From: an uncultured Candidatus Saccharibacteria bacterium
GTDB lineage: Bacteria > Patescibacteriota > Minisyncoccia > Phycocordibacterales > JACOZG01
Length of the DNA: 64,000 nucleotides
Direction of reading: 5' to 3'
NCBI GenBank assembly: GCA_964361825.1
Contig: CAYICB010000002.1
Coordinates: 5,845-69,844 of the forward strand
Shown here: positions 1 to 64,000 of the stretch, piece after piece
Layout of the letters: each line of letters begins with the position of its first letter
How positions within the stretch are numbered: position 1 is the stretch's first letter
Program-made: the position numbers and the translations under genes
The notes under the pieces: generated by a model
Told to the model about the DNA's origin: nothing
Seen by the model: only the letters and a program-made list of their open reading frames with translations
Database searches by the model: none

Positions 1-25
1 TAAGAACAGAAGGGAGGAAAAACCT

Positions 26-367
26 GTGCGCGTAAACAAACTAGAGAGGTCCCTGAAGAAAGAGCTCTCCAAGAGAAAATTACGTCTTGTGTGGAGTCCC
101 AAGCCCAGAGAGCTTAGAAGAGATGAGTTGGTGGTTTTTGGCGCAGAGCAGAAGGTTCGCGGGAATAAAGAACCTCTTGTGGTTGGTTCAACCGGATCTT
201 TGGTTGATAAATATCATGAAGCTTTTCTTCGTTCCCTTGAACTGGCGGGCATCCCAAGGAAAACTCTTCATTCCCAATACGTTCATGTGGGTCGAGGGAA
301 AATTTGGCCAACCTTTGTTGCCCGAATTACTCAAGAAAATTTTCGGACTATCAAACAAGAAAAATAG
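26..367 (+). CDS. hypothetical protein (GTG start preceded by AGGGAGG RBS)
   Basis: Complete ORF in track. Strong Shine-Dalgarno AGGGAGG lies 8 nt upstream of GTG at 26. No recognisable family motif. Confidence 0.4.
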   Translation: MRVNKLERSLKKELSKRKLRLVWSPKPRELRRDELVVFGAEQKVRGNKEPLVVGSTGSLVDKYHEAFLRSLELAGIPRKTLHSQYVHVGRGKIWPTFVARITQENFRTIKQEK

Positions 368-436
368 TCCGACGGATTTTTGCTGGTCCGCCGTCTCACG
401 ATGGCGGACCTTTTTTGTTTCTGATATATTAGCGCG

Positions 437-652
437 ATGTTTAAAGAATTTTTTATTAAGAAGATGTTGAAGTCGCAGGGGGTGCCGGAGGATCAGGCGA
501 TGAAGGTGCTCACGATTATGGAGAAAAATCCGGACTTATTTAAGCAAATTGCGGCCGAAATTCAGGAGAAAACCAAGGGTGGCATGAACCAAACCGACGC
601 CGCGATGGCTGTGATGCAAGCCCACCAAGAAGAATTGCGAAAGATTTTTTAG
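437..652 (+). CDS. hypothetical small protein
   Basis: 71-aa ORF, charged/helical composition, no recognisable motif. Confidence 0.3.
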   Translation: MFKEFFIKKMLKSQGVPEDQAMKVLTIMEKNPDLFKQIAAEIQEKTKGGMNQTDAAMAVMQAHQEELRKIF

Positions 653-663
653 TGTGGTAGATT

Positions 664-867
664 ATGAACATGGAAACGTTAACAGTCTCCAAAAAAGAAC
701 TACAAGAAGTTGTAAGGGAGAGCTTGCGTGGAGCTTTGTCGTCCGAACTAATGAAACTTCGCGCCTTGGCTTTACCAACAGTTAGTCTAAAAGAACAACG
801 CGAAATTGAAAAGGGTTTACAGAAAGCTGATCGAACTATCGGCGAAACGGTTACCGTAAGGGCATGA
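664..867 (+). CDS. putative type II antitoxin (partner of downstream RelE/ParE toxin)
   Basis: 67-aa ORF whose stop overlaps the start of the RelE-like ORF by 4 nt (ATGA), the typical antitoxin-toxin operon layout. Family not recognised. Confidence 0.5.
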   Translation: MNMETLTVSKKELQEVVRESLRGALSSELMKLRALALPTVSLKEQREIEKGLQKADRTIGETVTVRA

Positions 868-1139
868 ATCAATGGAAAATAGGCCTTTCTCGCGAGTCAC
901 TAAAATTTCTTGATAAAAACCATCTTCCCAAAAATACGGTAGTTGAAGCAGTGACCTTGGCAATAAAGAAGCTTTCTGGTGAAATTGTGAGTGTTGATCT
1001 TAAAAAACTCCAGCCACCGTACGAGGGTTATTTTCGAATTCGGGTCGGTAAGATGAGAATCACTTGTGCTTTTGACTTTTACATAAACTTTGTCGATGTT
1101 GCTGAAGTCAACTGGCGTGGTTCGGCTTACAAAAAATAA
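864..1139 (+). CDS. RelE/ParE-family toxin (type II TA, mRNA interferase)
   Basis: 91 aa. The C-terminal pattern YFRIRVGKMRI..(F)DFY..FVDV..V.WRG.AYKK matches the RelE/ParE fold consensus (GDYRiiY...v.vl.vghRkd.Y). Translationally coupled to the upstream small ORF. Confidence 0.7.
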   Translation: MNQWKIGLSRESLKFLDKNHLPKNTVVEAVTLAIKKLSGEIVSVDLKKLQPPYEGYFRIRVGKMRITCAFDFYINFVDVAEVNWRGSAYKK

Positions 1140-1174
1140 CACCGCGAAAGATTTTTTAGTGTTACAATAAAAAA

Positions 1175-1699
1175 ATGAAATACGCCATTTTCTCTGACAG
1201 CCACGACCATTATTACAATGTCACAAAAGCCCTTGAATTGGTAAAAGAACGAGAGATAACTAAAGGTGTCCATCTCGGAGATTTTTGCGCTCCGCCGGTG
1301 TTTGATATTTTAAGTTCAGAGAAAAGTATAAATTGGACTTGCGTTTGGGGTAATGTCGATGGTGCCCGAGCTCAAATAATCCTACGCTTCCGCGAAGCTA
1401 CCAATTTAGACTTTAGCGCCGACTCTTTTCGAGAATTAGAGCTAGAAAGCGGCAAAAAAGTTTTCCTAACCCACTTTCCGCTCTTGGCCCAGAATGCAGC
1501 TAAATCTGGTGATTATCAAGCCGTATTTTTTGGTGACAATCATCAAAAATCGGTTGAAACTCTACCAAACGGCACGCTTCTGGCTAATCCGGGTGAATTG
1601 TCTGGCACCAGAACTGGCCAACCCACCTTTGCTGTTTGGGATAGCGAAACTAATGAGCTTGAGTTTGTTGCACTGACTGATTTTAAGGTTGCTAAGTAA
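1175..1699 (+). CDS. metallophosphoesterase (YfcE/MJ0936-like phosphodiesterase)
   Basis: Calcineurin-like motifs IFSDSH, HLGD, GNVD, THFP. Size 174 aa is typical for this family. Confidence 0.75.
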   Translation: MKYAIFSDSHDHYYNVTKALELVKEREITKGVHLGDFCAPPVFDILSSEKSINWTCVWGNVDGARAQIILRFREATNLDFSADSFRELELESGKKVFLTHFPLLAQNAAKSGDYQAVFFGDNHQKSVETLPNGTLLANPGELSGTRTGQPTFAVWDSETNELEFVALTDFKVAK

Positions 1700-1921
1700 T
1701 CATTAATTTTGATAGTCAAAGAAAAAGCCCACACCGTTACCAGTGTGGACTTCTCACCAACAATGAATTTTTGGTGAGCACCTGAAAGAGCTGAAGGTCC
1801 TCTTTTGGGGACATGGCTTATGCCAACAACCCGAAGGAAAAAGTCCCAGCTAGTTCAGGCGTTTCTATCTTTGCACACTATATACCTAAATACTGATTTG
1901 TCAAGCCAACAGGTCCCAAAG

Positions 1922-1966
1922 GATTTTAGCCAAGAAAAAAGGGCGGCCATTGCTGGTCGCCCCGGG
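1922..1966. repeat. ~45-bp dispersed repeat, copy 1 (gattttagccaagaaaaaagggcggccattgctggtcgccccggg)
   Basis: Near-identical copy at 2801-2848. Contains an imperfect GC-rich hairpin (GGGCGGCCA..TGGTCGCCC). Confidence 0.6.
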
Positions 1967-1989
1967 TATTCATTTTTGCTGAATACAAT

Positions 1990-2280
1990 CTAATCATCCA
2001 CTAAACGCCACAACAAAATCAACGAGGCACAGAGCAGAAATGTTCCACCCCCTATTACCAGCCCGAGCATTAAGTGGCTACCGTTGTTGTGAATGATGCC
2101 AGCTAAGCACAGGCCCGCTCCAACGAGAAAGCCACCCGACACAACTGCGCATAATCCTAGGAAAATGAGCCCGGCGGCAAGGAAACAGCAGATTCTCAAA
2201 AAATCGTAAATCAAATCGTAAATCCTTTTAAGAACCATGATAAACCCCCTTTGTGAAATGACCCAGTTTGTCCAAATCAA
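1990..2280 (-). CDS. hypothetical small membrane protein
   Basis: 96 aa with two to three strongly hydrophobic segments. Confidence 0.4.
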   Translation of the reverse strand: MIWTNWVISQRGFIMVLKRIYDLIYDFLRICCFLAAGLIFLGLCAVVSGGFLVGAGLCLAGIIHNNGSHLMLGLVIGGGTFLLCASLILLWRLVDD

Positions 2281-2319
2281 AAACTACCACATTTAGTGGT
2301 TTTTTGCTAGCATTGTTCA

Positions 2320-2706
2320 GTGAAAAGATTTTTGGAGTGGATTGGCATTAAACAGAAACTAGATAATCACGAGCATCAACCGCCCCTAATAACCGAAGGA
2401 GACTTGTGGTGGTGTGCAATTGGCGAAAATGTCGGTATTGAAGTTGGCGGCAAGAGCAAAGATTTTACTCGTCCAGTAATTGTTCTCAAGAAATTTGGCA
2501 GATTGGGGTTTATGATTGTTCCAACTACCACTAGAGAACGGGAGGGTTCGTGGTATGTAAGCTTCTTGCATAAAGGAATTAAAGAAACCGCAATGTTGAG
2601 TCAGGCGAGAGTTTTAAGTTACAAAAGATTACACTCTAAGATGGGAACGCTGGATGATGAGGACTTTAAAAAGGTAAAAGAGGCGTTTTCACGCCTCTTT
2701 TCCTAA
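2320..2706 (+). CDS. PemK/MazF-like toxin (type II TA endoribonuclease family)
   Basis: Motifs GDLWWCAIGENVG.E.GGK...RPVIVLKK and MIVPTTTRER fit the MazF/PemK/Kid consensus (GdiV..dF.p..G.E..k.RPalVls; vvVvPiTs). Confidence 0.65.
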   Translation: MKRFLEWIGIKQKLDNHEHQPPLITEGDLWWCAIGENVGIEVGGKSKDFTRPVIVLKKFGRLGFMIVPTTTREREGSWYVSFLHKGIKETAMLSQARVLSYKRLHSKMGTLDDEDFKKVKEAFSRLFS

Positions 2707-2800
2707 ATGTCCTCCGCTTGCGCGGAGTCGCGGGATAATCCCGAATGTGGCTTTAGTATAGGGGTTATCAAATTTTAGTCAAGTGGATAAGTGTGGTAAA

Positions 2801-2848
2801 GATTTTTTAGCCAAGAAAAAAGGGCGGCCATTGCTGGCTCGCCCGGGG
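2801..2848. repeat. ~45-bp dispersed repeat, copy 2
   Basis: About 90% identical to 1922-1966, in the same orientation. Confidence 0.6.
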
Positions 2849-2874
2849 TTCGTGTGTGTTTCGGTGTTTGAGAG

Positions 2875-3033
2875 CTACTTCTTTTGTTTGTCTTGCTTCT
2901 CAAGAAATTGAATGACCGCGGTTTCGATTAGGTTTGATAGCGTTCGGTTTTGTGCACGGGCCGTCGCCTTAATTTCATCAGCCATGCCCGTGCGAAATGA
3001 CATAAGGATTTTCTTTGATTTTTTCTTGCCCAT
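2875..3033 (-). CDS. ribbon-helix-helix (CopG/Arc-like) small DNA-binding protein, 52 aa
   Basis: Not in the ORF track (<60 aa). Hand translation of the minus strand gives MGKKKSKKILMSFRTGMADEIKATARAQNRTLSNLIETAVIQFLEKQDKQKK; the SNLIETAV segment is a typical RHH helix pair. Confidence 0.5.
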   Translation of the reverse strand: MGKKKSKKILMSFRTGMADEIKATARAQNRTLSNLIETAVIQFLEKQDKQKK

Positions 3034-3106
3034 ATTTATCCTCCCAAAATCAACTAGTCCAAGCTTTTGCTACCACATTTAGCGCTTTTTTGCTACTCTT
3101 TTCGCC

Positions 3107-4060
3107 ATGTCTCTCTCAATTGGCATTGTGGGCCTACCAAATGTGGGAAAATCGACGCTGTTTAATGCCCTGACGGGGAAGGGCGTGCCGGCGGAGAATT
3201 ATCCGTTTTGTACCATTGATCCATCGGTGGGGATTGTGGGCGTGCCCGACCCTAGGCTGGCTAAATTGGCAGAATTTAGTAAATCGGCCAAGACGATTCC
3301 GGCGGCGATTGAATTTGTTGACATTGCGGGGCTGGTGAAAGGCGCCTCCAAGGGCGAGGGCCTCGGGAATCAATTTCTCTCGCATATTCGTGAAGTGGAT
3401 GCGATTCTGCACATGGTGCGCGTTTTTGCCGACGACAAAGTGACGCATGTGAACAATAAAGTGGATCCTCTAAACGATATCGAAACGATTGGTTTGGAAC
3501 TCATTCTCGCTGACCTCGCCACGGTAGAGAAGCGCCGCAGTAATTTGCAAAAAGAGGTGAAGCGCGGAGATAAAAATGCGATTGCCGAAGACGCCCAATT
3601 GGCCGAAGCTGAAGCATTGCTGAAAGATGGCAAGCCCTCCTTCGCGATTAAACATTTGCACCTCTTGAGCGCCAAACCCGTGTTCTATGTGCTCAACACT
3701 TCAAGTGCAACAGAGAACGCCCCCACTTCATTCGTTGGTAACGAACTTCGCGGGGCAGGAGTGGTGGTAAAAGTTGATCCCGTCTTTGGCGAGGGGCTCG
3801 ATGATCTAATTAAAGCGAGTTATAAATTGCTGGGCCTTGCGACCTATTTTACAACAGGGGAAGATGAAACGCGGGCTTGGACCTTCAAACTCGGTTCCAC
3901 GGCGCCGGAGGCGGCCGCGGCGATTCACACCGACTTCCGCGATAAATTTATTAAAGCCGATGTGATTAATTGGGAAGATCTTCTCGCCGGCGGCCACTGG
4001 CGCTTGGAAGGTAAAGAATACTTGGTAAAAGATGGGGATGTGATTGAGTTTAAAATATAA
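3107..4060 (+). CDS. ychF: ribosome-binding ATPase YchF (Obg-like GTPase family)
   Basis: N-terminal GIVGLPNVGKSTLFNALT P-loop, coiled-coil insert, C-terminal TGS-like region (GDVIEFKI). Confidence 0.9.
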   Translation: MSLSIGIVGLPNVGKSTLFNALTGKGVPAENYPFCTIDPSVGIVGVPDPRLAKLAEFSKSAKTIPAAIEFVDIAGLVKGASKGEGLGNQFLSHIREVDAILHMVRVFADDKVTHVNNKVDPLNDIETIGLELILADLATVEKRRSNLQKEVKRGDKNAIAEDAQLAEAEALLKDGKPSFAIKHLHLLSAKPVFYVLNTSSATENAPTSFVGNELRGAGVVVKVDPVFGEGLDDLIKASYKLLGLATYFTTGEDETRAWTFKLGSTAPEAAAAIHTDFRDKFIKADVINWEDLLAGGHWRLEGKEYLVKDGDVIEFKI

Positions 4061-4065
4061 AAAAA

Positions 4066-4098
4066 GACCGGCACGCATGGTGCCGGGTTGCCTTTTTT
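4066..4098. terminator. rho-independent terminator (hairpin CCGGCAC-GCATG-GTGCCGG plus T6), between convergent genes
   Basis: Perfect 7-bp GC stem followed by a T-run on the plus strand and an A-run upstream. Serves ychF and the convergent ORF. Confidence 0.7.
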
Positions 4099-4107
4099 GA
4101 TTTGGGG

Positions 4108-4554
4108 TTAACAAAATAAAGGCAGATAATTACTCGAGGGTAGTTTAATCTCTGATGACCACCCACTCACACGGAGAACAAAGGTGACATTCGACCTCGA
4201 CTTATCGAGGTAAACCTCCAATGAAGAAAACTCCACCAAGAGGTTAGAGACTACCAATCCAGTTTGAGTTTCTGGATCGAAAGACACTCCTTTGTTCGGT
4301 CGAAGAAATAAGTCAAAATCCACGGTGACATTGCGTGGGATCAAAGAACGCGGCAGGTTGTGAGGAAAATTAATTTGCGGATAATGAGGGGTAACATTAT
4401 CACTGATGGTGTTTTCTACCACCAAACTCACAAACCAACCTTCTTGCCCTTTGTGATAGGGGAAAATTACAAACCTTACTTTTGGGTATAGTTTGCCGCC
4501 CTCCACCTCTACCTTCGGTATTATGCCCCAATCCGAATCTTTTCCAATGTGCAT
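4108..4554 (-). CDS. hypothetical protein
   Basis: 148-aa ORF, no recognisable motif. Confidence 0.35.
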   Translation of the reverse strand: MHIGKDSDWGIIPKVEVEGGKLYPKVRFVIFPYHKGQEGWFVSLVVENTISDNVTPHYPQINFPHNLPRSLIPRNVTVDFDLFLRPNKGVSFDPETQTGLVVSNLLVEFSSLEVYLDKSRSNVTFVLRVSGWSSEIKLPSSNYLPLFC

Positions 4555-4643
4555 ATCGCACCTCCTTTTCTGGTTTAATAAATATCAAAAAGAGGGGTGG
4601 TTGTCAATGGTTTGTTTTGTTTGATCGGTGTTATCATTTAAAA

Positions 4644-5195
4644 ATGCAAAATTCACGCTTTCTCAAATGGATCTTGGCTCTCGCTATTGTGATTGTTCTT
4701 AACCTCTTTTTCAATTACGCCATCCACTTGGTTTATGAAGCGCCACAGTGGGAAAATTTTTGTCCAACCAAACAAGTAAATATTATGCCTCAAACCAAAG
4801 AAGCTTGTTTAGATGAAGGCGGTAGTTGGACAGAGGAAAATGGTGAAATGATAACGACAATACCTCTTTTTGGTCCTGGAGATTCGGCCCCAAGGCGTAC
4901 TAGCTATTGCGATGTTAACTTCACCTGTGACCGAGAATTCGACAGTTATCAATCAGTTTATAATCGCAATGTTTTCTTGATCTTAGTGGGAGCTGGCCTA
5001 GCAACACTGTTGCTTAGCCTTTTTGTTGCCCTCACTTCACCTGTTTCGCTCGGCCTCTCGCTTGGCGGCGTGCTCTCAATAATTGTTGGTTCAATTCGTT
5101 ATTGGTCGGAGATGCAAGATTACCTCCGCGTCATTCTCCTCGCCGTCGCTCTTATTCTCCTCATCTGGCTCGGCATCAAGAAGTTTAGGGAATAA
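4644..5195 (+). CDS. hypothetical membrane protein (probable start at 4644 rather than 4482)
   Basis: The in-frame ATG at 4644 avoids overlap with the convergent ORF. N-terminal TM helix and two C-terminal TM helices. Confidence 0.45.
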   Translation: MQNSRFLKWILALAIVIVLNLFFNYAIHLVYEAPQWENFCPTKQVNIMPQTKEACLDEGGSWTEENGEMITTIPLFGPGDSAPRRTSYCDVNFTCDREFDSYQSVYNRNVFLILVGAGLATLLLSLFVALTSPVSLGLSLGGVLSIIVGSIRYWSEMQDYLRVILLAVALILLIWLGIKKFRE

Positions 5196-5201
5196 ATCAC
5201 C

Positions 5202-5909
5202 CTAACTGTTGAACATCGGATGTTCAACAATCTCTGCCAGATCTTTGGCCCCACTTGTTTGTACCCATTCGTGATAATCATCACTTTTTGCAAACTGTTC
5301 GCGAATTGGCTCGGTGTGTAGGAGGTTTGACCAACGGTTCTTAGAAAGGAAGTCTTGATAACTAGACCAAGGATATTCATGGGCCTTATTTCTCCAGCCA
5401 GTTAGCTCACAACAATTCCGATGAATATAAGCTGAGGCATATAACAGCTGTTCATTGTCGCCGATATGCGAAAATTTAAAAGCCCCCTGAAATAAGTAAC
5501 CACTCGCTTGGTATTTGGTATTAAAATATTTGGTGTAACTGTTACCCACTCTTTGCATATACTTCGATATTCCTCCCTCCTTTACTTCTTCTGCGATCAA
5601 GTGAAAATGATTAGGCATCAAGGCGAAGGCAATGAGACGCAGTCCGCGTTCTCGGGTGATTTTTTCTTCCATTGCCCTGTCAGTGTTGAACATCCGATGT
5701 TCAACATATCGAGTGACAAGTCGACCGGGGTTGTCGATTGTTTCTGGCCCTTGAAAATAAAGAAGGGAAAGCAAAAACCGAGCTCGATCACGATCGTCGA
5801 GAAAAATTTTCCTCTTTAAAACCCCGCGGTTGTAAATATGATAAAATTCACCGGGAGCTAATGTTTGCACTCGTTTCATGGTGTCTGTTGAACATCCGAT
5901 GTTCAACAT
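5202..5909 (-). CDS. IS200/IS605-like Y1 (HUH) tyrosine transposase, RAYT-like
   Basis: FYHIYNRG ... MPNHFHLI (HuH motif) ... catalytic-Tyr region YIHRN ... YPWSSY. This is the standard Y1 transposase / REP-associated tyrosine transposase layout. Both gene ends and one internal site carry the 23-bp palindrome. Confidence 0.75.
   Translation of the reverse strand: MLNIGCSTDTMKRVQTLAPGEFYHIYNRGVLKRKIFLDDRDRARFLLSLLYFQGPETIDNPGRLVTRYVEHRMFNTDRAMEEKITRERGLRLIAFALMPNHFHLIAEEVKEGGISKYMQRVGNSYTKYFNTKYQASGYLFQGAFKFSHIGDNEQLLYASAYIHRNCCELTGWRNKAHEYPWSSYQDFLSKNRWSNLLHTEPIREQFAKSDDYHEWVQTSGAKDLAEIVEHPMFNS
5207..5229. repeat. REP-like 23-bp palindrome TGTTGAACATCGGATGTTCAACA (copy at 3' end of RAYT gene)
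   Basis: Perfect 11+1+11 palindrome. Identical copies at 5684, 5886 and 14442; a compensatory variant at 49814. Confidence 0.8.
5684..5706. repeat. REP-like palindrome copy (inside RAYT coding sequence)
   Basis: TGTTGAACATCCGATGTTCAACA, translated in frame as VEHRMFN. Confidence 0.8.
5886..5908. repeat. REP-like palindrome copy (at 5' end of RAYT gene)
   Basis: TGTTGAACATCCGATGTTCAACA, overlapping the annotated start codon region. Confidence 0.8.
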
Positions 5910-5943
5910 TATACGGTATCGTAAGGATTGTGTTTGGGAACAA

Positions 5944-8900
5944 CTATCTCGTCAACTCCTTCATCCCTTCTACCACGAGGCTGGGTTCGCCGTTTCTTAG
6001 CGAGAGTTTGCCTTTAATCGCCACGCATTTTTCGGGTTCGAGGAGTTCGCGACATTCGGCAAAAGTGCGCGAGAAAATTACGAGCTCAATGGAGTCGTTG
6101 AAGTCGGTGAGTTTAGCAAAGCACATCCGGTCGCCCTTCTTAGTGTTAATCAGTTTAATTTCTTCTAACACGCCGGCCACCACGGTGGCGGTGCCGTCTT
6201 TCAAACCTTTGATTTTAGTAATCGAGCGACCAATCGCTTCAATTTTCTCGCGGAATTCTTCGAGCGGATGACCAGAAACATAGAGACCGAGTAGCTCTTT
6301 TTCCCAAGCGAGTTTTTCTTTAGCCGAGATATCGGGCGCCGGTTTGAGTTTGAAGTCGGGCACACTCGCTTTATCGGTCATCGCCGAAAAGAGTGAGTCT
6401 TGATTGCCACCCAATTTGCCACGCTCGCGATTATACTCAAGCGCCGCGTCTAAATTGGCGAGCAAGGTCCCTCTTTCTCCTGCCTTAGAGTTGGGAGAGC
6501 TAAAACAATCCATTGCGCCCGATTTAATCAGCGCTTCGAGTGATTTTTTATTCAAATTACGATGAGTAATGCGCTCAAGCAGGTCGCTAAAACTTTTGAA
6601 CGGGCCTCTCGTTTTGCGCTCACGCACAATCACTTCAGCAATCTCGGCCCCCAAGTTTTTGATGGTCAGCAAACCGAAACTAATTTTATCGCCGTCGGCA
6701 CGGGGCACCCTTGGGTCTGGGTCTTTATGGGTGACCCTTGCCGGCGCTTTGATGACCGTAAAGTCGCTGAAACTCTCATTGATATCTGGCGGTAAAACGG
6801 GGATGCCGAGCAACTTGCACTCGCTAATAATCTCGGCGATCGTTTCGATATTGCCGCTCTCGGCCGAGAGCGCGGCGGTCATATATTCACCCGGATAATT
6901 AGCCTTGAGATAAGCTGTTTGATACGCCACGCGACCATAACTCGCGGCATGCGCCTTGTTGAAGCCGTAACCCTGGAAGGGCTCAAAAAGATTCCAAATT
7001 TCTTCGGCTTTTTCTTTAGTTAAATCACTGTGTTTGATACAACCTTCAACAAACATCACATGCTGTTTCTTCATTTCTTCCGGAATCTTTTTACCGACGG
7101 CTTTGCGGAATTTATCCACTTCGCCCCAGTTGTACCCGGCCACTTCGATGGCCGTCATCAGGAGATCGTCTTGATAGACGAGCACGCCAAAGGTTGGCGC
7201 GAGATAACTCTTCATCTTCGGATGGAGAAATTTTGTTGGCTTCTTGCCATGTTTCCGCGCAATATACTCATAAATATTGTCCATCGGCCCCGGACGATAA
7301 AGCGCCACCATGACATTAATATCTTCCACGCGCGTGGGCTTAAGTTCCTTCAGCGCGCGCGTCATGCCGGTGCCATTAAGCTGAAACAGGCCAATGGTGT
7401 GACCGGCGGTAAGCATGATAAAAGTTTTTTTGTCATCGAGGGGAATTTTTTCAATATCAATTTTCTCACCTCGAGTTTTCTCGATAATTCTAATCGCGCC
7501 TTCGATAATCGAGAGGTTTCTAATGCCGAGAAAGTCGAATTTCAAGAGTCCTGCCTCTTCGACCACATACATATCAAATTGCGTAATAATCTTGCCGCCC
7601 TTCGGGTCGAATTGGAGGGGCACGAAGTCGGTGAGCGGCGTGGGCGAGATCACCACACCCGCAGCATGCACCGAGATGTGCCGAGCATTGCCTTCAATTT
7701 TCTTGGCGAGATCAATAATTTCTTTGGTTGCAGTATCGGTATCATAAAGCTGTTTTAATTCTGGTGTAATCTCAAGCGCGTGATCAATCGTCATCGGGAA
7801 GCCTTGCGAACCCATCGGGATTAAATTAGAGATTTTATCGCCCACGGCATAAGGGTGACCGAGCGCTCGCGCCACATCACGCACCGCGCCCCGCGCCATC
7901 ATCGAGCCGAAAGTACCAATTTGCGCCACATGATCTTCACCATACTTTTTCTTTACATAATCAATCACTTCATCGCGTCGACGATCGGCAAAGTCCATGT
8001 CGATATCGGGCGGGCTCGGGCGATCGGGATTAAGAAAGCGCTCGAAGGGGAGATTATAATAAAGCGGGTCAACACTAGAAATACCAATGAGATGCGAGGT
8101 AAAACAGCCGGCCGCCGAGCCTCGAGTATTGGTAAAGATGCCTTGGGCGCGGGTAAAGTTGAAGATGTCAGCCACCACGAGAAAGTAGGGAGCGTAACCC
8201 TTGTTGATAATAACTTCGAGCTCGTAAGCGAGGCGAGTGGCAGCTTCTTCTTTGCGATCGGGATTGCGTTCGAGATATTCGGGCAAGCGACTTTCGGCAA
8301 ATTTTCGTAGTTCTTCTTCTGGTGTCTCGGCGAGGGTAAGTTGAAATTTGGGAAAGACCCATTTGCCAAGCTCCAGTTTGAGATCACAAGCCTCGGCAAT
8401 TTTGAGGGTGTTATCGACGGCTTCAGGCGCGTCTTTAAAATGCTCGCGCATGGTGGCCTCGTCAATCAGTGAGAAATCATCACCGGCCTTGGTATAGCGT
8501 TTATTATCATCGGCATCAGTATTTGTACCAATCGCCACAAGCGTATCATGAGCCTTCGTGTCGTCTGGTTGTAAGTAGTGAGCATCTTGAGTAGCAACCA
8601 AGGGAATTCCCAATTCGTGAGCTAGTTTGATCGCTTGTTCTTTAAGCTCCGGATAGCGTTCAATTTTGGGGTGATGAAAAATTTCAATAAAATAATTTTC
8701 TGGGCCAAAAATTTCTCGATATTCATTAGCAATCTTTTTTGCTTCCTCATAATTCCGCGCCAGAATAGCGCGGGACAATTCACTGGCCATACAACCAGAT
8801 AAGCAAATAACCCCCTCGTGGTGCTCGCGCATCAGCTCTTTATCAATCCGTGGTTTATAATAATAACCTTCGAGGTTGGCTTTGGTCACGAGCTTAACCA

Positions 8901-9198
8901 AATTTTTATAACCCACGGCATTCTTGGCAAGCAGGGTAAGATGAAAGCGTTTGCTGTCGATATTAGCTTCTTTATCAAAGCGCGACCGCGCGGCCACATA
9001 AGCCTCCACGCCAACAATTGGCTTAATGCCCGCGCTTTGGCACTTTTTATAAAACTCAATCGCGCCATAGAGATTGCCGTGATCGGTGAGGGCGAGCGCT
9101 GGCAAACCGAGCTCCTTAGCTCGATCAACAAGATCATCAATCTTGGCCAGCCCATCAAGCAGGCTATAATGGCTGTGATTGTGAAGGTGGACAAACAT
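5944..9198 (-). CDS. dnaE: DNA polymerase III alpha subunit
   Basis: 1084 aa with a PHP domain (HLHNHSHYSLLDG), polymerase core, and C-terminal OB fold. Confidence 0.95.
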   Translation of the reverse strand: MFVHLHNHSHYSLLDGLAKIDDLVDRAKELGLPALALTDHGNLYGAIEFYKKCQSAGIKPIVGVEAYVAARSRFDKEANIDSKRFHLTLLAKNAVGYKNLVKLVTKANLEGYYYKPRIDKELMREHHEGVICLSGCMASELSRAILARNYEEAKKIANEYREIFGPENYFIEIFHHPKIERYPELKEQAIKLAHELGIPLVATQDAHYLQPDDTKAHDTLVAIGTNTDADDNKRYTKAGDDFSLIDEATMREHFKDAPEAVDNTLKIAEACDLKLELGKWVFPKFQLTLAETPEEELRKFAESRLPEYLERNPDRKEEAATRLAYELEVIINKGYAPYFLVVADIFNFTRAQGIFTNTRGSAAGCFTSHLIGISSVDPLYYNLPFERFLNPDRPSPPDIDMDFADRRRDEVIDYVKKKYGEDHVAQIGTFGSMMARGAVRDVARALGHPYAVGDKISNLIPMGSQGFPMTIDHALEITPELKQLYDTDTATKEIIDLAKKIEGNARHISVHAAGVVISPTPLTDFVPLQFDPKGGKIITQFDMYVVEEAGLLKFDFLGIRNLSIIEGAIRIIEKTRGEKIDIEKIPLDDKKTFIMLTAGHTIGLFQLNGTGMTRALKELKPTRVEDINVMVALYRPGPMDNIYEYIARKHGKKPTKFLHPKMKSYLAPTFGVLVYQDDLLMTAIEVAGYNWGEVDKFRKAVGKKIPEEMKKQHVMFVEGCIKHSDLTKEKAEEIWNLFEPFQGYGFNKAHAASYGRVAYQTAYLKANYPGEYMTAALSAESGNIETIAEIISECKLLGIPVLPPDINESFSDFTVIKAPARVTHKDPDPRVPRADGDKISFGLLTIKNLGAEIAEVIVRERKTRGPFKSFSDLLERITHRNLNKKSLEALIKSGAMDCFSSPNSKAGERGTLLANLDAALEYNRERGKLGGNQDSLFSAMTDKASVPDFKLKPAPDISAKEKLAWEKELLGLYVSGHPLEEFREKIEAIGRSITKIKGLKDGTATVVAGVLEEIKLINTKKGDRMCFAKLTDFNDSIELVIFSRTFAECRELLEPEKCVAIKGKLSLRNGEPSLVVEGMKELTR

Positions 9199-9257
9199 TG
9201 AGCCGATTATAGCAAATGTGCTAGGGTGATACAGGGCTTTTTGAAAGGAGGAAGGTT

Positions 9258-9674
9258 ATGCACGTTCACCACGAGGATTTACCTACGCGCGTTGGGATAA
9301 TCATGAGAAGACTCTTTGCTGGAGAATACCAGCTTTTATTTAAAGCTGGTAATGAATCGAAGATTTGGAGTATCCCCGAAGACATGATGAACGTAAACGA
9401 GACACCAAATGATGCGTTCTGGCGAATTCTCAAAACATTCACTGTGAACTGGGAACGCGAAACGGTGGTTTTTGAGAAGGTTGGCGATGTGAAAGCTTGG
9501 CCATTAAAAACAAGAAACACGCCCCTGTACCGACTCTATTTGGTTGAACCACTCCCACTGATTTCAAGCCACCAATGCTCTTTTTGTTTAAGTTGGCTTG
9601 GCGATCGGGAACTGAAAAACACGGGAGTCGAACTATCAAGCATCGTACCGCTGCTAACGACCAAATATCTTTGA
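9258..9674 (+). CDS. hypothetical protein (possible degenerate Nudix-like fold)
   Basis: 138 aa. The segment ETPNDAFWRILKTFTV resembles a Nudix box (ETPEEAAxRELKEETGL) with the catalytic residues replaced. Weak. Confidence 0.3.
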   Translation: MHVHHEDLPTRVGIIMRRLFAGEYQLLFKAGNESKIWSIPEDMMNVNETPNDAFWRILKTFTVNWERETVVFEKVGDVKAWPLKTRNTPLYRLYLVEPLPLISSHQCSFCLSWLGDRELKNTGVELSSIVPLLTTKYL

Positions 9675-9679
9675 GCCCC

Positions 9680-9714
9680 ACGGGTTGCCGCCAACGGCAA
9701 CCCTTATTTTTTTG
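9680..9714 (+). terminator. rho-independent terminator (GGGTTGCCG-ccaa-CGGCAACCC plus T-run)
   Basis: Perfect 9-bp stem followed by TTATTTTTTT. Confidence 0.7.
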
Positions 9715-9739
9715 TAAAAAATAGGCTTAAAATACAGAG

Positions 9740-10330
9740 ATGAAATCCAAACACCTAGTTGGCATTGATGAAGCGGGGCGGGGGCCGCTCGCCGGGCCGG
9801 TGGCGGTTGGTGTAGTAACCACGAGGGGAACCCTCGTGGTAAAAAGGTGGCAAGGAATAAAGGATTCTAAACAACTAAGTGAAAAACAACGAGAAGCGTG
9901 GTTTGCTAAGCTGAAAACAGCAAAAATAGCTGGCGAAATAGACTTTGCCGTGGCTTTGGTGAGTAATAAAGTGATTGATCAGAAAGGAATAAATGTGGCG
10001 ATTAAGCTAGGAATTCGCCGGGTCACGGCAAGGATGCTCCTTGCCGCAAAAGATTGCTTGGTTTTGCTTGATGGTGGCCTCAAGGCACCGGCCGAGTTTG
10101 TAAACCAAAAAACCATCATTCGCGGCGATGAAAAAGAACCAATTATCGCTCTGGCCTCTATTGTGGCTAAGGTTACGCGCGACCACTTCATGCAAAAAAT
10201 GGCCCAAAAGTACCCAAATTACGGCTTCGAGGTTCATAAGGGTTATGGCACACTTTCGCATCGTCAGTCAATTAAAAACAATGGCCTTTCGCCTATCCAC
10301 CGAACTAGCTTTTTGAAGTCAAAATTTTAA
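9740..10330 (+). CDS. rnhB: ribonuclease HII
   Basis: GIDEAGRGPLAGPV active-site motif; length 196 aa. Confidence 0.9.
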   Translation: MKSKHLVGIDEAGRGPLAGPVAVGVVTTRGTLVVKRWQGIKDSKQLSEKQREAWFAKLKTAKIAGEIDFAVALVSNKVIDQKGINVAIKLGIRRVTARMLLAAKDCLVLLDGGLKAPAEFVNQKTIIRGDEKEPIIALASIVAKVTRDHFMQKMAQKYPNYGFEVHKGYGTLSHRQSIKNNGLSPIHRTSFLKSKF

Positions 10331-10370
10331 CCTTTGACTTTTGCCTTTTAACTTGTTAGCATAGCGGCCT

Positions 10371-10598
10371 ATGGTAATTCGCATGCGACATACTCGGGCG
10401 CATACCGGCAATCGCCGGTCACATCATGCGCTCACCGGGCCACGCCTTTCTAAGTGCGCTAATTGTGCCGCGGAGCATTTGCGCCACCGTGTTTGCTTAT
10501 CTTGCGGTCATTATCGAGGTAAAATGATCATTGATGTGGCCGCCGCCGCTAAAAAATTGGCTGATAAAAAGAAGGCCAAATCAGCAACGGCAAAATAA
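10371..10598 (+). CDS. rpmF: 50S ribosomal protein L32
   Basis: RRSHHALT ... zinc-ribbon C.NC....HRVC.SCG.Y. Start may be the internal ATG at 10383. Confidence 0.8.
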   Translation: MVIRMRHTRAHTGNRRSHHALTGPRLSKCANCAAEHLRHRVCLSCGHYRGKMIIDVAAAAKKLADKKKAKSATAK

Positions 10599-10630
10599 TC
10601 CCACCGAGAGTGGGTTGTTTTTCTTTTTTT
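10598..10630 (+). terminator. rho-independent terminator (CCCAC-cgaga-GTGGG plus T-run) followed by a TATAAT box at 10633-10638
   Basis: Short GC stem plus a long T-run. A -10-like hexamer lies immediately downstream, before nusB. Confidence 0.55.
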
Positions 10631-10653
10631 GCTATAATGTTGGTAATTGAAAA

Positions 10654-11577
10654 TTGATTATGGCCAATCGGCACTTATCTAGAAGTCTTGCGATGCAATC
10701 TCTCTTCGAGTGGGACGAGCGCGGTGGCGAAACCAAGAAGTTGCCCGAGATTATTCAGGCCAATGTGGCCGAGTTTGCTCCGGGGATAGAAGATACTGAT
10801 TTTGTGGACCGTTTAGTGCAAGGAGTGGTGGCCAAACAAGCGGAGCTCGATGAGATTATTGAGAAAGCCGCTCCCGATTGGCCCATTAATCTTATCGCCC
10901 CAATTGACCGCAATGTACTCCGGATGGGTCTTTATGAACTTTTGTTTGCCGATCGCCACGAAGTGCCAGCAAAGGTGGCGATCAATGAAGCTATCGAGAT
11001 TGCTAAAACTTTCGGTGGAGAAAATAGCGGTAAATTTGTAAACGGCGTTCTCGGCACGGTGTATAAAGAGCTCGGCGAACCGGGTAAAGATGAGGTTCCC
11101 GCCAAGAAAAAGCGCCCCAAGGATGTGCCTTATGATGAAATGCCGATTGAGACGCTGGGTGGCGCGGTGGTGTATGCTCGTTTTGACGAAGAAATTAAAT
11201 TGGCAATGGTGCACGACATTTTTGGCTACTGGACGCTATCAAAAGGACGGATCGAAACTGGCGAAAAGGCCGAACAAGACACCGCAAAAAAAATCAAAGA
11301 AGAAATGGCTTTAGAGGTCAAGATTTTGGCTTCGCTTGGCACCAATGAATACATCGCTTCTGATCCCGAGCGGGGCAAAATTCGCAAACAAGTGAAATAC
11401 TTTTTGGCCGAAGCGCTTAATCCTACCGAAATTCATTTACCAAAAAAGGAGGAGAAGGGTGGTCTTGACGATGTGCGCTGGTTCCACTTGGCCGAAGTGC
11501 CGGATCTTAAGATGTATGATGACGTTTTACCTTTTGTGACCAAAGCGATCAAACAATTAAATGACGCCAAAAATTGA
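10654..11577 (+). CDS. nusB: NusB antitermination factor fused to a C-terminal Nudix-like domain
   Basis: N-terminus: RSLAMQSLFEWD ... NGVLG (NusB fold). C-terminal ~140 aa: GGAVVYARFDEE.KLAMVHD..GYWTLSKGRIETGEKAEQDTAKKIKEEMAL, a Nudix fold with a degenerate box (RE replaced by KK, G by A). Confidence 0.8.
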   Translation: MIMANRHLSRSLAMQSLFEWDERGGETKKLPEIIQANVAEFAPGIEDTDFVDRLVQGVVAKQAELDEIIEKAAPDWPINLIAPIDRNVLRMGLYELLFADRHEVPAKVAINEAIEIAKTFGGENSGKFVNGVLGTVYKELGEPGKDEVPAKKKRPKDVPYDEMPIETLGGAVVYARFDEEIKLAMVHDIFGYWTLSKGRIETGEKAEQDTAKKIKEEMALEVKILASLGTNEYIASDPERGKIRKQVKYFLAEALNPTEIHLPKKEEKGGLDDVRWFHLAEVPDLKMYDDVLPFVTKAIKQLNDAKN

Positions 11578-12259
11578 GCAATTCGAAACAGTTTTGGGGT
11601 TAAAGTTTAAGAATCAGGCGCTTTTGGGCGAGGCGCTCGTTCATCGGTCTTATTTAAATGAGCACCGAAACTTTAGTTTGCCCCACAATGAACGGTTAGA
11701 ATTTTTGGGTGATGCCGTGCTCGAACTTGTGATTACCGACCACCTTTTCCGCCTGTATCCCAAAGAGAATGAAGGCGCGCTGACCGCTTACCGCGCGGCG
11801 CTGGTAAATGCCAATACGCTCGGGGAAATTGCGGCCGGACTCGGGGTCAATGATTATTTACTGCTCTCAAAGGGTGAGTCGCGCGACAATGGCCGAGCGA
11901 GGCAAGTAATTCTCGCCAATGCCATCGAGGCGATTATTGGGGCGATTTATCTCGACCAAGGTTACGAAGTGGCGGCCAGTTTTATTGGCCGGAATTTTTT
12001 CGATCAAGTGCCAAGCATCATTGCCGGTGAACGCTTCCGTGATGCTAAAAGCCTCTTCCAAGAACGCGCGCAGGAAAAAGAAAACACTACTCCCGTTTAT
12101 CGCGTTTTGGGAGAAAATGGTCCCGATCACGAAAAAACCTTTACCGTCGGTCTTTACTTGGTAGAAGAAAAAGTGGCTGAAGGCACGGGTCACTCCAAAC
12201 AAGAGGCCGAGCAAGCGGCGGCCGCCGCCGGACTCTTGGTAAAAAACTGGGGAAAATAA
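11561..12259 (+). CDS. rnc: ribonuclease III
   Basis: ERLEFLGDAVLELVITDHLF signature plus a C-terminal dsRBD. Confidence 0.9.
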   Translation: MTPKIEQFETVLGLKFKNQALLGEALVHRSYLNEHRNFSLPHNERLEFLGDAVLELVITDHLFRLYPKENEGALTAYRAALVNANTLGEIAAGLGVNDYLLLSKGESRDNGRARQVILANAIEAIIGAIYLDQGYEVAASFIGRNFFDQVPSIIAGERFRDAKSLFQERAQEKENTTPVYRVLGENGPDHEKTFTVGLYLVEEKVAEGTGHSKQEAEQAAAAAGLLVKNWGK

Positions 12260-12265
12260 GAGCGT

Positions 12266-14407
12266 ATGCGCCTCAAATCTCTCGAGCTCACCGGTTTTAA
12301 ATCGTTTAGTAAGAAAACGGTTTTAATTTTTGACTCTGCTGTCACCGCCGTGGTGGGTCCTAATGGCTCAGGGAAAAGTAATGTGGCCGAGGCTTTTCGT
12401 TGGGTTTTGGGCGAACAATCGCTCAAATCTTTGCGCGGCAAACGCGGTGAGGACTTAATTTGGAATGGTTCCCAAGGCGCGCCCCGAGCAATTCGAGCTA
12501 GTGTTACGGTAACCTTCGATAATCGCGACAAGAAATTTAATGTTGCCTACGATGAAGTAAAAATTGAGCGCGTAGTGCATCGCGACGGCTTGAATGACTA
12601 TCTTTTGAACGGCACGGCGGTGCGCCTAAAAGATATTTTAGAACTTTTAGCGGGGGCTTCGCTTGGTTCTTCGGGCCATCATATTATCCGCCAAGGCGAG
12701 GCCGACCGCGTGCTGGAGTCGAGCGCCGCCGAACGACGAGAATTACTCGAAGACGCCTTTGGTTTGCGTCTGTATCAATGGAAAATTGCCGAAAGCGAGA
12801 AGAAACTAGAGAAAACTGAAGATAATTTAAAACAAGTGGCCTCGCTCCGGCGTGAACTTGCGCCACATTTGAAATATCTCGAGCGCGAGATGGAAAAAAT
12901 TAAGCGAGCCGAAAGTTTGCGCGTAGAACTAAAGGAATTTTATGAAATTTATTTAGCAACCGAGAAAGCGTATTTGGCCCAAGGCGCCTTCGCTCTAGAA
13001 AGTGAGCTTCGGCGACCCAAGGGCGAATTGCATGAAGTAGAAACAAAATTAAATCACTTGAGTCGCGAGGAGGTGAAGGTGGATGAGCGGGCGCTGGATG
13101 AAAAAAGACGCGCGCGGGAAATAATTTCGCGAGATTTAGGCCGGATTGAAGGCTTAATTGAGGCGAGGCGAATGCCGATGGCTTTGCCAAGAGCCACAGA
13201 AGCTATTACTAAAAGTCGCGTCGAAGAATTGTTTGGGCGTTTGGAAACTTGGCTTGCTGAAGCGGAGACGAGCAAAATCGTCGAAGTTTGGCAAGAAATT
13301 GGAGGGAGAATTAAACGAGCGCTAAAAGAATTTTGGCATCCGCCAGCTAGCGGAGCCGCACCAACCGAAGACAGAACAGCAGAAATTAAGGATTTGGAGA
13401 ACGAGCAGGAGAAATTAGAGAAAGAACGGGCCGAGCTCGAAACAGAAATTAGCACTTTACTTGAGCGGGCTAAAACCGTAAATGAGGCTGAGAAAGAAGT
13501 GTTTGCCCTGCGTTTACGAAAAAATGAACTCATGAGTGAGTTGGCGACACTGAAGATGAAAGAAGAAAGATTGGCGCTCGAGAAAAATCACTTCACAACC
13601 ATGCTCGCCGAGGCCAAGAATTTGCTCGGTGGCATTCTTGGTGAGGGGAAAATTGAAGATATTAATGATCGCGCGGCTCAAGAAGTGGCGCGACGAGAAA
13701 TCGAGAAAAGAAAACTTAGACTCGAAGACCTCGGAGTCGAGAGTGGCGATACAGTGAAGGAATATAAGGAAACTGTGGCGCGCGATGAGCACTTGGCCAA
13801 GGAGATTACGGATCTGGAGGCCAGTGGCGCGAGTTTGCGCCAAATTATTGAAGAATTGCAAATCAGGATTGATCGCGAATTCCGCGAAGGTCTCGCCAAA
13901 ACCAATCAGGAATTCCAAAAGTTCTTCGCCCTCATGTTTGGCGGCGGCACAGCTGAATTAATTTTAACTAAACCACCTAGGGCCAAGCGCGATGACCTTG
14001 AACTTACGGCTGAAATACCTAGCCTAAACAGCGAAACGCCGTCGGCCAAAGAAGAAGGTGTTGATATTAATTTGAGCCTGCCACGCAAGAAAATCCGCGG
14101 GCTCGAGATGCTCTCGGGTGGCGAACGCTCGCTCACCGCTATTTCGCTCCTCTTCGCGCTCTCGCAGGTTAACCCGCCGCCCTTCATGATTCTCGACGAA
14201 ACCGACGCCGCTCTCGACGAGGCCAACTCGCGCAAATATGGCGACTTGGTTGAACAACTAGCCCAACACTCGCAACTCATTCTCATTACCCATAATCGCG
14301 AAACAATGTCGCGCGCTTCCGTCCTCTACGGCGTGACCATGGGCGGCGACGGTGCCTCCCGCCTCCTCTCCATCAAACTCGACGACGCGATGGGGTATGC
14401 GAAGTGA
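12266..14407 (+). CDS. smc: SMC-like chromosome segregation ATPase (short form, 713 aa)
   Basis: N-terminal Walker A (GPNGSGKSNVAEAFRWVLGEQS), long coiled coil, C-terminal signature LSGGERSLTAISLLFAL and Walker B ILDETDAALD. Conserved rnc-smc synteny. No recognisable hinge domain. Confidence 0.75.
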   Translation: MRLKSLELTGFKSFSKKTVLIFDSAVTAVVGPNGSGKSNVAEAFRWVLGEQSLKSLRGKRGEDLIWNGSQGAPRAIRASVTVTFDNRDKKFNVAYDEVKIERVVHRDGLNDYLLNGTAVRLKDILELLAGASLGSSGHHIIRQGEADRVLESSAAERRELLEDAFGLRLYQWKIAESEKKLEKTEDNLKQVASLRRELAPHLKYLEREMEKIKRAESLRVELKEFYEIYLATEKAYLAQGAFALESELRRPKGELHEVETKLNHLSREEVKVDERALDEKRRAREIISRDLGRIEGLIEARRMPMALPRATEAITKSRVEELFGRLETWLAEAETSKIVEVWQEIGGRIKRALKEFWHPPASGAAPTEDRTAEIKDLENEQEKLEKERAELETEISTLLERAKTVNEAEKEVFALRLRKNELMSELATLKMKEERLALEKNHFTTMLAEAKNLLGGILGEGKIEDINDRAAQEVARREIEKRKLRLEDLGVESGDTVKEYKETVARDEHLAKEITDLEASGASLRQIIEELQIRIDREFREGLAKTNQEFQKFFALMFGGGTAELILTKPPRAKRDDLELTAEIPSLNSETPSAKEEGVDINLSLPRKKIRGLEMLSGGERSLTAISLLFALSQVNPPPFMILDETDAALDEANSRKYGDLVEQLAQHSQLILITHNRETMSRASVLYGVTMGGDGASRLLSIKLDDAMGYAK

Positions 14408-14441
14408 TTTTTTCTTGCTCAAAAGTTTTTGCTAGGTACAA

Positions 14442-14464
14442 TGTTGAACATCGGATGTTCAACA
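14442..14464. repeat. REP-like palindrome copy upstream of the MGMT-like gene
   Basis: TGTTGAACATCGGATGTTCAACA, identical to copies in the RAYT locus about 9 kb away. Confidence 0.8.
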
Positions 14465-14465
14465 A

Positions 14466-14729
14466 ATGAAAACAAAAAGTTTTAAGGAAAAGGTGTTTGC
14501 GGTGGTGGGTAAAATTCCGAAAGGGAAGGTGCTAACTTACAAACAGGTTGCGGAAAGAGCCGGTTCGCCCAGAGCGGCGCGGGCAGTGGGGAGTATTTTG
14601 AAAAACAATTTTGATCCTGCGATCCCGTGTCATCGGGTTATTCGCTCTGATGGGGGAATGGGCGGTTACAATCGCGGCGGCAAAAACAAAAAATTAGAAA
14701 TTTTGAAAAAAGAAGGGGCGAGAGTATAA
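14466..14729 (+). CDS. MGMT-family (Ogt C-terminal domain) small protein
   Basis: 87 aa with the HTH and PCHRV active-site cysteine motif of O6-alkylguanine-DNA alkyltransferase. Lacks the N-terminal domain. Confidence 0.7.
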   Translation: MKTKSFKEKVFAVVGKIPKGKVLTYKQVAERAGSPRAARAVGSILKNNFDPAIPCHRVIRSDGGMGGYNRGGKNKKLEILKKEGARV

Positions 14730-14737
14730 TCGGGCAA

Positions 14738-17473
14738 ATGGCGCCAAAGAAAAAAGCGAAAAAGAAGGCTTATTTGCTGGTGGAATTCCCGTACCCCTCC
14801 GGCGAGGGTTTGCATGTGGGCCATGTGCGGAGCTACACCGCGATGGATATTGTGGCCCGCAAACGGCGACTGCAAGGCGAGGAAGTGATGTTCCCGATGG
14901 GTTGGGACGCCTTTGGTTTGCCGGCCGAGAATTATGCGATTAAAACTGGTGTGAATCCGGCCATTACCACCAAAAAAAATATTGCTAACTTCAAACGGCA
15001 AATGAAGTCACTTGGACTCTCCTTCGACTGGTCGCGAGAGGTAAACACCACGGATCCAAATTATTATAAATGGACGCAGTGGCTCTTTTTGCAATTTTAC
15101 AAAAACGGCCTCGCTTACAAAGCGAAGTCAGAGATTAATTGGTGCCCGAAAGATAAAATCGGCCTAGCCAATGAAGAAGCGATTGGTGGTATTTGTGAGC
15201 GTTGCGGGACAAAAACAGAAAAGAAGGAAAAGGAGCAATGGATGCTCGCGATTACCAAATACGCCGACCAGCTCGATCGCGATCTCGACCTTGTGGATTA
15301 TCCCGAATCAGTAAAGGCGCAACAAAAAAATTGGATAGGAAAAAGTGAGGGCTGGGAGATTGGGTTCGACAATATTAAAATCTTCACCACGCGCCCCGAC
15401 ACTATTTTCGGCGCAACTTTTATCGCTGTGGCCCCAGAAGTGGCTAAGAAATTAACCGGAAAAGATTTTGGGATTAAAGTTGATAATGATCGAGAAAATA
15501 AAGAAAAACTTGGTGTTGATACTGGTTTGCGAGTGAAGAATCCCGCGAACGGGGAAATGTTACCAGTTTGGGCCGTTAATTATGTCTCGGCCGATTACGG
15601 CACCGGCGCGATTATGGGCGTGCCCGCCCACGATGAACGCGATTTCGAATTTGCCAAGAAATATAATTTGCCGATTAGGCAGGTAATTATGCCGAGCCTC
15701 ATCCATGAATCCAACCCACCATTAGAAGGAAAAGAAAACACTTTTCGCAAGGTGGTTCTCTCGATCGTATACAATCCAAAAACAAAAAAATATTTAACCC
15801 TCAAGTGGAAAAAACAACCGTGGGTCTCGTTTGTGACCGGTGGAGTGGAAGACGGAGAAAACCACGCGGAAGCAGCGGCGAGAGAAATCACAGAAGAAAC
15901 AGGGTATAAAAATGTCCGCCTCGTGCGTAGTTTTGGAATGACTGAGGCCTACTTTTTTGCCGCGCACAAAAATGTAAATCGCCGAACGAACGCTGAACAC
16001 TTCCTTTTCGAACTCGTAGATGATACTCAAGAAAAAATTTCGCCCGAAGAGCAGGAACAATATGATTTACAATGGTTATCTTTTGCCGAACTTAAGACAA
16101 TAAATTTGCAACATGCTGAAACAGCAATGCTTCTTCGGCGCATTGAAACTGGGCAAGACTTTTTCTCTGATTCGGGTCGCCTTTTCAATTCTGGTAAATT
16201 CAACGACCTAATGTCCGATGAAGCCAAAAATCAAATTGCAAAAGAGGTGGGCGCAAAGGCGGTGACAACACACAAACTCCGTGATTGGGTGTTTTCGCGA
16301 CAGCGCTACTGGGGTGAACCGATTCCGATGATTTATTGCGAAAAATGCGCCCTAAACGATTCCGTCGGGCAAGGTTGGCAACCGGTGCCGGAGAAAGATT
16401 TGCCAGTGAAATTGCCAAAGGTAGATAAGTATCAGCCGACGGATAATGGCGAATCGCCGCTCGCGAATATCAAAAAGTTTACAGAAGTGAAATGCCCCAA
16501 GTGTAAAAGCGCGGCGCGACGAGAGACCGACACCATGCCCAATTGGGCCGGCTCGAGTTGGTATTATTTGCGTTACATCGACCCAAAAAACAAAAAAGAA
16601 TTTGCGAGCAAGAAAAAACTTGAAAGCTGGCTTCCGATAGATTGGTACAATGGCGGCATGGAGCACACCACGCTCCACCTGCTCTACTCGCGCTTCTGGC
16701 ATAAGTTTTTATACGACCAAAAACTGGTTCCAACCTCCGAACCTTATACCAAACGCACTTCGCACGGCGTTATTTTGGCTCAAGATGGCGAGAAAATGAG
16801 CAAATCGCGTGGCAATGTAATTAATCCGGATGACATTGTGAAGCTTTACGGCGCCGATGCCCTGCGTCTCTACGAAATGTTTATGGGCCCCTTCGAGCAA
16901 GCGGTATCGTGGCAAACGGGGAGTATTATTGGGGTGAAGCGGTTTTTAGAGAGAGTAGAAAGAGTAAATTCAAAAGGCAAAAGGCAAAAGTCAAAAGGAC
17001 AAGGCAAAAGTCAAAAGTTGGAGATTTTACTCAACCAGTGCGCGAAGAAAGTGAGCGATGATATTGAGGCGATGCGCTTCAACACCGCCGTGAGTTCGCT
17101 AATGATTGCGCTTAATGAGCTCGAAAAAGCCGAGAAAATTCCAGCGAAGGTGTGGGAAACTTTCTTAATCTTACTTTCACCCTTTGCCCCGTTCTTAACC
17201 AAAAAACTGTTGGGTAAAAGTGCCTCGCACCGCGGAGCCTCGGCGAAGTGGTGGCCCAAATATGACCCGAGTCTGGTTGCCGAAGAAAAGAAAACGCTCT
17301 CCGTACAAATTAATGGCAAAATGCGAGGAATTCTTGAGGTTACCGGCACCGAAACCGAGGCCGAAATTATCAACCTTGCCGAGCAAGACCCCAATCTCGC
17401 CAAGTGGTTTGCCGGTAAACCCCGGAAAAAAGCCATCTACCAACCGGGTAGATTTATTAATCTGATTATTTAA
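14738..17473 (+). CDS. leuS: leucyl-tRNA synthetase with an inserted Nudix hydrolase domain
   Basis: HVGH and KMSKS class I motifs; TTRPDT and GVDTG (CP1) motifs; anticodon-binding C-terminus. A ~150-aa insert after EFAKKYNLPIRQVI carries a perfect Nudix box GGVEDGENHAEAAAREITEETGY. Confidence 0.95.
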   Translation: MAPKKKAKKKAYLLVEFPYPSGEGLHVGHVRSYTAMDIVARKRRLQGEEVMFPMGWDAFGLPAENYAIKTGVNPAITTKKNIANFKRQMKSLGLSFDWSREVNTTDPNYYKWTQWLFLQFYKNGLAYKAKSEINWCPKDKIGLANEEAIGGICERCGTKTEKKEKEQWMLAITKYADQLDRDLDLVDYPESVKAQQKNWIGKSEGWEIGFDNIKIFTTRPDTIFGATFIAVAPEVAKKLTGKDFGIKVDNDRENKEKLGVDTGLRVKNPANGEMLPVWAVNYVSADYGTGAIMGVPAHDERDFEFAKKYNLPIRQVIMPSLIHESNPPLEGKENTFRKVVLSIVYNPKTKKYLTLKWKKQPWVSFVTGGVEDGENHAEAAAREITEETGYKNVRLVRSFGMTEAYFFAAHKNVNRRTNAEHFLFELVDDTQEKISPEEQEQYDLQWLSFAELKTINLQHAETAMLLRRIETGQDFFSDSGRLFNSGKFNDLMSDEAKNQIAKEVGAKAVTTHKLRDWVFSRQRYWGEPIPMIYCEKCALNDSVGQGWQPVPEKDLPVKLPKVDKYQPTDNGESPLANIKKFTEVKCPKCKSAARRETDTMPNWAGSSWYYLRYIDPKNKKEFASKKKLESWLPIDWYNGGMEHTTLHLLYSRFWHKFLYDQKLVPTSEPYTKRTSHGVILAQDGEKMSKSRGNVINPDDIVKLYGADALRLYEMFMGPFEQAVSWQTGSIIGVKRFLERVERVNSKGKRQKSKGQGKSQKLEILLNQCAKKVSDDIEAMRFNTAVSSLMIALNELEKAEKIPAKVWETFLILLSPFAPFLTKKLLGKSASHRGASAKWWPKYDPSLVAEEKKTLSVQINGKMRGILEVTGTETEAEIINLAEQDPNLAKWFAGKPRKKAIYQPGRFINLII
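16970..17018. repeat. tandem 14-nt unit GGCAAAAGTCAAAA (about 3 copies) inside leuS, in frame
   Basis: Encodes the KGKRQKSKGQGKSQK low-complexity insert. Related copies at 10332-10349 (reverse complement, intergenic) and 41919-41949 (inside fmt). Confidence 0.55.
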
Positions 17474-17529
17474 TTTGTAGCAGATAAGAACGATCGTTCG
17501 AATCTGTTGCAAATTCAAAAAACAAAAAA

Positions 17530-17575
17530 ATAGCCGTCAGTTGGAATTGCTTCCAACTGACCGGTTTTTGTTGTT
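17530..17575. terminator. bidirectional rho-independent terminator (CAGTTGGAA-ttgc-TTCCAACTG flanked by A-run and T-run)
   Basis: Perfect 9-bp stem lying between the convergent leuS and Clp_N genes. Confidence 0.7.
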
Positions 17576-17592
17576 TCGAAAAACACCCGAGT

Positions 17593-18213
17593 TTACTCAA
17601 TAGAGGATCTGATAGCCTCTATTACCCGCTCTTTAATGGGGGCAAAGTCTGGTCGCCTGATCGTGTAACGAAGATCTCCAATGCGCACCTTTTGGGCCAA
17701 AACCACCACCAAAGCCAGTAGTTTTTCCTCTGTTTCTGTTGGGGCTGGTGGTGTTTGAACGGCATCACTCTCATCCTTCGGGTCAACCGTCCGCAACACT
17801 TCTTTGCGCACCTTCTTAAGATTGAGTCCCGAGGCAATCAAAACTTGCGCCGCGATGCCATCCTGCTCACGAAGCAGACCGAGCAATAAATGTTCACTGC
17901 CCACCCAACCATGATTCAGATTACGCGCTTCCTCAATGGTGTACTCGATGACCTTTTTGGCTCGCGGCGTCTTCGGCAGATTGCCCATAGTGACCATTTC
18001 GGGCCCACTTTTGATCAGTTTCTCCACCTCTATGCGGACCTTGCGCAGGTCGACATCGAGGTTCTTGAGAACATCGGCGCCAACACCAGACCCTTCCTTC
18101 ACCAAACCAAGCAGGATGTGTTCGGTGCCAAGGTACTCGTGATTGAATCGCTGAGCCTCCTGATTGGCCAAATGCATAATTTTTCTTGCACGATCGGTAA
18201 ATCCTTCATACAT
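17593..18213 (-). CDS. Clp N-terminal (Clp_N repeat) domain protein, no ATPase module
   Basis: Two Clp_N repeats (FTDRARKIMHLANQEAQRFNHEYLGTEHILLGL; AKKVIEYTIEEARNLNHGWVGSEHLLLGLL). Probable start at MYEGF. Confidence 0.7.
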   Translation of the reverse strand: MYEGFTDRARKIMHLANQEAQRFNHEYLGTEHILLGLVKEGSGVGADVLKNLDVDLRKVRIEVEKLIKSGPEMVTMGNLPKTPRAKKVIEYTIEEARNLNHGWVGSEHLLLGLLREQDGIAAQVLIASGLNLKKVRKEVLRTVDPKDESDAVQTPPAPTETEEKLLALVVVLAQKVRIGDLRYTIRRPDFAPIKERVIEAIRSSIE

Positions 18214-18409
18214 CTTTTCACCCCTTTCGGTGTTCGGTATCAAAGAACAAAGGTTAATTATCAAGCGGTCACGCGCCGTTTGTCCTTGCCAAAGTCCAAA
18301 CTACCGCTAAGATGGAAGTTAGTCAAATTGGGTGGTTTTAAACAGGTTTAGTTGACGGGAATAGGGTTAAATGATAGAAATAGGTAATAAATTAGATTAT
18401 TAGTAAAAT

Positions 18410-19441
18410 ATGGCTAAAATTATGATTAACTTTAAGCCTAAGGATGCCCTTAAAACCCTGCTTTCTGGGTTGCCGGAGCGTTCCCAAGACATTATTCGCC
18501 GGCGTTACGGGCTTAATGAGTCTGATGCCCTAACCCTTGAGGCTATTGGCCAAAGCTACGGTATTACTCGCGAGCGGGTACGCCAGATCGAAGAGGCCAC
18601 GCTCAAACTGATCAAAAAGTCAGACGCTTTTGCTGGTCTGGAACACGCCTTCGAAGAGCTCAAAACCGCCCTAGAGGATTACGGCGGAATTGCTCATGAG
18701 GCCGATTTTTTGCGCCATCTCCACGAGCATCCAGTCACTCAAAATCAAATTAACTTCTTTTTAGTCTTGGGCGACCACTTTACCAAACTCAAGGAGGACG
18801 ATGATTTTCATCATCGTTGGACGGTTAATACCGATCTAGCTAACCGTGTTCACGGAGCAATCAATAAATTAGTTAAGGAGTTATCTGAAGATGAACTTTT
18901 GGCCGAAGAGGAGCTAATCTCTCGTTTAATTAAGAAGTTAGAGGCTGATCATAAAGATGAGCTGGTTCGTGAGCGCGGCAAACGCTGGCTCTTAATCTCC
19001 AAGCGTCTTGGCGTTAACCCAGTTGGCGAGTGGGGATTAGCTCATTCTCCCAATATTAAGCTCCGCGGTATCCGCGATTACGCTTTTCTCGTTTTGCGCC
19101 GTCACGGTTCGCCACTTCACTTTACCGAAGTAGCCAAAGCGATCGAAAACACCTTCAAGCATCGGGCTAATCCCGCTACTTGTCACAATGAATTAATTAA
19201 AGACGGCCGTTTTGTACTCGTGGGTCGCGGTTTGTACGCCTTAACCGAATGGGGCTACTCTCGTGGCGTGGTGCGCGATGTGATCCGCGCCATGATCGAA
19301 AAGCACGGTCCGCTCTCGGAACAAGAAATTCTCGATCGGGTGCTTAAGGAGCGCTATGTGAAAGAAAACACCGTTCTAGTTAATCTACGAAATTCTCCCA
19401 ACTTCAAAAAGGATTCTAGCGGCAAATACACTGCCAATTAA
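18410..19441 (+). CDS. sigma-70 region-4-like HTH protein with a C-terminal HARE-HTH domain
   Basis: N-terminus: LPERSQDIIRRRYGL..TLEAIGQSYGITRERVRQIEEATLKL (sigma region 4). C-terminal part: PLHFTEVAKAIE....VLVGRGLYALTEWGY, matching the HARE-HTH domain of the RNAP delta subunit. Confidence 0.55.
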   Translation: MAKIMINFKPKDALKTLLSGLPERSQDIIRRRYGLNESDALTLEAIGQSYGITRERVRQIEEATLKLIKKSDAFAGLEHAFEELKTALEDYGGIAHEADFLRHLHEHPVTQNQINFFLVLGDHFTKLKEDDDFHHRWTVNTDLANRVHGAINKLVKELSEDELLAEEELISRLIKKLEADHKDELVRERGKRWLLISKRLGVNPVGEWGLAHSPNIKLRGIRDYAFLVLRRHGSPLHFTEVAKAIENTFKHRANPATCHNELIKDGRFVLVGRGLYALTEWGYSRGVVRDVIRAMIEKHGPLSEQEILDRVLKERYVKENTVLVNLRNSPNFKKDSSGKYTAN

Positions 19442-19472
19442 ACTCTGGCTTGGTTTCTGTTATTATTAAAGG

Positions 19473-20678
19473 GTGATTATTGTTGACCTAATTTGGCAGT
19501 CAGCTATTTTGTGGCTACCGCTTGGTCTTGGTATTCTCGCGTATCATCTTTGGTACGATTACAAACAAGCGGAATACAATAAAAAAACGCCGTGGGTAAT
19601 GTTTGAAATTAAATTACCCAAAATAATTGATAAATACCCATCTTCTATGGAGGTGGTGTTGGGCATTTTCGAACAAAAATACGCCGGTAATTGGTGGTCG
19701 CAATTCTGGCAAGGCCTTGTGCGCGGCTGGTTCTCTCTCGAGCTTGTGTCTTTGGGTGGGGATGTGCGCTTTTATATCCGGGCGCCAAAATTTTTCAAAA
19801 AATTAATTGAAGGTCAAATTTATTCCCAATATCCTGAAGTTGAGGTGCGCGAGGTTGAGGATTATACCAACAAGGTGCGTTATGGTGAGCCCGGCAGTGA
19901 TTTGGCGCTTTGGGGGCAAGAAATCGTTTTATCAAAAGAAGACGCTTATCCCATAAAAACTTATGTGGATTATCATCTCACTGAAGCCGACTCGCTCAAA
20001 GAAGAGTTTAAGGTGGATCCGATGACCCCGCTCTTAGAATTGCTGGGTTCGATTGGGCCACATGAGCAAATTTGGATTCAGATTCTGATTCAAGCCACCA
20101 AAGATCGGTTCAAGGATCCTAAAAAATGGTTTGGTAAACGCGGTTGGAAGGATGAGGGTAAAGATTTGATTAGAAAACTAATGAAGCGGGACGAGAAGCC
20201 CAAAGAAGGCGAGTCGTTAAAGATTGAGGTTTTGTCGCCGGGTGAAAGGGAAACCGTAACGGCCATTGAACGCAATATCGCTAAAATCGGTTTTGATACT
20301 GGTATACGAATGATCTATTTAGCACCAAAAGATAAATTTAATGTTTATAATACCGTTGGCTTACTTAGTTCTTGGAAGCAATTTGGGTCAGCTAACCTTA
20401 ATGGCTTTAAGCCGGGTTCTGGTGGGAAGCAAAAAACCGGAGTGGACTTCCCGTGGCAAGATTTTAGGGGCATCCGCGTGGAGCGTCGCAAAAGAAGAAT
20501 TTTTGACGCTTATCTCCGTCGAGCTTATTTTTATAAACCTCACTTGCGCACGCCGTTTGTTTTAAGCACCGAAGAATTGGCCACCATTTATCACTTCCCT
20601 GGCGCCGTGGCGCGCACGCCCACTCTCGAGAAGATCGAATCCAAGAAAGGCGAGTCGCCCACCAATTTGCCAATCTAA
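19473..20678 (+). CDS. hypothetical membrane-anchored protein
   Basis: N-terminal TM helix, 401 aa, no recognisable motif. Confidence 0.4.
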   Translation: MIIVDLIWQSAILWLPLGLGILAYHLWYDYKQAEYNKKTPWVMFEIKLPKIIDKYPSSMEVVLGIFEQKYAGNWWSQFWQGLVRGWFSLELVSLGGDVRFYIRAPKFFKKLIEGQIYSQYPEVEVREVEDYTNKVRYGEPGSDLALWGQEIVLSKEDAYPIKTYVDYHLTEADSLKEEFKVDPMTPLLELLGSIGPHEQIWIQILIQATKDRFKDPKKWFGKRGWKDEGKDLIRKLMKRDEKPKEGESLKIEVLSPGERETVTAIERNIAKIGFDTGIRMIYLAPKDKFNVYNTVGLLSSWKQFGSANLNGFKPGSGGKQKTGVDFPWQDFRGIRVERRKRRIFDAYLRRAYFYKPHLRTPFVLSTEELATIYHFPGAVARTPTLEKIESKKGESPTNLPI

Positions 20679-20682
20679 AACC

Positions 20683-21624
20683 ATGTCGCGCCGCACCATC
20701 TTTTATTTCTCCCTCCCTTTTATTTTAACCGCCGTTTTGTGGTTCACCCTGCGCGCTCCGAGCGCTTTCCCCGTGGGAGAAACTATCAAAATCCCCAAAG
20801 GGATTACCTTAAGTGAGGCGGGCGAAAAATTAAAGGAAAATAACATTATTGGGCGCGATTTTATTTTTAAAGTCTTGGTGTGGTTACAATCGCCGCGCGC
20901 TGGCGTAATTGCCGGTGATTATCTTTTTACCACGCGCACCAATCTGTGGAGCGTCGCCAAGCGCTTGGCGCGCGGCGACTTCGGCATCGAGTACCGGCGG
21001 GTCACAATTCCAGAAGGCGCCACGGCGATCGAAGCGGGTTTACTCATCACCAAAGCGATTCCTAAATTTGACCGCAAAACCTTCAATCAACTAATCAAAG
21101 ATTCGGAGGGTTACTTGTTCCCCGACACCTACTTTTTCTCACCAGCCATTACGCCAGCCGAAGCCTTTGCCACCATGCGCGGCAATTTCGAAGAAAAAAC
21201 CAATGGGTTAGCACCACTCATTGTTCGCTCTGGCCACAGTTTAGAAGAAATCATTATTATGGCCTCACTTTTGGAAGAAGAAGCCAAAAACCCCGAGCAA
21301 CGCCGCGTGATCTCTGGGATTCTTTGGCGAAGAATTGCGGAGGAAATGCCCTTACAAGTAGATGCTGTTTTCCCTTATATTATTGGGAGAAACACCTTCC
21401 AACTCACTCGCGCCGATTTGGCTACCGATTCTCCTTATAACACTTACAAATACGCCGGTTTACCCGCCGGGCCAATCTCTAATCCCGGACTTGATGCCAT
21501 TATTGCCGCCCTAGAACCAATCGAAAGCGACTATTTATTTTACTTATCCGATCTTTCCGGTAAGATGCATTATGCGGCCAATTTTGACGATCATGTGGCC
21601 AACAAAAGAAAATATTTGCGCTAA
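20683..21624 (+). CDS. mltG: endolytic murein transglycosylase MltG (YceG-like)
   Basis: N-terminal TM helix, YceG core, C-terminal motif YNTYKYAGLPAGPISNPG. Confidence 0.85.
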   Translation: MSRRTIFYFSLPFILTAVLWFTLRAPSAFPVGETIKIPKGITLSEAGEKLKENNIIGRDFIFKVLVWLQSPRAGVIAGDYLFTTRTNLWSVAKRLARGDFGIEYRRVTIPEGATAIEAGLLITKAIPKFDRKTFNQLIKDSEGYLFPDTYFFSPAITPAEAFATMRGNFEEKTNGLAPLIVRSGHSLEEIIIMASLLEEEAKNPEQRRVISGILWRRIAEEMPLQVDAVFPYIIGRNTFQLTRADLATDSPYNTYKYAGLPAGPISNPGLDAIIAALEPIESDYLFYLSDLSGKMHYAANFDDHVANKRKYLR

Positions 21625-21627
21625 TTT

Positions 21628-22179
21628 ATGAAAAGACACAACTTGGCTTTCATTGACCTTGAGACCACCGGTCTCGATCCAGAAAAACACGAAATTATTG
21701 AGTTAGCCTGCTTGCTGGCAAAACAAATACCCAATCCGGGCAAGGGACCAAAACTTGAATTGATTGAAGAGTTCGAATTTAAAATTAAACCGAAACACCT
21801 TGAAACCGCCGAACAAATGGCCTTAAACAAAAATGGCTACAATGACGCCGACTGGCTCTTTGCCGCCGATTTGGAACAAGTGCTCAAAACTCTGTCCGAT
21901 AAAGCCGTTGGTGCTTCGATGGTGGCACACAATGTAACCTTTGATTGGAATTTTTTGAACAAAGCTTTTAGCACCACAGGTATTCCAAACAAAATGCATT
22001 ATCATCGCATCGATACCATGTCGATGGCTTTTACCAAACTCTATCACGATGACAGAGCGCAAGCCTTTAGTCTTGGGGCCCTCGCTGACTTTTTTGGTCT
22101 CAAAAACGATCGTGCTCACACCGCTCTCGCCGATATTCGCACCACCTTCGAACTCTACAAAAAACTCCTCGGGGTTTAA
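21628..22179 (+). CDS. DEDDh 3'-5' exonuclease (DnaQ/epsilon-like)
   Basis: Exo I FIDLETTGLDP, Exo II HNVTFDWNFL, Exo III HTALADIRTT. Confidence 0.8.
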   Translation: MKRHNLAFIDLETTGLDPEKHEIIELACLLAKQIPNPGKGPKLELIEEFEFKIKPKHLETAEQMALNKNGYNDADWLFAADLEQVLKTLSDKAVGASMVAHNVTFDWNFLNKAFSTTGIPNKMHYHRIDTMSMAFTKLYHDDRAQAFSLGALADFFGLKNDRAHTALADIRTTFELYKKLLGV

Positions 22180-22950
22180 TTACTCCAACCACAGGAGGGC
22201 CAGCATTAGAAAAATGCCGAGCAGGAGAGCAAGAAATTGGATTAAAGAACGACGCGGTTCAGTGGTTTTGTGGAGTTCGGGCACCAAATCAGAACCGGCG
22301 AGGTAAAGAAAGCCGCCAGCGGTAAAGGCCAACAAAAGCGGCGTGAGAGACTCTACCCTCGAGGCAAAAAACAGAGCAATCACTGTTCCCAAAATAGCCA
22401 AGACCGCCGAGAGAAAGTTGAAAAACAAGGCTTGACCTTTGCTAAAACCGGCGTGCAACAAAATGCCAAAATCGCCAATTTCTTGCGGAATCTCGTGAAG
22501 AATCACCGCCAAGGTGGTGGCGAGCCCCACCTCAATTCCAGCCAAAAAGCTTACACCAATAATTAAACCGTCAATAAGATTGTGGAGCCCATCAGACACC
22601 AAATTGAGGTAGCCGAGTGGCTTAATAGTGGGGTGATGATGATCGGCTTCTAAACACTCATCGAGTTCATGCGAATGCGTCCAGTGCAAAAATTTTTCTA
22701 AGGCAAAAAACAGTAAAATTCCCGCCAAAATTGCCAAAGAAAGTTTAGCTGGGTCAACCGATGATTCAAAAATTTCTGGTAAAAGATGTAAAGCCACATC
22801 GCCAAAAAGAGCGCCGGTAGCAAGAGCCACCAAAAAGAAGATGGCTCTTTTTAGGCGGTTGGTATTTACCGCCAACACCAAAACCCCAATCAAAGAAATT
22901 AAACTAACCAAAAAAACTCCACCAAAAGCATAAAAATAATTAACAGGCAT
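22180..22950 (-). CDS. zupT: ZIP-family divalent metal transporter (ZupT-like)
   Basis: HEIPQEIGDFGILL signature and multiple TM helices. Confidence 0.85.
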   Translation of the reverse strand: MPVNYFYAFGGVFLVSLISLIGVLVLAVNTNRLKRAIFFLVALATGALFGDVALHLLPEIFESSVDPAKLSLAILAGILLFFALEKFLHWTHSHELDECLEADHHHPTIKPLGYLNLVSDGLHNLIDGLIIGVSFLAGIEVGLATTLAVILHEIPQEIGDFGILLHAGFSKGQALFFNFLSAVLAILGTVIALFFASRVESLTPLLLAFTAGGFLYLAGSDLVPELHKTTEPRRSLIQFLALLLGIFLMLALLWLE

Positions 22951-22953
22951 GAT

Positions 22954-23466
22954 TTAAATTTTAAAATTTTGACCCAAACGCCCAACTAAAATACCAACCA
23001 AGATTGCCAAGCCACCGAGCAAAGCCATACGCCACGCTTGATGAAAAGAATGGAGACCCGCCAACCTTGAGCCAAGCCAACCGAGCAAAAAGAGCGCAAT
23101 CAAAGAAAGGATAACCGAAACCCGAAAAGCCAAACTTACCGGCAAAAGCAAATAGGGCAAAAGAGGAATTAAACCAGAAATTAAGTAAGAAAAAAACATA
23201 ATCAAACCATCGGTGGTAGCGCCACGCGGGGTGACTTCTCGTCCTTTAAGATAATCGGCGGCCGAGGCTTCGGAGAGAAAACTGCCGACCGCCATCGAGA
23301 AAGCCTCCACTACAATCAAAATTAAGCCGGTCAAAAAAATGGCTCGAGAAGCGAGCCCGGCCAAAGCAATTCCCGAAAGCAGGCCGACAGTAGAAACTAA
23401 ACTATCTTCAACACCAAACACAAAATTACGCAAATAAGCCGCCCGCTCCAAACTTGGCTTAAACAT
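22954..23466 (-). CDS. VIT1/CCC1-family iron/manganese transporter
   Basis: FGVEDSLVSTVGLLSG motif; five TM helices. Confidence 0.7.
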   Translation of the reverse strand: MFKPSLERAAYLRNFVFGVEDSLVSTVGLLSGIALAGLASRAIFLTGLILIVVEAFSMAVGSFLSEASAADYLKGREVTPRGATTDGLIMFFSYLISGLIPLLPYLLLPVSLAFRVSVILSLIALFLLGWLGSRLAGLHSFHQAWRMALLGGLAILVGILVGRLGQNFKI

Positions 23467-23495
23467 TAAACAAATGTTAGCATGAAAAAAAACCG

Positions 23496-24563
23496 GTGCA
23501 AAATAAAGGTCGAGTGGTAGTGGCTATGTCGGGCGGGGTAGATAGCTCGGTGGCGGCGGCTTTGCTTAAAGAGCAAGGTTATGAAGTGGTGGGCGCGTTT
23601 ATTAAGGTGTGGGAACCCCCAAAAGGCTGGGGTGGTGCGGCTGACGTGTGTAATTGGCGCGCCGAACGCCGAGAAGCGATGCGCGCCGCGGCCAAGCTTG
23701 AGATTCCACTTCTCACCTTCGACCTAAGTGAAGAATATAAAAAAGGCGTGGTGGATTATATGATTGCCGAATATCGCGCGGGGCGGACGCCAAACCCCGA
23801 TGTGATGTGTAATAAAGAAATTAAGTTTGGGGCTTTCTGGCAAGCCGTTAAAGCAAAAATAAAACCAGACTTCATTGCCACTGGTCACTATGCAATTAGC
23901 AAAAAAGGCCAACTCTACCGAGCGAAAGATAAAACCAAAGAGCAAAGTTATTTCTTGTGGGCGATTGCGCCGAAATTGCTCCCGAAAATTATTTTCCCGA
24001 TTGGTAATTTGCGAAAAGTTGAAGTGAGAAAACTGGCGAAAAACCTTGGCTTACCCAATGCCGAGAAGCCGGATAGTCAAGGTTTGTGTTTTATTGGCAA
24101 AATTGATTTCAAAGACTTTTTGAAAAATTTTATTAAAGAAAAACCGGGAAAAGTGCTCAACGAAAAGGGGGAGGTGGTAGGAAAACATCCGGGAGCCACC
24201 TTTTTCACCCTTGGCGAACGCCATGGTTTTATCCTTGATAAGCAAACACCAAACGAAGAAAAACATTATGTAATTGCTAAAGATTTAAAGAAAAACACGC
24301 TTACCGTGGCTTCTCGCGCGCAAACAAAAGTTCACGACCGTGAACTTTTGTTAACCAATACCAATTGGCATCAATTACCAAAACCAAACCAAATTTATCA
24401 AGCCCAGATTCGTTATCACGGCAAGGAGCATCCTTGCCGAGTGAAGCAAAAAGGTAAAAATTGGCTGGTCTTATTTGAGCAAACACCCGATTTTCCCGCG
24501 GCCGGACAATCGCTCGTTGTTTATGACGGTTCCCTTTGTTTAGGTGGCGGCGTGATTGCTTAA
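23496..24563 (+). CDS. mnmA: tRNA 2-thiouridine(34) synthase MnmA
   Basis: PP-loop SGGVDSSVAA, catalytic Cys motifs, C-terminal beta-barrel. Confidence 0.9.
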   Translation: MQNKGRVVVAMSGGVDSSVAAALLKEQGYEVVGAFIKVWEPPKGWGGAADVCNWRAERREAMRAAAKLEIPLLTFDLSEEYKKGVVDYMIAEYRAGRTPNPDVMCNKEIKFGAFWQAVKAKIKPDFIATGHYAISKKGQLYRAKDKTKEQSYFLWAIAPKLLPKIIFPIGNLRKVEVRKLAKNLGLPNAEKPDSQGLCFIGKIDFKDFLKNFIKEKPGKVLNEKGEVVGKHPGATFFTLGERHGFILDKQTPNEEKHYVIAKDLKKNTLTVASRAQTKVHDRELLLTNTNWHQLPKPNQIYQAQIRYHGKEHPCRVKQKGKNWLVLFEQTPDFPAAGQSLVVYDGSLCLGGGVIA

Positions 24564-24623
24564 TTTTTTAAAAAAAACTAAAATTATTTCGGCAATAGAG
24601 TTCTTTTTTTCAGGGAGGTTACG

Positions 24624-25076
24624 ATGCTTAATTCGGTTAAGAAGATGTGGGTCTTCGTTGATCCGGACACTTGTGGTGAGTTGGTGGACGAATTGGTGGT
24701 GGGGATTGAACGACGAGGCTGGCAAACCGACAGATTTCCAGTCAACATGCCGAGCGTTAGAACCAAAGAGGTTCCCAAAGTTGTGATGACTCTCTTAACT
24801 AAGCCGGTGTGTTTTTCTGACGCCATTTCTCAATTGTTTGAAAGGCTAACAAAACAGGGGGTGCCCATTGCTGTTTGGTATATCGGAGACCAAGCAGAAC
24901 ACATCAAACTACCAGAAGGAACATCGATAACACTGTGCTTATTTTCTGATGAAGCCACAAAAAACGCTTGGGCCAAAGCAAACACTGGTTTTGCTACGGT
25001 AATCAAAGGGGTCGATAGCGCCCTTGCTTCAATTATCAGGAAAGTTTCCCCTGATGGTGTGGAGATGGCAAATTAA
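24624..25076 (+). CDS. hypothetical protein
   Basis: 150 aa, preceded by an AGGGAGG RBS. No recognisable family. Confidence 0.35.
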   Translation: MLNSVKKMWVFVDPDTCGELVDELVVGIERRGWQTDRFPVNMPSVRTKEVPKVVMTLLTKPVCFSDAISQLFERLTKQGVPIAVWYIGDQAEHIKLPEGTSITLCLFSDEATKNAWAKANTGFATVIKGVDSALASIIRKVSPDGVEMAN

Positions 25077-25099
25077 ACCACAGTGTCAACTCACCAGAA

Positions 25100-25145
25100 T
25101 CCGCCCGTCCGCGCGACACTAAGGTGTTAGCGGGCGGGCTTTTTC
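25100..25145 (+). terminator. rho-independent terminator (CCGCCCG ... CGGGCGG plus T-run)
   Basis: GC-rich inverted repeat followed by GCTTTTTC. Confidence 0.65.
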
Positions 25146-26936
25146 ATGCTAGAATCGCTAATTATGGATTCGGCGCAAATTCGCGAGCGGTTTCTTAAAT
25201 TCTTCGAGGTGAGAGGTCACAAAATCGTGCCCTCATCTTCGCTCGTGCCCGAAAATGATCCGTCGGTGCTCTTTACCACGGCCGGCATGCAACCACTTAT
25301 TCCTTATCTACTTGGCACACCGCATCCGGCTGGGAAGCGCTTGGTAAATATTCAAAAATGTGTGCGCACTCAAGATATTGAAGAGGTTGGCGACAGCACC
25401 CACGACACTTTTTTTGAGATGTTGGGCAATTGGTCGCTTGGCGATTATTTTAAAAAGGAAGCAATTGAGTGGAGTTGGCAGCTTTTGATCGACAAAACGG
25501 AAGGCTTTGGTCTTGATCCAGCACGACTCTATGTAACCTGCTTCGAGGGCAATACCGACGCGCCTCGAGATGAAGAATCGGCAGAAATCTGGAAAAGCCT
25601 TGGTGTGCCCGCTAATCATATCTACTTCTTGCCAGCCAAAAATAATTGGTGGAGTGCCGGGCCAAATGGCCCTTGCGGTCCAGACACCGAAATGTTTTAC
25701 GACTTGGCATCCGAACCGCAGAATCTCAAAACAAAAGAGGCGTATTTAATAGCGGACGAGAAGCAAACCGTGGTGGAAATTTGGAACGATGTCTTTATGG
25801 AATATGAGCAACGAGACGGTAAAGTCATCGGTAAACTAAAACAAAAAAATGTTGACACCGGCTCCGGTCTTGAGCGTCTAACAATGGCCTTGCAAGGGAA
25901 AAATAATATTTTTGAGACCGATTTATTTTCTAATATCATCGAAACCATTAATCAGCTGGCCACAAAAGATGATTTGAAAGCCAAAAGAATCGTCGCTGAC
26001 CACATCCGCACCGCGGTTTTCATTATTACTGACGGCGTAACTCCTTCTAACACCGGTCGGGGCTATATTTTGCGCCGTTTAATTCGCCGAGCAGTGCGCT
26101 ATGCCGACAAACTCGAAATGAAGCCGGGCTCACTGGTAAATGTAGCTGCGGCAGTGGTTTGCAAATACGCCAAGGTATACCCAGAAGTAGACAAGCACCT
26201 CATGGTGGAAAAGGAAATTGGACAAGAAGAGCAAAAATTCCGCGAAACTCTCGAACGCGGCCTGAAAGAATTTGAAAAAGGTATTGACCCTTTTATTCTC
26301 TTCACTTCCTACGGTTTTCCCCTTGAACTTATTAAGGAATTAGCGCAGGAAAAAGGACAACTGGTTGATGAAAATGATTTTCAAAAAAAGATGGCTGATC
26401 ATCAGTCCCTATCAAGAACTGGGGCGGAACAAAAATTCGCTGGTGGTCTGGCTGATCATGAACCAGCGACGATTAAGTTGCATACGGCGCATCATTTGCT
26501 CCTCGCGGCGCTGAAGCAAGTGCTCGGGCCGGAAGTGAAGCAAAAGGGGAGTAATATTACCCAAGAACGCCTGCGGCTCGATTTCTCTTGGCCAGAAAAA
26601 ATGACTGAAGAACAGAAAAAACGCGTCGAAGAAATTGTAAATCAAAAAATTGGCGAAAATTTGCCAGTCAAAAGGCAAGAAATGGCTAAGAGTGAGGCGG
26701 AAAAGCTTGGCGCGGAGATGGAATTTGGCGCGAAATATGGTGATGCGGTTTCGGTTTATTTTATCGGCGACCCCGACGCAGGGTCAGGGCAAGCTTTTAG
26801 TAAAGAATTTTGTGGCGGTCCCCATGTGGCCAACACCAGCGAACTCGGCACATTTAAAATTCTTAAAGAAGAAGCGGTCGCGGCTGGTGTGCGGCGAATA
26901 AAAGCGGTGTTGACAAACCCGCCCACTTTATGCTAA
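25146..26936 (+). CDS. alaS: alanyl-tRNA synthetase (short form, catalytic plus editing domains, no C-Ala domain)
   Basis: Class II catalytic motifs; editing-domain HTAHHLL and CGGPHV zinc-site motifs; ends right after the editing domain (596 aa). Confidence 0.9.
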   Translation: MLESLIMDSAQIRERFLKFFEVRGHKIVPSSSLVPENDPSVLFTTAGMQPLIPYLLGTPHPAGKRLVNIQKCVRTQDIEEVGDSTHDTFFEMLGNWSLGDYFKKEAIEWSWQLLIDKTEGFGLDPARLYVTCFEGNTDAPRDEESAEIWKSLGVPANHIYFLPAKNNWWSAGPNGPCGPDTEMFYDLASEPQNLKTKEAYLIADEKQTVVEIWNDVFMEYEQRDGKVIGKLKQKNVDTGSGLERLTMALQGKNNIFETDLFSNIIETINQLATKDDLKAKRIVADHIRTAVFIITDGVTPSNTGRGYILRRLIRRAVRYADKLEMKPGSLVNVAAAVVCKYAKVYPEVDKHLMVEKEIGQEEQKFRETLERGLKEFEKGIDPFILFTSYGFPLELIKELAQEKGQLVDENDFQKKMADHQSLSRTGAEQKFAGGLADHEPATIKLHTAHHLLLAALKQVLGPEVKQKGSNITQERLRLDFSWPEKMTEEQKKRVEEIVNQKIGENLPVKRQEMAKSEAEKLGAEMEFGAKYGDAVSVYFIGDPDAGSGQAFSKEFCGGPHVANTSELGTFKILKEEAVAAGVRRIKAVLTNPPTLC

Positions 26937-26998
26937 GACTAACACAGTTTGTACCTTGGAAATGAAACCTAATCTCTAAAAAAAGAAGGAGGCTTGAA

Positions 26999-28015
26999 AT
27001 GGCTCAACAGATGGCTTTGAGCGCCCCGTTATCGGGGTATGCCAAGAAGAAATTGTGGGATATAAGAGAGGATGTTGTGACTGTAACAGCGTTAATGCCC
27101 GTTATCTTCCTCGCGATCCTGATGTTCGTGGCAATGGTTTATTCAAAGGGAGGATCGATCCCGTTTGACGGTCGGGGATTTGCCATGTTTGTTGGGGTAG
27201 TGGGCGGACTATTTGTTGTCGTGATGATTATTATCTGGGGCCGACATGTCATTGTAAGCCCTGAACGGAAAGCGAAGATTTTGGAAGAAAACTCAACCGA
27301 CTATGCGCAGGCCGAATGTCTCCGGGCGCAAATTTTTCCACGATTCGCTGGTGTACGGTCAGATGAATTTCCATTGCGCGAAAGTGCAATCACAGGATCA
27401 TGGCGAGCGTTCAAGGTTGAACACTTCGTCAGTCAGAGCTTGCGTGGTGATATCACCGGGAATGTTTGCCTAGATGTCAGATCGTTCTTTATGGGCGATG
27501 GACGGGTGAACGCACAAATTAAACAACTTGCCGTGCCTGATCTGCTCGACATGAGTTCAGTTGTTTTCTTCGAGAACGATCAGGGTGAGACCTTGCGGGT
27601 TTTGGTCCCGTCACCTCGAGCAACAAAGGAAACCTTGGCACGACTCATTGAAATGTACGTCGGCAAACACAGTAATAACCGCTACTATCATGGTAGTTTG
27701 AGTGAGGGAACTCACGTACACGACGCCCTCAAGCAGTTTACGGCTGACGAGTCATCACTGTTGCACCCCATTTCTCATCCAATGATACTTGATCGATTAG
27801 ATGCCGCCACACACCGGCCAGTAGAAGCGAGGCCAGTGGTACAAGTCATTGGTGAAACGGTGCAAGACGGTGTGGCGCTAGCTACTGCGTTGGTCGTTAG
27901 CGGTCTCAAGAGCACCTTCTTTCCCTCCGGGTATCTTGGTGAACTGGCGTCGGGGATTGCTTTTACCCTCGACCGGGATCGCAAGCCAGACAACTTACTG
28001 GAGGCGGTGAGATAG
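26999..28015 (+). CDS. hypothetical membrane protein
   Basis: 338 aa, two N-terminal TM helices, AAGGAGG RBS. Confidence 0.4.
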   Translation: MAQQMALSAPLSGYAKKKLWDIREDVVTVTALMPVIFLAILMFVAMVYSKGGSIPFDGRGFAMFVGVVGGLFVVVMIIIWGRHVIVSPERKAKILEENSTDYAQAECLRAQIFPRFAGVRSDEFPLRESAITGSWRAFKVEHFVSQSLRGDITGNVCLDVRSFFMGDGRVNAQIKQLAVPDLLDMSSVVFFENDQGETLRVLVPSPRATKETLARLIEMYVGKHSNNRYYHGSLSEGTHVHDALKQFTADESSLLHPISHPMILDRLDAATHRPVEARPVVQVIGETVQDGVALATALVVSGLKSTFFPSGYLGELASGIAFTLDRDRKPDNLLEAVR

Positions 28016-28032
28016 GTAACATTGTTTTTATT

Positions 28033-28080
28033 GCGGCCGGTGTTCCCTTCTGTGGGTTACCGGCTGCTTTTCTTTTTTTC
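28033..28080 (+). terminator. rho-independent terminator (GCGGCCGGT...ACCGGCTGC plus T-run)
   Basis: Inverted repeat followed by TTTTCTTTTTTT. Confidence 0.6.
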
Positions 28081-28100
28081 GCTCATGATATAATTTTGGG

Positions 28101-29249
28101 GTGAGTAAAGAGGTGGTTGCCATTTTTGATATTGCTACCGATCGAGTGGCCGCGGCTTTAGTAGCGCCAAACGCTACTAATCAGTGTGTCAATTTTTCTA
28201 CTACCACCATGCTCGATTTACCATATCAAGAAGAACTCAACCCCGAACGCCTGCTGTCTGCCGCCACCAAAGCCTTGGGAGAAGTGGCGCAAAAATTGGT
28301 CGCGGCCAATCAACCCAAACCAAAAAGTTTCCATTGTTTTTTGGCTTCGCCATTTTATGCGCCGCAAACTAGAATTAGTCATTTAAATAAAGAAAAAGAC
28401 TTTACCGTCAACCGCGCAGTTTTACGCGACTTAGCCAATCAAGAACGCGCTCGCTTCCTCCAATCGGTTGGCGATCCCGATGGCACCAAAGGTAAATTGA
28501 TTGATGAGCTGGTAATGCAGGTCAAACTAAATCGCTATGTAACCAAAAAACCCGAACACCAAACTGCTCGTGAGGTCGAAATTGCCACTTTTTTAAGTTG
28601 GGGGGAGGCGGCGGTGATCGACAAGCTTAATGAGGCGGTTAAGCCAGTTTTCCACCGTCAAAACCTAATTTTTCATTCTTCAACCGTAGCAATGTATCAA
28701 ACTTTTCGCCTTCTTTTCCCCAATACCCCAGCGGCTCTCATTCTTCAATTAGGAGGGGAAATTACCGAACTTTCACTAATTCACAGCGGCATTTTACTGG
28801 AAACTGTTTCTTATCCTCTAGGCTTCAACTTCTTGCTCCGAGAATTGGGCACACGACTTGGCCTAACCCCCGCCGCCGCCCTTTCTCTCATTAAGTTGGG
28901 TCAAAAAGAAGGGATGCGTGAGGCCGAACAACAAAAATTTAACGAAACGATGGAAGAATTGCGTTTTAAGTGGTTAGCCATCTTTTCTGAACTTTTACAC
29001 GCCTTGGCTGAAAAACATTTCTTGGCTAATCGTCTTTTTGTCCTTGGAGATGAGCGCTTTTTGGGTCTGTTTTCCACTTGGCTTAAAAATAAAAGCTTTG
29101 CCGAAGTGGGGATTCTGAAAAAAAGTCTCGGGGTAGAGCCACTAACCGCCAAACTACACGAGGGTTTTTGCGAAATTAAAGAAAACCAAGATTTCCCCGA
29201 CGAACTCTTGCTGATGGACGCGCTTTTTTGTGCTAGAATTTTAGAATAA
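28101..29249 (+). CDS. actin-fold ATPase, FtsA/PilM-like
   Basis: N-terminal VVAIFDIATDRVAAALV (phosphate-1-like). Central ALILQLGGEITELSLIHSGILLETVSYPLGFNFLLRELGTRLGLTPAAA resembles the FtsA 2A subdomain (DIGGGTTD...IPIGG...DIA). Confidence 0.5.
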   Translation: MSKEVVAIFDIATDRVAAALVAPNATNQCVNFSTTTMLDLPYQEELNPERLLSAATKALGEVAQKLVAANQPKPKSFHCFLASPFYAPQTRISHLNKEKDFTVNRAVLRDLANQERARFLQSVGDPDGTKGKLIDELVMQVKLNRYVTKKPEHQTAREVEIATFLSWGEAAVIDKLNEAVKPVFHRQNLIFHSSTVAMYQTFRLLFPNTPAALILQLGGEITELSLIHSGILLETVSYPLGFNFLLRELGTRLGLTPAAALSLIKLGQKEGMREAEQQKFNETMEELRFKWLAIFSELLHALAEKHFLANRLFVLGDERFLGLFSTWLKNKSFAEVGILKKSLGVEPLTAKLHEGFCEIKENQDFPDELLLMDALFCARILE

Positions 29250-29255
29250 TATTTT

Positions 29256-30584
29256 ATGCGCGAAGTCATTCAAGACATCAAAAGACCCAAGCGAAGTTTA
29301 AAAGAGGTTTTACCTAAAGAAAAAACCGCCGCTCGAATCACGCCAGTAGAAATCAGAAGGGTCAATCAGAGCGTTCAGCAGGATCTCGAGCCAAATACAA
29401 TCAACCCTCCACCGCCAACAGAAAAGAGTTACCGGTCGGTAAAACGCTCCCGTCGGCCATGGGTAATTATTACTACCGTTTTAGGCTTGGTGGTAATGGT
29501 TGTTTTAATTTCTAGTGTTTTGGCTAAAGCCACAGTGCGAATTACACCCAAAGAAACCTCTTTTAATCTAAGTGATGAACTCTCGGCCCAAAAAAGTAAT
29601 CCCGAGAAAGGTCTCCGTTTCGAGACCATGACCCTAGAATCAAGCGAGACGCGACCAGTTAAAGCCACAGGAACCGAGAAAGTCTCGAAGAAAGCTTCGG
29701 GTAAAATCACTATTTACAACAGCTTTAGCGCCACAAGTCAATCACTGATCAAAGAAACCCGCTTCGAATCCAAAGAGGGCAAAATTTATCGAATTGATCG
29801 GGCGGTAACTATTCCCGGATACAAAAAACAAGGGGAAGAAATTATCCCCGGGTCAGTAGAAGCCATAATTTATGCCGATAAATCCGGCCCAGAATACAAT
29901 TCGCCGGTCACCGAGTTTACTATCCCGGGTTTCCGTGGTGGACCTCGTTTTACTAAGTTTTCAGCCAAATCGATTACTCCTCTAGAAGGCGGTTTGGAGG
30001 GAGAATTGAGCATCGTTTCCCCTGAAGAAAAAGCTCGGGTTAAAAATGACACCGAAAAAATCCTCAAAGACCGCCTCTTGGGCGAAGTAAAAACGAGAAT
30101 TCCTCCCGGTTTCAGTTATTTTGATTCTGGCATGTTTTGGGAATTTAGCGACTCTTTACCCGCCAACAACACCACGAGCACAGAGATTCCTTTTACCCAA
30201 ACGGCCAAACTCCATGTTTTAATTTTTAACCAAAAAGAATTAAGCGAAAAATTAGCCAAATTAAAGTTAAATACCGACGAAACCAATATCTTGGTTACCA
30301 ACCTAGAAACGCTAAAGTTTGAACTCAAGAACCTCGCTAATTTTGACCCAGAAAACACCGCCGAAATCAACTTTACTCTTTCTGGAGAAGCTAGAGCGGT
30401 ATGGCAAGTTCCGGCCGAAGAACTTAAAACTAATTTAAGTGGTTTATCGAAAGATGGTTATCAATCAGTGTTCGCTCAATACCCAGCAATTACCCGAGCT
30501 GAAGTAATCTTCCGGCCACCATGGATTAGACACTTTCCCGAAGAAACAACCAAGATTGAGGTCGAGATACCCCCTAAACCTTGA
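29256..30584 (+). CDS. hypothetical membrane-anchored protein (single N-terminal TM)
   Basis: 442 aa. TM helix at ~residues 68-90; extracytoplasmic remainder has no recognisable family. Confidence 0.4.
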   Translation: MREVIQDIKRPKRSLKEVLPKEKTAARITPVEIRRVNQSVQQDLEPNTINPPPPTEKSYRSVKRSRRPWVIITTVLGLVVMVVLISSVLAKATVRITPKETSFNLSDELSAQKSNPEKGLRFETMTLESSETRPVKATGTEKVSKKASGKITIYNSFSATSQSLIKETRFESKEGKIYRIDRAVTIPGYKKQGEEIIPGSVEAIIYADKSGPEYNSPVTEFTIPGFRGGPRFTKFSAKSITPLEGGLEGELSIVSPEEKARVKNDTEKILKDRLLGEVKTRIPPGFSYFDSGMFWEFSDSLPANNTTSTEIPFTQTAKLHVLIFNQKELSEKLAKLKLNTDETNILVTNLETLKFELKNLANFDPENTAEINFTLSGEARAVWQVPAEELKTNLSGLSKDGYQSVFAQYPAITRAEVIFRPPWIRHFPEETTKIEVEIPPKP

Positions 30585-30626
30585 CGAGAAAAACCTTTTT
30601 CTGCTACCATTGACTGGCCCAAAAGA

Positions 30627-30866
30627 ATGAGCGAGCAAGATCAGGAGCAAACGGCAAAAGGCCAACCCGCCAAGATGGCCGTCGGGATCGTTATTGAAGC
30701 CTTGCCAAACACCCTTTTTCGAATTAAATTTGAGGATGGTGCCGAAAATTTGGCTTATCTGGCTGGCAAAATGCGCTTGCACCGAATTCGCGTTTTGGTG
30801 GGTGATCGGGTAGAGGTCTTGCTCGATGCTTATGGTGGCAAGGGGCGAATTCAAAAACGCTTATAA
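30627..30866 (+). CDS. infA: translation initiation factor IF-1
   Basis: S1-like OB fold; GKMRLHRIRVLVGDRVEV...YGGKGRI. Confidence 0.9.
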   Translation: MSEQDQEQTAKGQPAKMAVGIVIEALPNTLFRIKFEDGAENLAYLAGKMRLHRIRVLVGDRVEVLLDAYGGKGRIQKRL

Positions 30867-30934
30867 AGCTTGATTTCAAGCTAACTAAAGCGAAATTTTA
30901 TTTTTTTCTTTACATGCAAGTTAGATCAGCTATT

Positions 30935-31030
30935 ATGAAACGTTGCGCGAGCTGCCGAATGGTGCGGCGTCGCGGTCATCTTTACATCATTTGTAAAAAC
31001 AAGAAGAAGCATAAACAAAAACAAGCTTAA
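30935..31030 (+). CDS. rpmJ: 50S ribosomal protein L36 (31 aa)
   Basis: Not in the ORF track (<60 aa). Hand translation gives MKRCASCRMVRRRGHLYIICKNKKKHKQKQA with a C-x2-C-x12-C-x4-H zinc ribbon. Canonical infA-rpmJ-rpsM order. Confidence 0.85.
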   Translation: MKRCASCRMVRRRGHLYIICKNKKKHKQKQA

Positions 31031-31033
31031 AAC

Positions 31034-31414
31034 ATGCGTTTAGCCGGCATTACATTACCCGATAATAAACGGATAGAAATCGCCCTCACCGCGATTTACG
31101 GTATTGGGCGCGGTTTGGCTCAAAAAATTTTAGACGAGGCCAAGGTGGATTACAGCAAAAAACCGCCACAAATTACCGAAGCCGAGGATTCCAGAATCAG
31201 AAAAATTGTGGAGACCCAAAAGGTGGAGGGGGTGCTGAAACGCGAGGTGGCCGGTAATATAAAACGCTTAATCGACATAAAAAGTTACCGAGGATCCAGA
31301 CATCAACGCCACCTACCATCACGAGGCCAACGCACCAAAACTAACTCTCGCACTCGCCGAGGCAATATTAGAAAGACCATGGGTTCTGGGCGCAAAAAAG
31401 TAGAAAAGAAATAA
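31034..31414 (+). CDS. rpsM: 30S ribosomal protein S13
   Basis: MRLAGITLPDNKRIEIALTAIYGIG signature. Confidence 0.95.
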   Translation: MRLAGITLPDNKRIEIALTAIYGIGRGLAQKILDEAKVDYSKKPPQITEAEDSRIRKIVETQKVEGVLKREVAGNIKRLIDIKSYRGSRHQRHLPSRGQRTKTNSRTRRGNIRKTMGSGRKKVEKK

Positions 31415-31421
31415 TTATATT

Positions 31422-31856
31422 ATGGGAAAAAAACGCGTAGTAAAACAAAAAGGGGGGAGTGTGGATGAGGGGCTAAAGGCTCGCTCTATGGCCAAAACAC
31501 CCAAGCGCAAATTGGGTGAAGGTATTTTGCATATCCAATCAACCTACAACAATACCCGCCTAGTCCTCACAGATAAAAGTGGCAATGCCGTGGCTTGGAG
31601 CTCAAGTGGCTCCCTTGGCTTTAAAGGCGCAAAAAAAGGCACCACCTTTGCCGCGGGTAAGGTCGGGGAGTTAATTGCCGATAAGGCCACCGCGATGGGG
31701 GTAAATGAGGTTGAAGTGGTAATCCGTGGGGTAGGATCGGGTCGTGAATCTGCTCTTCGCGCTTTTACCACCAAGGGCATTGGGGTAACGGGGATTAAAG
31801 ACGCCACCCCGATCCCGCACAATGGCCCCAAACCCCGCAAACCCCGCCGCGTATAA
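31422..31856 (+). CDS. rpsK: 30S ribosomal protein S11
   Basis: Conserved C-terminus TPIPHNGPKPRKPRRV. Confidence 0.95.
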   Translation: MGKKRVVKQKGGSVDEGLKARSMAKTPKRKLGEGILHIQSTYNNTRLVLTDKSGNAVAWSSSGSLGFKGAKKGTTFAAGKVGELIADKATAMGVNEVEVVIRGVGSGRESALRAFTTKGIGVTGIKDATPIPHNGPKPRKPRRV

Positions 31857-31865
31857 AAAATAATC

Positions 31866-32471
31866 ATGAAAATTGGCCCAAAATATAAAATTGCTCGTCG
31901 CTTAGGAGAAAGAATTTTTCCCAAAACGCAAACTTCTAAATTTGCGATTTCTGGTAGTGAAAAAAGAGCCGGCGGCGGCCGACCTCGAGCCATGTCGGAT
32001 TACGGTAAACAATTAATCGAAAAACAAAAAGCGCGTTACACCTACGGGGTAACCGAAAAACAATTTTCAAACTATGTAAAAAAGGTGAAGCAGGCCAGTG
32101 GCACCAATAAGAGCGCCGAACTCTATCGCCTCCTTGAGCGGCGCTTAGACAATGTGGTCTTTCGTTTAGGATTGGCTAATTCTCGCCTTTTTGCGCGACA
32201 GTTAGTTTCGCACGGACACATTGTGGTCAATGACCGACGAGTCACTATTCCTTCTTATCAGGTTCTACCGGGTGATAAAATAAAAGTTCGCGCGGGAAGC
32301 AAAGAACTTGGACCCTTTAAAAATCTAGAAGAAAAGATTAAAAATCAGCAAGTCCCAGAATGGCTTAAGGGTGATCCGAGCGGTTGGGAAGTAGCGAGTT
32401 TACCGAGCGAGCAAGCCGGGGAACTCAATTTAAATTTTGGCACTATTATTGAATTTTATAGTCGAGTGTAA
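31866..32471 (+). CDS. rpsD: 30S ribosomal protein S4
   Basis: N-terminus [11 protein letters not shown]; S4 domain [11 protein letters not shown]. Confidence 0.95.
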
Positions 32472-32486
32472 GTTTTTAAAAAAAAT

Positions 32487-33473
32487 ATGAGTGATTTAAA
32501 TATTATTTTGCCCACTAAGCCCCGCGTCGTTTCCGAGAACGAGAATCAGGGTAGTTATGAGATTGAGGGTTTGTATCCCGGCTATGGTCAAACCTTGGGT
32601 AATTCTTTGCGTCGAATCATTCTTTCTTCAATGGTTGGCACGGCCATCACTTCCCTTAAAATCAAGGGGGCGAGCCACGAGTTTTCTACTGTTCCGGGGG
32701 TTAAAGAGGATGGGATTATGCTGATTTTGAATCTAAAAAAGGTTCATTTCAAAATGTCTGACGATGGTCCCCACACCGTTACGCTTAAAGCAAAGGGGGT
32801 AAAAACCGTTACCGCCGGTGACCTCGATCTGCCGGGTCAACTCGAAGTTTCTAATCCCAAGCAACACCTCGCCACGCTGACCGAAAAAAACGCCGAGCTA
32901 GAAATTGAGCTCGTGGTAGAGCGCGGTCTTGGTTATTTGCCCAAAGAGGCGCTCGGCCGTGAGAAAAATGAAATTGGCAACATTGTGCTTGATTCCACCT
33001 TTACGCCAATCCGCCGCGTTAGCTATGAGGTAGAAAACATGCGTGTGGGTGATCGCACTGACTATAACCGTCTTCGGCTCAATATTGAGACTGATGGCAC
33101 CATCTCTCCTCGCGAGGCTCTAGAACAATCAGTTAAAATTATGATCCGTCAACTTTCGGCGATTGTGGGCTTTAGAGAAGAAGAGACCGCCGCCGCTTTA
33201 AGTGGCGAAGTGGGTCAAGACACCAAAGAAAAAACTGACACCGAACATGAGGGAAAAGAAAAAGTGAGTGAAGATATCCTTAAAACCAGAATTGATAATC
33301 TTGACCTGTCTTCGCGAGCGGTGAAGGCTCTTACCGCCGCAGGTATTCGCACCTTGGGCGGTCTGGCTCGCAAAAAAGCCTCTGACTTAGAAGAAGTTGA
33401 GGGTTTGGGCGATAAAGCGATTGAAGAAATTAAAAAAGTCTTGCAAAAACACGATTTGGCTGTTAAAGAATAG
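32487..33473 (+). CDS. rpoA: DNA-directed RNA polymerase alpha subunit
   Basis: N-terminal dimerisation domain; C-terminal alpha-CTD with HhH LDLSSRAVKALTAAGIRTLG. Confidence 0.95.
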   Translation: MSDLNIILPTKPRVVSENENQGSYEIEGLYPGYGQTLGNSLRRIILSSMVGTAITSLKIKGASHEFSTVPGVKEDGIMLILNLKKVHFKMSDDGPHTVTLKAKGVKTVTAGDLDLPGQLEVSNPKQHLATLTEKNAELEIELVVERGLGYLPKEALGREKNEIGNIVLDSTFTPIRRVSYEVENMRVGDRTDYNRLRLNIETDGTISPREALEQSVKIMIRQLSAIVGFREEETAAALSGEVGQDTKEKTDTEHEGKEKVSEDILKTRIDNLDLSSRAVKALTAAGIRTLGGLARKKASDLEEVEGLGDKAIEEIKKVLQKHDLAVKE

Positions 33474-33475
33474 TT

Positions 33476-33826
33476 ATGCGCCACCACAATAAAAATCGAA
33501 AGTTTGGTCTGGAGGCGGGTAAACGCCGAGCTTTATTGCGCGCTTTGGCCAGAAACCTAATCCTCAAAGGCAAAATAGAAACCACCGAGGCTAAGGCTAA
33601 GGCCCTTCGACCAATAGTAGAAAAAATGATCACCAAAGCCAAAGTTGGGAACTTGGCCGCCACCCGCCTGCTCGTGTCTAAACTCTCCAGCGTCAGCGCC
33701 GTTCGCACCTTAATCAAAACTCTTGGGCCGCGTTATGCCAAAAGAGCTGGTGGTTATACCAGAATTATTAAGTTGCCGACCAGATTAAGCGATGGGGCGC
33801 GTAAAGCGATTATTGAATTTGTTTAA
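33476..33826 (+). CDS. rplQ: 50S ribosomal protein L17
   Basis: Conserved L17 core; follows rpoA as in the alpha operon. Confidence 0.95.
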   Translation: MRHHNKNRKFGLEAGKRRALLRALARNLILKGKIETTEAKAKALRPIVEKMITKAKVGNLAATRLLVSKLSSVSAVRTLIKTLGPRYAKRAGGYTRIIKLPTRLSDGARKAIIEFV

Positions 33827-33833
33827 AAAAACC

Positions 33834-34181
33834 ATGCAAGAACTACTTATTGACGCCGCCGGAAAAAAATTAGGCCGACTTGCCAGCGAGGCGGCTAAAC
33901 ACTTGCGTGGTAAAAATAGCCCCGCTTTTACGCCCAATAAATTACCCGAAACCAAAGTAAAAATCACCAATGCTTCTAAGGTGATCATTACTGGTAACAA
34001 ACTGGAGCAAGACTTCCGCGCACGGTATAGCGGCTACCCAGGCGGTCTAAAGCGACCAACTTTAAATAAAATTGTGGCCCGCAAAGGTTTGGGCAACCTA
34101 ATCCGCGAAGCGATCGAAGGCATGATTCCGCGGAATAAACTCCGACCTAAAATCATGAAGCATTTAATAATTACCGAATAA
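33834..34181 (+). CDS. rplM: 50S ribosomal protein L13 (start at internal ATG 33834)
   Basis: L13 core motifs. The ATG at 33834 avoids overlap with the rplQ stop at 33826. Confidence 0.9.
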   Translation: MQELLIDAAGKKLGRLASEAAKHLRGKNSPAFTPNKLPETKVKITNASKVIITGNKLEQDFRARYSGYPGGLKRPTLNKIVARKGLGNLIREAIEGMIPRNKLRPKIMKHLIITE

Positions 34182-34183
34182 TC

Positions 34184-34585
34184 ATGACCAAAAAAGCTGT
34201 TAAAAATTACTTCGAAGGCGTGGGACGGAGAAAAGAATCCATTGCGCGAGTGCGCCTTACACCCGCTACCAAGCAAGATATCGTGGTTAACGAACGATCG
34301 TTTGAAACCTACTTTCAGGTCGCCCCGTGGCGCGAACAAATTTTGGCCGCCCTACAAGCCGGTGGAGGAAAATTTAACATGACCGTAAAAGTACGCGGTG
34401 GTGGCACCCACTCGCAAGTGGAAGCGGTGGTTCATGGGATTGGGCGCGCGCTAATTGGCTACGAACCAACCTTGCGCCCGGCCCTAAAAAAGCTCGGTTT
34501 GCTCCGTCGCGACCCGCGAGCCAAAGAACGCCGCAAATTCGGCCTCAAAAAAGCCCGAAAAGCCCCACAGTGGAGTAAGCGTTAA
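34184..34585 (+). CDS. rpsI: 30S ribosomal protein S9
   Basis: C-terminus RRDPRAKERRKFGLKKARKAPQWSKR. Confidence 0.95.
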   Translation: MTKKAVKNYFEGVGRRKESIARVRLTPATKQDIVVNERSFETYFQVAPWREQILAALQAGGGKFNMTVKVRGGGTHSQVEAVVHGIGRALIGYEPTLRPALKKLGLLRRDPRAKERRKFGLKKARKAPQWSKR

Positions 34586-34654
34586 TCTCCTCAGGAAAAC
34601 ACTGTTGGATAGTAAGTTTTAGAAAGTAGGTGGATTACTCCAGCCGCTTTTTGT

Positions 34655-34682
34655 TTGACTTTTTTAAAAATCGGCGTAAGAT
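34655..34682 (+). promoter_or_regulatory. candidate sigma-70 promoter (TTGACT-16nt-TAAGAT) upstream of grpE-dnaK-dnaJ
   Basis: Good -35 hexamer and plausible -10 with 16-nt spacing. No CIRCE inverted repeat seen. Confidence 0.35.
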
Positions 34683-34694
34683 TGATGGTTCAAA

Positions 34695-35276
34695 ATGAAT
34701 AGTGAGGAAAAAGACGAGGAAATTGTACCCGAGCCCTCGAGCGAACTCGAGGCGGGGGAAGAAGGTGACATGGGTGAAGCGGCAATTAAAAAGTTGCGTG
34801 AGCGGATTAAGCGCCTAACAGAAGAAAAACAGGAGTATCTTGACTTATCGCAAAGGCTGAAAGCGGATTATCTGAATTTAAAAAAGGAAGGTGAAACGGA
34901 GAAAGCCAAGATTCGCGAATGGGCCAACGCTGATTTACTTCTTGAACTCCTCAATGTGGCCGACAGCTTCTCGCTTGCCTTGGGGAATCAAGAAGCCCTC
35001 AAGGCCGTGCCGGAAAACTGGCGTCAGGGTGTAGAATATATTTATCAGAAGTTGCAAACTGTCTTTCGCGATCACGGTTTGCTAGAATTTAAACCTCAAA
35101 TTGGCGACTTGTTTAACCCGGAGAGCGAGCAAGCCGTGGAAAAAGTGGTAACGGGCGAGGAGCCCGAGGACGGAAAGATAGTGGCGGTTGTTCAATCCGG
35201 TTACCGTTTACACGATAAGGTGGTGAGGCCAGCGCAGGTGAAGGTGGCCAGTTGGCAATTAGCAGAAAATAATTAA
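34695..35276 (+). CDS. grpE: nucleotide exchange factor GrpE
   Basis: Coiled-coil N-terminus and conserved C-terminal beta domain. Positioned before dnaK. Confidence 0.9.
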
Positions 35277-35286
35277 AATAAAAACC

Positions 35287-37143
35287 ATGGGAAAAATTTT
35301 GGGGATTGACTTGGGGACGACCAATTCCGCCATGGCCTATGTGGAAGGCGGGAGTCCGAAGATTATTGAGAACGCTGAAGGCGCGCGCACCACGCCGTCT
35401 ATTGTGGCGCTCTCGAAGAGTGGTGAACGAATTGTGGGCCTGCTCGGCAAGCGTCAGTCGGTAACGAATCCGCAAAACACCATTTTTGAAGTCAAACGCC
35501 TAATGGGTCACCGCTACGACGACCCGAATATTCAGAAGGATAAACAAACTTTCCCATTCCAAATTGAGAAAAGTGAGGATGGCGGGATCAAGATTAAACT
35601 CGGCGATAAAACTTACCGACCGGAGGAAGTGTCGGCGATGATTTTGCAAAAGCTCAAGCATGATGCCGAGGCTAAGCTGGGGGAAAAAATTGAGGAAGCG
35701 GTAATTACCGTACCGGCTTACTTCGACGACTCGCAACGCAAAGCGACCCAAAATGCCGGAGAAATTGCCGGTTTCAAAGTCCGCCGCATCATCAATGAGC
35801 CCACTGCCGCGGCACTCGCTTACGGCTTTAACAAGAAAAAGGAAGAAAAAATTGTAGTTTACGACTTTGGGGGTGGAACCTTCGATGTTTCGGTGCTCGA
35901 AATTACGGGTGAAGATGGTGAACAAAGCATCCAAGTAAAATCAACCGACGGCGACTCGCACATGGGCGGTGGCGACATTGATCAGAAAATGATTAAGTGG
36001 ATTGGGGATGAATTTAAGAAAGAGTCGGGGATTGATGTAACTCGCGATCCTCTGGCCTTACAGCGCTTGAAGGAAGCCGCCGAAAAAACCAAACACGAAC
36101 TCTCCACCACCCAAGAATCAGAAATAAATATCCCGTTTATTACTTCTGATGCTTCCGGCCCGCGCCACCTTTTGCTCAAAATGACGCGCGGTCAGCTGGA
36201 GAGTTTGGCGGCCGAGTTTATTGATCGCTCGATAGAGATTACTAAGCGCGCCATGGAGGCTTCTGGTTACAAATTTTCTGACATTCATGAAGTGATTATG
36301 GTTGGCGGCCAAACTCGCATGCCGGCAATCGTTGAAGCGGTAAAAAAGCTCTTCGGTAAAGAACCAAACAAAAGCATTAATCCGGACGAAGTGGTGGCCG
36401 TGGGAGCCGCCATTCAGGGGGGAATCTTCCAAGGTGATGTGAAGGATGTTTTGCTTCTTGATGTGATCCCGCTCTCGCTCGGGATCGAGACCTTGGGTGG
36501 CGTGAGCACTAAGCTCATTGAGCGTAATACCACCATCCCCGCCTCGCGCTCGCAGGTGTTCTCTACCGCGGCTGATAATCAAACTTCGGTCGAGATTCAT
36601 ATTACTCAAGGCGAGCGCCAAATGGCCACCGACAATAAGAGTTTGGGGCGCTTTATTCTTGACGGCATCCCACCCTCTCCGCGCGGCATGCCGCAGGTTG
36701 AAGTTTCCTTCGATGTTGATGCCAACGGCATTTTGAATGTAAAAGCAAAAGATAAATCGAGCGGCAAAGAGCAATCAATTCGCATTGAGGCTCGCTCCAG
36801 TCTCTCGAAGGAAGATATCGAGAAAATGAAAAAGGACGCCGAACTTCACGCCGAAGAAGATAAAAAGAAAAAAGAAGAAGCCGAGACTCGCAATATTGCC
36901 GATCAACTAATTTACACCGCCGAAAAGGCGCTAAAAGACGCCGGTGATAAAGTGCCGGGCGATGTGAAAGCGAGCGTGGAACAAAAAATTGCTGATGTAA
37001 AAAAGGCGCGCGAGTCTGGAACCACCGAAGGGATCAAAGCGGCCACCGAGGCTCTATCTAACGAAATACAAAAAATCGGTCAAGCCATGAATCAGGCAAA
37101 CCAACAACCACCAAATCCCACCGAACCACCGCCCCAACAATAA
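35287..37143 (+). CDS. dnaK: molecular chaperone DnaK (Hsp70)
   Basis: [18 protein letters not shown], full-length NBD plus SBD. Confidence 0.97.
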
Positions 37144-37146
37144 ATT

Positions 37147-38232
37147 ATGGCTAAAAATTATTACGACATTTTGGGCATAAACAAAGGCGCGAGTCAGGAT
37201 GAAATCAAAAAAGCCTTCCACAAACTCGCTCACAAATATCATCCCGATAAATCTGGGGGCGACGAAACCAAGTTCAAAGAAATCAATGAAGCTTACCAAG
37301 TGCTCGGCAATGATAGAAAACGCGCCGAATATGACGCCTACGGTAGCACCTTTAGTAATGCGGGCGGCGGGGGACAGGGCTTCGGTCAAGGCTTCGGTGG
37401 ATTTGACTTTTCTGGTTTTGGTAATGCGGGCAGCGCTGATGGCTTCCAGTTTGATTTGGGCGACATCTTTAGTGAGTTCTTTGGCGGCCGAGGCGGTAGC
37501 CGAGGCCGCGATCGGGGTCGGGATATCTCGGTAGATATTGCCATCACTTTCGCCGAAGCGGTCTTTGGCGCCGAAAGAAAAATTCTTATCTCTAAAGTCG
37601 GCTTATGCGACACCTGTAGCGGGAGTGGTGGCGCCCCGGGCAGTAAAAATAAAAAATGTGAGACTTGCGCCGGCAAAGGTCGCGTACACGAAACCAGAAC
37701 CTCCTTCCTCGGCTCATTTACCAGCGCTCGCGAATGCACGGTGTGTTATGGTCGAGGCGAAACACCGGAGAAAAAATGCCCGACTTGCGGTGGTTACGGC
37801 GCGCTGAAAAAAACCGAGGAGGTGAGAGTGATGGTGCCGGCGGGGATTGAAGCCGATGAAATGATCCGTTTAACGGGTCAAGGTGAGGCCTCGCCCAAAG
37901 GTACTCCGGGTGACTTGTATGTGAAGGTGCACATCGAAAAGCATCCCATTTTCCGCCGTGACGGCGCTAATTTAATTATGGATTTACCAATTAAGCTCAC
38001 TGACGCTTTGCTTGGCGCCACTTATGAAATTGAAACGCTTGACGGTAAATCAAATCTTAAAATTCCTGAAGGAATTGTTTCTGGTGAAATTTTGAAAATA
38101 AAAGATCGTGGCGTGCCAATGCGCGGCAATAAGCGGGGCGACCTAGCGGTTCGAGTAACAATTAAAACTCCAACCAAACTCTCCAAAAAAGCTCGTCTCG
38201 CCGCCGAAACCCTCAAAGAAGAGGGGGTGTAG
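37147..38232 (+). CDS. dnaJ: molecular chaperone DnaJ
   Basis: J domain with HPD; G/F-rich region; four CxxCxGxG zinc-finger repeats. Confidence 0.95.
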
Positions 38233-38233
38233 A

Positions 38234-38779
38234 TTAACCCCGGGCTTTTTGTTTGGCTTCGTTGATTTTTTGTTTAACAAAATCGGGGCGAGCAGCGAGA
38301 GTGAGGAGAAATTCGCGGGATTCACCGGCCGTTTGAATGCGCAAATCACCATAATTTAACAAAGTAGGAATGAGACCAGCGATATTGGTGGTAATATCTT
38401 GAACATCTTCGAGATGACAGCTGGCCACCTCGCGATGGAAAAAGCCTTTTTGTTCGATATCAATGACTCTTTGGTTAGTAATAATCCACACATCAAGATA
38501 AAAATTGGTCCACGCCACAAAACCAAGAATCCATACCGCCACCAACCACAAAGAATAGGCAAAAAAGAACAACCCACCAAGAAAGGGAATAAAAGACTGG
38601 AGCAAGGCGGGCGCCGTCGCCATTACCAAAAGAAAAAGGAGTTCTAAAAAAATCACAAACCAGTGCCGTCGCGCTCGGCAAATCACCTCTTCGCCACTAT
38701 TTAATAACACCATAGAGAGCAAAAACGGATAAGGTAATAAGTAGGGCCAAACCGAGAAAATAAACCAGCGTAACCCCAA
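38234..38779 (-). CDS. membrane protein with bacterial PH-like domain (YdbS/YdbT-like)
   Basis: Two TM helices followed by a bPH-like C-terminal domain. The start may be an internal Met. Confidence 0.45.
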   Translation of the reverse strand: MGLRWFIFSVWPYLLPYPFLLSMVLLNSGEEVICRARRHWFVIFLELLFLLVMATAPALLQSFIPFLGGLFFFAYSLWLVAVWILGFVAWTNFYLDVWIITNQRVIDIEQKGFFHREVASCHLEDVQDITTNIAGLIPTLLNYGDLRIQTAGESREFLLTLAARPDFVKQKINEAKQKARG

Positions 38780-38927
38780 CCACCGTCGACCGATTTACCA
38801 CATACCGCCACCAGTGATAAACCAAAACGATCGAAAGTAAGGCCACCGCCAAAAGCGCCGCCACCCACAAATACACATAAGCTTGGGGGTTAACTACTGG
38901 AAACATTAATGATATTATAGCTCCCAC
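38697..38927 (-). CDS. hypothetical small membrane protein
   Basis: 76 aa with two TM helices; overlaps the 5' end of the downstream ORF model. Confidence 0.3.
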   Translation of the reverse strand: MGAIISLMFPVVNPQAYVYLWVAALLAVALLSIVLVYHWWRYVVNRSTVVGVTLVYFLGLALLITLSVFALYGVIK

Positions 38928-38929
38928 TT

Positions 38930-39424
38930 ATGATTCTTGCCACCCACGCCATTATTGGTGCCGGTATTGCCACTTTGGTGCCGCAAAATCCGGCGCTGGG
39001 GTTTGGTTTGGCCTTTGCCAGCCACTTTTTGCTCGATGCCATCCCACATTGGGATTACCAACTCAACTCTCGTTATGAGGACCACAGTGATCTCAAAAAT
39101 GATGACATGCTGCTCAACCGCGCCTTTGTGGGGGATTTATTTAAAATTGGGTTGGATTTTGTAATTGGCCTCGCTCTCGCTTGGCTAATTTTAACTTGGT
39201 TAAAACCCGAAATAAGTTTGGTAACGATTCTCTTCGGCGTACTTGGCGGGATGGCGCCTGACTTCCTCCAGTTCGCTTATTTTAAGCTTAAGCGCGAACC
39301 CCTAACCTCCCTCCAGCGCTTCCATCAATGGATCCACACCTCGTGGCGTTTGAAAAACAAGCCCATTGTTGGTCTTGGCCTCCAAGCCCTTCTCGTCACC
39401 ACCTTCCTTGTGCTAGTGTTATAA
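38930..39424 (+). CDS. hypothetical membrane protein
   Basis: 164 aa with four predicted TM helices. Confidence 0.4.
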   Translation: MILATHAIIGAGIATLVPQNPALGFGLAFASHFLLDAIPHWDYQLNSRYEDHSDLKNDDMLLNRAFVGDLFKIGLDFVIGLALAWLILTWLKPEISLVTILFGVLGGMAPDFLQFAYFKLKREPLTSLQRFHQWIHTSWRLKNKPIVGLGLQALLVTTFLVLVL

Positions 39425-39429
39425 TTGAT

Positions 39430-39789
39430 ATGAAAATAAATATCAAAGCGACAGGGATAGAATTAACAACCGCTATTAGATCTTACTTAGAAACCAAGCT
39501 AGAACCCTTAAAAAAGCTTTTGGGAACAAAAGAAGAAGGGGCCATTATTCAAACCGAGCTGGGTAAGGAAACCAAGCATCATAAACACGGAGAGGTTTTT
39601 AGGGCGGAAATTAATTTGAGTTTTGCGGGCAAGCAATTACGCGCCGTAGCCACCGCCAATGATCTCTATGCCGCCATTGATGAAGTAAAAGATGAATTGG
39701 TGCAAGAAACTAAGTCTGGCCGGAGCAAAGCGCAGTCCCGAGTTAAGCGGGGAGCGAGAGCGGCCAAAAAACTTTTAACAGGTAATTAA
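39430..39789 (+). CDS. hpf: ribosome hibernation promoting factor (HPF/RaiA family)
   Basis: MKINIKATGIELTTAIRSYLETKL ... HPF fold. The internal ATG at 39430 was chosen. Confidence 0.8.
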   Translation: MKINIKATGIELTTAIRSYLETKLEPLKKLLGTKEEGAIIQTELGKETKHHKHGEVFRAEINLSFAGKQLRAVATANDLYAAIDEVKDELVQETKSGRSKAQSRVKRGARAAKKLLTGN

Positions 39790-39798
39790 AAAAACGCC

Positions 39799-40437
39799 AT
39801 GCCCAAAGGAGTCATTATTGTTTTTATTATTTTAATCATTTTGGTTTTTGGTCTAATTTTCTTTTGGGGTCAGCCAGTGGAGGAACCAGTTGTCACGCCC
39901 CAAGAACAAGAAACCAAAACCCCAATTACCAAAGAAGAAAACCCTATTATGAATACTGCAATTTTTAAAACCAATCTCGGCGAAATTACTCTCGAGCTTT
40001 ACCCCGACAAAGCGCCAAAAACCGTTGAGAACTTCGTTAAACTCGCTCAAAGTGGCTTTTATAATGGCACCCTATTTCATCGCGTCATTAAAGACTTTAT
40101 GATTCAAGGTGGCGATCCAAACACCAAGAGTGAACCAAAAAATTGGGCGATCCACGGCACCGGCGGGCCGGATTATAAATTCGCTGATGAATTTAATGAT
40201 GTCAAAATTGTGAACGGCGTCCTCGCGATGGCAAATAGTGGGCCCAATACCAATGGCTCGCAATTCTTCATCGTTACCGCTCCGGCCACGCCCTGGCTTG
40301 ATGGTAAACATACCGCCTTCGGCCGCGTGACGGCCGGCCTAGATATTGTTGAGAAAATCGAAGCCGTGGCTACCGACAAAGCCAAAGGCGATCACCCTAT
40401 CGAAGATGTAATCTTGCAAGAAGTGGTGGTGAAATAG
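39799..40437 (+). CDS. ppiB: cyclophilin-type peptidyl-prolyl isomerase with N-terminal membrane anchor
   Basis: FHRVIKDFMIQGGDP, GSQFFI, cyclophilin core; N-terminal TM helix. Confidence 0.85.
   Translation: MPKGVIIVFIILIILVFGLIFFWGQPVEEPVVTPQEQETKTPITKEENPIMNTAIFKTNLGEITLELYPDKAPKTVENFVKLAQSGFYNGTLFHRVIKDFMIQGGDPNTKSEPKNWAIHGTGGPDYKFADEFNDVKIVNGVLAMANSGPNTNGSQFFIVTAPATPWLDGKHTAFGRVTAGLDIVEKIEAVATDKAKGDHPIEDVILQEVVVK
40414..40433. repeat. 20-bp direct repeat copy 1 (TTGCAAGAAGTGGTGGTGAA), 3' end of the cyclophilin gene
   Basis: Perfect copy at 41141-41160; the two copies bracket the HD-hydrolase gene. Confidence 0.85.
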
Positions 40438-40536
40438 TTTTGCTCAACAAACCTAGACAAATTGGGTTGATGGTGATAAACATATGGCCGGATGTGTTTT
40501 TTGGAATGAAACTAAGAAAGTTTAAGGAGAGCGCTG

Positions 40537-41121
40537 ATGGACAACACCAAGTCTCTCATTGAGAGGGCAAAAGAGTTTGCCACGATGGCACATGAGGGTC
40601 AGTTCAGGTTGGGGAAGAAAAAAGAGCCATTCATTGCTCATCCTGCATTAGTGGCCAGTTTGGTTTGCCTTTCCGAAGGAAGAATAGTGGCACAAATTGC
40701 GGCCGCTTGGTTGCATGATGTCGTCGAAGACGCCAGTAATGGCGACCGAGTTGGCATGCACAAAACAATCCGCAAACTGTTCGGCAAAACTGTTGCTGAA
40801 ATTGTTGACGGCCTAACCGATCCACCAGAATTTGAGGGGTTACCTCTTTTGGAAAGAAAGGCTCTTCAGGCGGAGCGCGTAGCCACTAAAAGTGCGGGCG
40901 TAAAGCGAGTCAAGCTCGCCGATCAGATTGCCAATGTGACTTCACTTGCCACGGATCCTCCCATAAAATGGAGCTTGGAAGAACGCCGAAACTATCTAGA
41001 TGGAGCAAGGTTAGTGGCCGAGCAATGTGCTGGGATTAGTCTTTTTCTCGATAACACTTGGACCAGGGCTTATGCGAAAACGGAAGAAGCGCTAGAGAAA
41101 AGGCGCCTTACCGGGGAATAA
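40537..41121 (+). CDS. HD-domain small (p)ppGpp hydrolase-like protein (RelA/SpoT HD domain only)
   Basis: FIAHPALVASLV...AAWLHDVVEDA matches the SpoT/Mesh1 HD hydrolase motif (H..HP..VA....LHDV.EDT). 194 aa; no synthetase domain. Confidence 0.65.
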   Translation: MDNTKSLIERAKEFATMAHEGQFRLGKKKEPFIAHPALVASLVCLSEGRIVAQIAAAWLHDVVEDASNGDRVGMHKTIRKLFGKTVAEIVDGLTDPPEFEGLPLLERKALQAERVATKSAGVKRVKLADQIANVTSLATDPPIKWSLEERRNYLDGARLVAEQCAGISLFLDNTWTRAYAKTEEALEKRRLTGE

Positions 41122-41140
41122 TCCGACTTTTTGCATCACA

Positions 41141-41160
41141 TTGCAAGAAGTGGTGGTGAA
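41141..41160. repeat. 20-bp direct repeat copy 2
   Basis: Identical to 40414-40433. Confidence 0.85.
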
Positions 41161-41253
41161 GTAACTAATTCCTGTTGACTTTTTTCTCAAAATTATTAGT
41201 ATTTAAACTGGCGTTAGTACAAATTCCCGCGATTCTGTTTCGAAAGGAAAAAC

Positions 41254-41472
41254 ATGGCTTCGGATAAAAAACAAAAATATGTTAGGCCGTCTCATTGCAT
41301 TGGCGGCATCGGTTGCCCCGAAGTGAAGATTGAACCGGATTGTGTTCGATTGAGGTTGTCTGATCGGCCGAACAAATCACAAACGTTCTCGTATCAAGAA
41401 TGGCGAGATCTAGTGAGGGCGGTCAAAGCGGGAGAATATGATCTCCCTGGAACAAAGGCTGAAAATCCGTAA
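41254..41472 (+). CDS. DUF397-family small protein
   Basis: CIGGIGCPEVKIEPDCVRLRLSDRPN...FSYQEWRDLVRAVKAGEYD fits DUF397 (CVEVA...V.VRDSKDP....F....W..F...VK.GEFD). Confidence 0.6.
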   Translation: MASDKKQKYVRPSHCIGGIGCPEVKIEPDCVRLRLSDRPNKSQTFSYQEWRDLVRAVKAGEYDLPGTKAENP

Positions 41473-41506
41473 CCAAAACACCAGCAGTGCGCGTGGCAAT
41501 ATGATC

Positions 41507-41539
41507 AAGCTCGAGCCAAGTAAGGCCCGAGCTTTTTTA
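41507..41539. terminator. rho-independent terminator (GCTCGAGCC..GGCCCGAGC plus T6), shared by convergent genes
   Basis: Imperfect 9-bp stem followed by TTTTTT; lies between the DUF397 gene and the fmt 3' end. Confidence 0.5.
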
Positions 41540-42406
41540 TTGTCCGCGTTTAAAGTCTTCCCAACTCATTTCTTTACGGCCTTCGGGAATCACGCTATCT
41601 AAAATAAATTGGTCAGCGGCGAGATGGGCGGCGATAATTTTGACCCGGATGTTTTTACCGTGACGATGAGTGAAAAAATAAGTCCCGGGCCAAGGTTGAT
41701 AAGCGAGAAATTTGCGGTAATTCTCAAGTGGATCAGCGTTTAGATCAAGCTGACCATCTTCTTTGGTAATTTTCTTGGTAAAAGTGGCTTGGGTGTGATC
41801 CTGCGCGGAAGGTTTAACCTTGCCAGCCAGATAGTCCGGTAAAATTTCGAGAAAAAGCTCGGCGCCAAGTTTGGCTAACTCGTCTCGCAATTCGGGATAA
41901 GATTTTTCTTCCGCCAAATTTTGACTTTTTATTTTTGCCTTTTGACTTATTATCGGCCCATGATCCACTTCTTCATCCATCTGCATAATCGTTACACCGG
42001 GCACGGCACCAGTAAGAATGGTGTTTTGAATTGGCGCCGGACCACGAAAGGCGGGGAGGAGTGAGGGGTGGATATTGAGCGTACCGTGCTTAGGTAAATC
42101 AATTACAGCTTTGGGTAAAATCTTACCGTAAGAAGCAACGAGGGCCAGATCGGGGAGGGTCTCAAGGACGCACCTTGGGTCTGGGTTTTTAAGGTGCGTC
42201 CTTTGGATTCGGTCAGGTTGAATAAAAGATAAATTGTTTGCCAAACAAAAAGTCTTGACCGGTGGCGGTGTTAACTCCTGTTTTCTCCCTGAGATAGCGT
42301 CGGGAGTGGTAATTACGGTCACTGGTCTAACTCCTTGTGCTAAGAGATAATCGAGAACCGCCACGGCAAAATCATCGGTACCAAAAAAAATTAATTTAGG
42401 TGTCAT
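41537..42406 (-). CDS. fmt: methionyl-tRNA formyltransferase
   Basis: IFFGTDDFAV; HPSLLPAFRGPAPIQ. Confidence 0.9.
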   Translation of the reverse strand: MTPKLIFFGTDDFAVAVLDYLLAQGVRPVTVITTPDAISGRKQELTPPPVKTFCLANNLSFIQPDRIQRTHLKNPDPRCVLETLPDLALVASYGKILPKAVIDLPKHGTLNIHPSLLPAFRGPAPIQNTILTGAVPGVTIMQMDEEVDHGPIISQKAKIKSQNLAEEKSYPELRDELAKLGAELFLEILPDYLAGKVKPSAQDHTQATFTKKITKEDGQLDLNADPLENYRKFLAYQPWPGTYFFTHRHGKNIRVKIIAAHLAADQFILDSVIPEGRKEMSWEDFKRGQ

Positions 42407-42899
42407 TTTTTACGGCCCGCACATCAGTGGCCAAATCGATAAACAAAACCCCGTTTAAGTGATCAATCTCGTGTTGAAAAATTTGAGCCAGAAGACCCGC
42501 GGCTCGTCGTTCAAACTTTTTCCCATTTTGATCATAAGCCATCACACTCACTTTCTCGGCCCGTTTCACCAAGCCGTAAAGCGGCCGCACGCTCAAACAC
42601 CCTTCTTCTAAAACCACTTTCTTCCGTGAAAATTTAACTATTTCTGGATTAATAAACACTTGATCGGGCGGCGGCGGTTCACCCTCTTTACCAAACACTT
42701 TTCCCGAAACCACAAAAATTCTTTTACTCAAACCAATTTGGGGCGCCGCGAGAGCCACCCCATCATCACAAGCCCCAAGCGCGGCACTCATCCGGCGTAA
42801 TTCATCAATCAAGGCCGGAGTACCAAAATCAGCCGCGGCCACCGGCGCGGCCGTAGCCCGCAAAACTGGAGCTTCAGCTTGTAAAATTTGATTAGTCAT
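42396..42899 (-). CDS. def: peptide deformylase
   Basis: EGCLSV, QHEIDHLNG motifs. Confidence 0.9.
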   Translation of the reverse strand: MTNQILQAEAPVLRATAAPVAAADFGTPALIDELRRMSAALGACDDGVALAAPQIGLSKRIFVVSGKVFGKEGEPPPPDQVFINPEIVKFSRKKVVLEEGCLSVRPLYGLVKRAEKVSVMAYDQNGKKFERRAAGLLAQIFQHEIDHLNGVLFIDLATDVRAVKNDT

Positions 42900-42904
42900 T
42901 ATGG

Positions 42905-44866
42905 TTATAAAATACTCTCTGGATCAACATTAACAATAAACCTTGGCGGCAAATTACGCAAAAAGCGATAAAGCTCCTCATCCGGCCCCCGCTCTGGATT
43001 AAGTCGGAGCAAAGCGTGCATGACAAACTGCCCCTTAACCTCCGAGGTAAAGGCAGGAAAAACTTCTGGCTCATAAGACGCGAGCGAGGCCTCAAGTTTT
43101 TTCATTTCCAAAATAATTTCTTGGCGCTTGCCTCGACGGGTAATCTTGATTAATTGCTTAAACGGCGGATAACCGAAGCGCTCGCGGTCAATAATTTCTT
43201 TTTGATAAAACTCGAGCAAACCACCACGAATTACTTCAGAAAAAATCGGCCATTCTGGATGTTTGGTCTGGATAATAAACTGTCGCTCGGCCAATAATCG
43301 CGCTCGCGATAACCAACCAAACAAACGCTCATTAATCCGAAAGTCGGGGAGAGTAAACAAACCATCAATCGCCGCCACAAACACATTGTCGACCTTTTGC
43401 GCGAGATAATAAAGCGCGAGCTCCGTACCCAAAAGTACGCCTTGAGGATCCGCCAAAAATTTGGCCACCACGGCTTTAGCCTGCTTTGGAGTTTTGGCCA
43501 CATCACTGTCTAAACGAAACAAGGCTGGTTCGGGAATAATCTTTTTTAATTCATTTTCGACCCGCTCAATCCCAATCCCAAATTGCTCCAAGCGCCAACC
43601 GCCACAATTAGCACAACGCTCTTCTACCGCCCGCGTTTCCTGACACTTATGACACAAAAGCAAGTAATCACCGGCGCCACCCTTGGTGTCGGTGCGTACT
43701 CGATGTAAAACAAGGGGAGAGCGACAACGCCGACACATCACCGCCTCGCCACAATCTTGACACAAAATGAGCGGGGCCAAACCTCTCCGACCAACCAAAA
43801 TCAGGGTTTTATCACCCCGCCGCGCGGCTTGAGCAATTAAGGCACTCAAACGCGGCGACAGCGCTTTAAACTCGCGATCGGCTGAATCTTCTTCTCTAAT
43901 CACCGGCGCTAGCTCTTGTCGCGCCGCCGAGAATAAGCGCGGTTTAAGCGGCGAGGCGGCAAAAAATTGGCCTCGCTCGGCGCGAAAAATAGTTTCTGCC
44001 CGCAAAGCGGTGTCGCCATAAACCAGTTTCCAACCGCCCGCTTCGGCCAAAATTTCGGCAAATTTACGGTAATCGACATAGGGCCGCTTCATTTCCTTAT
44101 ACCCACTAGAATTCTCGCGGTCCACAATAATTGCCCCAATATCTCGTCGCGGCAAAAAGATAAAAGTGGGCGTTACAATCACCAATACCGGATGAACTGA
44201 TTCTAGTGCTCGCCGCCAATTATCCCACAAATCCCGTTCGCTCAATTTGTGATGCAAAATCAAAAGATAGGTGTTAATCCCTTTGGCCAAAGTTTTAGCC
44301 GCGCGCTCCACCTCTAAAGCATTAGGACAAACCAAAAAAACCGACGCCCCGCGAGCAAACTCCGATCTCACCAAACTTTTATAAAAAGCCAAGCGATCCT
44401 CGTCTGTGCCCTGAAACACAATTTTATTAACGCGATCCGGGCGCACTTGAGCGGCATCGCTTTTGTCGACCGGCAAAATAGTGGCTGGTTCTAAATAACG
44501 ATTAAGGATAATCTGACTCGAAACACTTTTTAGGGTAGAACCAAGCGCCGCCACAAAATGACGCGCCGCGCCGCCAACCGCCTCAATAAAGACAGACGAA
44601 AAAAGATGTTTGGCCGAGTTCTTATCTGAACCACCCTTAAACATCAATTTTTTTAACGGATAACCAGCTTGACGCAACCCGCTTTTAACCGTTTCGGCTG
44701 GCACCACGCTTAAAACCAGGCCGGGGATAGCCCGTCCACGCACCGCCACTTTTACCAGAGTTCCCACTTCTGGCGCCACCGCCGAAAAATAGGTTAATTC
44801 CTCCAAAAAAACTCCTTTGGCAATAGGCATAACGGTAACCACTTTCATCGTTGTAGAAGATACCAC
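42905..44866 (-). CDS. priA: primosomal protein N' (PriA helicase)
   Basis: Helicase motifs; Cys-rich zinc region CQDCGEAVMCRRC...CHKCQ...CANCGG. Confidence 0.9.
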   Translation of the reverse strand: MVSSTTMKVVTVMPIAKGVFLEELTYFSAVAPEVGTLVKVAVRGRAIPGLVLSVVPAETVKSGLRQAGYPLKKLMFKGGSDKNSAKHLFSSVFIEAVGGAARHFVAALGSTLKSVSSQIILNRYLEPATILPVDKSDAAQVRPDRVNKIVFQGTDEDRLAFYKSLVRSEFARGASVFLVCPNALEVERAAKTLAKGINTYLLILHHKLSERDLWDNWRRALESVHPVLVIVTPTFIFLPRRDIGAIIVDRENSSGYKEMKRPYVDYRKFAEILAEAGGWKLVYGDTALRAETIFRAERGQFFAASPLKPRLFSAARQELAPVIREEDSADREFKALSPRLSALIAQAARRGDKTLILVGRRGLAPLILCQDCGEAVMCRRCRSPLVLHRVRTDTKGGAGDYLLLCHKCQETRAVEERCANCGGWRLEQFGIGIERVENELKKIIPEPALFRLDSDVAKTPKQAKAVVAKFLADPQGVLLGTELALYYLAQKVDNVFVAAIDGLFTLPDFRINERLFGWLSRARLLAERQFIIQTKHPEWPIFSEVIRGGLLEFYQKEIIDRERFGYPPFKQLIKITRRGKRQEIILEMKKLEASLASYEPEVFPAFTSEVKGQFVMHALLRLNPERGPDEELYRFLRNLPPRFIVNVDPESIL

Positions 44867-44886
44867 ATTTGGTAAAATAGAGCGTA

Positions 44887-45708
44887 GTGGCAGAAGAAAT
44901 TCATAAAAAATATATTCCTCTTGAGCACGCGGCCAGAAATCAAGCTGACCTGCGTCAATTAGAGAAACTTTGCGTTCAAGGCAAACTTGATGCCAAAAAA
45001 TTGAAGCGAGAGTGGTTCTTGGCGGCCGATGACTTAAGCTATGCTCAAGAATTGGCTCGTGGTTTCAATTTTCCGGATTTACTCCCGCTTGCCAAAAGCG
45101 CGACCGTAATTTTGCTTATTTTAGGCGGCGGTTGGCTTTTTGGCCACAGTCTCCGGCAAGTTCAAGGTTGGCAAAACCCCAAGGCTCCGGTGGGACCAGA
45201 AGTAATGCTCGCCGCGGCCGAACCGGTCTTTGAGCGCGTCACCCTCTCTCTGGCCGATCTTTATGGTGAGTGGCAAGATTTTTTAAAATTTGTTTCGAGC
45301 GAAATTTTTTACTACAACTATCGCCTGCGCACAGCTTGGAGTAATTTTGGTGGTAAAAAAGAACCACCAGCCGTAACCGCCATCACCCTTAATCCCAATA
45401 CCACGGTAACCGATAAAGAAACTCTTAAAAATGAAATCAAAAAAGAGCTTTTGGCCGAAATTGAGCGGGTGAGTAATTTGCCACCAAACTCAGATGGCGG
45501 CAATAATCAAGGTTTGGTCGTTTTTCCTTCCACCGGTGATCCAAAAAAGGACGCTTTAACTCAAGAAATTATTAAAGAAGCCTTCTCCAGCGAAATCTCG
45601 CTCCAAGTAGACTCTAGCGGCCGAGCCGGAATTATTACCCCCGTTTTCCAAAACACCAATAACGGCAATTATCTCTTCCTTATTACCCCCATCCAAACGG
45701 GCCCATGA
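44887..45708 (+). CDS. hypothetical membrane protein
   Basis: 273 aa with one TM helix after a ~70-aa cytoplasmic N-terminus. Confidence 0.4.
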   Translation: MAEEIHKKYIPLEHAARNQADLRQLEKLCVQGKLDAKKLKREWFLAADDLSYAQELARGFNFPDLLPLAKSATVILLILGGGWLFGHSLRQVQGWQNPKAPVGPEVMLAAAEPVFERVTLSLADLYGEWQDFLKFVSSEIFYYNYRLRTAWSNFGGKKEPPAVTAITLNPNTTVTDKETLKNEIKKELLAEIERVSNLPPNSDGGNNQGLVVFPSTGDPKKDALTQEIIKEAFSSEISLQVDSSGRAGIITPVFQNTNNGNYLFLITPIQTGP

Positions 45709-46496
45709 TCACACTCACTCCCGCCAAACTCGAAGTTAGTGTTGCCCCGGGCCAAGACTTCCTCGCCACCATTACTCTAGCCAATAAAAGCGAAGAAGAT
45801 TTGCTGGGCCGAGTTTTAATCGAGGATTTTGGCCCACCAGCATATTCTCTAAATCGCTTTCTAATTCCGGCCGTTCGAGAATTTGCGCTCGCCGCCGGCG
45901 AAACGCGCCAATTACCGCTTACGATCAAAATACCGGCCGATCAAGGCCCGGGCGGTCTCTACAGCTCGGTGGTGATTGGTTTCCGTCAAGCGGGAGAAAG
46001 TGCCAATTCCACCGAAAGCCGTTTGGCCAGCCTCCTGTTTGTGAAAGTTCCGGGTCAAACCCAAGAAGTGGGGGAATTAATCGACTTTGGTCAACTCGCG
46101 GGGCAAGGGAAATTGGGTCAATTTTATTTGACCTTCCAAAACACCGGCAATGTTTATCTTAATCCTTATGGTGTAATTACCATCAAACAACAAGGTTTTT
46201 TTAGCCTAAGAAGGGACACCAGAAAAGAGTTTACTGTTCCGATTGACCCTTGGTATGTGCTCCCCGGCGATACGCGGACTAGAGAAATCGGGCTTACTTA
46301 TCCACCTCAATCGATGAGCTACGGCCATTATCGAGCCGAAGTCTCGCTCAACCGCGGCTATCAAGATATTATCGACACCCGCGCCATCACCTTTTGGGTT
46401 TTACCACCAACATGGGTGCTGATTTTGGTTGGTCTCTTGTTTTTGGGTTTTTTGTTCGGCTTTGGTCGAAAGTTATTACGACATGGTAAAATTTAG
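45705..46496 (+). CDS. hypothetical cell-surface protein with C-terminal TM anchor
   Basis: 263 aa, beta-rich, with a C-terminal hydrophobic anchor plus a basic tail. Overlaps the upstream stop by 4 nt. Confidence 0.4.
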   Translation: MITLTPAKLEVSVAPGQDFLATITLANKSEEDLLGRVLIEDFGPPAYSLNRFLIPAVREFALAAGETRQLPLTIKIPADQGPGGLYSSVVIGFRQAGESANSTESRLASLLFVKVPGQTQEVGELIDFGQLAGQGKLGQFYLTFQNTGNVYLNPYGVITIKQQGFFSLRRDTRKEFTVPIDPWYVLPGDTRTREIGLTYPPQSMSYGHYRAEVSLNRGYQDIIDTRAITFWVLPPTWVLILVGLLFLGFLFGFGRKLLRHGKI

Positions 46497-46499
46497 GCA

Positions 46500-47240
46500 A
46501 TGAATCGAGGGTGGGGATTAATAGTTTTGATCTGTTTGCTGGGAGCGAGAATGGCTTCTGGTTATGTGGCCTCCAGCACCAATTATCGCTTGGAGAGCGA
46601 TAGTGTAAATTTTGGCGGCGGTTTTTCTAGTTCGACTAATTATGAAATTGAGAGCACGGCGGGAGAAGTGGCGACGGGGGAATCAGAAAGCACTAATTAC
46701 AAAATTAAGGCCGGTTACCAGCAAATGCTCGCGAGTTCTCTCTCGATCTCGGCTCCAAGCAATGTGAGTTTGGGTTCTATTGATGGCACTACCGGAGGGA
46801 GTGTGACCGGTTCAGTAGCCTGGACGGTGATTACCGACAACTCGGCTGGCTACATCCTAGCCGTGCGCTCAAGCACTAATCCGGCCTTGACCTCTGGTAG
46901 CAATACCATTGCCGATTATACTCCAACCGGCGCGGCGCCTGACTATGCGTGGTCGGTGGGGACGAGCGGGAGCGAATTTGGTTTTAGCCCCGAGGGCACT
47001 CATGTGGTCCAGCGTTATCTCGATAATGGGTCGAGTTGCAATACCGGCGCCAGTAATAATAGCGATACTTGTTGGGACGCTTTTTCTACCAGTAACACCA
47101 CCGTCGCGAGTAGTGCGAGCGGTAATTCTCCCACCGGCACCGCGAGCACCCTCAAGCTCCAAGCACAAATTGGCGCTGATGTAGAACCAAGCGACGGCAC
47201 TTATGCGGCCACCATTATTGCTACTGCCACCGCCCAATAA
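46500..47240 (+). CDS. secreted repeat protein (three S-T-N-Y motifs), Ser/Thr/Gly-rich
   Basis: Signal peptide; repeats SSTNYRLESDS..GGG / SSTNYEIES / ESTNYKIKAGY; low-complexity S/T/G tail. Confidence 0.4.
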   Translation: MNRGWGLIVLICLLGARMASGYVASSTNYRLESDSVNFGGGFSSSTNYEIESTAGEVATGESESTNYKIKAGYQQMLASSLSISAPSNVSLGSIDGTTGGSVTGSVAWTVITDNSAGYILAVRSSTNPALTSGSNTIADYTPTGAAPDYAWSVGTSGSEFGFSPEGTHVVQRYLDNGSSCNTGASNNSDTCWDAFSTSNTTVASSASGNSPTGTASTLKLQAQIGADVEPSDGTYAATIIATATAQ

Positions 47241-47245
47241 ACTCC

Positions 47246-49255
47246 GTGAGAAAAATTTTATTTTTAATTATCTTCGCCTTCAGCCTTCAAGCCCTAGCCG
47301 CCACCGACAATGTGGATATCAGTGTAGAAGTCTCTTGTCCGGAAGATAATTGCGCTTCATCTAGCGGCGGAGGCGGGGAGGAAGAAGAAGATCCGCCACC
47401 TGATCCCGACCCGGTGCTCGGTTGCACTGATCCTAGTGCCAGTAATTATAATTCTGCCGCCACGCAAAATGATGGCTCCTGCATCTACCCCAGCGATGAG
47501 GTGCCCAATGTTTCTGGCTTTACTGGTGATTATGATGAAACCAATGAAGAAATAAATTTAAGCTGGAACAATCCAAATTTTGCTGAATTTGATTCAATCA
47601 GAATTATCCGAGGCAACGGCTTTTTTCCTACTGGGCCAACTGATGGCATTTTAATTTATAGCGGCCCGGGCGAAAGCGCGGTTGATAATAATGTCACACC
47701 GGGTAACACTTATTATTACGCCGCCTTCGTTCGGAGTAATACTGGTGACTATTCTTCTGGCGCTTTGGCTAGCGTGGTGGTACCAGAAATCGAGCCGCCA
47801 CCAGAGGAGGAAGAGCCTCCGCCAGACGAAGAACTGCCACCCGATGAAGACGATGACGGAATTCCGGATGAAGAAGAAACGCCGGATCCTTTCGAAAACT
47901 TACCCCAAGCGCCGATTGTTGACCCGATTGTAGAACAATTAGATTTTGGCGATTTTGTGTTTATCCAACCCGGTGAGGGCCGACAATACTTTACTTCAGG
48001 GAGCACGGTGAGAATTAATGGCGCCAAAGATCTCACCGTGCTGATTGAGGCTAGTCGCGTGCCAAGCAATCTCAAAACGATCGCTATCACTCTCCGCGAT
48101 CCGCAAAATTGGCGAAAAACTTTTTCTTTCCTCCTCAAACCCAATCAAACTAATACCGCCTTCACCGCCACTATTGCGCCACTAGGCAAAAGTGGTAATT
48201 ACCCCATTTTTATCTCCATTGTGGATTTCGAAAATCAAAGTATCAAACGCCTGCAAGGCAATTTGCTGGTGGCGGCGGCTGGCGCTTTGGGGACCGGCAG
48301 AATTACCGAAGTAGCGGGAAGAATTGCCACGCCAATATTCATCACCACTGGCCTCGCGGTGGGCTTGGCGGAAAGTTTTTCTCTGCTCGGCCATATCCAA
48401 TCATTTTCTGATTTATACTGGATTATTATTCACCTGTTTAATGTGCTGGCGCGCGTTTTTGGCTTCCGGCGCAAGGTTAAACCTTGGGGCACAGTTTATG
48501 ACTCGGTTACCAAGCGGCCGCTTGACCCCGCTTATGTGGTGGTGCAAAGAAAGGGCGAGGAGGTAAATACGGCCATCACCGACCTCGATGGCCGATATGG
48601 CTTCTTGCTAGCTCCCGGTGCTTACGAACTGGTGGCCAATAAAACTCACTATCAATTCCCTTCTGTTCGTCTCGCTGGCCAAACCAATGACGAACTTTAC
48701 GACAATCTCTATCACGGCGGCGAAATGCAAACCGCCGAAGGGGAAGTAATTAATCGCAATATCCCACTTGACCCCATCGCCTTCGACTGGAACGAGTTTG
48801 CCAAAGACAAACAGGGTTTCTTTGTTCTCACTACCAAAAAAGAAAAAAGGCGCGCCAGAATTTCGGCCGCCCTCTACTTGGCTGGTTTAATTTTTGCCAC
48901 TTATCATCTTTTATTTAATCCAAACTGGCTCAATATTATTGCCGCCACGCTCTACCTCGCCACGCCCCTAGGTCGCGCTTGGTGGAAGCGCCGCCGACCA
49001 ATTAAACAAGTAAAAAGTTTGGTCACCGGCTTGCCCTCGCCTTATGCCATCGTCAAAGCCTTTTTACCCAAAGTAAATCAGCAGGTGCGCTCGGTGGTGG
49101 CCGACGCTCTCGGCCGCTTCTTCCTTCTCACGCCACCGGGCGAGTACTACTTCACGATTGAAGAAAAACAAGATGACGGTTCTTACAAAAAAGTCCTCGA
49201 GACGCCACCGATGAATCTCCCCAAAGGCGTCCTCGACCAAGACTTGACTTATTAG
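47246..49255 (+). CDS. large surface protein with a fibronectin-III-like domain, acidic Pro-rich linker, carboxypeptidase-regulatory-like domains and C-terminal TM helices
   Basis: Signal peptide. FN3-like segment (NLSWNNPN...GNTYYYAAFV). EEPPPDEELPPDEDDDG linker. GTVYDSVTKRPLDPAYVVVQRKGEEV..TDLDGRYGF resembles a CarboxypepD_reg fold. Confidence 0.5.
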   Translation: MRKILFLIIFAFSLQALAATDNVDISVEVSCPEDNCASSSGGGGEEEEDPPPDPDPVLGCTDPSASNYNSAATQNDGSCIYPSDEVPNVSGFTGDYDETNEEINLSWNNPNFAEFDSIRIIRGNGFFPTGPTDGILIYSGPGESAVDNNVTPGNTYYYAAFVRSNTGDYSSGALASVVVPEIEPPPEEEEPPPDEELPPDEDDDGIPDEEETPDPFENLPQAPIVDPIVEQLDFGDFVFIQPGEGRQYFTSGSTVRINGAKDLTVLIEASRVPSNLKTIAITLRDPQNWRKTFSFLLKPNQTNTAFTATIAPLGKSGNYPIFISIVDFENQSIKRLQGNLLVAAAGALGTGRITEVAGRIATPIFITTGLAVGLAESFSLLGHIQSFSDLYWIIIHLFNVLARVFGFRRKVKPWGTVYDSVTKRPLDPAYVVVQRKGEEVNTAITDLDGRYGFLLAPGAYELVANKTHYQFPSVRLAGQTNDELYDNLYHGGEMQTAEGEVINRNIPLDPIAFDWNEFAKDKQGFFVLTTKKEKRRARISAALYLAGLIFATYHLLFNPNWLNIIAATLYLATPLGRAWWKRRRPIKQVKSLVTGLPSPYAIVKAFLPKVNQQVRSVVADALGRFFLLTPPGEYYFTIEEKQDDGSYKKVLETPPMNLPKGVLDQDLTY

Positions 49256-49283
49256 CCCGTGTTTATTAGTCTCTGGAGAGACC

Positions 49284-49790
49284 TTGAAAGGAGGTGTTCT
49301 CGTGCAAGAAGATCCTTGGCAGAAAAAGAAGGAAGAGTTGCAAAGACAAATGGACGCTTGGGTAAAAACAACCGGGTTAATCCCCAGCACATCTAGGGTG
49401 GAGGTGTTGGTGGTGGTAAAAACAAGCGAGCAACTCCAAGCGAGTCTGCCACCATTCAAAATTGCTAATCGATCTCAAGATGGCACTAGCTTGGTACATC
49501 GCCCCTTAAATGAAAGTGAGGTGACGCAAATCCTTAGTCTTCCTTTCATCGACGTAGAAAAAAAGTTAATTACTTTGTTGGTCGAAAACGACAACCGACC
49601 ACTGACAAATAAACAACTCGTAGCAAACAAACTGGATTGCTACTTCTACAGTCAACCCAGTGCAAAGCTGAACAAGCTCTTTCGAGACAAGGGGGCACCT
49701 TTTCGTTTTCGAAAAATGCGGTCTGGAAGTAGGCGAGATCGAACGCTGGTTATCGCTTACGCCCTTTGCATGATCGAAACCAAGATTTGA
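49284..49790 (+). CDS. hypothetical protein (TTG start, AAGGAGG RBS)
   Basis: 168-aa ORF with no motif. Confidence 0.35.
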   Translation: MKGGVLVQEDPWQKKKEELQRQMDAWVKTTGLIPSTSRVEVLVVVKTSEQLQASLPPFKIANRSQDGTSLVHRPLNESEVTQILSLPFIDVEKKLITLLVENDNRPLTNKQLVANKLDCYFYSQPSAKLNKLFRDKGAPFRFRKMRSGSRRDRTLVIAYALCMIETKI

Positions 49791-49813
49791 GCGACCGCAA
49801 CCACCCGCCAGAT

Positions 49814-49836
49814 GTTTGACATCCGATGTCACACAT
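49814..49836. repeat. REP-like palindrome, divergent copy (TGTTTGACATCCGATGTCACACA) followed by a T-rich tract
   Basis: Same core (ACATCCGATGT) with symmetric compensatory changes in the arms, preserving the hairpin. Confidence 0.55.
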
Positions 49837-49885
49837 CCACGGCGGGTTTTCTTTTGTCTTTTTGCCGAAAAGAGCCTAGAATGGC

Positions 49886-51187
49886 GTGATGCCAAATGAT
49901 GAGCGGTTTATTATTGACGGCCTAAATTTGCCTACCGAGCAAAAGTTTTTGACGGGTAAAATTGCTGTCAGCGGAGCCAAAAATGACGCTTTGCCAGCTT
50001 TTGCCTCCAGCCTACTTTTTCGCGATACTCTTAAACTAAGCAATGTACCAGAAATTTCTGACATCACAGCAATGGCTAAATTGCTTGAAGTTTTGGGAGT
50101 AAAAACGGAGCCAAAAGCAGGTGGCCGATGGGAACTCTTTAGTGGCAAAAGTCCGTCCGCTACTCTTGAACCAGATATCGCCAAGCACTTCCGTGGTTCG
50201 GTGATTCTGCTTGGTCCAGTGCTCGCGAGAACGGGCGAAGTAATTTTTCCTCATCCCGGCGGTTGCGTGATCGGCGAGCGACCGATTGACCTCTTTTTAT
50301 CCGGCTTCCAAAAAATGGGGGCAGAAATTATCGAAAGCGATCACTCTTATGCCCTCCGCGCACCCAAAGGTCTCCACGGCGCCGAAATCTTTTTCAAACA
50401 TCAAACTGTTACCGCGACCGAGACCTTAATGATGGCCGCCGTGCTTGCTCAAGGCAAAACCGTGCTCAAAAATGCCGCTATGGAGCCCGAAGTGGTGGCG
50501 CTAGGCGAATTTTTAATTAAAGCCGGAGCTAAAATTAAGGGTTTGGGTAGTTCGACCATCGAGATTACCGGCCGCGGTGGCAAATTGCTTTCAGCCGCCA
50601 AATTAACGCGCAAAATTATTCCTGATCGTATTGAAGCGGGGAGTTTTGTCATTTTAGGCGCTTTGGCGGGGAAAAATTTTACCGTCACCAATCTCGAGCC
50701 AAAGCACCTAGAGTCGCTCACCAGCCTTCTCCTTGAGATGGGAATTAAGCTCAAAATTGAGACGAGCGCCATCACCATTCTCGAGCGCGCTACCACGCTT
50801 AAACCCATCAATCTCCGCACCCATGAGTACCCGGGCTTCCCCACCGATCTCCAAGCGCCCATGGCCGTGCTCCTCACTCAAGCCACTGGTCGGAGCGCCA
50901 TCTTCGAAACAATTTTTGAGGGTCGACTTGGTTATCTCGAAACGCTCAAATTGATGGGCGCTCAAGCTTGGATTCATGATCCGCATCAAGCCAGCCTTGA
51001 GGGGCCAACCCCCCTAAGAGCGCAAGAGGTCACAAGCCCCGACCTCCGCGCCGGTCTGGCTTATATTCTGGCGGGGACTATCGCTCGAGGAAAAACGGTG
51101 GTGCACAATGGCCACTATGTGGATCGCGGTTATGCCAAAATTGAAGCAAAATTACGCGGCGTGGGAGTAACAATTAGCAAAGAGTAA
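49886..51187 (+). CDS. murA: UDP-N-acetylglucosamine 1-carboxyvinyltransferase
   Basis: EPT fold. The active-site loop carries a Cys in the ~110-120 region (GGCVIGERPIDL). Confidence 0.9.
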   Translation: MMPNDERFIIDGLNLPTEQKFLTGKIAVSGAKNDALPAFASSLLFRDTLKLSNVPEISDITAMAKLLEVLGVKTEPKAGGRWELFSGKSPSATLEPDIAKHFRGSVILLGPVLARTGEVIFPHPGGCVIGERPIDLFLSGFQKMGAEIIESDHSYALRAPKGLHGAEIFFKHQTVTATETLMMAAVLAQGKTVLKNAAMEPEVVALGEFLIKAGAKIKGLGSSTIEITGRGGKLLSAAKLTRKIIPDRIEAGSFVILGALAGKNFTVTNLEPKHLESLTSLLLEMGIKLKIETSAITILERATTLKPINLRTHEYPGFPTDLQAPMAVLLTQATGRSAIFETIFEGRLGYLETLKLMGAQAWIHDPHQASLEGPTPLRAQEVTSPDLRAGLAYILAGTIARGKTVVHNGHYVDRGYAKIEAKLRGVGVTISKE

Positions 51188-52204
51188 ATGTCTTTATTTA
51201 TCCGTCAGCTTGGGATTGATTTAGGGACGGCCAACACTCTCGTTTTTGTGCCCGGCAAAGGGATTGTGCTCAATGAGCCCTCGGTCGTAGCGATCTCCCT
51301 TACTACCAACCGGATTGTGGCTGTGGGCTTAGACGCCAAAGAGATGATTGGCCGCACGCCCGATACTATCCGCGCTTATCGACCCATGAAGGATGGCGTG
51401 ATTGCCGATTATCGCGTCACGGAGGCGATGCTCCGTTATTACATTAATAAAGCGCTCGGCAAATTTAATATCTGGAAGCCAGAAGTAATGATTTCGGTGC
51501 CAGCCGGAGTAACCTCCACCGAGCGCCGCGCCGTCATTGAGGCGGCAATTAAGGCGGGAGCAAAAAGTGCCTATGTGGTTAAAGAACCGATTCTCGCCGC
51601 TATTGGCGCCGGCGTCCTCATCCAAGAGGCGCGGGGGCATATGATTGTGGATATTGGCGGTGGTACCACCGATGTGGCGGTGATCTCGCTGGGAGGCATT
51701 GTGGCCGCCACCTCGGTGAAGCATGCGGGTAATAAATTGGATCAAGCGATCGTGGAATACATCAAGAAAACCTTTAATCTCGCGATTGGTGATAAAACCG
51801 CCGAGGAGGTAAAAATTAAGATTGGCTCGGCGGTGCCGCTTGAGGATGAGCTGGTGCACACCATTAAGGGCCGCGACCTGATGAGTGGCCTACCGCGCTT
51901 TGCTGAAGTGCGAACCAATGAGATTGCCCGTGCCGTAGAGCCAGAATTAAAAGAGATTATTAAAGCCATTAAAGTGGTATTGCAAGAAACACCGCCAGAA
52001 TTATCGGCCGATATTATTGATCAGGGGATTATTATGAGCGGCGGTTCTTCTCTCTTGCGCAATTTCCCCGAACTGGTTTATCGCCGCACAGGAGTTAAGG
52101 CCTCGGTGGCCGAGGATGCCCTCTTTTGCGTCGTTAAAGGTACCGGCGTGGCCCTCGAGCACTTGGGCACTTACAAGCGACGCATTTTGGCCAAAAAACG
52201 CTAA
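51188..52204 (+). CDS. mreB: rod shape-determining protein MreB (copy 1)
   Basis: GIDLGTANTLVFV, DIGGGTTD, actin-fold motifs. Confidence 0.9.
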   Translation: MSLFIRQLGIDLGTANTLVFVPGKGIVLNEPSVVAISLTTNRIVAVGLDAKEMIGRTPDTIRAYRPMKDGVIADYRVTEAMLRYYINKALGKFNIWKPEVMISVPAGVTSTERRAVIEAAIKAGAKSAYVVKEPILAAIGAGVLIQEARGHMIVDIGGGTTDVAVISLGGIVAATSVKHAGNKLDQAIVEYIKKTFNLAIGDKTAEEVKIKIGSAVPLEDELVHTIKGRDLMSGLPRFAEVRTNEIARAVEPELKEIIKAIKVVLQETPPELSADIIDQGIIMSGGSSLLRNFPELVYRRTGVKASVAEDALFCVVKGTGVALEHLGTYKRRILAKKR

Positions 52205-52206
52205 GG

Positions 52207-52827
52207 ATGAAACTCGAGCATCATGCCTATTTAATAATCAGTGCGGAGGAAACAACTTTAATTGCCGACTTAAAAAAAGACTACCCCGAAGCCAATCATC
52301 AAAAATTTGAGCGCTTGGGGATTGAAGATAGTCGCGCGCTCGCGCTGGATCAAAGCCAAACCAATTGGCATGGGCACAAAAAAATTTTTATTCTTGAGAT
52401 TAATGATGCCACCATTGAGGCCCAAAACGCTTTGCTAAAAATGCTAGAGGAACCCACGGCCGAAACTCACTTTTTCCTCATCGTGCCAAATGCCGAAATT
52501 TTGCTCCCCACCGTCCGCTCCCGTCTCCAAACCCTAAGGGTAACCCTTAAAGACCCAAGGTGCGACCTTAATACCCAAACCGCCCAAGAATTCCTCGCCC
52601 TGATCCCAGCCAAACGCCTCGAATGGCTAAAAAATACCGATTTACCAAACAATTTTCTCGACCAGCTCGAAGTGGCAATGTTCAAACCCCAAGGTCGCAC
52701 CTTAAAAACCCAAAATTCAAGGTGCGACCTTAAATCATGGCCTGACCTCACCCTCGCCCGCCGTCACTGGCGAACCCCCGGCGCCAGCCACAAACTCTTG
52801 CTAGAACACTTAGCGGTGAGTTGCTAA
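52207..52827 (+). CDS. holB: DNA polymerase III delta' subunit-like (short)
   Basis: HAYLI..., ALLKMLEEP, LLPTVRSRLQ motifs. The C-terminal ~90 aa is encoded by palindromic repeat DNA. Confidence 0.65.
   Translation: MKLEHHAYLIISAEETTLIADLKKDYPEANHQKFERLGIEDSRALALDQSQTNWHGHKKIFILEINDATIEAQNALLKMLEEPTAETHFFLIVPNAEILLPTVRSRLQTLRVTLKDPRCDLNTQTAQEFLALIPAKRLEWLKNTDLPNNFLDQLEVAMFKPQGRTLKTQNSRCDLKSWPDLTLARRHWRTPGASHKLLLEHLAVSC
52554..52735. repeat. cluster of short palindromic repeats (AAGGTGCGACCTTAA / AAGGTCGCACCTTAA; CCCTAAGGG)
   Basis: Three copies (52554-52571, 52688-52714, 52717-52735) in both orientations within the 3' part of the holB ORF. Confidence 0.6.
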
Positions 52828-52934
52828 AATCGACAAAAAACCCTTGACAAGAGGGGTGCGTTATGATAGCTTGTCTCGCATTGGGGTTGTGTATATCCCA
52901 AAATGATTTAGCTCTTTGAAATGGAGAAAATTGT

Positions 52935-53666
52935 GTGAACACAAACCAAGAAAGGACGCGAGAAATTTTTCGAGGGTCTTTTGAGGAATGCCTTGAGCAC
53001 TACAGTCGGGGTATCGAAGAGGAGGCACCAAAGTTTTCCAACAAAGCCAATGATGCAAGAAGGCCTCTAGCCAACTTCTGCTCTGTAGAAGTCAGCTGTG
53101 TCTATAATTGGCTGAGGGGAAAAACGTGCCCAACAGGAGAGCCCCGCCTAAAGACCACCTGCTTTCTCGATCTCCATGGCTACCGAATAGTTGAGTTCGA
53201 AAATCTCGAGCCAACTATTCGCCACTTTGGAGAGTTGTGGGGGTATGGAGTTTTAGATAGAGCTCAGGTCACAAGAATCCTTGCCTATGTCATGGACCAC
53301 GCCGTGTTTCGGGTCATTAACGGCAGAGAGTCCGTTGGCCAAGAACGAAAAGAAAGGATGTGGAAAACTTGGCTTGAGAACAAAAAGGCACTGAAAACCA
53401 AAAAAGAGGAGTGGCTCGTACTTTTAGGCCTTGACGCCTTAAAGCCAAACACGGTAGCCATCGCAACGGCCAAAACGGCGACCGCACTAACCTCTCTATT
53501 GGAGCTTTGCAAACCGTCAGATTTTTCCGCAGAAGATCGCGTTTTGTTGTCTTCATTACATGATCAACTGAACAGGTTTTCTTCGGAATCTCTGGGGGTG
53601 GAAAAATTCTACCCCCCAAAACTGATTACCAGTGATGAGGGGGTGGTGCATGAAACAGCAGTATGA
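52935..53666 (+). CDS. hypothetical protein (first gene of a three-gene operon)
   Basis: 243 aa, no recognisable family. Overlaps the next ORF. Confidence 0.4.
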   Translation: MNTNQERTREIFRGSFEECLEHYSRGIEEEAPKFSNKANDARRPLANFCSVEVSCVYNWLRGKTCPTGEPRLKTTCFLDLHGYRIVEFENLEPTIRHFGELWGYGVLDRAQVTRILAYVMDHAVFRVINGRESVGQERKERMWKTWLENKKALKTKKEEWLVLLGLDALKPNTVAIATAKTATALTSLLELCKPSDFSAEDRVLLSSLHDQLNRFSSESLGVEKFYPPKLITSDEGVVHETAV

Positions 53667-53916
53667 AGCAATGGTCGAGAAGGTGATCGCGAACGGTAAA
53701 CATGGTTCATATGCCGTTGCTACACATAAAAAACTGGGCAAAATCACCTTTTCCCTAGACCACAAAGTTTGGAAAGAGAAAGAAACTCCAGACGCAGGTA
53801 GTCTGGTAATTCTTCAGAGTGTTCGAAAGAAGCGCGCCGGTTGGCGTGCTGAACAAGCGCGGTTCTTCACACCAGAAGATCAGCAAACAGAAAAGAGAAA
53901 GGAAAACAGCGAATGA
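53632..53916 (+). CDS. hypothetical small protein
   Basis: 94 aa (or about 88 from MKQQY). Overlapping starts and stops suggest translational coupling. Confidence 0.35.
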   Translation: MMRGWCMKQQYEAMVEKVIANGKHGSYAVATHKKLGKITFSLDHKVWKEKETPDAGSLVILQSVRKKRAGWRAEQARFFTPEDQQTEKRKENSE

Positions 53917-54764
53917 ACGGGAATGCAGGGATGAAAACGAAAAAGACCGGTCGAACAATCAAGGTCAGGATCGACAATCTGGACATCAACCTCTTTGTGC
54001 GAGAGTCATTGGACCACGATCATGCCATCAAGATCGCTCTCATGATGGAGAATGGTGTGAAGTTCCAACCCATTCAAATCACAGAAGGTCTGGTGGTGGT
54101 TGATGGTCGCCACAGGATCGAAGCGCACAAAATCAATAACCAAACTGATATTTGGGCAGAGGTGGTGACGGTCGAAGGAGAGACTGACCTCATTAGAAGG
54201 GCGTATCTCGCCAATGTGGGTGGCGCCCTACCCCCAACCGTCGCTGACACGGAGCACACCATCCGCTTGTTGCTTGAGCGCCAAGTACCAAAAAAGCAAA
54301 TTGGGGAGTTACTCTCAATGCCTCCCGACCTAGCGAAAAGGTATGTGGACAATGTGCAATCTCGTCTGAATCGGGCAAAACTGATGAGGGCGGTGGAGGC
54401 GGTAACTCAAGGCGGTCTCAATGTTCCTCAAGCGGCAGAAAATCACGGGGTTGATCAAAAAAAACTTCGCGATTTCTTATCTGGCAACAAACGCAAGCAA
54501 AAGGTAAATGCCATCGAAGAAGTCAAGAAGGGACTCACCAGGAGCCACCAATCCTTGAGTTTGCGCAACGCCAATGTGTTCCGAACTCTTTTGAAAAAAG
54601 TTCAGGATGGGGACATCTCGTTCAAACAAGCAGAGGATGTTTTTGAGCACGTTGATCACATGCGCAAAAGCGCGGAGCGGGCTTTGAACGACTGGAAATC
54701 AAGGTTTCGCGCCCTCACGGCACCAGACAATGAAAACCCGATCGTGAAAAACAAAACCGCTTAG
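53913..54764 (+). CDS. ParB/Srx-like nuclease-domain protein
   Basis: IKVRIDNLDINLFVRESLD..., GLVVVDGRHRIEAHK match the ParB N-terminal (ParBc) domain including the DGxHR box. C-terminal helical region. No adjacent ParA. Confidence 0.6.
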   Translation: MNGNAGMKTKKTGRTIKVRIDNLDINLFVRESLDHDHAIKIALMMENGVKFQPIQITEGLVVVDGRHRIEAHKINNQTDIWAEVVTVEGETDLIRRAYLANVGGALPPTVADTEHTIRLLLERQVPKKQIGELLSMPPDLAKRYVDNVQSRLNRAKLMRAVEAVTQGGLNVPQAAENHGVDQKKLRDFLSGNKRKQKVNAIEEVKKGLTRSHQSLSLRNANVFRTLLKKVQDGDISFKQAEDVFEHVDHMRKSAERALNDWKSRFRALTAPDNENPIVKNKTA

Positions 54765-54800
54765 CGTGATGAAACGCAACACACAATAACTCCTAACAAT

Positions 54801-54838
54801 TCCCCGTGGTCTGCGGACTGCGGGGGATTTTTTTGTCT
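54801..54838 (+). terminator. rho-independent terminator (CCCCG...CGGGG plus T7)
   Basis: GC stem followed by GATTTTTTTG after the ParB-like gene. A second hairpin (AACCACTC...GAGTGGTT, 54856-54888) lies downstream of the convergent RelE gene. Confidence 0.55.
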
Positions 54839-54891
54839 CAAAAAAGATAAAATGAACCACTCCGCACCGAAAATACAGAGTGGTTAGTTGC

Positions 54892-55152
54892 TTAGCGATA
54901 AGTGTGGTCCGACTTTCGCTCAATGTCGGTGACTTTGATCAACTTTTCGTTCACCAAAACAACATAAGTAATTCGGTATTCACCAACACGGCGGCGCCAA
55001 GTGTCGATTTCGCCCTTAACTTTCCTGATGTCACCAAAATAAGGATCCTCTATTATATCCTCCAAAACTAAAAGTATTTTGCCGGCACTACTTTTTGGCA
55101 AACGCTTTAGACTTTTTTGAGCCTGATCGGCGATGTGAATTAGCCAACTCAT
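54892..55152 (-). CDS. RelE/ParE-family toxin
   Basis: 86 aa. GEYRITYVVLVNEKLIKVTDIERKSDHTY matches the RelE consensus (GdYRiiY......i.Vl.ihRkdiY). Confidence 0.7.
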   Translation of the reverse strand: MSWLIHIADQAQKSLKRLPKSSAGKILLVLEDIIEDPYFGDIRKVKGEIDTWRRRVGEYRITYVVLVNEKLIKVTDIERKSDHTYR

Positions 55153-55285
55153 TTTTTAATTGAGTTAAAGATACATAATTACCGCAGTTGATTTCTGTCA
55201 ATCCACGCTCATGTCGCCGCCGTTCAGCAGGAGTAAATTCCTCGAGAGCTATCGCAATTTTTTTAACCAATAAAGCATTTTTCAC
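55088..55285 (-). CDS. putative antitoxin of the RelE module (overlaps toxin start by 64 nt in another frame)
   Basis: 65-aa ORF (GTG start) immediately upstream of and overlapping the toxin. Family not recognised. Confidence 0.35.
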   Translation of the reverse strand: MKNALLVKKIAIALEEFTPAERRRHERGLTEINCGNYVSLTQLKNELANSHRRSGSKKSKAFAKK

Positions 55286-55340
55286 GCTTTCAATGTTAGC
55301 ACATTTTCTCTTTTTACAAAACTATATTAATATACCTAGC

Positions 55341-55892
55341 ATGCACAGCTTAAGTGGATTTAAAGAAAAGGTTAAAGGAGTAGAAGATTGGCTCCGGCGG
55401 GAGCTTAGTGGGATCAGAACCGGTCGCGCCACGCCGGCTATTTTGGACGGCGTAATGGTTAAGGCTTATGGCGGCGAGCGTTTGCCTGTCTCTCACTTGG
55501 CGAGTGTGGCGGTGGAGGATGCCCGCACTTTGCGCGTAACCCCGTGGGATAAGGCGCAAGTGAAAGAAATTGAAATCGCCATTGGAACAGCCAATCTCGG
55601 GGTCTCGGTGGCGGCCGATGGTTCTGGTTTGCGCATCATCTTCCCCTCGCTCACAGAAGAAAATCGCGGTACTTTGGTCAAACTTGTGAGTAAAAAATTA
55701 GAGGAGGCGCGGATCAGTTTGCGCCGCGAGCGCGAAGAAGTGTGGAATGAAATTCAAGACAAAGAAAAAACGGGGGAGATTAGTGAAGATGCCAAATTTA
55801 AAGGCAAAACAGAATTGCAAAAACTAGTTGACGAAGCCAATGCCGGATTGGAGAAAGTTGCCGCGACTAAAGAGACGGAAATTAGGGGCTAA
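55341..55892 (+). CDS. frr: ribosome recycling factor (start at internal ATG 55341)
   Basis: RRF fold motifs (LSGIRTGRATPAILD, EENRGTLVKL, LRREREEV). The upstream in-frame extension overlaps the TA module and is unlikely to be translated. Confidence 0.9.
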   Translation: MHSLSGFKEKVKGVEDWLRRELSGIRTGRATPAILDGVMVKAYGGERLPVSHLASVAVEDARTLRVTPWDKAQVKEIEIAIGTANLGVSVAADGSGLRIIFPSLTEENRGTLVKLVSKKLEEARISLRREREEVWNEIQDKEKTGEISEDAKFKGKTELQKLVDEANAGLEKVAATKETEIRG

Positions 55893-55916
55893 AAAACTAA
55901 ATAGCTAAATAACTAA

Positions 55917-57038
55917 ATGTCTATAATTATTTTTATCATCATTCTCGGGATTCTCATTTTTTCTCACGAGTTGGGGCACTTCTTGGCGGCCAAAAGGGTA
56001 GGGGCGCGCGTAGATGAGTTTGGCCTCGGCTTCCCGCCACGCGTGTGGGGCATAAAGCGCGGCGAAACTATTTATTCTATCAACTGGCTACCGTTTGGTG
56101 GTTTTGTGAAAATTTTTGGCGAGGATCCTGAACCTGTGGATGTCAGACATCCTCAAGAACAAAACAGGAGTCTCGCGTATAAACCCAAATATCAGCAAGC
56201 GATTGTGCTGGTGGCGGGAGTAACCTGCAATATCATTCTCGCCTGGCTCTTAATGACGCTCGGCTTTGCCACCGTGGGCCTGCCCACCTCCGAGAGCGAA
56301 GTGGGTGATAAATACCAAATTAAAAACGCCGCACTGATGGTGACGGCGGTTTTGCCCGAGTCACCAGCCAGTGAGGCTGGGCTTAAAGCAGGCGACAAAA
56401 TTCTTTCTCTCACTTCAAGCGATGGCGTGGAGGTGCTCCAAACACCGAGTGGCGAAGTGGCGCGTGAGTTTATTGCCAAATCTACCGGACCAATTGGTCT
56501 TAAGTATGAAGCGACGAACGGCGAAATCAAAGAGGTAAATGTAACCGCCACCCCCGGCCTAATTGCTAATGAACCAGAAAAACCGGCCATTGGTATTGGC
56601 CTTGAGCGCGTGGGCTTGCTCCGCTTACCACTCTATCTCGCGCCTATCGAGGGTGCACGCGCCACGCTTAATCTTACTCTCGGCACCGCGGGCGGTTTTT
56701 ATCAATTAATTTCTAGTCTCATTAAGGGTGATCGAACAATTCTTGGCCAAATTACTGGCCCAGTGGGCCTCGCTGGTATGGTGGGCGATGCCAAAGGCTT
56801 AGGCTTGGCTTATTTGATTTCTTTTACCGCCTTAATTTCGATCAATTTGGCTATTTTAAATTTAATTCCTTTTCCGGCGCTCGATGGCGGTCGCCTCCTT
56901 TTCCTCTTAATCGAGAAAATAAAAGGCTCACCAATCACGCCAAAAGTCGCCAATACCGCTAACCTGATTGGTTTCGCTTTGCTTATTTTGCTCATGCTCG
57001 CCGTAACTTACAAAGACATTGTGCGCCTCGTAAGCTAA
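55917..57038 (+). CDS. rseP: RIP metalloprotease RseP (site-2 protease)
   Basis: HELGHFLAAK zinc motif, PDZ domain, C-terminal LDGG motif. Confidence 0.85.
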   Translation: MSIIIFIIILGILIFSHELGHFLAAKRVGARVDEFGLGFPPRVWGIKRGETIYSINWLPFGGFVKIFGEDPEPVDVRHPQEQNRSLAYKPKYQQAIVLVAGVTCNIILAWLLMTLGFATVGLPTSESEVGDKYQIKNAALMVTAVLPESPASEAGLKAGDKILSLTSSDGVEVLQTPSGEVAREFIAKSTGPIGLKYEATNGEIKEVNVTATPGLIANEPEKPAIGIGLERVGLLRLPLYLAPIEGARATLNLTLGTAGGFYQLISSLIKGDRTILGQITGPVGLAGMVGDAKGLGLAYLISFTALISINLAILNLIPFPALDGGRLLFLLIEKIKGSPITPKVANTANLIGFALLILLMLAVTYKDIVRLVS

Positions 57039-57050
57039 GTTATAATAAAA

Positions 57051-57308
57051 GTGATGAAAAAAGCCGAGAAAAAAATTACACTAGAAAGTTTGGCCGGAAA
57101 AGTAGAGACCCTATCTACCAAAGTAACGACATTAAGCACCACTATGGCTAAGGGATTTAAAGAAGTAAATAAATCAATCGAGGATTTAGCCCGAGCTACA
57201 GCCAAGGGTTTTGCAGAAACGGCCACCAAAGAAGAGTTGCGGGGAGTAACTGAACAATTATCTAGTCTAGAAAATCGCTTGGCCGAAGTAGAATTAATCT
57301 CACGATAA
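57051..57308 (+). CDS. hypothetical small coiled-coil protein
   Basis: 85 aa with heptad-like repeats; no family recognised. Confidence 0.3.
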   Translation: MMKKAEKKITLESLAGKVETLSTKVTTLSTTMAKGFKEVNKSIEDLARATAKGFAETATKEELRGVTEQLSSLENRLAEVELISR

Positions 57309-57352
57309 AAAATTTAGTTGCGGATTAACCGTTTTTTCAGTAAGATTGGGCG

Positions 57353-58582
57353 ATGATGCGTCAATCGCAATTGTTTGCCCATCCTCGCAAAGAGGCGCCA
57401 AAAGATGAGGTGGCCAAAAACGCCTCGCTTTTACTCCGCGCCAGCTATATCAATAAAGAAATGGCCGGTGTTTACTCTTATTTACCTTTGGGTTTGCGGG
57501 TGTTGAAAAAGATTGAAAACTTAATTCGCGAGGAGATGAACAAACTCGGCGCGCAAGAGGTTCTTTTGCCCTCTTTACAACCAAAAGAAAATTGGCAGAA
57601 AACCGGCCGCTGGGACACCATGGATGATCTCTACAAAATCCGCGATTCGAGCGACCGTGAGTTGGCACTTGGTCCAACCCATGAAGAAGTGGTTACTCCC
57701 TTAATCGGTCAATTTTTAAATTCATATCAAGATTTTCCTCTCGCGGTTTATCAATTCCAAAATAAATTCCGGATGGAGAAGCGCGCCAAGTCCGGCCTCT
57801 TGCGTGGGCGTGAGTTTATGATGAAGGATCTCTACTCCTTCCATCGCGATGAGGCTGATTTAAACCCTTTTTATGAGCGCGTAATTACCGCGTATCAAAA
57901 CATTTTTAATGCTGTTGGTCTTGGCGAGAAAACCTATTTAACCCTCGCTTCTGGTGGCGCTTTCAGCGAAGAATTTTCCCATGAATTCCAAACAATTACC
58001 GAGTCTGGAGAAGACACTGTTCACTTGTGCGAAACCTGTAAACTGGCAATCAATGACGAAATTTTCGACAAACAAAAGAATTGTCCCAAGTGTGGTAGCA
58101 ACAAACTCGAAACAAAAAAGTCGATTGAGGTTGGTAATATTTTCAAACTCGGGACCAAGTATACTGATGCTTTTACGGTAAATTATAAAAACGAAACAGG
58201 GGAGACCAAACGACCAATTATGGGTTGTTACGGTCTTGGTCTGGGCCGATTGATGGGCACCGTGGCCGAGGTGTTAAGTGATGAAAATGGCTTAGTGTGG
58301 CCGCAAAATATCGCTTCTCATGATCTACATCTCATTGAGCTGGGGGTGCAAAACCCCGCTCTGCTCGAAAGTTTAGAGAAAGCTGGGGTAGAAATTTTGC
58401 TTGACGATCGCGACAAGCGAGCGGGGGAAAAATTTGCCGAAGCGGATCTCTTGGGTTTGCCTTGGCGTCTCGTCATTAGTGAGAAGAGTAATGATGGTCA
58501 CTGGGAGCTAAAAAATCGCCGTAGTGGAGAAATTCTAACCCTCAAAGATGCTTCAGAAATTTTACGAACTATTCAGAAATGA
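57353..58582 (+). CDS. proS: prolyl-tRNA synthetase (short form without INS editing domain)
   Basis: Class II motifs; 409 aa; anticodon-binding C-terminus. Confidence 0.9.
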   Translation: MMRQSQLFAHPRKEAPKDEVAKNASLLLRASYINKEMAGVYSYLPLGLRVLKKIENLIREEMNKLGAQEVLLPSLQPKENWQKTGRWDTMDDLYKIRDSSDRELALGPTHEEVVTPLIGQFLNSYQDFPLAVYQFQNKFRMEKRAKSGLLRGREFMMKDLYSFHRDEADLNPFYERVITAYQNIFNAVGLGEKTYLTLASGGAFSEEFSHEFQTITESGEDTVHLCETCKLAINDEIFDKQKNCPKCGSNKLETKKSIEVGNIFKLGTKYTDAFTVNYKNETGETKRPIMGCYGLGLGRLMGTVAEVLSDENGLVWPQNIASHDLHLIELGVQNPALLESLEKAGVEILLDDRDKRAGEKFAEADLLGLPWRLVISEKSNDGHWELKNRRSGEILTLKDASEILRTIQK

Positions 58583-59603
58583 TATCGGGATCGATCTCGG
58601 TACCGCCAACACCTTAATTTATCTTAAGGGTCACGGTATCGTGGTTAATGAGCCGTCAATTGTGGCTCTAAACCAGAAAACTGGCCAATTAGTTGCCATT
58701 GGCAATGATGCCAAACAAATGGTTGGTCGCACGCCGGGCCACATTGCGATTGCTCGCCCCTTAGTAGACGGGGTGATTTCTAATTTTGAAGTCACCGAAG
58801 AAATGTTGGCTTACTTTTTGCGCAAAGTGAATAAATTAGAAGCGCGCAAATTCTTGCGCCCGCGCGTGGTAATTGGTGTGCCATCGGGAATTACCAATGT
58901 AGAAATCCGCGCCGTGCGCGACGCCGCGCGATCAGCCGGCGCAGGGGAGATCCATATTATAGAAGAGCCCATGGCTGCAGCTATTGGTATCCGCCTACCA
59001 ATTACCGAGCCGGTGGGCACCATGGTGGTAGATATTGGCGGTGGCACCACCGATGTGGCCGTAATTTCTTTGGGCGGCGTGGTGCAATCGCGCAATGTGC
59101 GCATTGCTGGTGATAAATTAAATCAAGATATTATTGCTTATATTCGAGATGAGTTTAAAATTCTGTTGGGAGAAAAAACGGCCGAGGAGGTAAAAATTGC
59201 GATTGGTGCCGTAACACCTCAAAGCGAGCCTTTAGAGGCGGCCATTCGCGGACGCGATTTAGTAACCGGTTTGCCCAAAGAAGTGATTATTACGGATGCT
59301 GATATTAAAGAAGCAATTACTCCCGCCATCTCCCACTTGGTTGAGGCAATCAAAGAAGTCCTCGAAACCACCCCGCCAGAAGTGGTGGCCGATATTATGC
59401 ATAAAGGAATTGTGTTTGTGGGTGGCGGTTCTTTACTCCAAGGACTAACTGAATTAATGGAAACGGAGCTTAAGATTCCCGTTTTTATTGCTCCCGACCC
59501 CCTTACGGCAGTGGTCCGAGGCACCGGTTTAATTTTAGAAAATCTAATCAAATATAAAGATATTTTAATCACTGATGAACACCATTTACCCCCAGCCGAA
59601 TAA
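58548..59603 (+). CDS. mreB: rod shape-determining protein MreB (copy 2)
   Basis: NDIGIDLGTANTLIY, DIGGGTTD. Followed by mreC-mreD-mrdA. Confidence 0.85.
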   Translation: MLQKFYELFRNDIGIDLGTANTLIYLKGHGIVVNEPSIVALNQKTGQLVAIGNDAKQMVGRTPGHIAIARPLVDGVISNFEVTEEMLAYFLRKVNKLEARKFLRPRVVIGVPSGITNVEIRAVRDAARSAGAGEIHIIEEPMAAAIGIRLPITEPVGTMVVDIGGGTTDVAVISLGGVVQSRNVRIAGDKLNQDIIAYIRDEFKILLGEKTAEEVKIAIGAVTPQSEPLEAAIRGRDLVTGLPKEVIITDADIKEAITPAISHLVEAIKEVLETTPPEVVADIMHKGIVFVGGGSLLQGLTELMETELKIPVFIAPDPLTAVVRGTGLILENLIKYKDILITDEHHLPPAE

Positions 59604-60375
59604 ACGCCATTCAGCCCGTTTTTGGCCCAAAATTGGCTTAGGAGTTTTTCTGTGTTTTTTGATTTTGACCCCCTTTGGCCGCCGGTTTACCACCCAACTT
59701 TTTAATCCTCTATTAAAAACTAATTCTTTGGTGGGACAAAAAATTTCTAGCTTTTTAAATTATTTCGCTAGCAAAAAAACACTCTCTCAAGAAAATGTTC
59801 GACTCACGGTGGCTCTCAATCAAGCCCAAGCTCAAGCCGCCCTCTACCAAGCCCTAAAACAAGAAAACGAAACCCTAAGAGCCGTTTTAGGAAAAAAACC
59901 AGACACCGCTAACTTTGTTTTAGCCCAAGTTTTGCACCGACCCAATCAATCACCTTACGACACGCTAATTGTGGATCTCGGTCAAAATAATTCTACTCAA
60001 GCCATTCGGGCCGGCGCCTCCGTAACCATTGAGGGCGAGTGGTTAATTGGCGAGGTGGCCGCCGTCTACAGTGAGACTGCCAAGGTGGGCTTGTTTTCTG
60101 GTGCAAATCGCGAGCTCCCCGTAACCCTCGGCGAAAGTGGTATTACTGTTTTAGCCCAAGGGCGCGGTGGAGGAAACTTTTTAGTCGAACTGCCTCGTGG
60201 TGTGGTGGTTGAACCTGGTATGCTGGTTAAAACCGTGCGCAATCATAAAGTCTGGCCCATTGGTTTGGTGGCCCAAGTACGAGGCGATCCAAGCGACGCC
60301 TTCCAAACGGTCCTCTTCAAAAATCCGGTGAATGTGTATGAAATTGGTCGAGTCGAAATTGTGAGCGAATCATGA
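59575..60375 (+). CDS. mreC: rod shape-determining protein MreC
   Basis: N-terminal TM helix, coiled-coil region, beta-domain motifs (GLVAQV..); operon position after mreB. Confidence 0.65.
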   Translation: MNTIYPQPNKRHSARFWPKIGLGVFLCFLILTPFGRRFTTQLFNPLLKTNSLVGQKISSFLNYFASKKTLSQENVRLTVALNQAQAQAALYQALKQENETLRAVLGKKPDTANFVLAQVLHRPNQSPYDTLIVDLGQNNSTQAIRAGASVTIEGEWLIGEVAAVYSETAKVGLFSGANRELPVTLGESGITVLAQGRGGGNFLVELPRGVVVEPGMLVKTVRNHKVWPIGLVAQVRGDPSDAFQTVLFKNPVNVYEIGRVEIVSES

Positions 60376-60647
60376 GCACCAAAATTAATATCAATTGGTG
60401 GTTGGGACCAATCGTCTTTTTGAGCTTTCTTAGTCTGCCGTGGTTTTTGTCTTTGGCTTTAATTTTGGTCGGTGTTTTTGGTTTCAAAAATTTTTGGCTA
60501 GCCTTACCGCTCGCCATTATTGGTGATTTGGCTTATGGCCTTGAGGGTTATGGTTGGTGGGGTTTTGGCTTTTGGTTTTCTCTTCTGACTCTCCTTAGTT
60601 TGGTCGTAAAAAAAATAGCAAACAATCTCTTAATTTTTCGTTCATGA
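60372..60647 (+). CDS. mreD: small membrane protein, possible MreD
   Basis: 91 aa with three TM helices; assignment rests on its position between mreC and mrdA only. Confidence 0.35.
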   Translation: MSTKININWWLGPIVFLSFLSLPWFLSLALILVGVFGFKNFWLALPLAIIGDLAYGLEGYGWWGFGFWFSLLTLLSLVVKKIANNLLIFRS

Positions 60648-62320
60648 AAAAACCGCTTTTAGAACTTGATCCAGACGAAGTCTTTATTGATTCTAGTAAT
60701 TTACCTGATTTTAATACCGCCAAACTAGAGGGCCAAATTGAGCGACCTTTAAACAAAAGAATGCTTTATGTGGTGATTTTTTGCTTAATGGTTGTCACGC
60801 TGATTTATCTTGGTCGCACTTTTTACTTACAAATCAATCGTGGACCAGCTTTTGCCCTCCGGAGCGAGAGTAATACCCTGCGCGAGTTAACCATCTTTGC
60901 CGAGCGGGGAGTAATTTACGATCGTCAAGGTAAACAGCTGGCCTGGAACGACCCCGATCGAGTATATCGTTCAGGCGAAGCCCTCGCTCATGTGCTGGGT
61001 TATGTGAGCTACCCCAAAGCAGAAGAATTAAATGGGGACCGTGATCCAAAAGATCTCATCGGTCGCGCAGGGAGCGAAAAGCTGTTTGATCACTGGCTGG
61101 CCGGAACTCACGGCCATAAAATTGAAGAAGTGGATGTGCGCGGCAAAATTCATTCTGACTATCTCTATCAAGAACCAAAAAACGGCAATGACCTTACGCT
61201 CTCTATCGACACCGAGGTGCAAGAAAAACTCTTTGAGTTAATAAAGGTTACGGCGGAAGAACGCGGTTTCCGGGGCGGTTCTGGCGTAATCCTTGATTTG
61301 CAAACCGGCGAACTTTTGGCCCTCACCAGTTACCCTAGTTATGATCCTGAAGTAATGTCTTCAGGTAAAGAAGCAGAAAAAATTAAAGAATTTCTCACTA
61401 ACCCGCGCACGCCTTTTCTCAATCGCGCCACGGCCGGTCTTTATCCACCCGGCTCAACTATCAAACCCATGATGGCCATCGCGGCGCTTAATGAAAAAAT
61501 TATTGTTCCGGAAACCCAAATTTTAAGCACTGGCTCATTAGTAATTCCTAATCCTTATAATCCAGATCAACCCTCAGTTTTCCGCGATTGGAAGGCGCAC
61601 GGTTTAGTAAATATGTGGCGAGCGCTGGCCATTTCATCAGATGTTTATTTTTATGAAATCGGCGGTGGGTTCAAAGACCAGCTCGGTTTAGGCATCAAAA
61701 AAATTGATGAATACGCCAAACTCTTTGGCTTGGCCCAAACTACCGGTTTCCCTCTTGAGGGTGAGGATTTGGGCACCATCCCCACACCAGAATGGAAAGA
61801 AAAAGTTTTTGGTGAGCCGTGGCGTTTGGGCAATACCTATCACACCGCCATTGGCCAATACGGCTTTCAGGTTACACCGCTCCAAATTACCCGAGCGATC
61901 GGCGCGATTGCGCGCGGGGCTTTAATCACCCCCACCATAGTAGCGGCAAATCAGGCCACCGAGGCCGAGGTCACCCCCATCGATATTCCAGAAGCTTATT
62001 TTAAAATTGTTCGTGAGGGCATGAGGCTCGCCGTGACCGAAGGCACGGCCTCCGGTTTAAGTGTGCCTTATGTAAAAATTGCGGCCAAAACCGGCACCGC
62101 CGAAATTGGTTCAGAAAAAAAAGAAACTCATTCTTGGATCACCGGCTTTTTCCCTTACGAAACGCCTCGCTACGCCTTTACCATCACAATGGAACGCGGG
62201 CCTAGCACCAATTTGATCGGTGGCGTATTTATTATGCGCCAACTCTTCGACTGGCTCAAAACACATAAACCAGAATATCTTGGTTTGCCGCCAATTGACC
62301 CCGAAGAAGAAATTGAGTAG
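60644..62320 (+). CDS. mrdA: penicillin-binding protein 2 (transpeptidase)
   Basis: N-terminal TM helix; SxxK motif in YPPGSTIKP; SxN and KTG (AKTGTAE) motifs. Confidence 0.85.
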   Translation: MKKPLLELDPDEVFIDSSNLPDFNTAKLEGQIERPLNKRMLYVVIFCLMVVTLIYLGRTFYLQINRGPAFALRSESNTLRELTIFAERGVIYDRQGKQLAWNDPDRVYRSGEALAHVLGYVSYPKAEELNGDRDPKDLIGRAGSEKLFDHWLAGTHGHKIEEVDVRGKIHSDYLYQEPKNGNDLTLSIDTEVQEKLFELIKVTAEERGFRGGSGVILDLQTGELLALTSYPSYDPEVMSSGKEAEKIKEFLTNPRTPFLNRATAGLYPPGSTIKPMMAIAALNEKIIVPETQILSTGSLVIPNPYNPDQPSVFRDWKAHGLVNMWRALAISSDVYFYEIGGGFKDQLGLGIKKIDEYAKLFGLAQTTGFPLEGEDLGTIPTPEWKEKVFGEPWRLGNTYHTAIGQYGFQVTPLQITRAIGAIARGALITPTIVAANQATEAEVTPIDIPEAYFKIVREGMRLAVTEGTASGLSVPYVKIAAKTGTAEIGSEKKETHSWITGFFPYETPRYAFTITMERGPSTNLIGGVFIMRQLFDWLKTHKPEYLGLPPIDPEEEIE

Positions 62321-62330
62321 AATACCCCCG

Positions 62331-62795
62331 ATGAATAAAGACAAAGACTACTTAAGCCAGGGGAAATTTGAAGAATTAACCAAGGAGCTAGAAGAGCTCA
62401 AAACCACGAGGCGCAAGGCCGTGGCCGAGCGCCTCGAGTTTGCCAAGTCGATGGGGGATTTATCAGAAAATGCCGAGTATCACTCGGCCAGAGACGAGCA
62501 AGCGGATATTGAGGAACGGATTTCTCAATTAGAAATAGTGCTAAAATCAGCTACCATTCTTACCGAGCGCCACGGCTCGCAGGTGGAAGTGGGTTCTAAA
62601 CTGACGGTTAAACGCTCCGGCGGCAGTAATCAAGAATTTACTTTAGTGGGTTCGGAAGAAGCCGATATCAAAAAGGGGAAAATTTCTTATCAATCACCGC
62701 TCGGTGAAGCGCTTTTAGGTAAAAAAGCGGGGGAGACCGTCAAAGCCTCTACCCCAAACGGCGAAATAAGTTATACTATCTTGAGTATCAATTAA
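62331..62795 (+). CDS. greA: transcription elongation factor GreA (start at internal ATG 62331)
   Basis: Coiled-coil N-terminus with acidic tip (SENAEYHSARDEQ); FKBP-like C-terminal domain. Confidence 0.85.
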   Translation: MNKDKDYLSQGKFEELTKELEELKTTRRKAVAERLEFAKSMGDLSENAEYHSARDEQADIEERISQLEIVLKSATILTERHGSQVEVGSKLTVKRSGGSNQEFTLVGSEEADIKKGKISYQSPLGEALLGKKAGETVKASTPNGEISYTILSIN

Positions 62796-62797
62796 AT

Positions 62798-64000
62798 ATG
62801 GCGTCTTTAGAAGAACTGCGAACAGCTCGACAAACTAAACTCGAGCGGCTTCGCACCTTGGGTAAAGAAACTTATCCGGCCAAAGTGGTCCGCGATTTTA
62901 CTCTTGGCGAAGTGGTCAAAAAATTCACCGAACTCGAGGGGAAATCCGTAAATTTAGTTGGGCGCGTAATGGCCTTGCGTGGGCAAGGTGGTTTAATTTT
63001 TATCGATTTCACTGATGGCACGGGGAGCCTGCAAGCGATGCTCAAAAGGGGCGAGACGCCTGACGCCGAGTTTGATCTCTTTGCCGAAACTGTGGATCTT
63101 GGCGACTTTGTTGCCCTTACGGGCGAACTCTTTACGGCCAAGCGCGGTGAGAAAACAATTTTGGTCAAGAGTTGGCAGATGGCGACCAAGGCGCTTTTGC
63201 CCTTGCCCGAGAAGTGGCACGGCTTACAAGACGCCGAGGAGCGCTATCGCTTGCGTTATCTCGACTTACTGATGAATCCAGAATTGCGCGCCACCTTCGA
63301 ACGCAAAGCCAAGTTTTGGGACACCGCGCGCGCTTATCTTAAAAACCGTGATTTCTTAGAAGTTGAGACACCAAGTCTCGAACTCACCACCGGCGGCGCC
63401 GAAGCACGACCGTTTAAAACGCATCATCATGACTTTGATCTCGATGTTTATTTAAGAATTTCGGTCGGCGAACTCTGGCAAAAACGCTTGATGGCCGCGG
63501 GGATCCCGCGCACCTTCGAGATCGGCCGCGTCTTCCGCAATGAGGGTACCAGTCCGGAGCATTTGCAAGAGTTCACCAATCTCGAATTTTACGCGGCGTA
63601 CCTGGATTTTACTGACGGGAAAAAGTTAATCCGCGATTTATATCTTACTTTGGCACAAGAAGTCTTCGGCAAAACCAAGTTTGAACACAAAGGTCACAAC
63701 TTCGACCTCGCGAGCGATTGGCCAGATCTCGACTATGTTTCCACCATCGAGCAAATGACGAGCATGAATGTGCTCACCAGTTCCGAAAATGATTTGATGA
63801 AAAAGTTGCAAGAGCTCGGCGTGGAATACACGGGCAAGACCCGCGAGCGTTTAGCCGACTCGCTCTGGAAGCATTGCCGTAAGCAAATTGCCGGACCAGC
63901 CTTTCTCGTCAATCATCCTAAATTTGTGGCGCCACTCTCGAAGGCGAAAGAAGATAATTCTGACCTCACCTACACCACGCAAATTATTATCGCCGGCACC
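62798..64000 (+). CDS. lysS: lysyl-tRNA synthetase, class II (partial, continues beyond window end)
   Basis: Hand translation from ATG 62798. OB anticodon-binding domain followed by class II motifs (FRNEG, motif-2 region). No stop before position 64000. Confidence 0.9.
   Translation, partial: MASLEELRTARQTKLERLRTLGKETYPAKVVRDFTLGEVVKKFTELEGKSVNLVGRVMALRGQGGLIFIDFTDGTGSLQAMLKRGETPDAEFDLFAETVDLGDFVALTGELFTAKRGEKTILVKSWQMATKALLPLPEKWHGLQDAEERYRLRYLDLLMNPELRATFERKAKFWDTARAYLKNRDFLEVETPSLELTTGGAEARPFKTHHHDFDLDVYLRISVGELWQKRLMAAGIPRTFEIGRVFRNEGTSPEHLQEFTNLEFYAAYLDFTDGKKLIRDLYLTLAQEVFGKTKFEHKGHNFDLASDWPDLDYVSTIEQMTSMNVLTSSENDLMKKLQELGVEYTGKTRERLADSLWKHCRKQIAGPAFLVNHPKFVAPLSKAKEDNSDLTYTTQIIIAGT

Follow-up and report, generated by a model that had tools for sequence, protein, structure and literature searches.

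What kind of event leaves a perfect direct repeat on either side of a single gene is the question raised by this locus from a groundwater Patescibacterium, which was analysed within a window of 64,000 nucleotides (the whole stretch of DNA under study). The sequence TTGCAAGAAGTGGTGGTGAA is found exactly twice on the + strand of the window, at 40414-40433 and 41141-41160 (a spacing of 727 nt), with no further match when up to three mismatches are allowed; two matches arose in none of 100 shuffles. The similarity of the copies reaches 22 of 24 nt (the first ending AAATAG, the second AAGTAA), and each encodes LQEVVVK followed by a stop codon. An earlier note on this DNA had reported that the pair brackets a gene for a 194-residue HD-domain protein, as it does, and had read the arrangement as a target-site duplication or recombination scar, with the neighbouring genes possibly acquired from an actinobacterial host.

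The first copy (TTGCAAGAAGTGGTGGTGAAATAG; 40414-40437, + strand) is functional: as had been recognized, it encodes the true C-terminus (the final seven codons and TAG stop) of a cyclophilin-type peptidyl-prolyl isomerase (gene at 39799-40437, + strand; 212 aa with an N-terminal membrane anchor; Pro_isomerase E 2.6e-53). This gene forms the left conserved flank of the locus, and its orthologues in the related contigs L010, L012, L013, L014 and L015 all end in DVILQEVVVK. Its longest invariant block, nucleotide-identical in six related lineages, is the first 20 nt of copy 1, so that the perfect identity of the two copies is no proof of a recent event. The right conserved flank is fmt (methionyl-tRNA formyltransferase; 41537-42406, - strand; Formyl_trans_N E 1e-31), which is syntenic in L010, L013, L014 and L015. 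The neighbours for about 6 kb to the left and about 8 kb to the right are housekeeping genes, syntenic with those of L010.

The HD unit occupies 40438-41140 (+ strand) and consists of an upstream region containing an AAGGAG ribosome-binding site (40438-40536), the gene itself (40537-41121, + strand) and a 3' tail of 19 nt (41122-41140). The 194-residue product matches the HD_4 profile (PF13328) with 40.3 bits against a cut-off of 27.2 (E 3.5e-10), and among solved structures it comes closest to human MESH1 (3nr1; E 3.4e-16, residues 7-172) and Drosophila Mesh1 (3nqw). TIGR00691 matches it by its N-terminal hydrolase part alone (positions 2-124 of 687); the protein is a single domain, without synthetase or regulatory domains. 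Residues R24, H35, H60-D61, E64-D65, D129 and N133 align with the RxxxxxxPYxxHP, LHDxxED and KLADxxxN motifs of MESH1. The RelA/SpoT-hydrolase-like identity suggested earlier agrees with the profile, the structural relatives and the catalytic residues. The protein, a candidate Mesh1-like enzyme, probably works as a small alarmone hydrolase that depends on Mn and has (p)ppGpp or (p)ppApp as its substrate. Members of the Mesh1 family have been reported to act on (p)ppGpp, (p)ppApp and NADPH (PMC7644958, PMC9765508).

Like Mesh1 and the other small alarmone hydrolases of the RelA-SpoT homologue superfamily, the protein comprises one HD_4 domain of about 190 aa, aligns with MESH1 almost from end to end and retains its metal-binding and catalytic residues; it differs in that its identity is about 25-30% at best. 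It also differs from antitoxin hydrolases in that no alarmone synthetase or toxic SAS gene adjoins it, the neighbours being the cyclophilin gene, a DUF397-like open reading frame (ORF) and fmt. A PADLOC search gave no match, and Rfam and tRNA searches returned nothing relevant. The named nearest relatives of the protein belong to Patescibacteria/Paceibacteria, many of the best matches being unnamed. Homologues of the gene that are 57-59% identical lie in another setting, which is itself conserved (Cob_adeno_trans, a variable gene, HD, a 315-aa ORF, BacA and MsrA/B), and no source locus for the HD cassette was found among these neighbourhoods.

To the right of the second copy lies a divergent DUF397-family ORF of 72 aa (41254-41472, + strand), with an AAGGA ribosome-binding site, a promoter-like site upstream (TTGACT-16 nt-TAGTAT; 41175-41202, + strand) and a terminator hairpin with T-run (41507-41540; dG -19.2, z -5.77) that it shares with the convergent fmt gene and that is kept in L013. 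The family assignment, also made in the earlier note, falls short by the ORF's own score (19.3 bits against DUF397, PF04149, under the Pfam cut-off of 24; E 1.3e-3) and stands by that of its relatives. A word-based homology search returned the ORF itself alone; the relatives came from an exhaustive HMMER search, which gave 60 at E <=1e-3 (query included). All 25 homologues aligned from the best 38 HMMER matches score as DUF397, and all 26 aligned sequences, the ORF included, match PF04149 at E <=0.01 (best 1.5e-16); C15, C21 and R34 are invariant in the alignment, and W50, G60, E61 and D63 nearly so. The orthologue in L013 is intact, differing at four synonymous and five non-synonymous positions. 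The product is probably a small protein with a regulatory or binding role.

The resemblance to the XRE-DUF397/BldB systems of Streptomyces extends to the length (about 60-70 aa), two conserved cysteines, a conserved arginine and a C-terminal W…GE(F/Y)D motif; unlike those systems, the 72-aa ORF is accompanied by neither an XRE/WhiJ-type partner nor an AbaA-like neighbour (PMC10364602, PMC10294661). No XRE-family regulator lies directly upstream, where a relic, the HD gene and the cyclophilin gene are found, and no helix-turn-helix gene is adjacent. The host, moreover, is a Patescibacterium, and the relatives of the ORF (at most 51% identical) come from mixed sources that include Kitasatospora, an Opitutaceae genome and a phage-like contig (GC 0.42), in which the DUF397 relative adjoins an Acb2/Tad1-like gene. 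The GC content of the ORF is 0.466, against 0.470 for the window, and the GC and GC3 of both the HD and DUF397 genes match those of the flanks; there is no compositional anomaly of the kind that a check for foreign origin had been meant to reveal. With the named nearest HD relatives in Patescibacteria as well, these comparisons lend no support to the proposed transfer from an actinobacterial host.

The nature of the repeat becomes clearer from related contigs, among which the junction of the convergent cyclophilin and fmt genes was found in four states. In the no-spacer state (L014), the cyclophilin gene stands directly against fmt. In type B (L013), the DUF397-like ORF alone is present, with one 20-mer and no HD gene; the single 20-mer is followed by ATAA, CTAATTCC and the ORF, the right flank is as in the window, and the segment equivalent to 41141-41253 is 99.1% identical to it, an 18-nt indel aside. 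In type A (L015 and L004, from wells H51 and H43 respectively), the HD gene alone is present, at the same left junction as in the window, and is followed by 47 extra nt that form its own terminator hairpin (dG -26.6, z -5.75) and then by fmt; the 72-aa ORF and the second 20-mer are both absent from these two independent contigs. The HD unit of the window, up to 41139/41141, is 100% identical to that of L004 and 98.7% identical to that of L015 (for L004 the identity is complete over 40285-41141). Type C, the state of the window and also of L001, L002 and L003, follows type A as far as 41140 and then continues as type B, entered 23-24 nt ahead of the cyclophilin stop. The three junction sequences read …CATCACATAAACCAGACC… (type A), …GTGGTGAAATAACTAATTCC… (type B) and …CATCACATTGCAAGAAG… (type C). 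The repeat thus marks a real structural polymorphism, as had been suspected, and the empty site that had been sought exists in L013.

The spot between cyclophilin and fmt is therefore variable in these groundwater Patescibacteria, being occupied by nothing, by an HD unit or by a DUF397-like unit, and the HD and DUF397 genes are dispensable strain-level accessory genes. A chimeric join of two strains during assembly, which would have produced both the second copy and the combination of genes, is a highly improbable source of type C: contig coverage is indeed low (1-5x), and L002 has an N gap and strain mixing within the cyclophilin gene, but the identical joint recurs in the window, L001, L002 and L003, contigs that stem from different samples or assemblers, and type A was independently seen twice. 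The k-mers normally used for final contigs are, in addition, longer than the 20-nt repeat. The possibility that L004 itself is a chimeric contig was considered and dropped, L015 having an identical right junction. Wider searches brought no additional haplotypes. Exact scans for the 20-mer gave 9 matches in GTDB genomes, at a cyclophilin end only in OZ246403.1 (L019, the same relative as L010), 22 in JGI metagenomes, all within unrelated genes, and none in viral contigs. Exact-protein look-ups with the 72-aa ORF, Fmt and a 71-aa ORF returned type-C contigs from Hainich alone and yielded no B-type contig from those samples.

The second copy (TTGCAAGAAGTGGTGGTGAAGTAA; 41141-41164, + strand) is a relic, without function, of the 3' end of a cyclophilin gene. 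It is the same sequence as the cyclophilin end of L014, and in L013 these bases are the sole, functional end of the gene. It is followed in the window by CTAATTCC (41165-41172, + strand), 8 nt left over from the 3' end of an ancestral fmt (stop and last codons, minus strand); in L014, whose cyclophilin and fmt stops directly adjoin, these 8 nt are the genuine end of fmt, and positions 41141-41172 of the window are identical to L014 1006-1037 at 32 of 32 positions. The same 8 nt are found in L013. On these alignments, copy 2 appears to have arrived together with the DUF397 segment, and the 8-nt relic appears to mark an older insertion of the DUF397 unit. Since copy 2 is a relic cyclophilin end accompanied by a relic of fmt, it is not a transposon target-site duplication; of the two interpretations offered earlier, the recombination scar stands, and the target-site duplication is not supported, given the type-A contigs that have no second 20-mer.

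For the same reason, it is very improbable that the HD cassette is mobile, or mobilised in trans, with a transposase or site-specific recombinase having made a 20-23 bp target-site or att duplication. Such an element would account for a single gene lying between perfect direct repeats, for an empty site with one copy and for the choice of target, many integrase targets being the 3' ends of conserved genes; another cassette in the window is likewise bracketed by a perfect pair, of 19-mers. In the type-A contigs, however, the left junction of the HD gene is the one seen in the window, yet there are 47 extra nt and no second repeat, that is, without an attR. The insert has neither terminal inverted repeats nor a recombinase, no integrase or transposase family occurs among the Pfam hits of the neighbours (about 6 kb to the left and 8 kb to the right, several neighbours being without a hit), and no motif is common to the ends of the two repeat-bracketed cassettes. 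The viral contigs lack the 20-mer, the insert has no DNA match in phage or plasmid collections, and the usual transposase duplications are far shorter than 20-23 bp.

The joint itself can be placed at 41140/41141, where L004 and L015 part from the window and where the A-type sequence …GCATCACA meets the B-type TTGCAAG…. Aligned across this point, A-type …CATCACA(T) and B-type (T)TGCAAG… have one nucleotide in common, so that microhomology amounts to at most 1 nt (T). A 10-bp hairpin across the joint (ACUUUUUGCA/UGCAAGAAGU) was also considered and dropped as evidence, as 3-5% of random or shuffled 19-mers equal it. The HD unit of the window is truncated at its 3' end relative to type A and lacks the terminator kept there, which indicates that type C derives from type A and not the reverse.

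On a slim balance of probability, we favour the reading in which the repeat is the scar of two alternative cassettes joined at the variable spot, with an A-type recipient and a B-type import. We infer that DNA from a B-type relative entered an A-type cell and that the right end of the fragment was resolved by a homologous crossover towards the 3' end of fmt. On its left, the fragment would have extended only 23-24 nt into the donor's cyclophilin gene. RecA-mediated exchange usually needs 25-35 bp of homology (PMC6382021), and a stretch shorter than this would have left that end to be joined illegitimately, 19 nt past the HD stop codon, with loss of the 47-nt HD terminator. The outcome would be the series seen in the window, with the HD gene, the relic cyclophilin end (copy 2) and the DUF397 ORF one after another. 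The 20-mer repeat is then most likely a by-product of homology-facilitated illegitimate recombination, to judge from the sequences on the two sides of the joint: one side carries an illegitimate joint of the expected kind (zero to a few nucleotides of microhomology; here 1 nt), and the other carries a step in divergence.

This step is visible in the comparison with L015, from which the window diverges by 0.4% to the left of the joint, by 9.3% in 41531-41605 (the 75 homologous nt nearest the joint on its right) and by 1.1% in 41606-42243 (Fisher p 2e-4 for the step at about 41605), within flanks that are mosaic and contain other divergent patches (40072-40586 at 4.7% and 42244-42450 at 18.8%). 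Compared with L013, the DUF397 unit diverges by 3.0% and the cyclophilin gene by 9.8% (p 3.5e-5). The imported B-type patch would accordingly span 41141-41605, running from the two relics through the DUF397 unit into fmt, of which it would take in the last ~70 nt; the right-hand homologous crossover would lie at about 41606-41800. These steps favour an A-type genome that imported a B-type fragment, the direction being drawn from L015 as the single A-type contig and L013 as a single, distant B-type one. With mosaic flanks on either side, the patch beside the joint could be an unrelated import, and the fmt end of the window has no close match in either L013 or L015.

The opposite polarity is unlikely, with an appreciable chance of being right. 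A B-type recipient would here have received an A-type fragment anchored by homology in or to the left of the cyclophilin gene, with the HD gene as the inserted piece, as the earlier note had it; the right end of the fragment, broken after the HD stop but ahead of the HD terminator, would have been joined illegitimately 23-24 nt before the recipient's cyclophilin stop. L013 resembles exactly the empty site that this requires, L004 provides an A-type donor of identical sequence from the same well, and the same architecture, with the anchor gene's end as the relic, is seen again both beside the DUF397 unit (the 8 nt of fmt) and at the 19-mers. However, 41606-42243 is only 1.1% from the A-type L015, as close as the left side and consistent with a backbone that is A-type to the left and right of the joint, and the Hainich data yielded no B-type strain. 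The backbone argument counts equally against a Campbell-type event, which we regard as very improbable: a circularised A-type fragment of 727 nt (from the 20-mer through …CATCACA) would have entered a B-type chromosome by a single crossover at 20-23 nt. It predicts the observed structure exactly, with a repeat length set by the homology on the circle, and would suit the 19-mer case likewise, but no circular junction was seen, and two rare steps would be needed, an illegitimate circularisation and a crossover within about 20 nt, less than the usual minimum (PMC6382021).

Elsewhere in the window, a second perfect pair, of 19-mers at 637 and 1144, brackets a two-ORF cassette (637-1162), its first copy being the end of the upstream ORF; the pair hints at a recurrent process, and exact-protein look-ups revealed no alternative state of this cassette. 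The window also contains a 43-nt terminator duplication. Together with the 20-mer at 40414/41141 and the 8-nt fmt relic, these are the cases behind a broader and quite doubtful proposal, that small cassettes are recurrently added in this group of Patescibacteria at the 3' ends of conserved genes, independently of sequence, leaving duplications of about 19-24 nt. If it were true, recurrent addition could reflect an uncharacterised integration machinery, or alternatively transformation-coupled end-joining in which the minimal homology for strand exchange sets the characteristic length.

Overall, the locus is an ordinary yet neatly resolved strain-level polymorphism, and it offers a base-pair-resolved natural example of accessory-gene shuffling in streamlined, uncultured Patescibacteria. 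Single-gene units alternate at one convergent junction, one strain appears to have stacked two of them through an illegitimate joint, and a donor-like haplotype persists in the same aquifer well. Being dispensable at the strain level, the two genes are candidates for stress- or phage-related functions. The locus also carries a warning: a perfect direct repeat around a gene, even when accompanied by an apparent empty site, need not be the footprint of a transposon.

Set beside known systems, the arrangement shares with att-flanked elements (ICE, IME and CIME) direct repeats in which the 3' end and stop of a conserved gene are copied, the gene itself staying intact; unlike these elements, it has no integrase, consists of a single gene in about 700 nt and has HD-bearing relatives without the second repeat. 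The parallel for the favoured history is homology-facilitated illegitimate recombination in natural transformation, described in Acinetobacter baylyi, Streptococcus pneumoniae and Pseudomonas stutzeri (PMC6382021). Unlike the experimental cases, the present one is reconstructed from natural haplotypes, and the window keeps a 23-24 nt duplicate of the neighbouring gene's end in addition to a deletion. As in those cases, one end would have been integrated by homology, while the other has at most 1 nt of microhomology, foreign sequence is added beside a conserved gene, and donor-like and recipient-like haplotypes both exist here.

The 20-mer TTGCAAGAAGTGGTGGTGAA occurs at two sites in the window, 40414-40433 and 41141-41160, confirming the duplicated repeat described in an earlier note as bracketing an HD-domain gene; no further site exists in the window with up to three mismatches allowed, and 0 of 100 shuffles gave two matches. 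In this sequence, which originates from metagenomes of groundwater in the Hainich aquifer (well H43), copy 1 is the genuine 3' end of a membrane-anchored cyclophilin gene (39799-40437; Pro_isomerase, E 2.6e-53), a 194-aa ORF matching HD_4 (40537-41121) lies between the copies, and copy 2 is followed by a 72-aa ORF (41254-41472) and then by the convergent fmt (41537-42406, minus strand). The likeness of the repeats extends 4 nt past the 20-mer (AAATAG versus AAGTAA; 22/24 identical, or 22/23 by a second count), so that both copies encode Leu-Gln-Glu-Val-Val-Val-Lys-stop. Because none of the six lineages compared (the window and related contigs L010, L012, L013, L014 and L015) differs from the others at any nucleotide of the 20-mer, the perfect identity of its copies says little about their age. 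It is also the longest invariant block in the cyclophilin gene of these lineages (20 nt; next longest 14 nt), which are otherwise 74-99% identical there; 6 or 7 synonymous positions are unchanged within it, which may reflect chance (p roughly 0.05-0.15, a rough estimate) or some constraint at convergent gene ends.

Contigs of relatives, retrieved through exact-protein look-ups and cyclophilin homologues, display four states of the cyclophilin/fmt junction. In L014 (cyclophilin 81% identical) the two stop codons directly abut (…GTGGTGAAGTAA/CTAATTCCCGCG…), while in L010/L019 (a 716-kb chromosome, OZ246403.1) the two genes are separated by 260 nt in which no gene is called. Type B, represented by L013 (cyclophilin 90% identical), provides the empty site sought in relatives, with one 20-mer and no HD gene: downstream of the 20-mer come ATAA and CTAATTCC, and then the 72-aa ORF, preceded by a promoter-like site and separated from fmt by a terminator. 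Type A, found in L015 (well H51) and L004 (well H43), proceeds from the 20-mer through ATAG and the HD gene to TCCGACTTTTTGCATCAC(C/A)T, a strong 47-nt hairpin (dG -26.6, z -5.75) and, via a T-tract, fmt, with neither a second 20-mer nor the 72-aa ORF. The arrangement of the window, type C, is shared by contigs L001-L003 (from separate samples or assemblers), and consists of type-A sequence to 41140 and type-B sequence from 41141, the latter beginning 23-24 nt before the B-type cyclophilin stop. The suggestion that the repeats mark a recombination scar is thus borne out. Window positions 41141-41172 are identical to L014 1006-1037 at 32/32 positions, which identifies copy 2 as the relic of a cyclophilin end; the 8-nt CTAATTCC that follows is a relic of an older fmt end, dating from the first entry of the DUF397 unit (the segment carrying the 72-aa ORF) at this site. 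At the joint itself (…CATCACA/TTGCAAG…) the parents have at most one T in common. Across it, at 41126-41150, the HD-unit tail ACTTTTTGCA could base-pair with the 10 nt that open copy 2, TGCAAGAAGT, so placing the joint in a hairpin loop; this pairing is probably due to chance, since 3-5% of random 19-mers pair equally well.

L004 was suspected of being a chimera, since it leaves the window exactly at 41141, but L015 shows that the junction is real. Separately, the Hainich contig L002 has a 10-N scaffold gap inside cyclophilin (2980-2989; window about 40114-40221) followed by a different-allele stretch, evidence that low-coverage assemblies of the Hainich population mix strains. An 18-nt indel at 41173/41174 (CGACTTGGCCCTTGCGGT, present in L013 at about 877-894) is flanked by two GT(C/T)GACTT copies just upstream of the DUF397 promoter-like site, and looks like slippage.

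The same haplotypes tell against a target-site duplication created by insertion of the HD cassette, because type A possesses the HD gene without a second 20-mer. An att duplication was rejected on the same grounds, as it would require both copies at every HD-bearing site. Nowhere in the window is the type-A terminator sequence present; the HD unit there is thus a truncated type-A unit, so that type A is the ancestor of type C rather than its descendant, and derivation of A from C by simple deletion is ruled out. The HD insert contains no terminal inverted repeats and no recombinase. A mobile element is further disfavoured by the surroundings, where the genes are housekeeping ones in synteny with L010, by the absence of the 20-mer from viral contigs, and by the lack of DNA matches to either cassette in phage and plasmid collections.

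Divergence from type A (L015) varies abruptly along the window: 0.5% at 38657-40071, 4.7% at 40072-40586, 0.4% at 40587-41139 (immediately before the joint), 9.3% at 41531-41605, 1.1% at 41606-42243, 18.8% at 42244-42450 and 3.5% at 42451-42797. The step beside the joint (41531-41605) is significant against the following 638 nt (Fisher p 2e-4). The DUF397 unit (41141-41472) is 3.0% diverged from L013, as compared with 9.8% for cyclophilin (p 3.5e-5), and its non-coding upstream part just 0.9%. The patch at 40072-40586 covers cyclophilin and the HD upstream region, and the hypervariable one at 42244-42450 (about 1% nearby) lies around the point where the start of fmt and the end of def overlap. 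The locus is a recombination mosaic. We moderately favor a history in which a genome with an A-type backbone on both sides imported B-type sequence spanning 41141 to about 41605. An import of opposite polarity, of an HD-bearing fragment into a B-type genome, is less likely, in that the low divergence from L015 at 41606-42243 fits an A-type backbone on the right side too, yet it keeps some probability, since both flanks are mosaics, direction is judged with one contig per parental type only, and the Hainich data yielded no B-type contig. Under import of the B-type patch, the right-hand crossover would lie within fmt, and the left end of the fragment would have had just 23-24 nt of cyclophilin homology. 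The minimal segment quoted for RecA-mediated transformation is 25-35 bp (PMC6382021), and this shortfall could account for the fragment having been joined illegitimately alongside the HD unit instead of taking its place.

The claim of a RelA/SpoT-type hydrolase domain held up. The HD protein scores 40.3 bits on HD_4, its residues 7-172 align with human MESH1 (3nr1, E 3.4e-16) and also with Drosophila Mesh1 (3nqw), and R24, H35, H60-D61, E64-D65, D129 and N133 are kept; its match to the long RelA/SpoT models is confined to their N-terminal hydrolase portion. HD_4 is found in all 120 relatives listed, nearly all of them single-domain proteins of about 175-215 aa, and taxon names, where given, are nearly always Patescibacteria (Paceibacterota, Kaiser-, Yanofsky-, Taylorbacteria). 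The closest among the matches listed is 59% identical, and gene neighbourhoods differ from that of the window. No alarmone synthetase gene adjoins the HD gene, and the protein is best described, from its sequence, as a candidate orphan small alarmone hydrolase, belonging to a family whose members hydrolyse (p)ppGpp, (p)ppApp or NADPH (PMC7644958, PMC9765508).

The assignment of the 72-aa ORF to DUF397 stood in part: alone it falls under the cut-off, but all 26 aligned sequences (the ORF included) match PF04149 with E up to 0.01, and the alignment has common C15, C21 and R34 and the motif W50…G60-E61-x-D63. The ORF has a ribosome-binding site, and its intact L013 orthologue differs by 4 synonymous and 5 non-synonymous changes. 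HMMER returned 59 relatives, the query not counted, those named or located including Kitasatospora, an Opitutaceae genome and a phage-like contig of GC 0.42. On that contig (L049 3773-5216; GCA_013565735.1, JACCDR010690273.1), two tandem DUF397-family genes are flanked by an Acb2/Tad1-hairpin gene (phrog_1454) on one side and a terminase small subunit-like gene on the other, a hint that some DUF397 proteins are carried along with phage genes for counter-defence. Two other relatives, P0242 (929 aa) and P0258 (647 aa), contain 13 and 6 separate stretches matching the N-terminal half of the ORF, and are tandem arrays of a DUF397-like half-domain. The proposed actinobacterial origin found no support: neither cassette differs from the flanking genes in GC or GC3, which leaves a recent transfer out of a high-GC actinobacterial host unsupported, and the named HD relatives are Patescibacterial with few exceptions.

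Elsewhere in the window, a perfect 19-mer, GCGAAAGATTTTTTAGTGT (637-655 and 1144-1162; matched in 0/100 shuffles), repeats the architecture of the cyclophilin pair. Its first copy contains the last codons and stop of an upstream 71-aa ORF (437-652), and the intervening cassette (656-1143) carries overlapping ORFs of 67 aa (664-867) and 91 aa (864-1139) that look, by eye, like a toxin-antitoxin pair and have no Pfam or NCBIfam matches. A 43-nt terminator-like repeat (1924-1966 and 2805-2847; 91% identical, hairpin on the minus strand) encloses a 96-aa membrane ORF (1990-2280, minus) and a PemK/MazF-like toxin gene (2320-2706, E 1.3e-9). Exact-protein look-up found no alternative haplotypes of either cassette, and no end motif is common to them and the HD insert; these cases suggest that cassette gain in this genome repeatedly leaves short duplicates of gene ends behind, perhaps through nothing more than repeated illegitimate recombination. 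A 24-nt palindrome, TGTTGAACATCGGATGTTCAACAA, in four copies 92-100% identical (5207-5230, 5684-5707, 5886-5909, 14442-14465), could be an operator or terminator-like element. L010 (4114-5175, 5920-7137), aligned with window 38233-38930, has two extra genes (a 353-aa ORF after dnaJ and a 405-aa Pyr_redox_2 protein) and lacks both the HD and the DUF397 cassettes, which shows gene-content flux between otherwise syntenic genomes.

With respect to known systems, the 72-aa ORF has no XRE partner, unlike the XRE-DUF397 pairs of Streptomyces (PMC10364602, PMC6262351, PMC10294661). The locus as a whole is well resolved, but as a strain-level polymorphism it is ordinary, and it adds a further example to processes and gene families that are already known.

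Follow-up and report, generated by a model that had tools for sequence, protein, structure and literature searches.

The window analysed here is a 64,000-nucleotide stretch of DNA from a CPR (Patescibacteria, Paceibacteria-type) genome. Between its holB and frr genes, the interval 52828-55340 (~2.5 kb) holds two convergent units: an operon of three genes, designated A, B and C, and a RelE-type toxin-antitoxin pair. The features of the locus are as follows.

52557..52731, no strand assigned: palindromic 13-mer AAGGTGCGACCTT, three copies at 52557, 52691 and 52719, in the 3' coding region of holB
52844..52872, + strand: promoter of A-B-C, with -35 box TTGACA (52844-52849), 17-nt spacer and extended -10 element TGaTAGCTT (52864-52872)
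52879..52934, + strand: putative leader of ~56 nt, with 5' hairpin TTGGGG...CCCAA, CTTTGAAA at 52915-52922 and Shine-Dalgarno sequence GGAG
52933..52938, + strand: GTGTGA, an out-of-frame start codon with an immediate stop, overlapping the GTG start of A (52935)
52935..53666, + strand: gene A, 243 aa, predicted HTH protein with a helical C-terminal tail
53650..53916, + strand: gene B, 88 aa, predicted five-stranded beta-barrel of the cold-shock/S1 OB type with a C-terminal helix
53913..54764, + strand: gene C, 283 aa, putative ParB/sulfiredoxin-fold N-domain, HTH motifs and helical C-terminal region
54798..54838, + strand: intrinsic terminator of A-B-C, a 14-pair stem (54798-54829) with 7 G-C pairs, then TTTTTGT
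54855..54885, - strand: terminator-like hairpin downstream of the toxin gene, from the terminator scan
54892..55152, - strand: RelE-type toxin, 86 aa, from profile and PDB matches; a separate module
55088..55285, - strand: putative antitoxin, 65 aa, named for its position

Architecture and expression signals of the A-B-C operon

A preliminary description of this DNA had reported three overlapping, apparently translationally coupled ORFs closed by a terminator, and this reading stands. The stop of A and the start of B overlap by 17 nt when B is counted from ATG 53650, the tetranucleotide ATGA at 53913-53916 is common to the stop of B and the start of C, and the terminator stem is followed by a T-run. 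An alternative start of B exists at GTG 53632; ATG 53650 is the most likely start on sequence grounds, because homologues begin there and the Shine-Dalgarno sequence GAGGGGG precedes it.

The -35-like TTGACA singled out in the same description is present at 52844-52849. A consensus promoter scan made no call at 52844-52872, since the -10 hexamer agrees at just three of six positions; the promoter is supported because the arrangement TTGAC(A) plus TGnTAnnnT recurs 63-126 nt upstream of the A start in 25 of 28 homologous loci. Palindromic sequences, e.g. GTCAACTTGAC in L003, L004 and L011 and CTTGACAAG in the window, overlap the -35 box; these candidate sites vary from locus to locus. With the transcription start placed from the sequence, the leaders are 28-91 nt long and share no secondary structure across loci, the hairpin seen in the window not being conserved, and the motif yTTTGAMA stands immediately 5' of the Shine-Dalgarno sequence in most loci. 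At the place of GTGTGA, which is found in the window and in L006, 12 of the 28 loci have ATGTGA and two have ATGTGC.

Insertion into a tight holB-frr junction

The gene order murA-mreB-holB-frr-rseP-proS is kept in those relatives found with frr. The gap between holB and frr is 100 bp or less, or the two genes overlap, in at least five distinct contigs (L045, L049/L050, L051, L052 and L055), and A, B and C are absent between holB and frr there, an absence that concerns this site only. Because the relatives keep the gene order and holB abuts frr, the block is a real insertion, as was proposed when it was first described as an island breaking a housekeeping stretch. That proposal would have failed had the three genes been universally conserved at this position; the site is empty in the relative contigs.

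The suggested check for compositional skew gave a divided answer. The GC content of the triad (0.45-0.50) equals the window mean (0.470 +/- 0.019), and that of the toxin-antitoxin pair (0.406) lies in the lowest 4% of 400-bp windows; a compositional island was thus rejected, the deviation being confined to the pair. The pair is also absent from all other triad loci, and because of this absence and its distinct composition we consider it independent of the triad. Of the earlier view that the three genes and the pair make up one island, the insertion holds and the single unit does not. The best explanation of the interval is that two independent accessory modules were placed in an ancestrally tight holB-frr junction. 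No Rfam family of structured RNA was matched in the window.

Small palindromic repeats had been taken to mark the upstream boundary of the block. The AAGGTGCGACCTT copies lie 96-270 bp inside holB, away from the boundary, and have no counterpart in any other triad locus; a near-identical hairpin pair occurs at 42164-42203, inside another ORF, so these palindromes are not junction-specific. They probably lie outside the cassette, and the idea of a boundary mark was abandoned.

A RelE-type toxin with an overlapping upstream partner

The second module is an ordinary RelE-type toxin-antitoxin pair, in agreement with the convergent RelE toxin and overlapping putative antitoxin described previously. 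The toxin scores above the cut-off of the Pfam family ParE_toxin PF05016 (27 bits; cut-off 23) and has a small upstream partner, which places it in the RelE/ParE group; it matches the RelE-like PHROG 1213 (2.4e-15) and, in the PDB, aRelE of P. horikoshii (1wmi, 5e-6) and RelE3 (3bpq). The module resembles RelBE/ParDE type II systems in its 86-aa toxin of the ParE_toxin/archaeal RelE kind and its small upstream overlapping ORF, but differs from them in that the putative antitoxin had no family match in profile searches and overlaps the toxin start by 65 nt, which is unusually long.

Predicted folds of proteins A and B

The preliminary description found no recognisable family for the 243-aa ORF or the ORF of approximately 90 aa. 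For both this is correct of sequence families but not of folds, which became recognisable in structures predicted from representative sequences. A is, by its predicted structure, a lambda-repressor/XRE-type HTH protein, apparently with two tandem domains, and has a helical tail; the five-helix HTH domain is present in the model, and its fold matches are XRE/Cro-C1/POU-type HTH domains only. The nearest structural neighbours include restriction-modification (RM) controller proteins, Aca proteins, HigA, MqsA, CapH and ImmR, and a BFVD fold search with A gave no whole-chain match. B is, by its predicted structure, a cold-shock/S1-like OB fold, with a five-stranded barrel that can be superposed on CSD or S1 domains. 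In Pfam and NCBIfam, B had no CSD or S1 match, eIF-1A alone appearing at E 0.05; the motifs GKHGxYAV and ITFSL (RNP-like) were recognised by eye only.

Protein C is ParB-like but not a canonical ParB

C carries the motifs NLFVR (26-30), DGRHRIEA (64-71), N101 and PPT..DTEHT (107-116), HTH motifs at approximately residues 112-190, and a helical C-terminal region with GDI (233-235) and DWKxRF (260-265). The ParB/Srx-like N-terminal domain that had been noticed in the third protein is supported, albeit weakly at the sequence level. C matches ParB-like PHROG families at 1.4e-6 and 2.2e-5, and all 14 PDB matches of its N-domain profile are ParB, sulfiredoxin, SerK or SbnI (best E 5e-3). Precomputed PF02195 assignments exist for approximately 20 of 68 C homologues; the current Pfam ParBc model matched none of 38 members (C and 37 homologues) at E<=0.01. 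The boxes fall in register with those of ParB, N26..R30 corresponding to NPxQPR, G65-R68-A71 to the G-R-A of GERRxRA and N101 to the N of ENLQ. Across 38 C homologues there is no variation at G65, R68 or N101, and A71 is kept in most. DGRHRIEA aligns both to GERRLRA of ParB and to GCHRYEA of plant sulfiredoxin. The N-domain is followed by an HTH, as in the ParB-type architecture, with HTH_psq, HTH_23 and HTH_28 matches in 7-16 of the 38 C homologues (best 6e-7), those of HTH_psq and HTH_23 in approximately 16, and a GerE/DevR-type HTH of the PDB matched at E 2e-3 over profile positions 102-155.

C does not, however, cluster with canonical chromosomal ParB or Noc, an assignment that would have undercut the earlier proposal of an accessory system. 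The canonical CTP-dependent motif is replaced by GRHRIEA, with His for the first Arg, Glu for the third Arg and Ala before N101. The reported lack of a ParA partner was confirmed, as the motif KGGxGK[ST] is missing from all ORFs of the 64-kb window and of the flanks of 40+ loci, and the ParA-interaction motif LG-[RK]-GL is not visible in the C alignment. A separate 335-aa ParB with GERRLRA lies immediately downstream of the triad in L007. The motif, the missing ParA and this coexisting true ParB together rule out a canonical ParB or Noc. A search for parS-like sites found no conserved 7+7 palindrome in or around 28 cassettes.

Distribution, divergence and neighbourhood of the triad

The co-occurrence of the three genes in other genomes, which had been suggested as a check, is evident: the ordered A-B-C triad occurs in ~33-34 CPR genomes among 185,579 species-representative genomes, and in ~33 of them the ORFs that immediately precede C on its strand are matched by profile models of A and B, with the order unchanged. 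Homologues of A were sought by exhaustive HMMER search and fall into 559 clusters at 50% identity; a word-index protein search with A returned itself only. In L028 and L029, A and B are joined in one fusion, and B is missing in L024 and L040; a three-protein model is therefore not universal, B being dispensable in the latter two.

The triad sits among housekeeping genes at positions that vary between genomes. Four genomes (L011, L018, L026 and L031) keep the same neighbourhood, and in these rnc, nusB and smc are 66-82% identical, against 33-43% for A, 56-72% for B and 49-62% for C; even here, the insertion point in L026 is shifted by one gene. The neighbours are holB in the window, dnaE, rnhB, nusB, rnc and smc in the four genomes, dnaB in one, an xerC/D-type recombinase in three and the canonical parB in L007. 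Such frequent DNA-transaction neighbours, the shared neighbourhood and the host-like GC would fit a vertically inherited, lineage-specific housekeeping factor of chromosome organisation or segregation (e.g. for SMC loading or a replication-linked nucleoprotein complex). We regard this as quite improbable, as only ~34 of the 185,579 genomes were matched, the triad is absent at the holB-frr site itself in at least five distinct relative contigs, it evolves two- to three-fold faster than its neighbours and its insertion point shifts even inside the syntenic group. Housekeeping neighbours are, moreover, expected by chance, because CPR genomes are gene-dense in housekeeping functions. The A-B-C cassette is accessory: patchy, variable in position and diverging far faster than its neighbours.

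Distant, full-length C homologues (26-30% identity) lie in phage replication modules on the IMG/VR contigs L041-L043, where they adjoin vWA, MoxR-type AAA, PD-(D/E)XK and AAA_24 genes. A further IMG/VR contig, L040 (107 kb), carries an A-C pair among mostly unknown genes with weak PHROG phage matches. The surroundings of L038 and L039, which are more distantly related, comprise a prophage-like region and an adjacent integrase and excisionase. These occurrences raise the question of whether the cassette is a remnant or cargo of a CPR phage or plasmid, that is, a KorA/KorB-like or partition-type module left in, or moving between, chromosomes; the order HTH, small protein, ParB-like protein would recall korA-incC-korB by analogy. 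We consider this decidedly unlikely. The phage homologues of C come without A and B, tblastn of C found no match in 50,697 phage and 72,556 plasmid records, which also dismisses a phage or plasmid gene by direct similarity, and the triad is fully host-like in GC. Among 118 flank proteins of ~33 chromosomal loci there are no transposase or phage structural genes, the sole integrases being two of XerC/D type. Neither terminal inverted repeats nor target duplications were found; the best end repeats, inverted or direct, equalled the shuffled expectation in all 28 loci, and with no transposase in the flanks a transposon-like element was rejected.

The same phage occurrences bear on a conflict system, either anti-phage defence or a TA-like addiction module, in which the XRE-type protein A would serve as controller or antitoxin and C would be the effector together with B. 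As part of this reading, the ParB/Srx-fold domain might be an NTP-dependent nuclease or NTPase toxin, set free by titration or degradation of A. An XRE-type gene opens this small, self-contained cassette, and the structural neighbours of A include RM controllers, Aca, HigA, MqsA, CapH and ImmR; the cassette is patchy and variable in position, the window copy lying in a hot spot beside a RelE toxin-antitoxin pair; it diverges far above its syntenic housekeeping neighbours; and two further findings fit such a role, namely the phage replication modules that contain full-length distant homologues of C and the IMG/VR contig with an A-C pair. A ParB-fold ATPase toxin, reported in a 2026 preprint (10.64898/2026.05.05.722872), also speaks in favour. 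On the other hand, PADLOC-DB 2.0 gave no match at E<=1 for any of the five proteins of the triad and the pair, and the 118 flank proteins showed no defence enrichment, with SMC cross-matches and two candidate families only; the flanks are housekeeping, and a known defence system was accordingly rejected. A toxin would not usually have two HTH motifs and a ParB-like plan, as C does; catalytic motifs of nucleases were not identified; and A, at 243 aa with two HTH domains, is large for an antitoxin. We hold a conflict system to be a possibility, if a somewhat unlikely one. The role in defence, plasmid or phage maintenance or DNA modification suggested by the preliminary description was not borne out, given the lack of PADLOC, phage or plasmid matches and of a modification enzyme and the housekeeping flanks; the rapid divergence, the variable position and the distant C homologues in phage replication modules nevertheless keep an accessory or conflict role plausible.

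Discussion

Our preferred interpretation, which we hold tentatively and at less than even confidence, is that A-B-C is an accessory module for NTP-gated DNA binding that regulates its own expression; the complex, its NTP binding, its self-regulation and the physiological output are put forward here as a proposal. A, B and C would form a three-protein DNA-binding complex with C as its core. C would follow a ParB-like plan of a nucleotide-gated N-domain, a DNA-binding centre and a dimerising tail, and its N-domain may bind ATP or another NTP more probably than CTP in the canonical manner, because the Srx-like P-motif GRHRIEA replaces GERRxRA. Sequence-specific recognition of DNA would fall to A, which probably also acts as repressor of the operon through the palindromes that overlap the -35 box, much like KorA in its partnership with KorB; B probably works with A and contacts single-stranded nucleic acid or the operon leader. 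The cassette is self-contained, in that it has a strong promoter of the sigma-70 type, tightly coupled translation and a terminator of its own. It counts against this interpretation that a self-targeting regulatory complex leaves the maintenance of the cassette unexplained, and that the divergence rate is more typical of conflict systems. The weak profile scores of C, the lack of a conserved parS-like palindrome, the differences among the -35 palindromes, the leaders without shared structure and the loss of B in L024 and L040 weigh in the same direction.

We also considered a bolder reading, unlikely in our judgement, in which the cassette is a hitherto undescribed, CPR-specific conflict or maintenance system composed of a ParB-fold C with a sulfiredoxin-like nucleotide pocket, a two-HTH specificity subunit and a cold-shock-like OB subunit, and moves between chromosomal sites, and possibly phages, with no recognisable recombinase. 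If true, NTP switches with a ParB fold would gain a new functional class, e.g. a DNA clamp gated by NTP and directed at incoming DNA, either to silence or to attack it.

ParB-fold proteins are versatile nucleotide switches; for most orphan members, neither partners nor roles are known. The cassette provides a clean, recurrent case of a divergent ParB/Srx-fold DNA-binding protein in an operon with two previously unclassified families, A and B; one of the families comprises hundreds of clusters at 50% identity, and all of them come from CPR bacteria. It is also a gene set that evolves rapidly and changes place, which is rare in the tiny genomes of these poorly understood bacteria, where regulators are very scarce and known accessory systems few. 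If the activity of the cassette can be defined, families A and B could be named and annotated, and either a novel principle of regulation or a novel conflict system would be gained for a major part of uncultured bacterial diversity.

In the KorA-KorB system of the IncP plasmid RK2, a small HTH repressor partners a ParB-family DNA clamp. The likeness to A-B-C lies in an HTH gene placed first and a ParB-fold/HTH gene placed last in one operon, autoregulated in RK2 and perhaps so here, and in the ParB-like three-part plan of C with no chromosome-type parS evident. KorB, however, keeps the GERRxR CTP motif where C has GRHRIE, the middle gene of korA-korB encodes the ParA homologue IncC rather than an OB-fold protein such as B, and KorA has 101 aa whereas A has 243 aa with two HTH domains. 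No sequence similarity was detected, and the resemblance would be a functional analogy.

Orphan and divergent ParB-fold proteins with non-CTP specificity have been documented (bioRxiv 10.1101/2025.10.10.680097). Like C, the proteins VirB, Noc, BisD, StrR-type and ParT combine a ParB N-domain and an HTH without a ParA partner, and a further likeness to the cassette is the link between mobile elements and the divergent branch (bioRxiv 10.1101/2025.10.10.680097). None of them is reported with XRE-type and cold-shock-like OB partners, none is CPR-specific, and C shows no detectable similarity to them beyond the fold motifs; Patescibacteria are not mentioned in that survey (bioRxiv 10.1101/2025.10.10.680097).

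The third comparison is with the ATP-binding sulfiredoxin/SerK/SbnI branch of the ParB-fold superfamily. VDGRHRIEAH of C aligns with FSGCHRYEAH of plant sulfiredoxin (6ky4, E 0.015), and SerK (MJ1094) and SbnI were also matched by the N-domain profile of C. These enzymes have catalytic residues, such as the Cys of sulfiredoxin, where C has Arg, and they are without HTH and C-terminal domains, whereas the architecture of C is of a DNA-binding type.

The island at the holB-frr junction

The block at 52828-55340, which exactly fills the interval between the holB stop codon and the frr start codon, contains the following features:

52935-53666, + strand: gene A, 243 aa, GTG start
53650 (ATG start), + strand: gene B, 88 aa
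53913-54764, + strand: gene C, 283 aa
54798-54838, + strand: strong terminator 3' of C
54892-55152, - strand (convergent with the cassette): RelE-type toxin, 86 aa
55088-55285, - strand: upstream ORF, putative antitoxin, 65 aa

The start of B was placed at ATG 53650 rather than at the ORF-listed GTG 53632 because homologues and a GAGGGGG Shine-Dalgarno sequence point there. The operon of three overlapping same-strand ORFs (243, ~90 and 283 aa) closed by a terminator, as proposed in the preliminary description, was borne out: the reading frames of A and B overlap by 17 nt, the B stop and the C start lie in one ATGA, and the terminator follows C.

A metagenome scan with the frr of the window recovered relatives (frr identity 43-56%) that keep the gene order murA-mreB-holB-frr-rseP-proS-mreB2. 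In the related contigs L045, L049/L050, L051, L052 and L055, frr directly follows holB (gap of <=100 bp or overlap); the spacing is ~1.1 kb in L057/L058 and comprises 3.7 kb of unrelated genes in L047, and A, B and C were found at the holB-frr site in none of these relatives. The 2.5-kb block has therefore been inserted between two genes that ancestrally lay close together, and its description as an island stands, universal conservation at this position having failed in the comparison. Two further contigs, L056 and L048, share with the window both 94-98% identity and the C-toxin-antitoxin-frr arrangement and thus belong to one species with it; they derive from Hainich groundwater assemblies (contigs in ERZ1292623 match the window at 98% identity). 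The gap in L047 (2276-5870) holds other cargo, namely a minus-strand ClpP-like gene and genes for two long, probably secreted proteins of low complexity; insertions therefore recur at this junction, which behaves as a hot spot.

The toxin scored above the Pfam ParE_toxin cut-off and matched PHROG RelE-like (2.4e-15) and archaeal RelE 1wmi (5e-6), which confirms the claim of a RelE toxin with an overlapping partner ORF convergent to the operon; the 65-aa partner matched no family in profile searches. Their overlap of 65 nt (55088-55152) is far above the usual 1-8 nt, and the sequence would be explained either by a toxin start further downstream or by an antitoxin with an unusual basic tail. The pair is ordinary, and because it is absent from every other triad locus, the island consists of two independent modules. 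A check of base composition over 52828-55340 gave a divided answer: the GC content of the triad (0.45-0.50) is host-like (window mean 0.470 +/- 0.019), and that of the toxin-antitoxin pair (0.406) deviates, lying within the lowest 4% of 400-bp windows.

Hairpin-type inverted repeats of the form AAGGnCGCACCTT-N14/15-AAGGTGCGnCCTT occur at 52557-52569, 52691-52731 and 42164-42203, in frame in two unrelated genes, the 3' part of holB and an ORF at 41537-42406 (- strand). Matches at <=2 mismatches numbered 10, against 1.4 expected, and the insertion of small palindromic elements into genes may account for these repeats.

Distribution of the triad

C has 68 clusters of homologues at 37-53% identity, nearly all of them 258-283 aa long (full range 174-283 aa), and their records carry the names Candidatus Zambryskibacteria or "ParB N-terminal domain-containing protein". 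When 185,579 species-representative genomes were scanned by pattern, 34 loci were recovered, all but two distant ones in Patescibacteria (CPR), with hosts among Paceibacterota, Zambryski-, Nomura-, Lloyd-, Giovannoni-, Uhr-, Magasanik- and Doudnabacteria. Among L006-L037, several of the species-representative MAGs with the cassette are labelled Saccharibacteria, Gammaproteobacteria or Methylomirabilis and are probably mislabelled or mixed bins.

Co-occurrence of the three genes, which had been suggested as a check, was found: where sequence 5' of C was available, nearly every locus had ORFs directly preceding C that matched the profile models of A and B, invariably arranged A-B-C on a single strand, and other long contigs showed the same. 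In L028 and L029 a single 328-aa protein combines A and B, and B is absent in L024 and L040. A word-index protein search with A matched only A itself; an exhaustive HMMER search gave 559 clusters at 50% identity, of which 260 reached E<=1e-10, with lengths of ~240-270 aa throughout. In the Doudnabacteria contig CAWBGV010000037.1, gene C appears to be split (1512-1856 and 7856-8496), its N-terminal part following A and B and its frameshifted C-terminal part lying ~6 kb downstream, which suggests an insertion into the cassette or its decay.

Promoter and leader

The predicted TTGACA at 52844-52849 is present and is followed, after a 17-nt spacer, by TGaTAGCTT, an extended -10 element. A consensus promoter scan of the window did not call this promoter; of 28 homologous loci, 25 have the arrangement TTGAC(A)/TGnTAnnnT 5' of gene A. 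A palindrome lies across the -35 box: GTCAACTTGAC in L003, L004 and L011, whose A proteins share the KWFNSK subtype, and CTTGACAAG in the window. No Rfam family matched in the window, and no secondary structure of the leader was conserved across loci.

ATGTGA covers the GTG start of A in 12 of the 28 loci, forming an out-of-frame ATG with TGA at once after it, and the Shine-Dalgarno spacing fits this ATG. The position (52933-52938) recurs in L001, L003, L007, L009, L012, L014, L016, L017, L018, L024, L030 and others, reading GTGTGA in the window and L006 and ATGTGC in L023 and L031. It resembles a conserved start-stop mini-ORF, which could limit how strongly A is translated. A conserved yTTTGA(A/C)A motif directly precedes the Shine-Dalgarno sequence of A at 52913-52927 and in most triad loci (for example, GTTGTTTGAAAGGAGG in L018, L020 and L031), and could serve as an operator, offer the OB-fold protein B a site in the leader RNA or simply enhance ribosome binding.

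The three proteins

The alignment of C has invariant V29-R30, G65-R-H-R68, N101, P108, D112, T116 and R264. In the PDB, its N-domain profile matched chains of the ParB fold and no others: H. pylori ParB 4umk (5e-3), plant sulfiredoxin (Srx) 6ky4 (0.015), 7bnk/7bnr, SerK MJ1094, Spo0J 1vz0, human Srx and SbnI. DGRHRIEA aligns with GERRLRA in ParB and with GCHRYEA in Srx, and N101 falls on the asparagine of ENLQ; since two of the three CTP-binding arginines are replaced, the motif is Srx-like. A GerE/DevR-like HTH at profile positions 102-155 (C residues ~112-165) and a psq/HTH_23-like HTH at ~155-190 precede a conserved helical tail. Pfam ParBc matched none of 38 members at E<=0.01; the proposed ParB/Srx domain of C is thus a probable assignment by fold and motif register rather than membership of the family.

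The absence of a ParA partner was upheld, no ParA Walker motif being found in the window or any flank. A canonical ParB or Noc was rejected as the identity of C on this ground and because L007 carries a separate ParB right after the triad. That gene, of the GERRLRA type (4635-5642), lies on the same strand 88 bp downstream, and its 11-kb locus has no ParA-type Walker motif anywhere. No conserved parS-like palindrome was found in or around the cassettes. A lineage-specific chromosome-organisation factor is, in our judgement, a very improbable reading of the triad.

AlphaFold2 gave an all-helical model of A (72-sequence alignment; pLDDT 89.3) with no whole-chain match in a BFVD fold search, and member-by-member Pfam scans of its homologues gave scattered HTH_17, HTH_3 and HTH_23 matches. 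We read A as two HTH units in tandem (FCGVxxxTVxRWL, then ELIGYGLLS..), followed by a tail that forms a helical hairpin. The model of B (pLDDT 85.5), a five-stranded barrel plus helix, is that of a predicted cold-shock/S1-type OB fold belonging to no sequence family. The earlier view that both partners lack a recognisable family is therefore kept for both at the sequence level and gives way at the level of fold (HTH for A, OB for B).

Discussion

The flanks of ~33 loci are housekeeping genes that vary from genome to genome (RNase III, SMC, NusB, helicases, aminoacyl-tRNA synthetases, DnaB, ClpP, MraW, TsaD). Four related genomes share dnaE-rnhB-nusB-rnc ... smc, with the cassette between rnc and smc in L011, L018 and L031 and between nusB and rnc in L026; pairwise identities among them are 75-82% for rnc, 77-82% for nusB and 66-79% for smc, and 33-43% for A, 56-72% for B and 49-62% for C. 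In IMG/VR, a 107-kb contig of mostly unknown genes with weak phage matches carries an A-C pair that lacks B, and full-length C-like proteins (26-30% identity, same motifs) occur in phage replication modules without A and B, adjoining vWA, MoxR-type AAA, PD-(D/E)XK and AAA_24 genes. Two more distant relatives, L038 and L039, were located in a prophage-like region and next to an integrase and excisionase.

The cassette is accessory, changes its chromosomal position and evolves fast. Its rapid divergence, together with patchiness and the hot-spot location, favours two readings, a conflict system for defence or addiction, which we consider somewhat unlikely, and a maintenance module derived from a mobile element, which is more doubtful; the architecture of C and the absence of any effector motif speak instead for a DNA-binding complex. 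A known defence system was rejected on comparison of the proteins and flanks with defence models. A transposon was likewise rejected, the cassette ends lacking inverted or direct repeats beyond chance and the flanks lacking a transposase. The flanks contain only two integrases (XerC/D-type), and tblastn found no match in sequenced phages and plasmids.

The best-supported reading, which we hold tentatively, is that the cassette encodes an autoregulated, nucleotide-gated DNA-binding complex. C would supply a ParB-plan core whose Srx-like pocket may take ATP or some other NTP; A would give the complex its sequence specificity and probably repress its own operon via the palindromes over the -35 box; and B, linked to A by the fusion, would be the subunit with the OB fold.

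We found no description of the A-B-C triad in the literature. Orphan, divergent ParB-fold proteins are already known as a kind (bioRxiv 10.1101/2025.10.10.680097), in a survey that does not mention Patescibacteria, and the cassette adds two unnamed partner families, A and B, to this kind of protein. Its likeness to KorA-KorB and to orphan ParB-type regulators is one of functional analogy, not of family membership.
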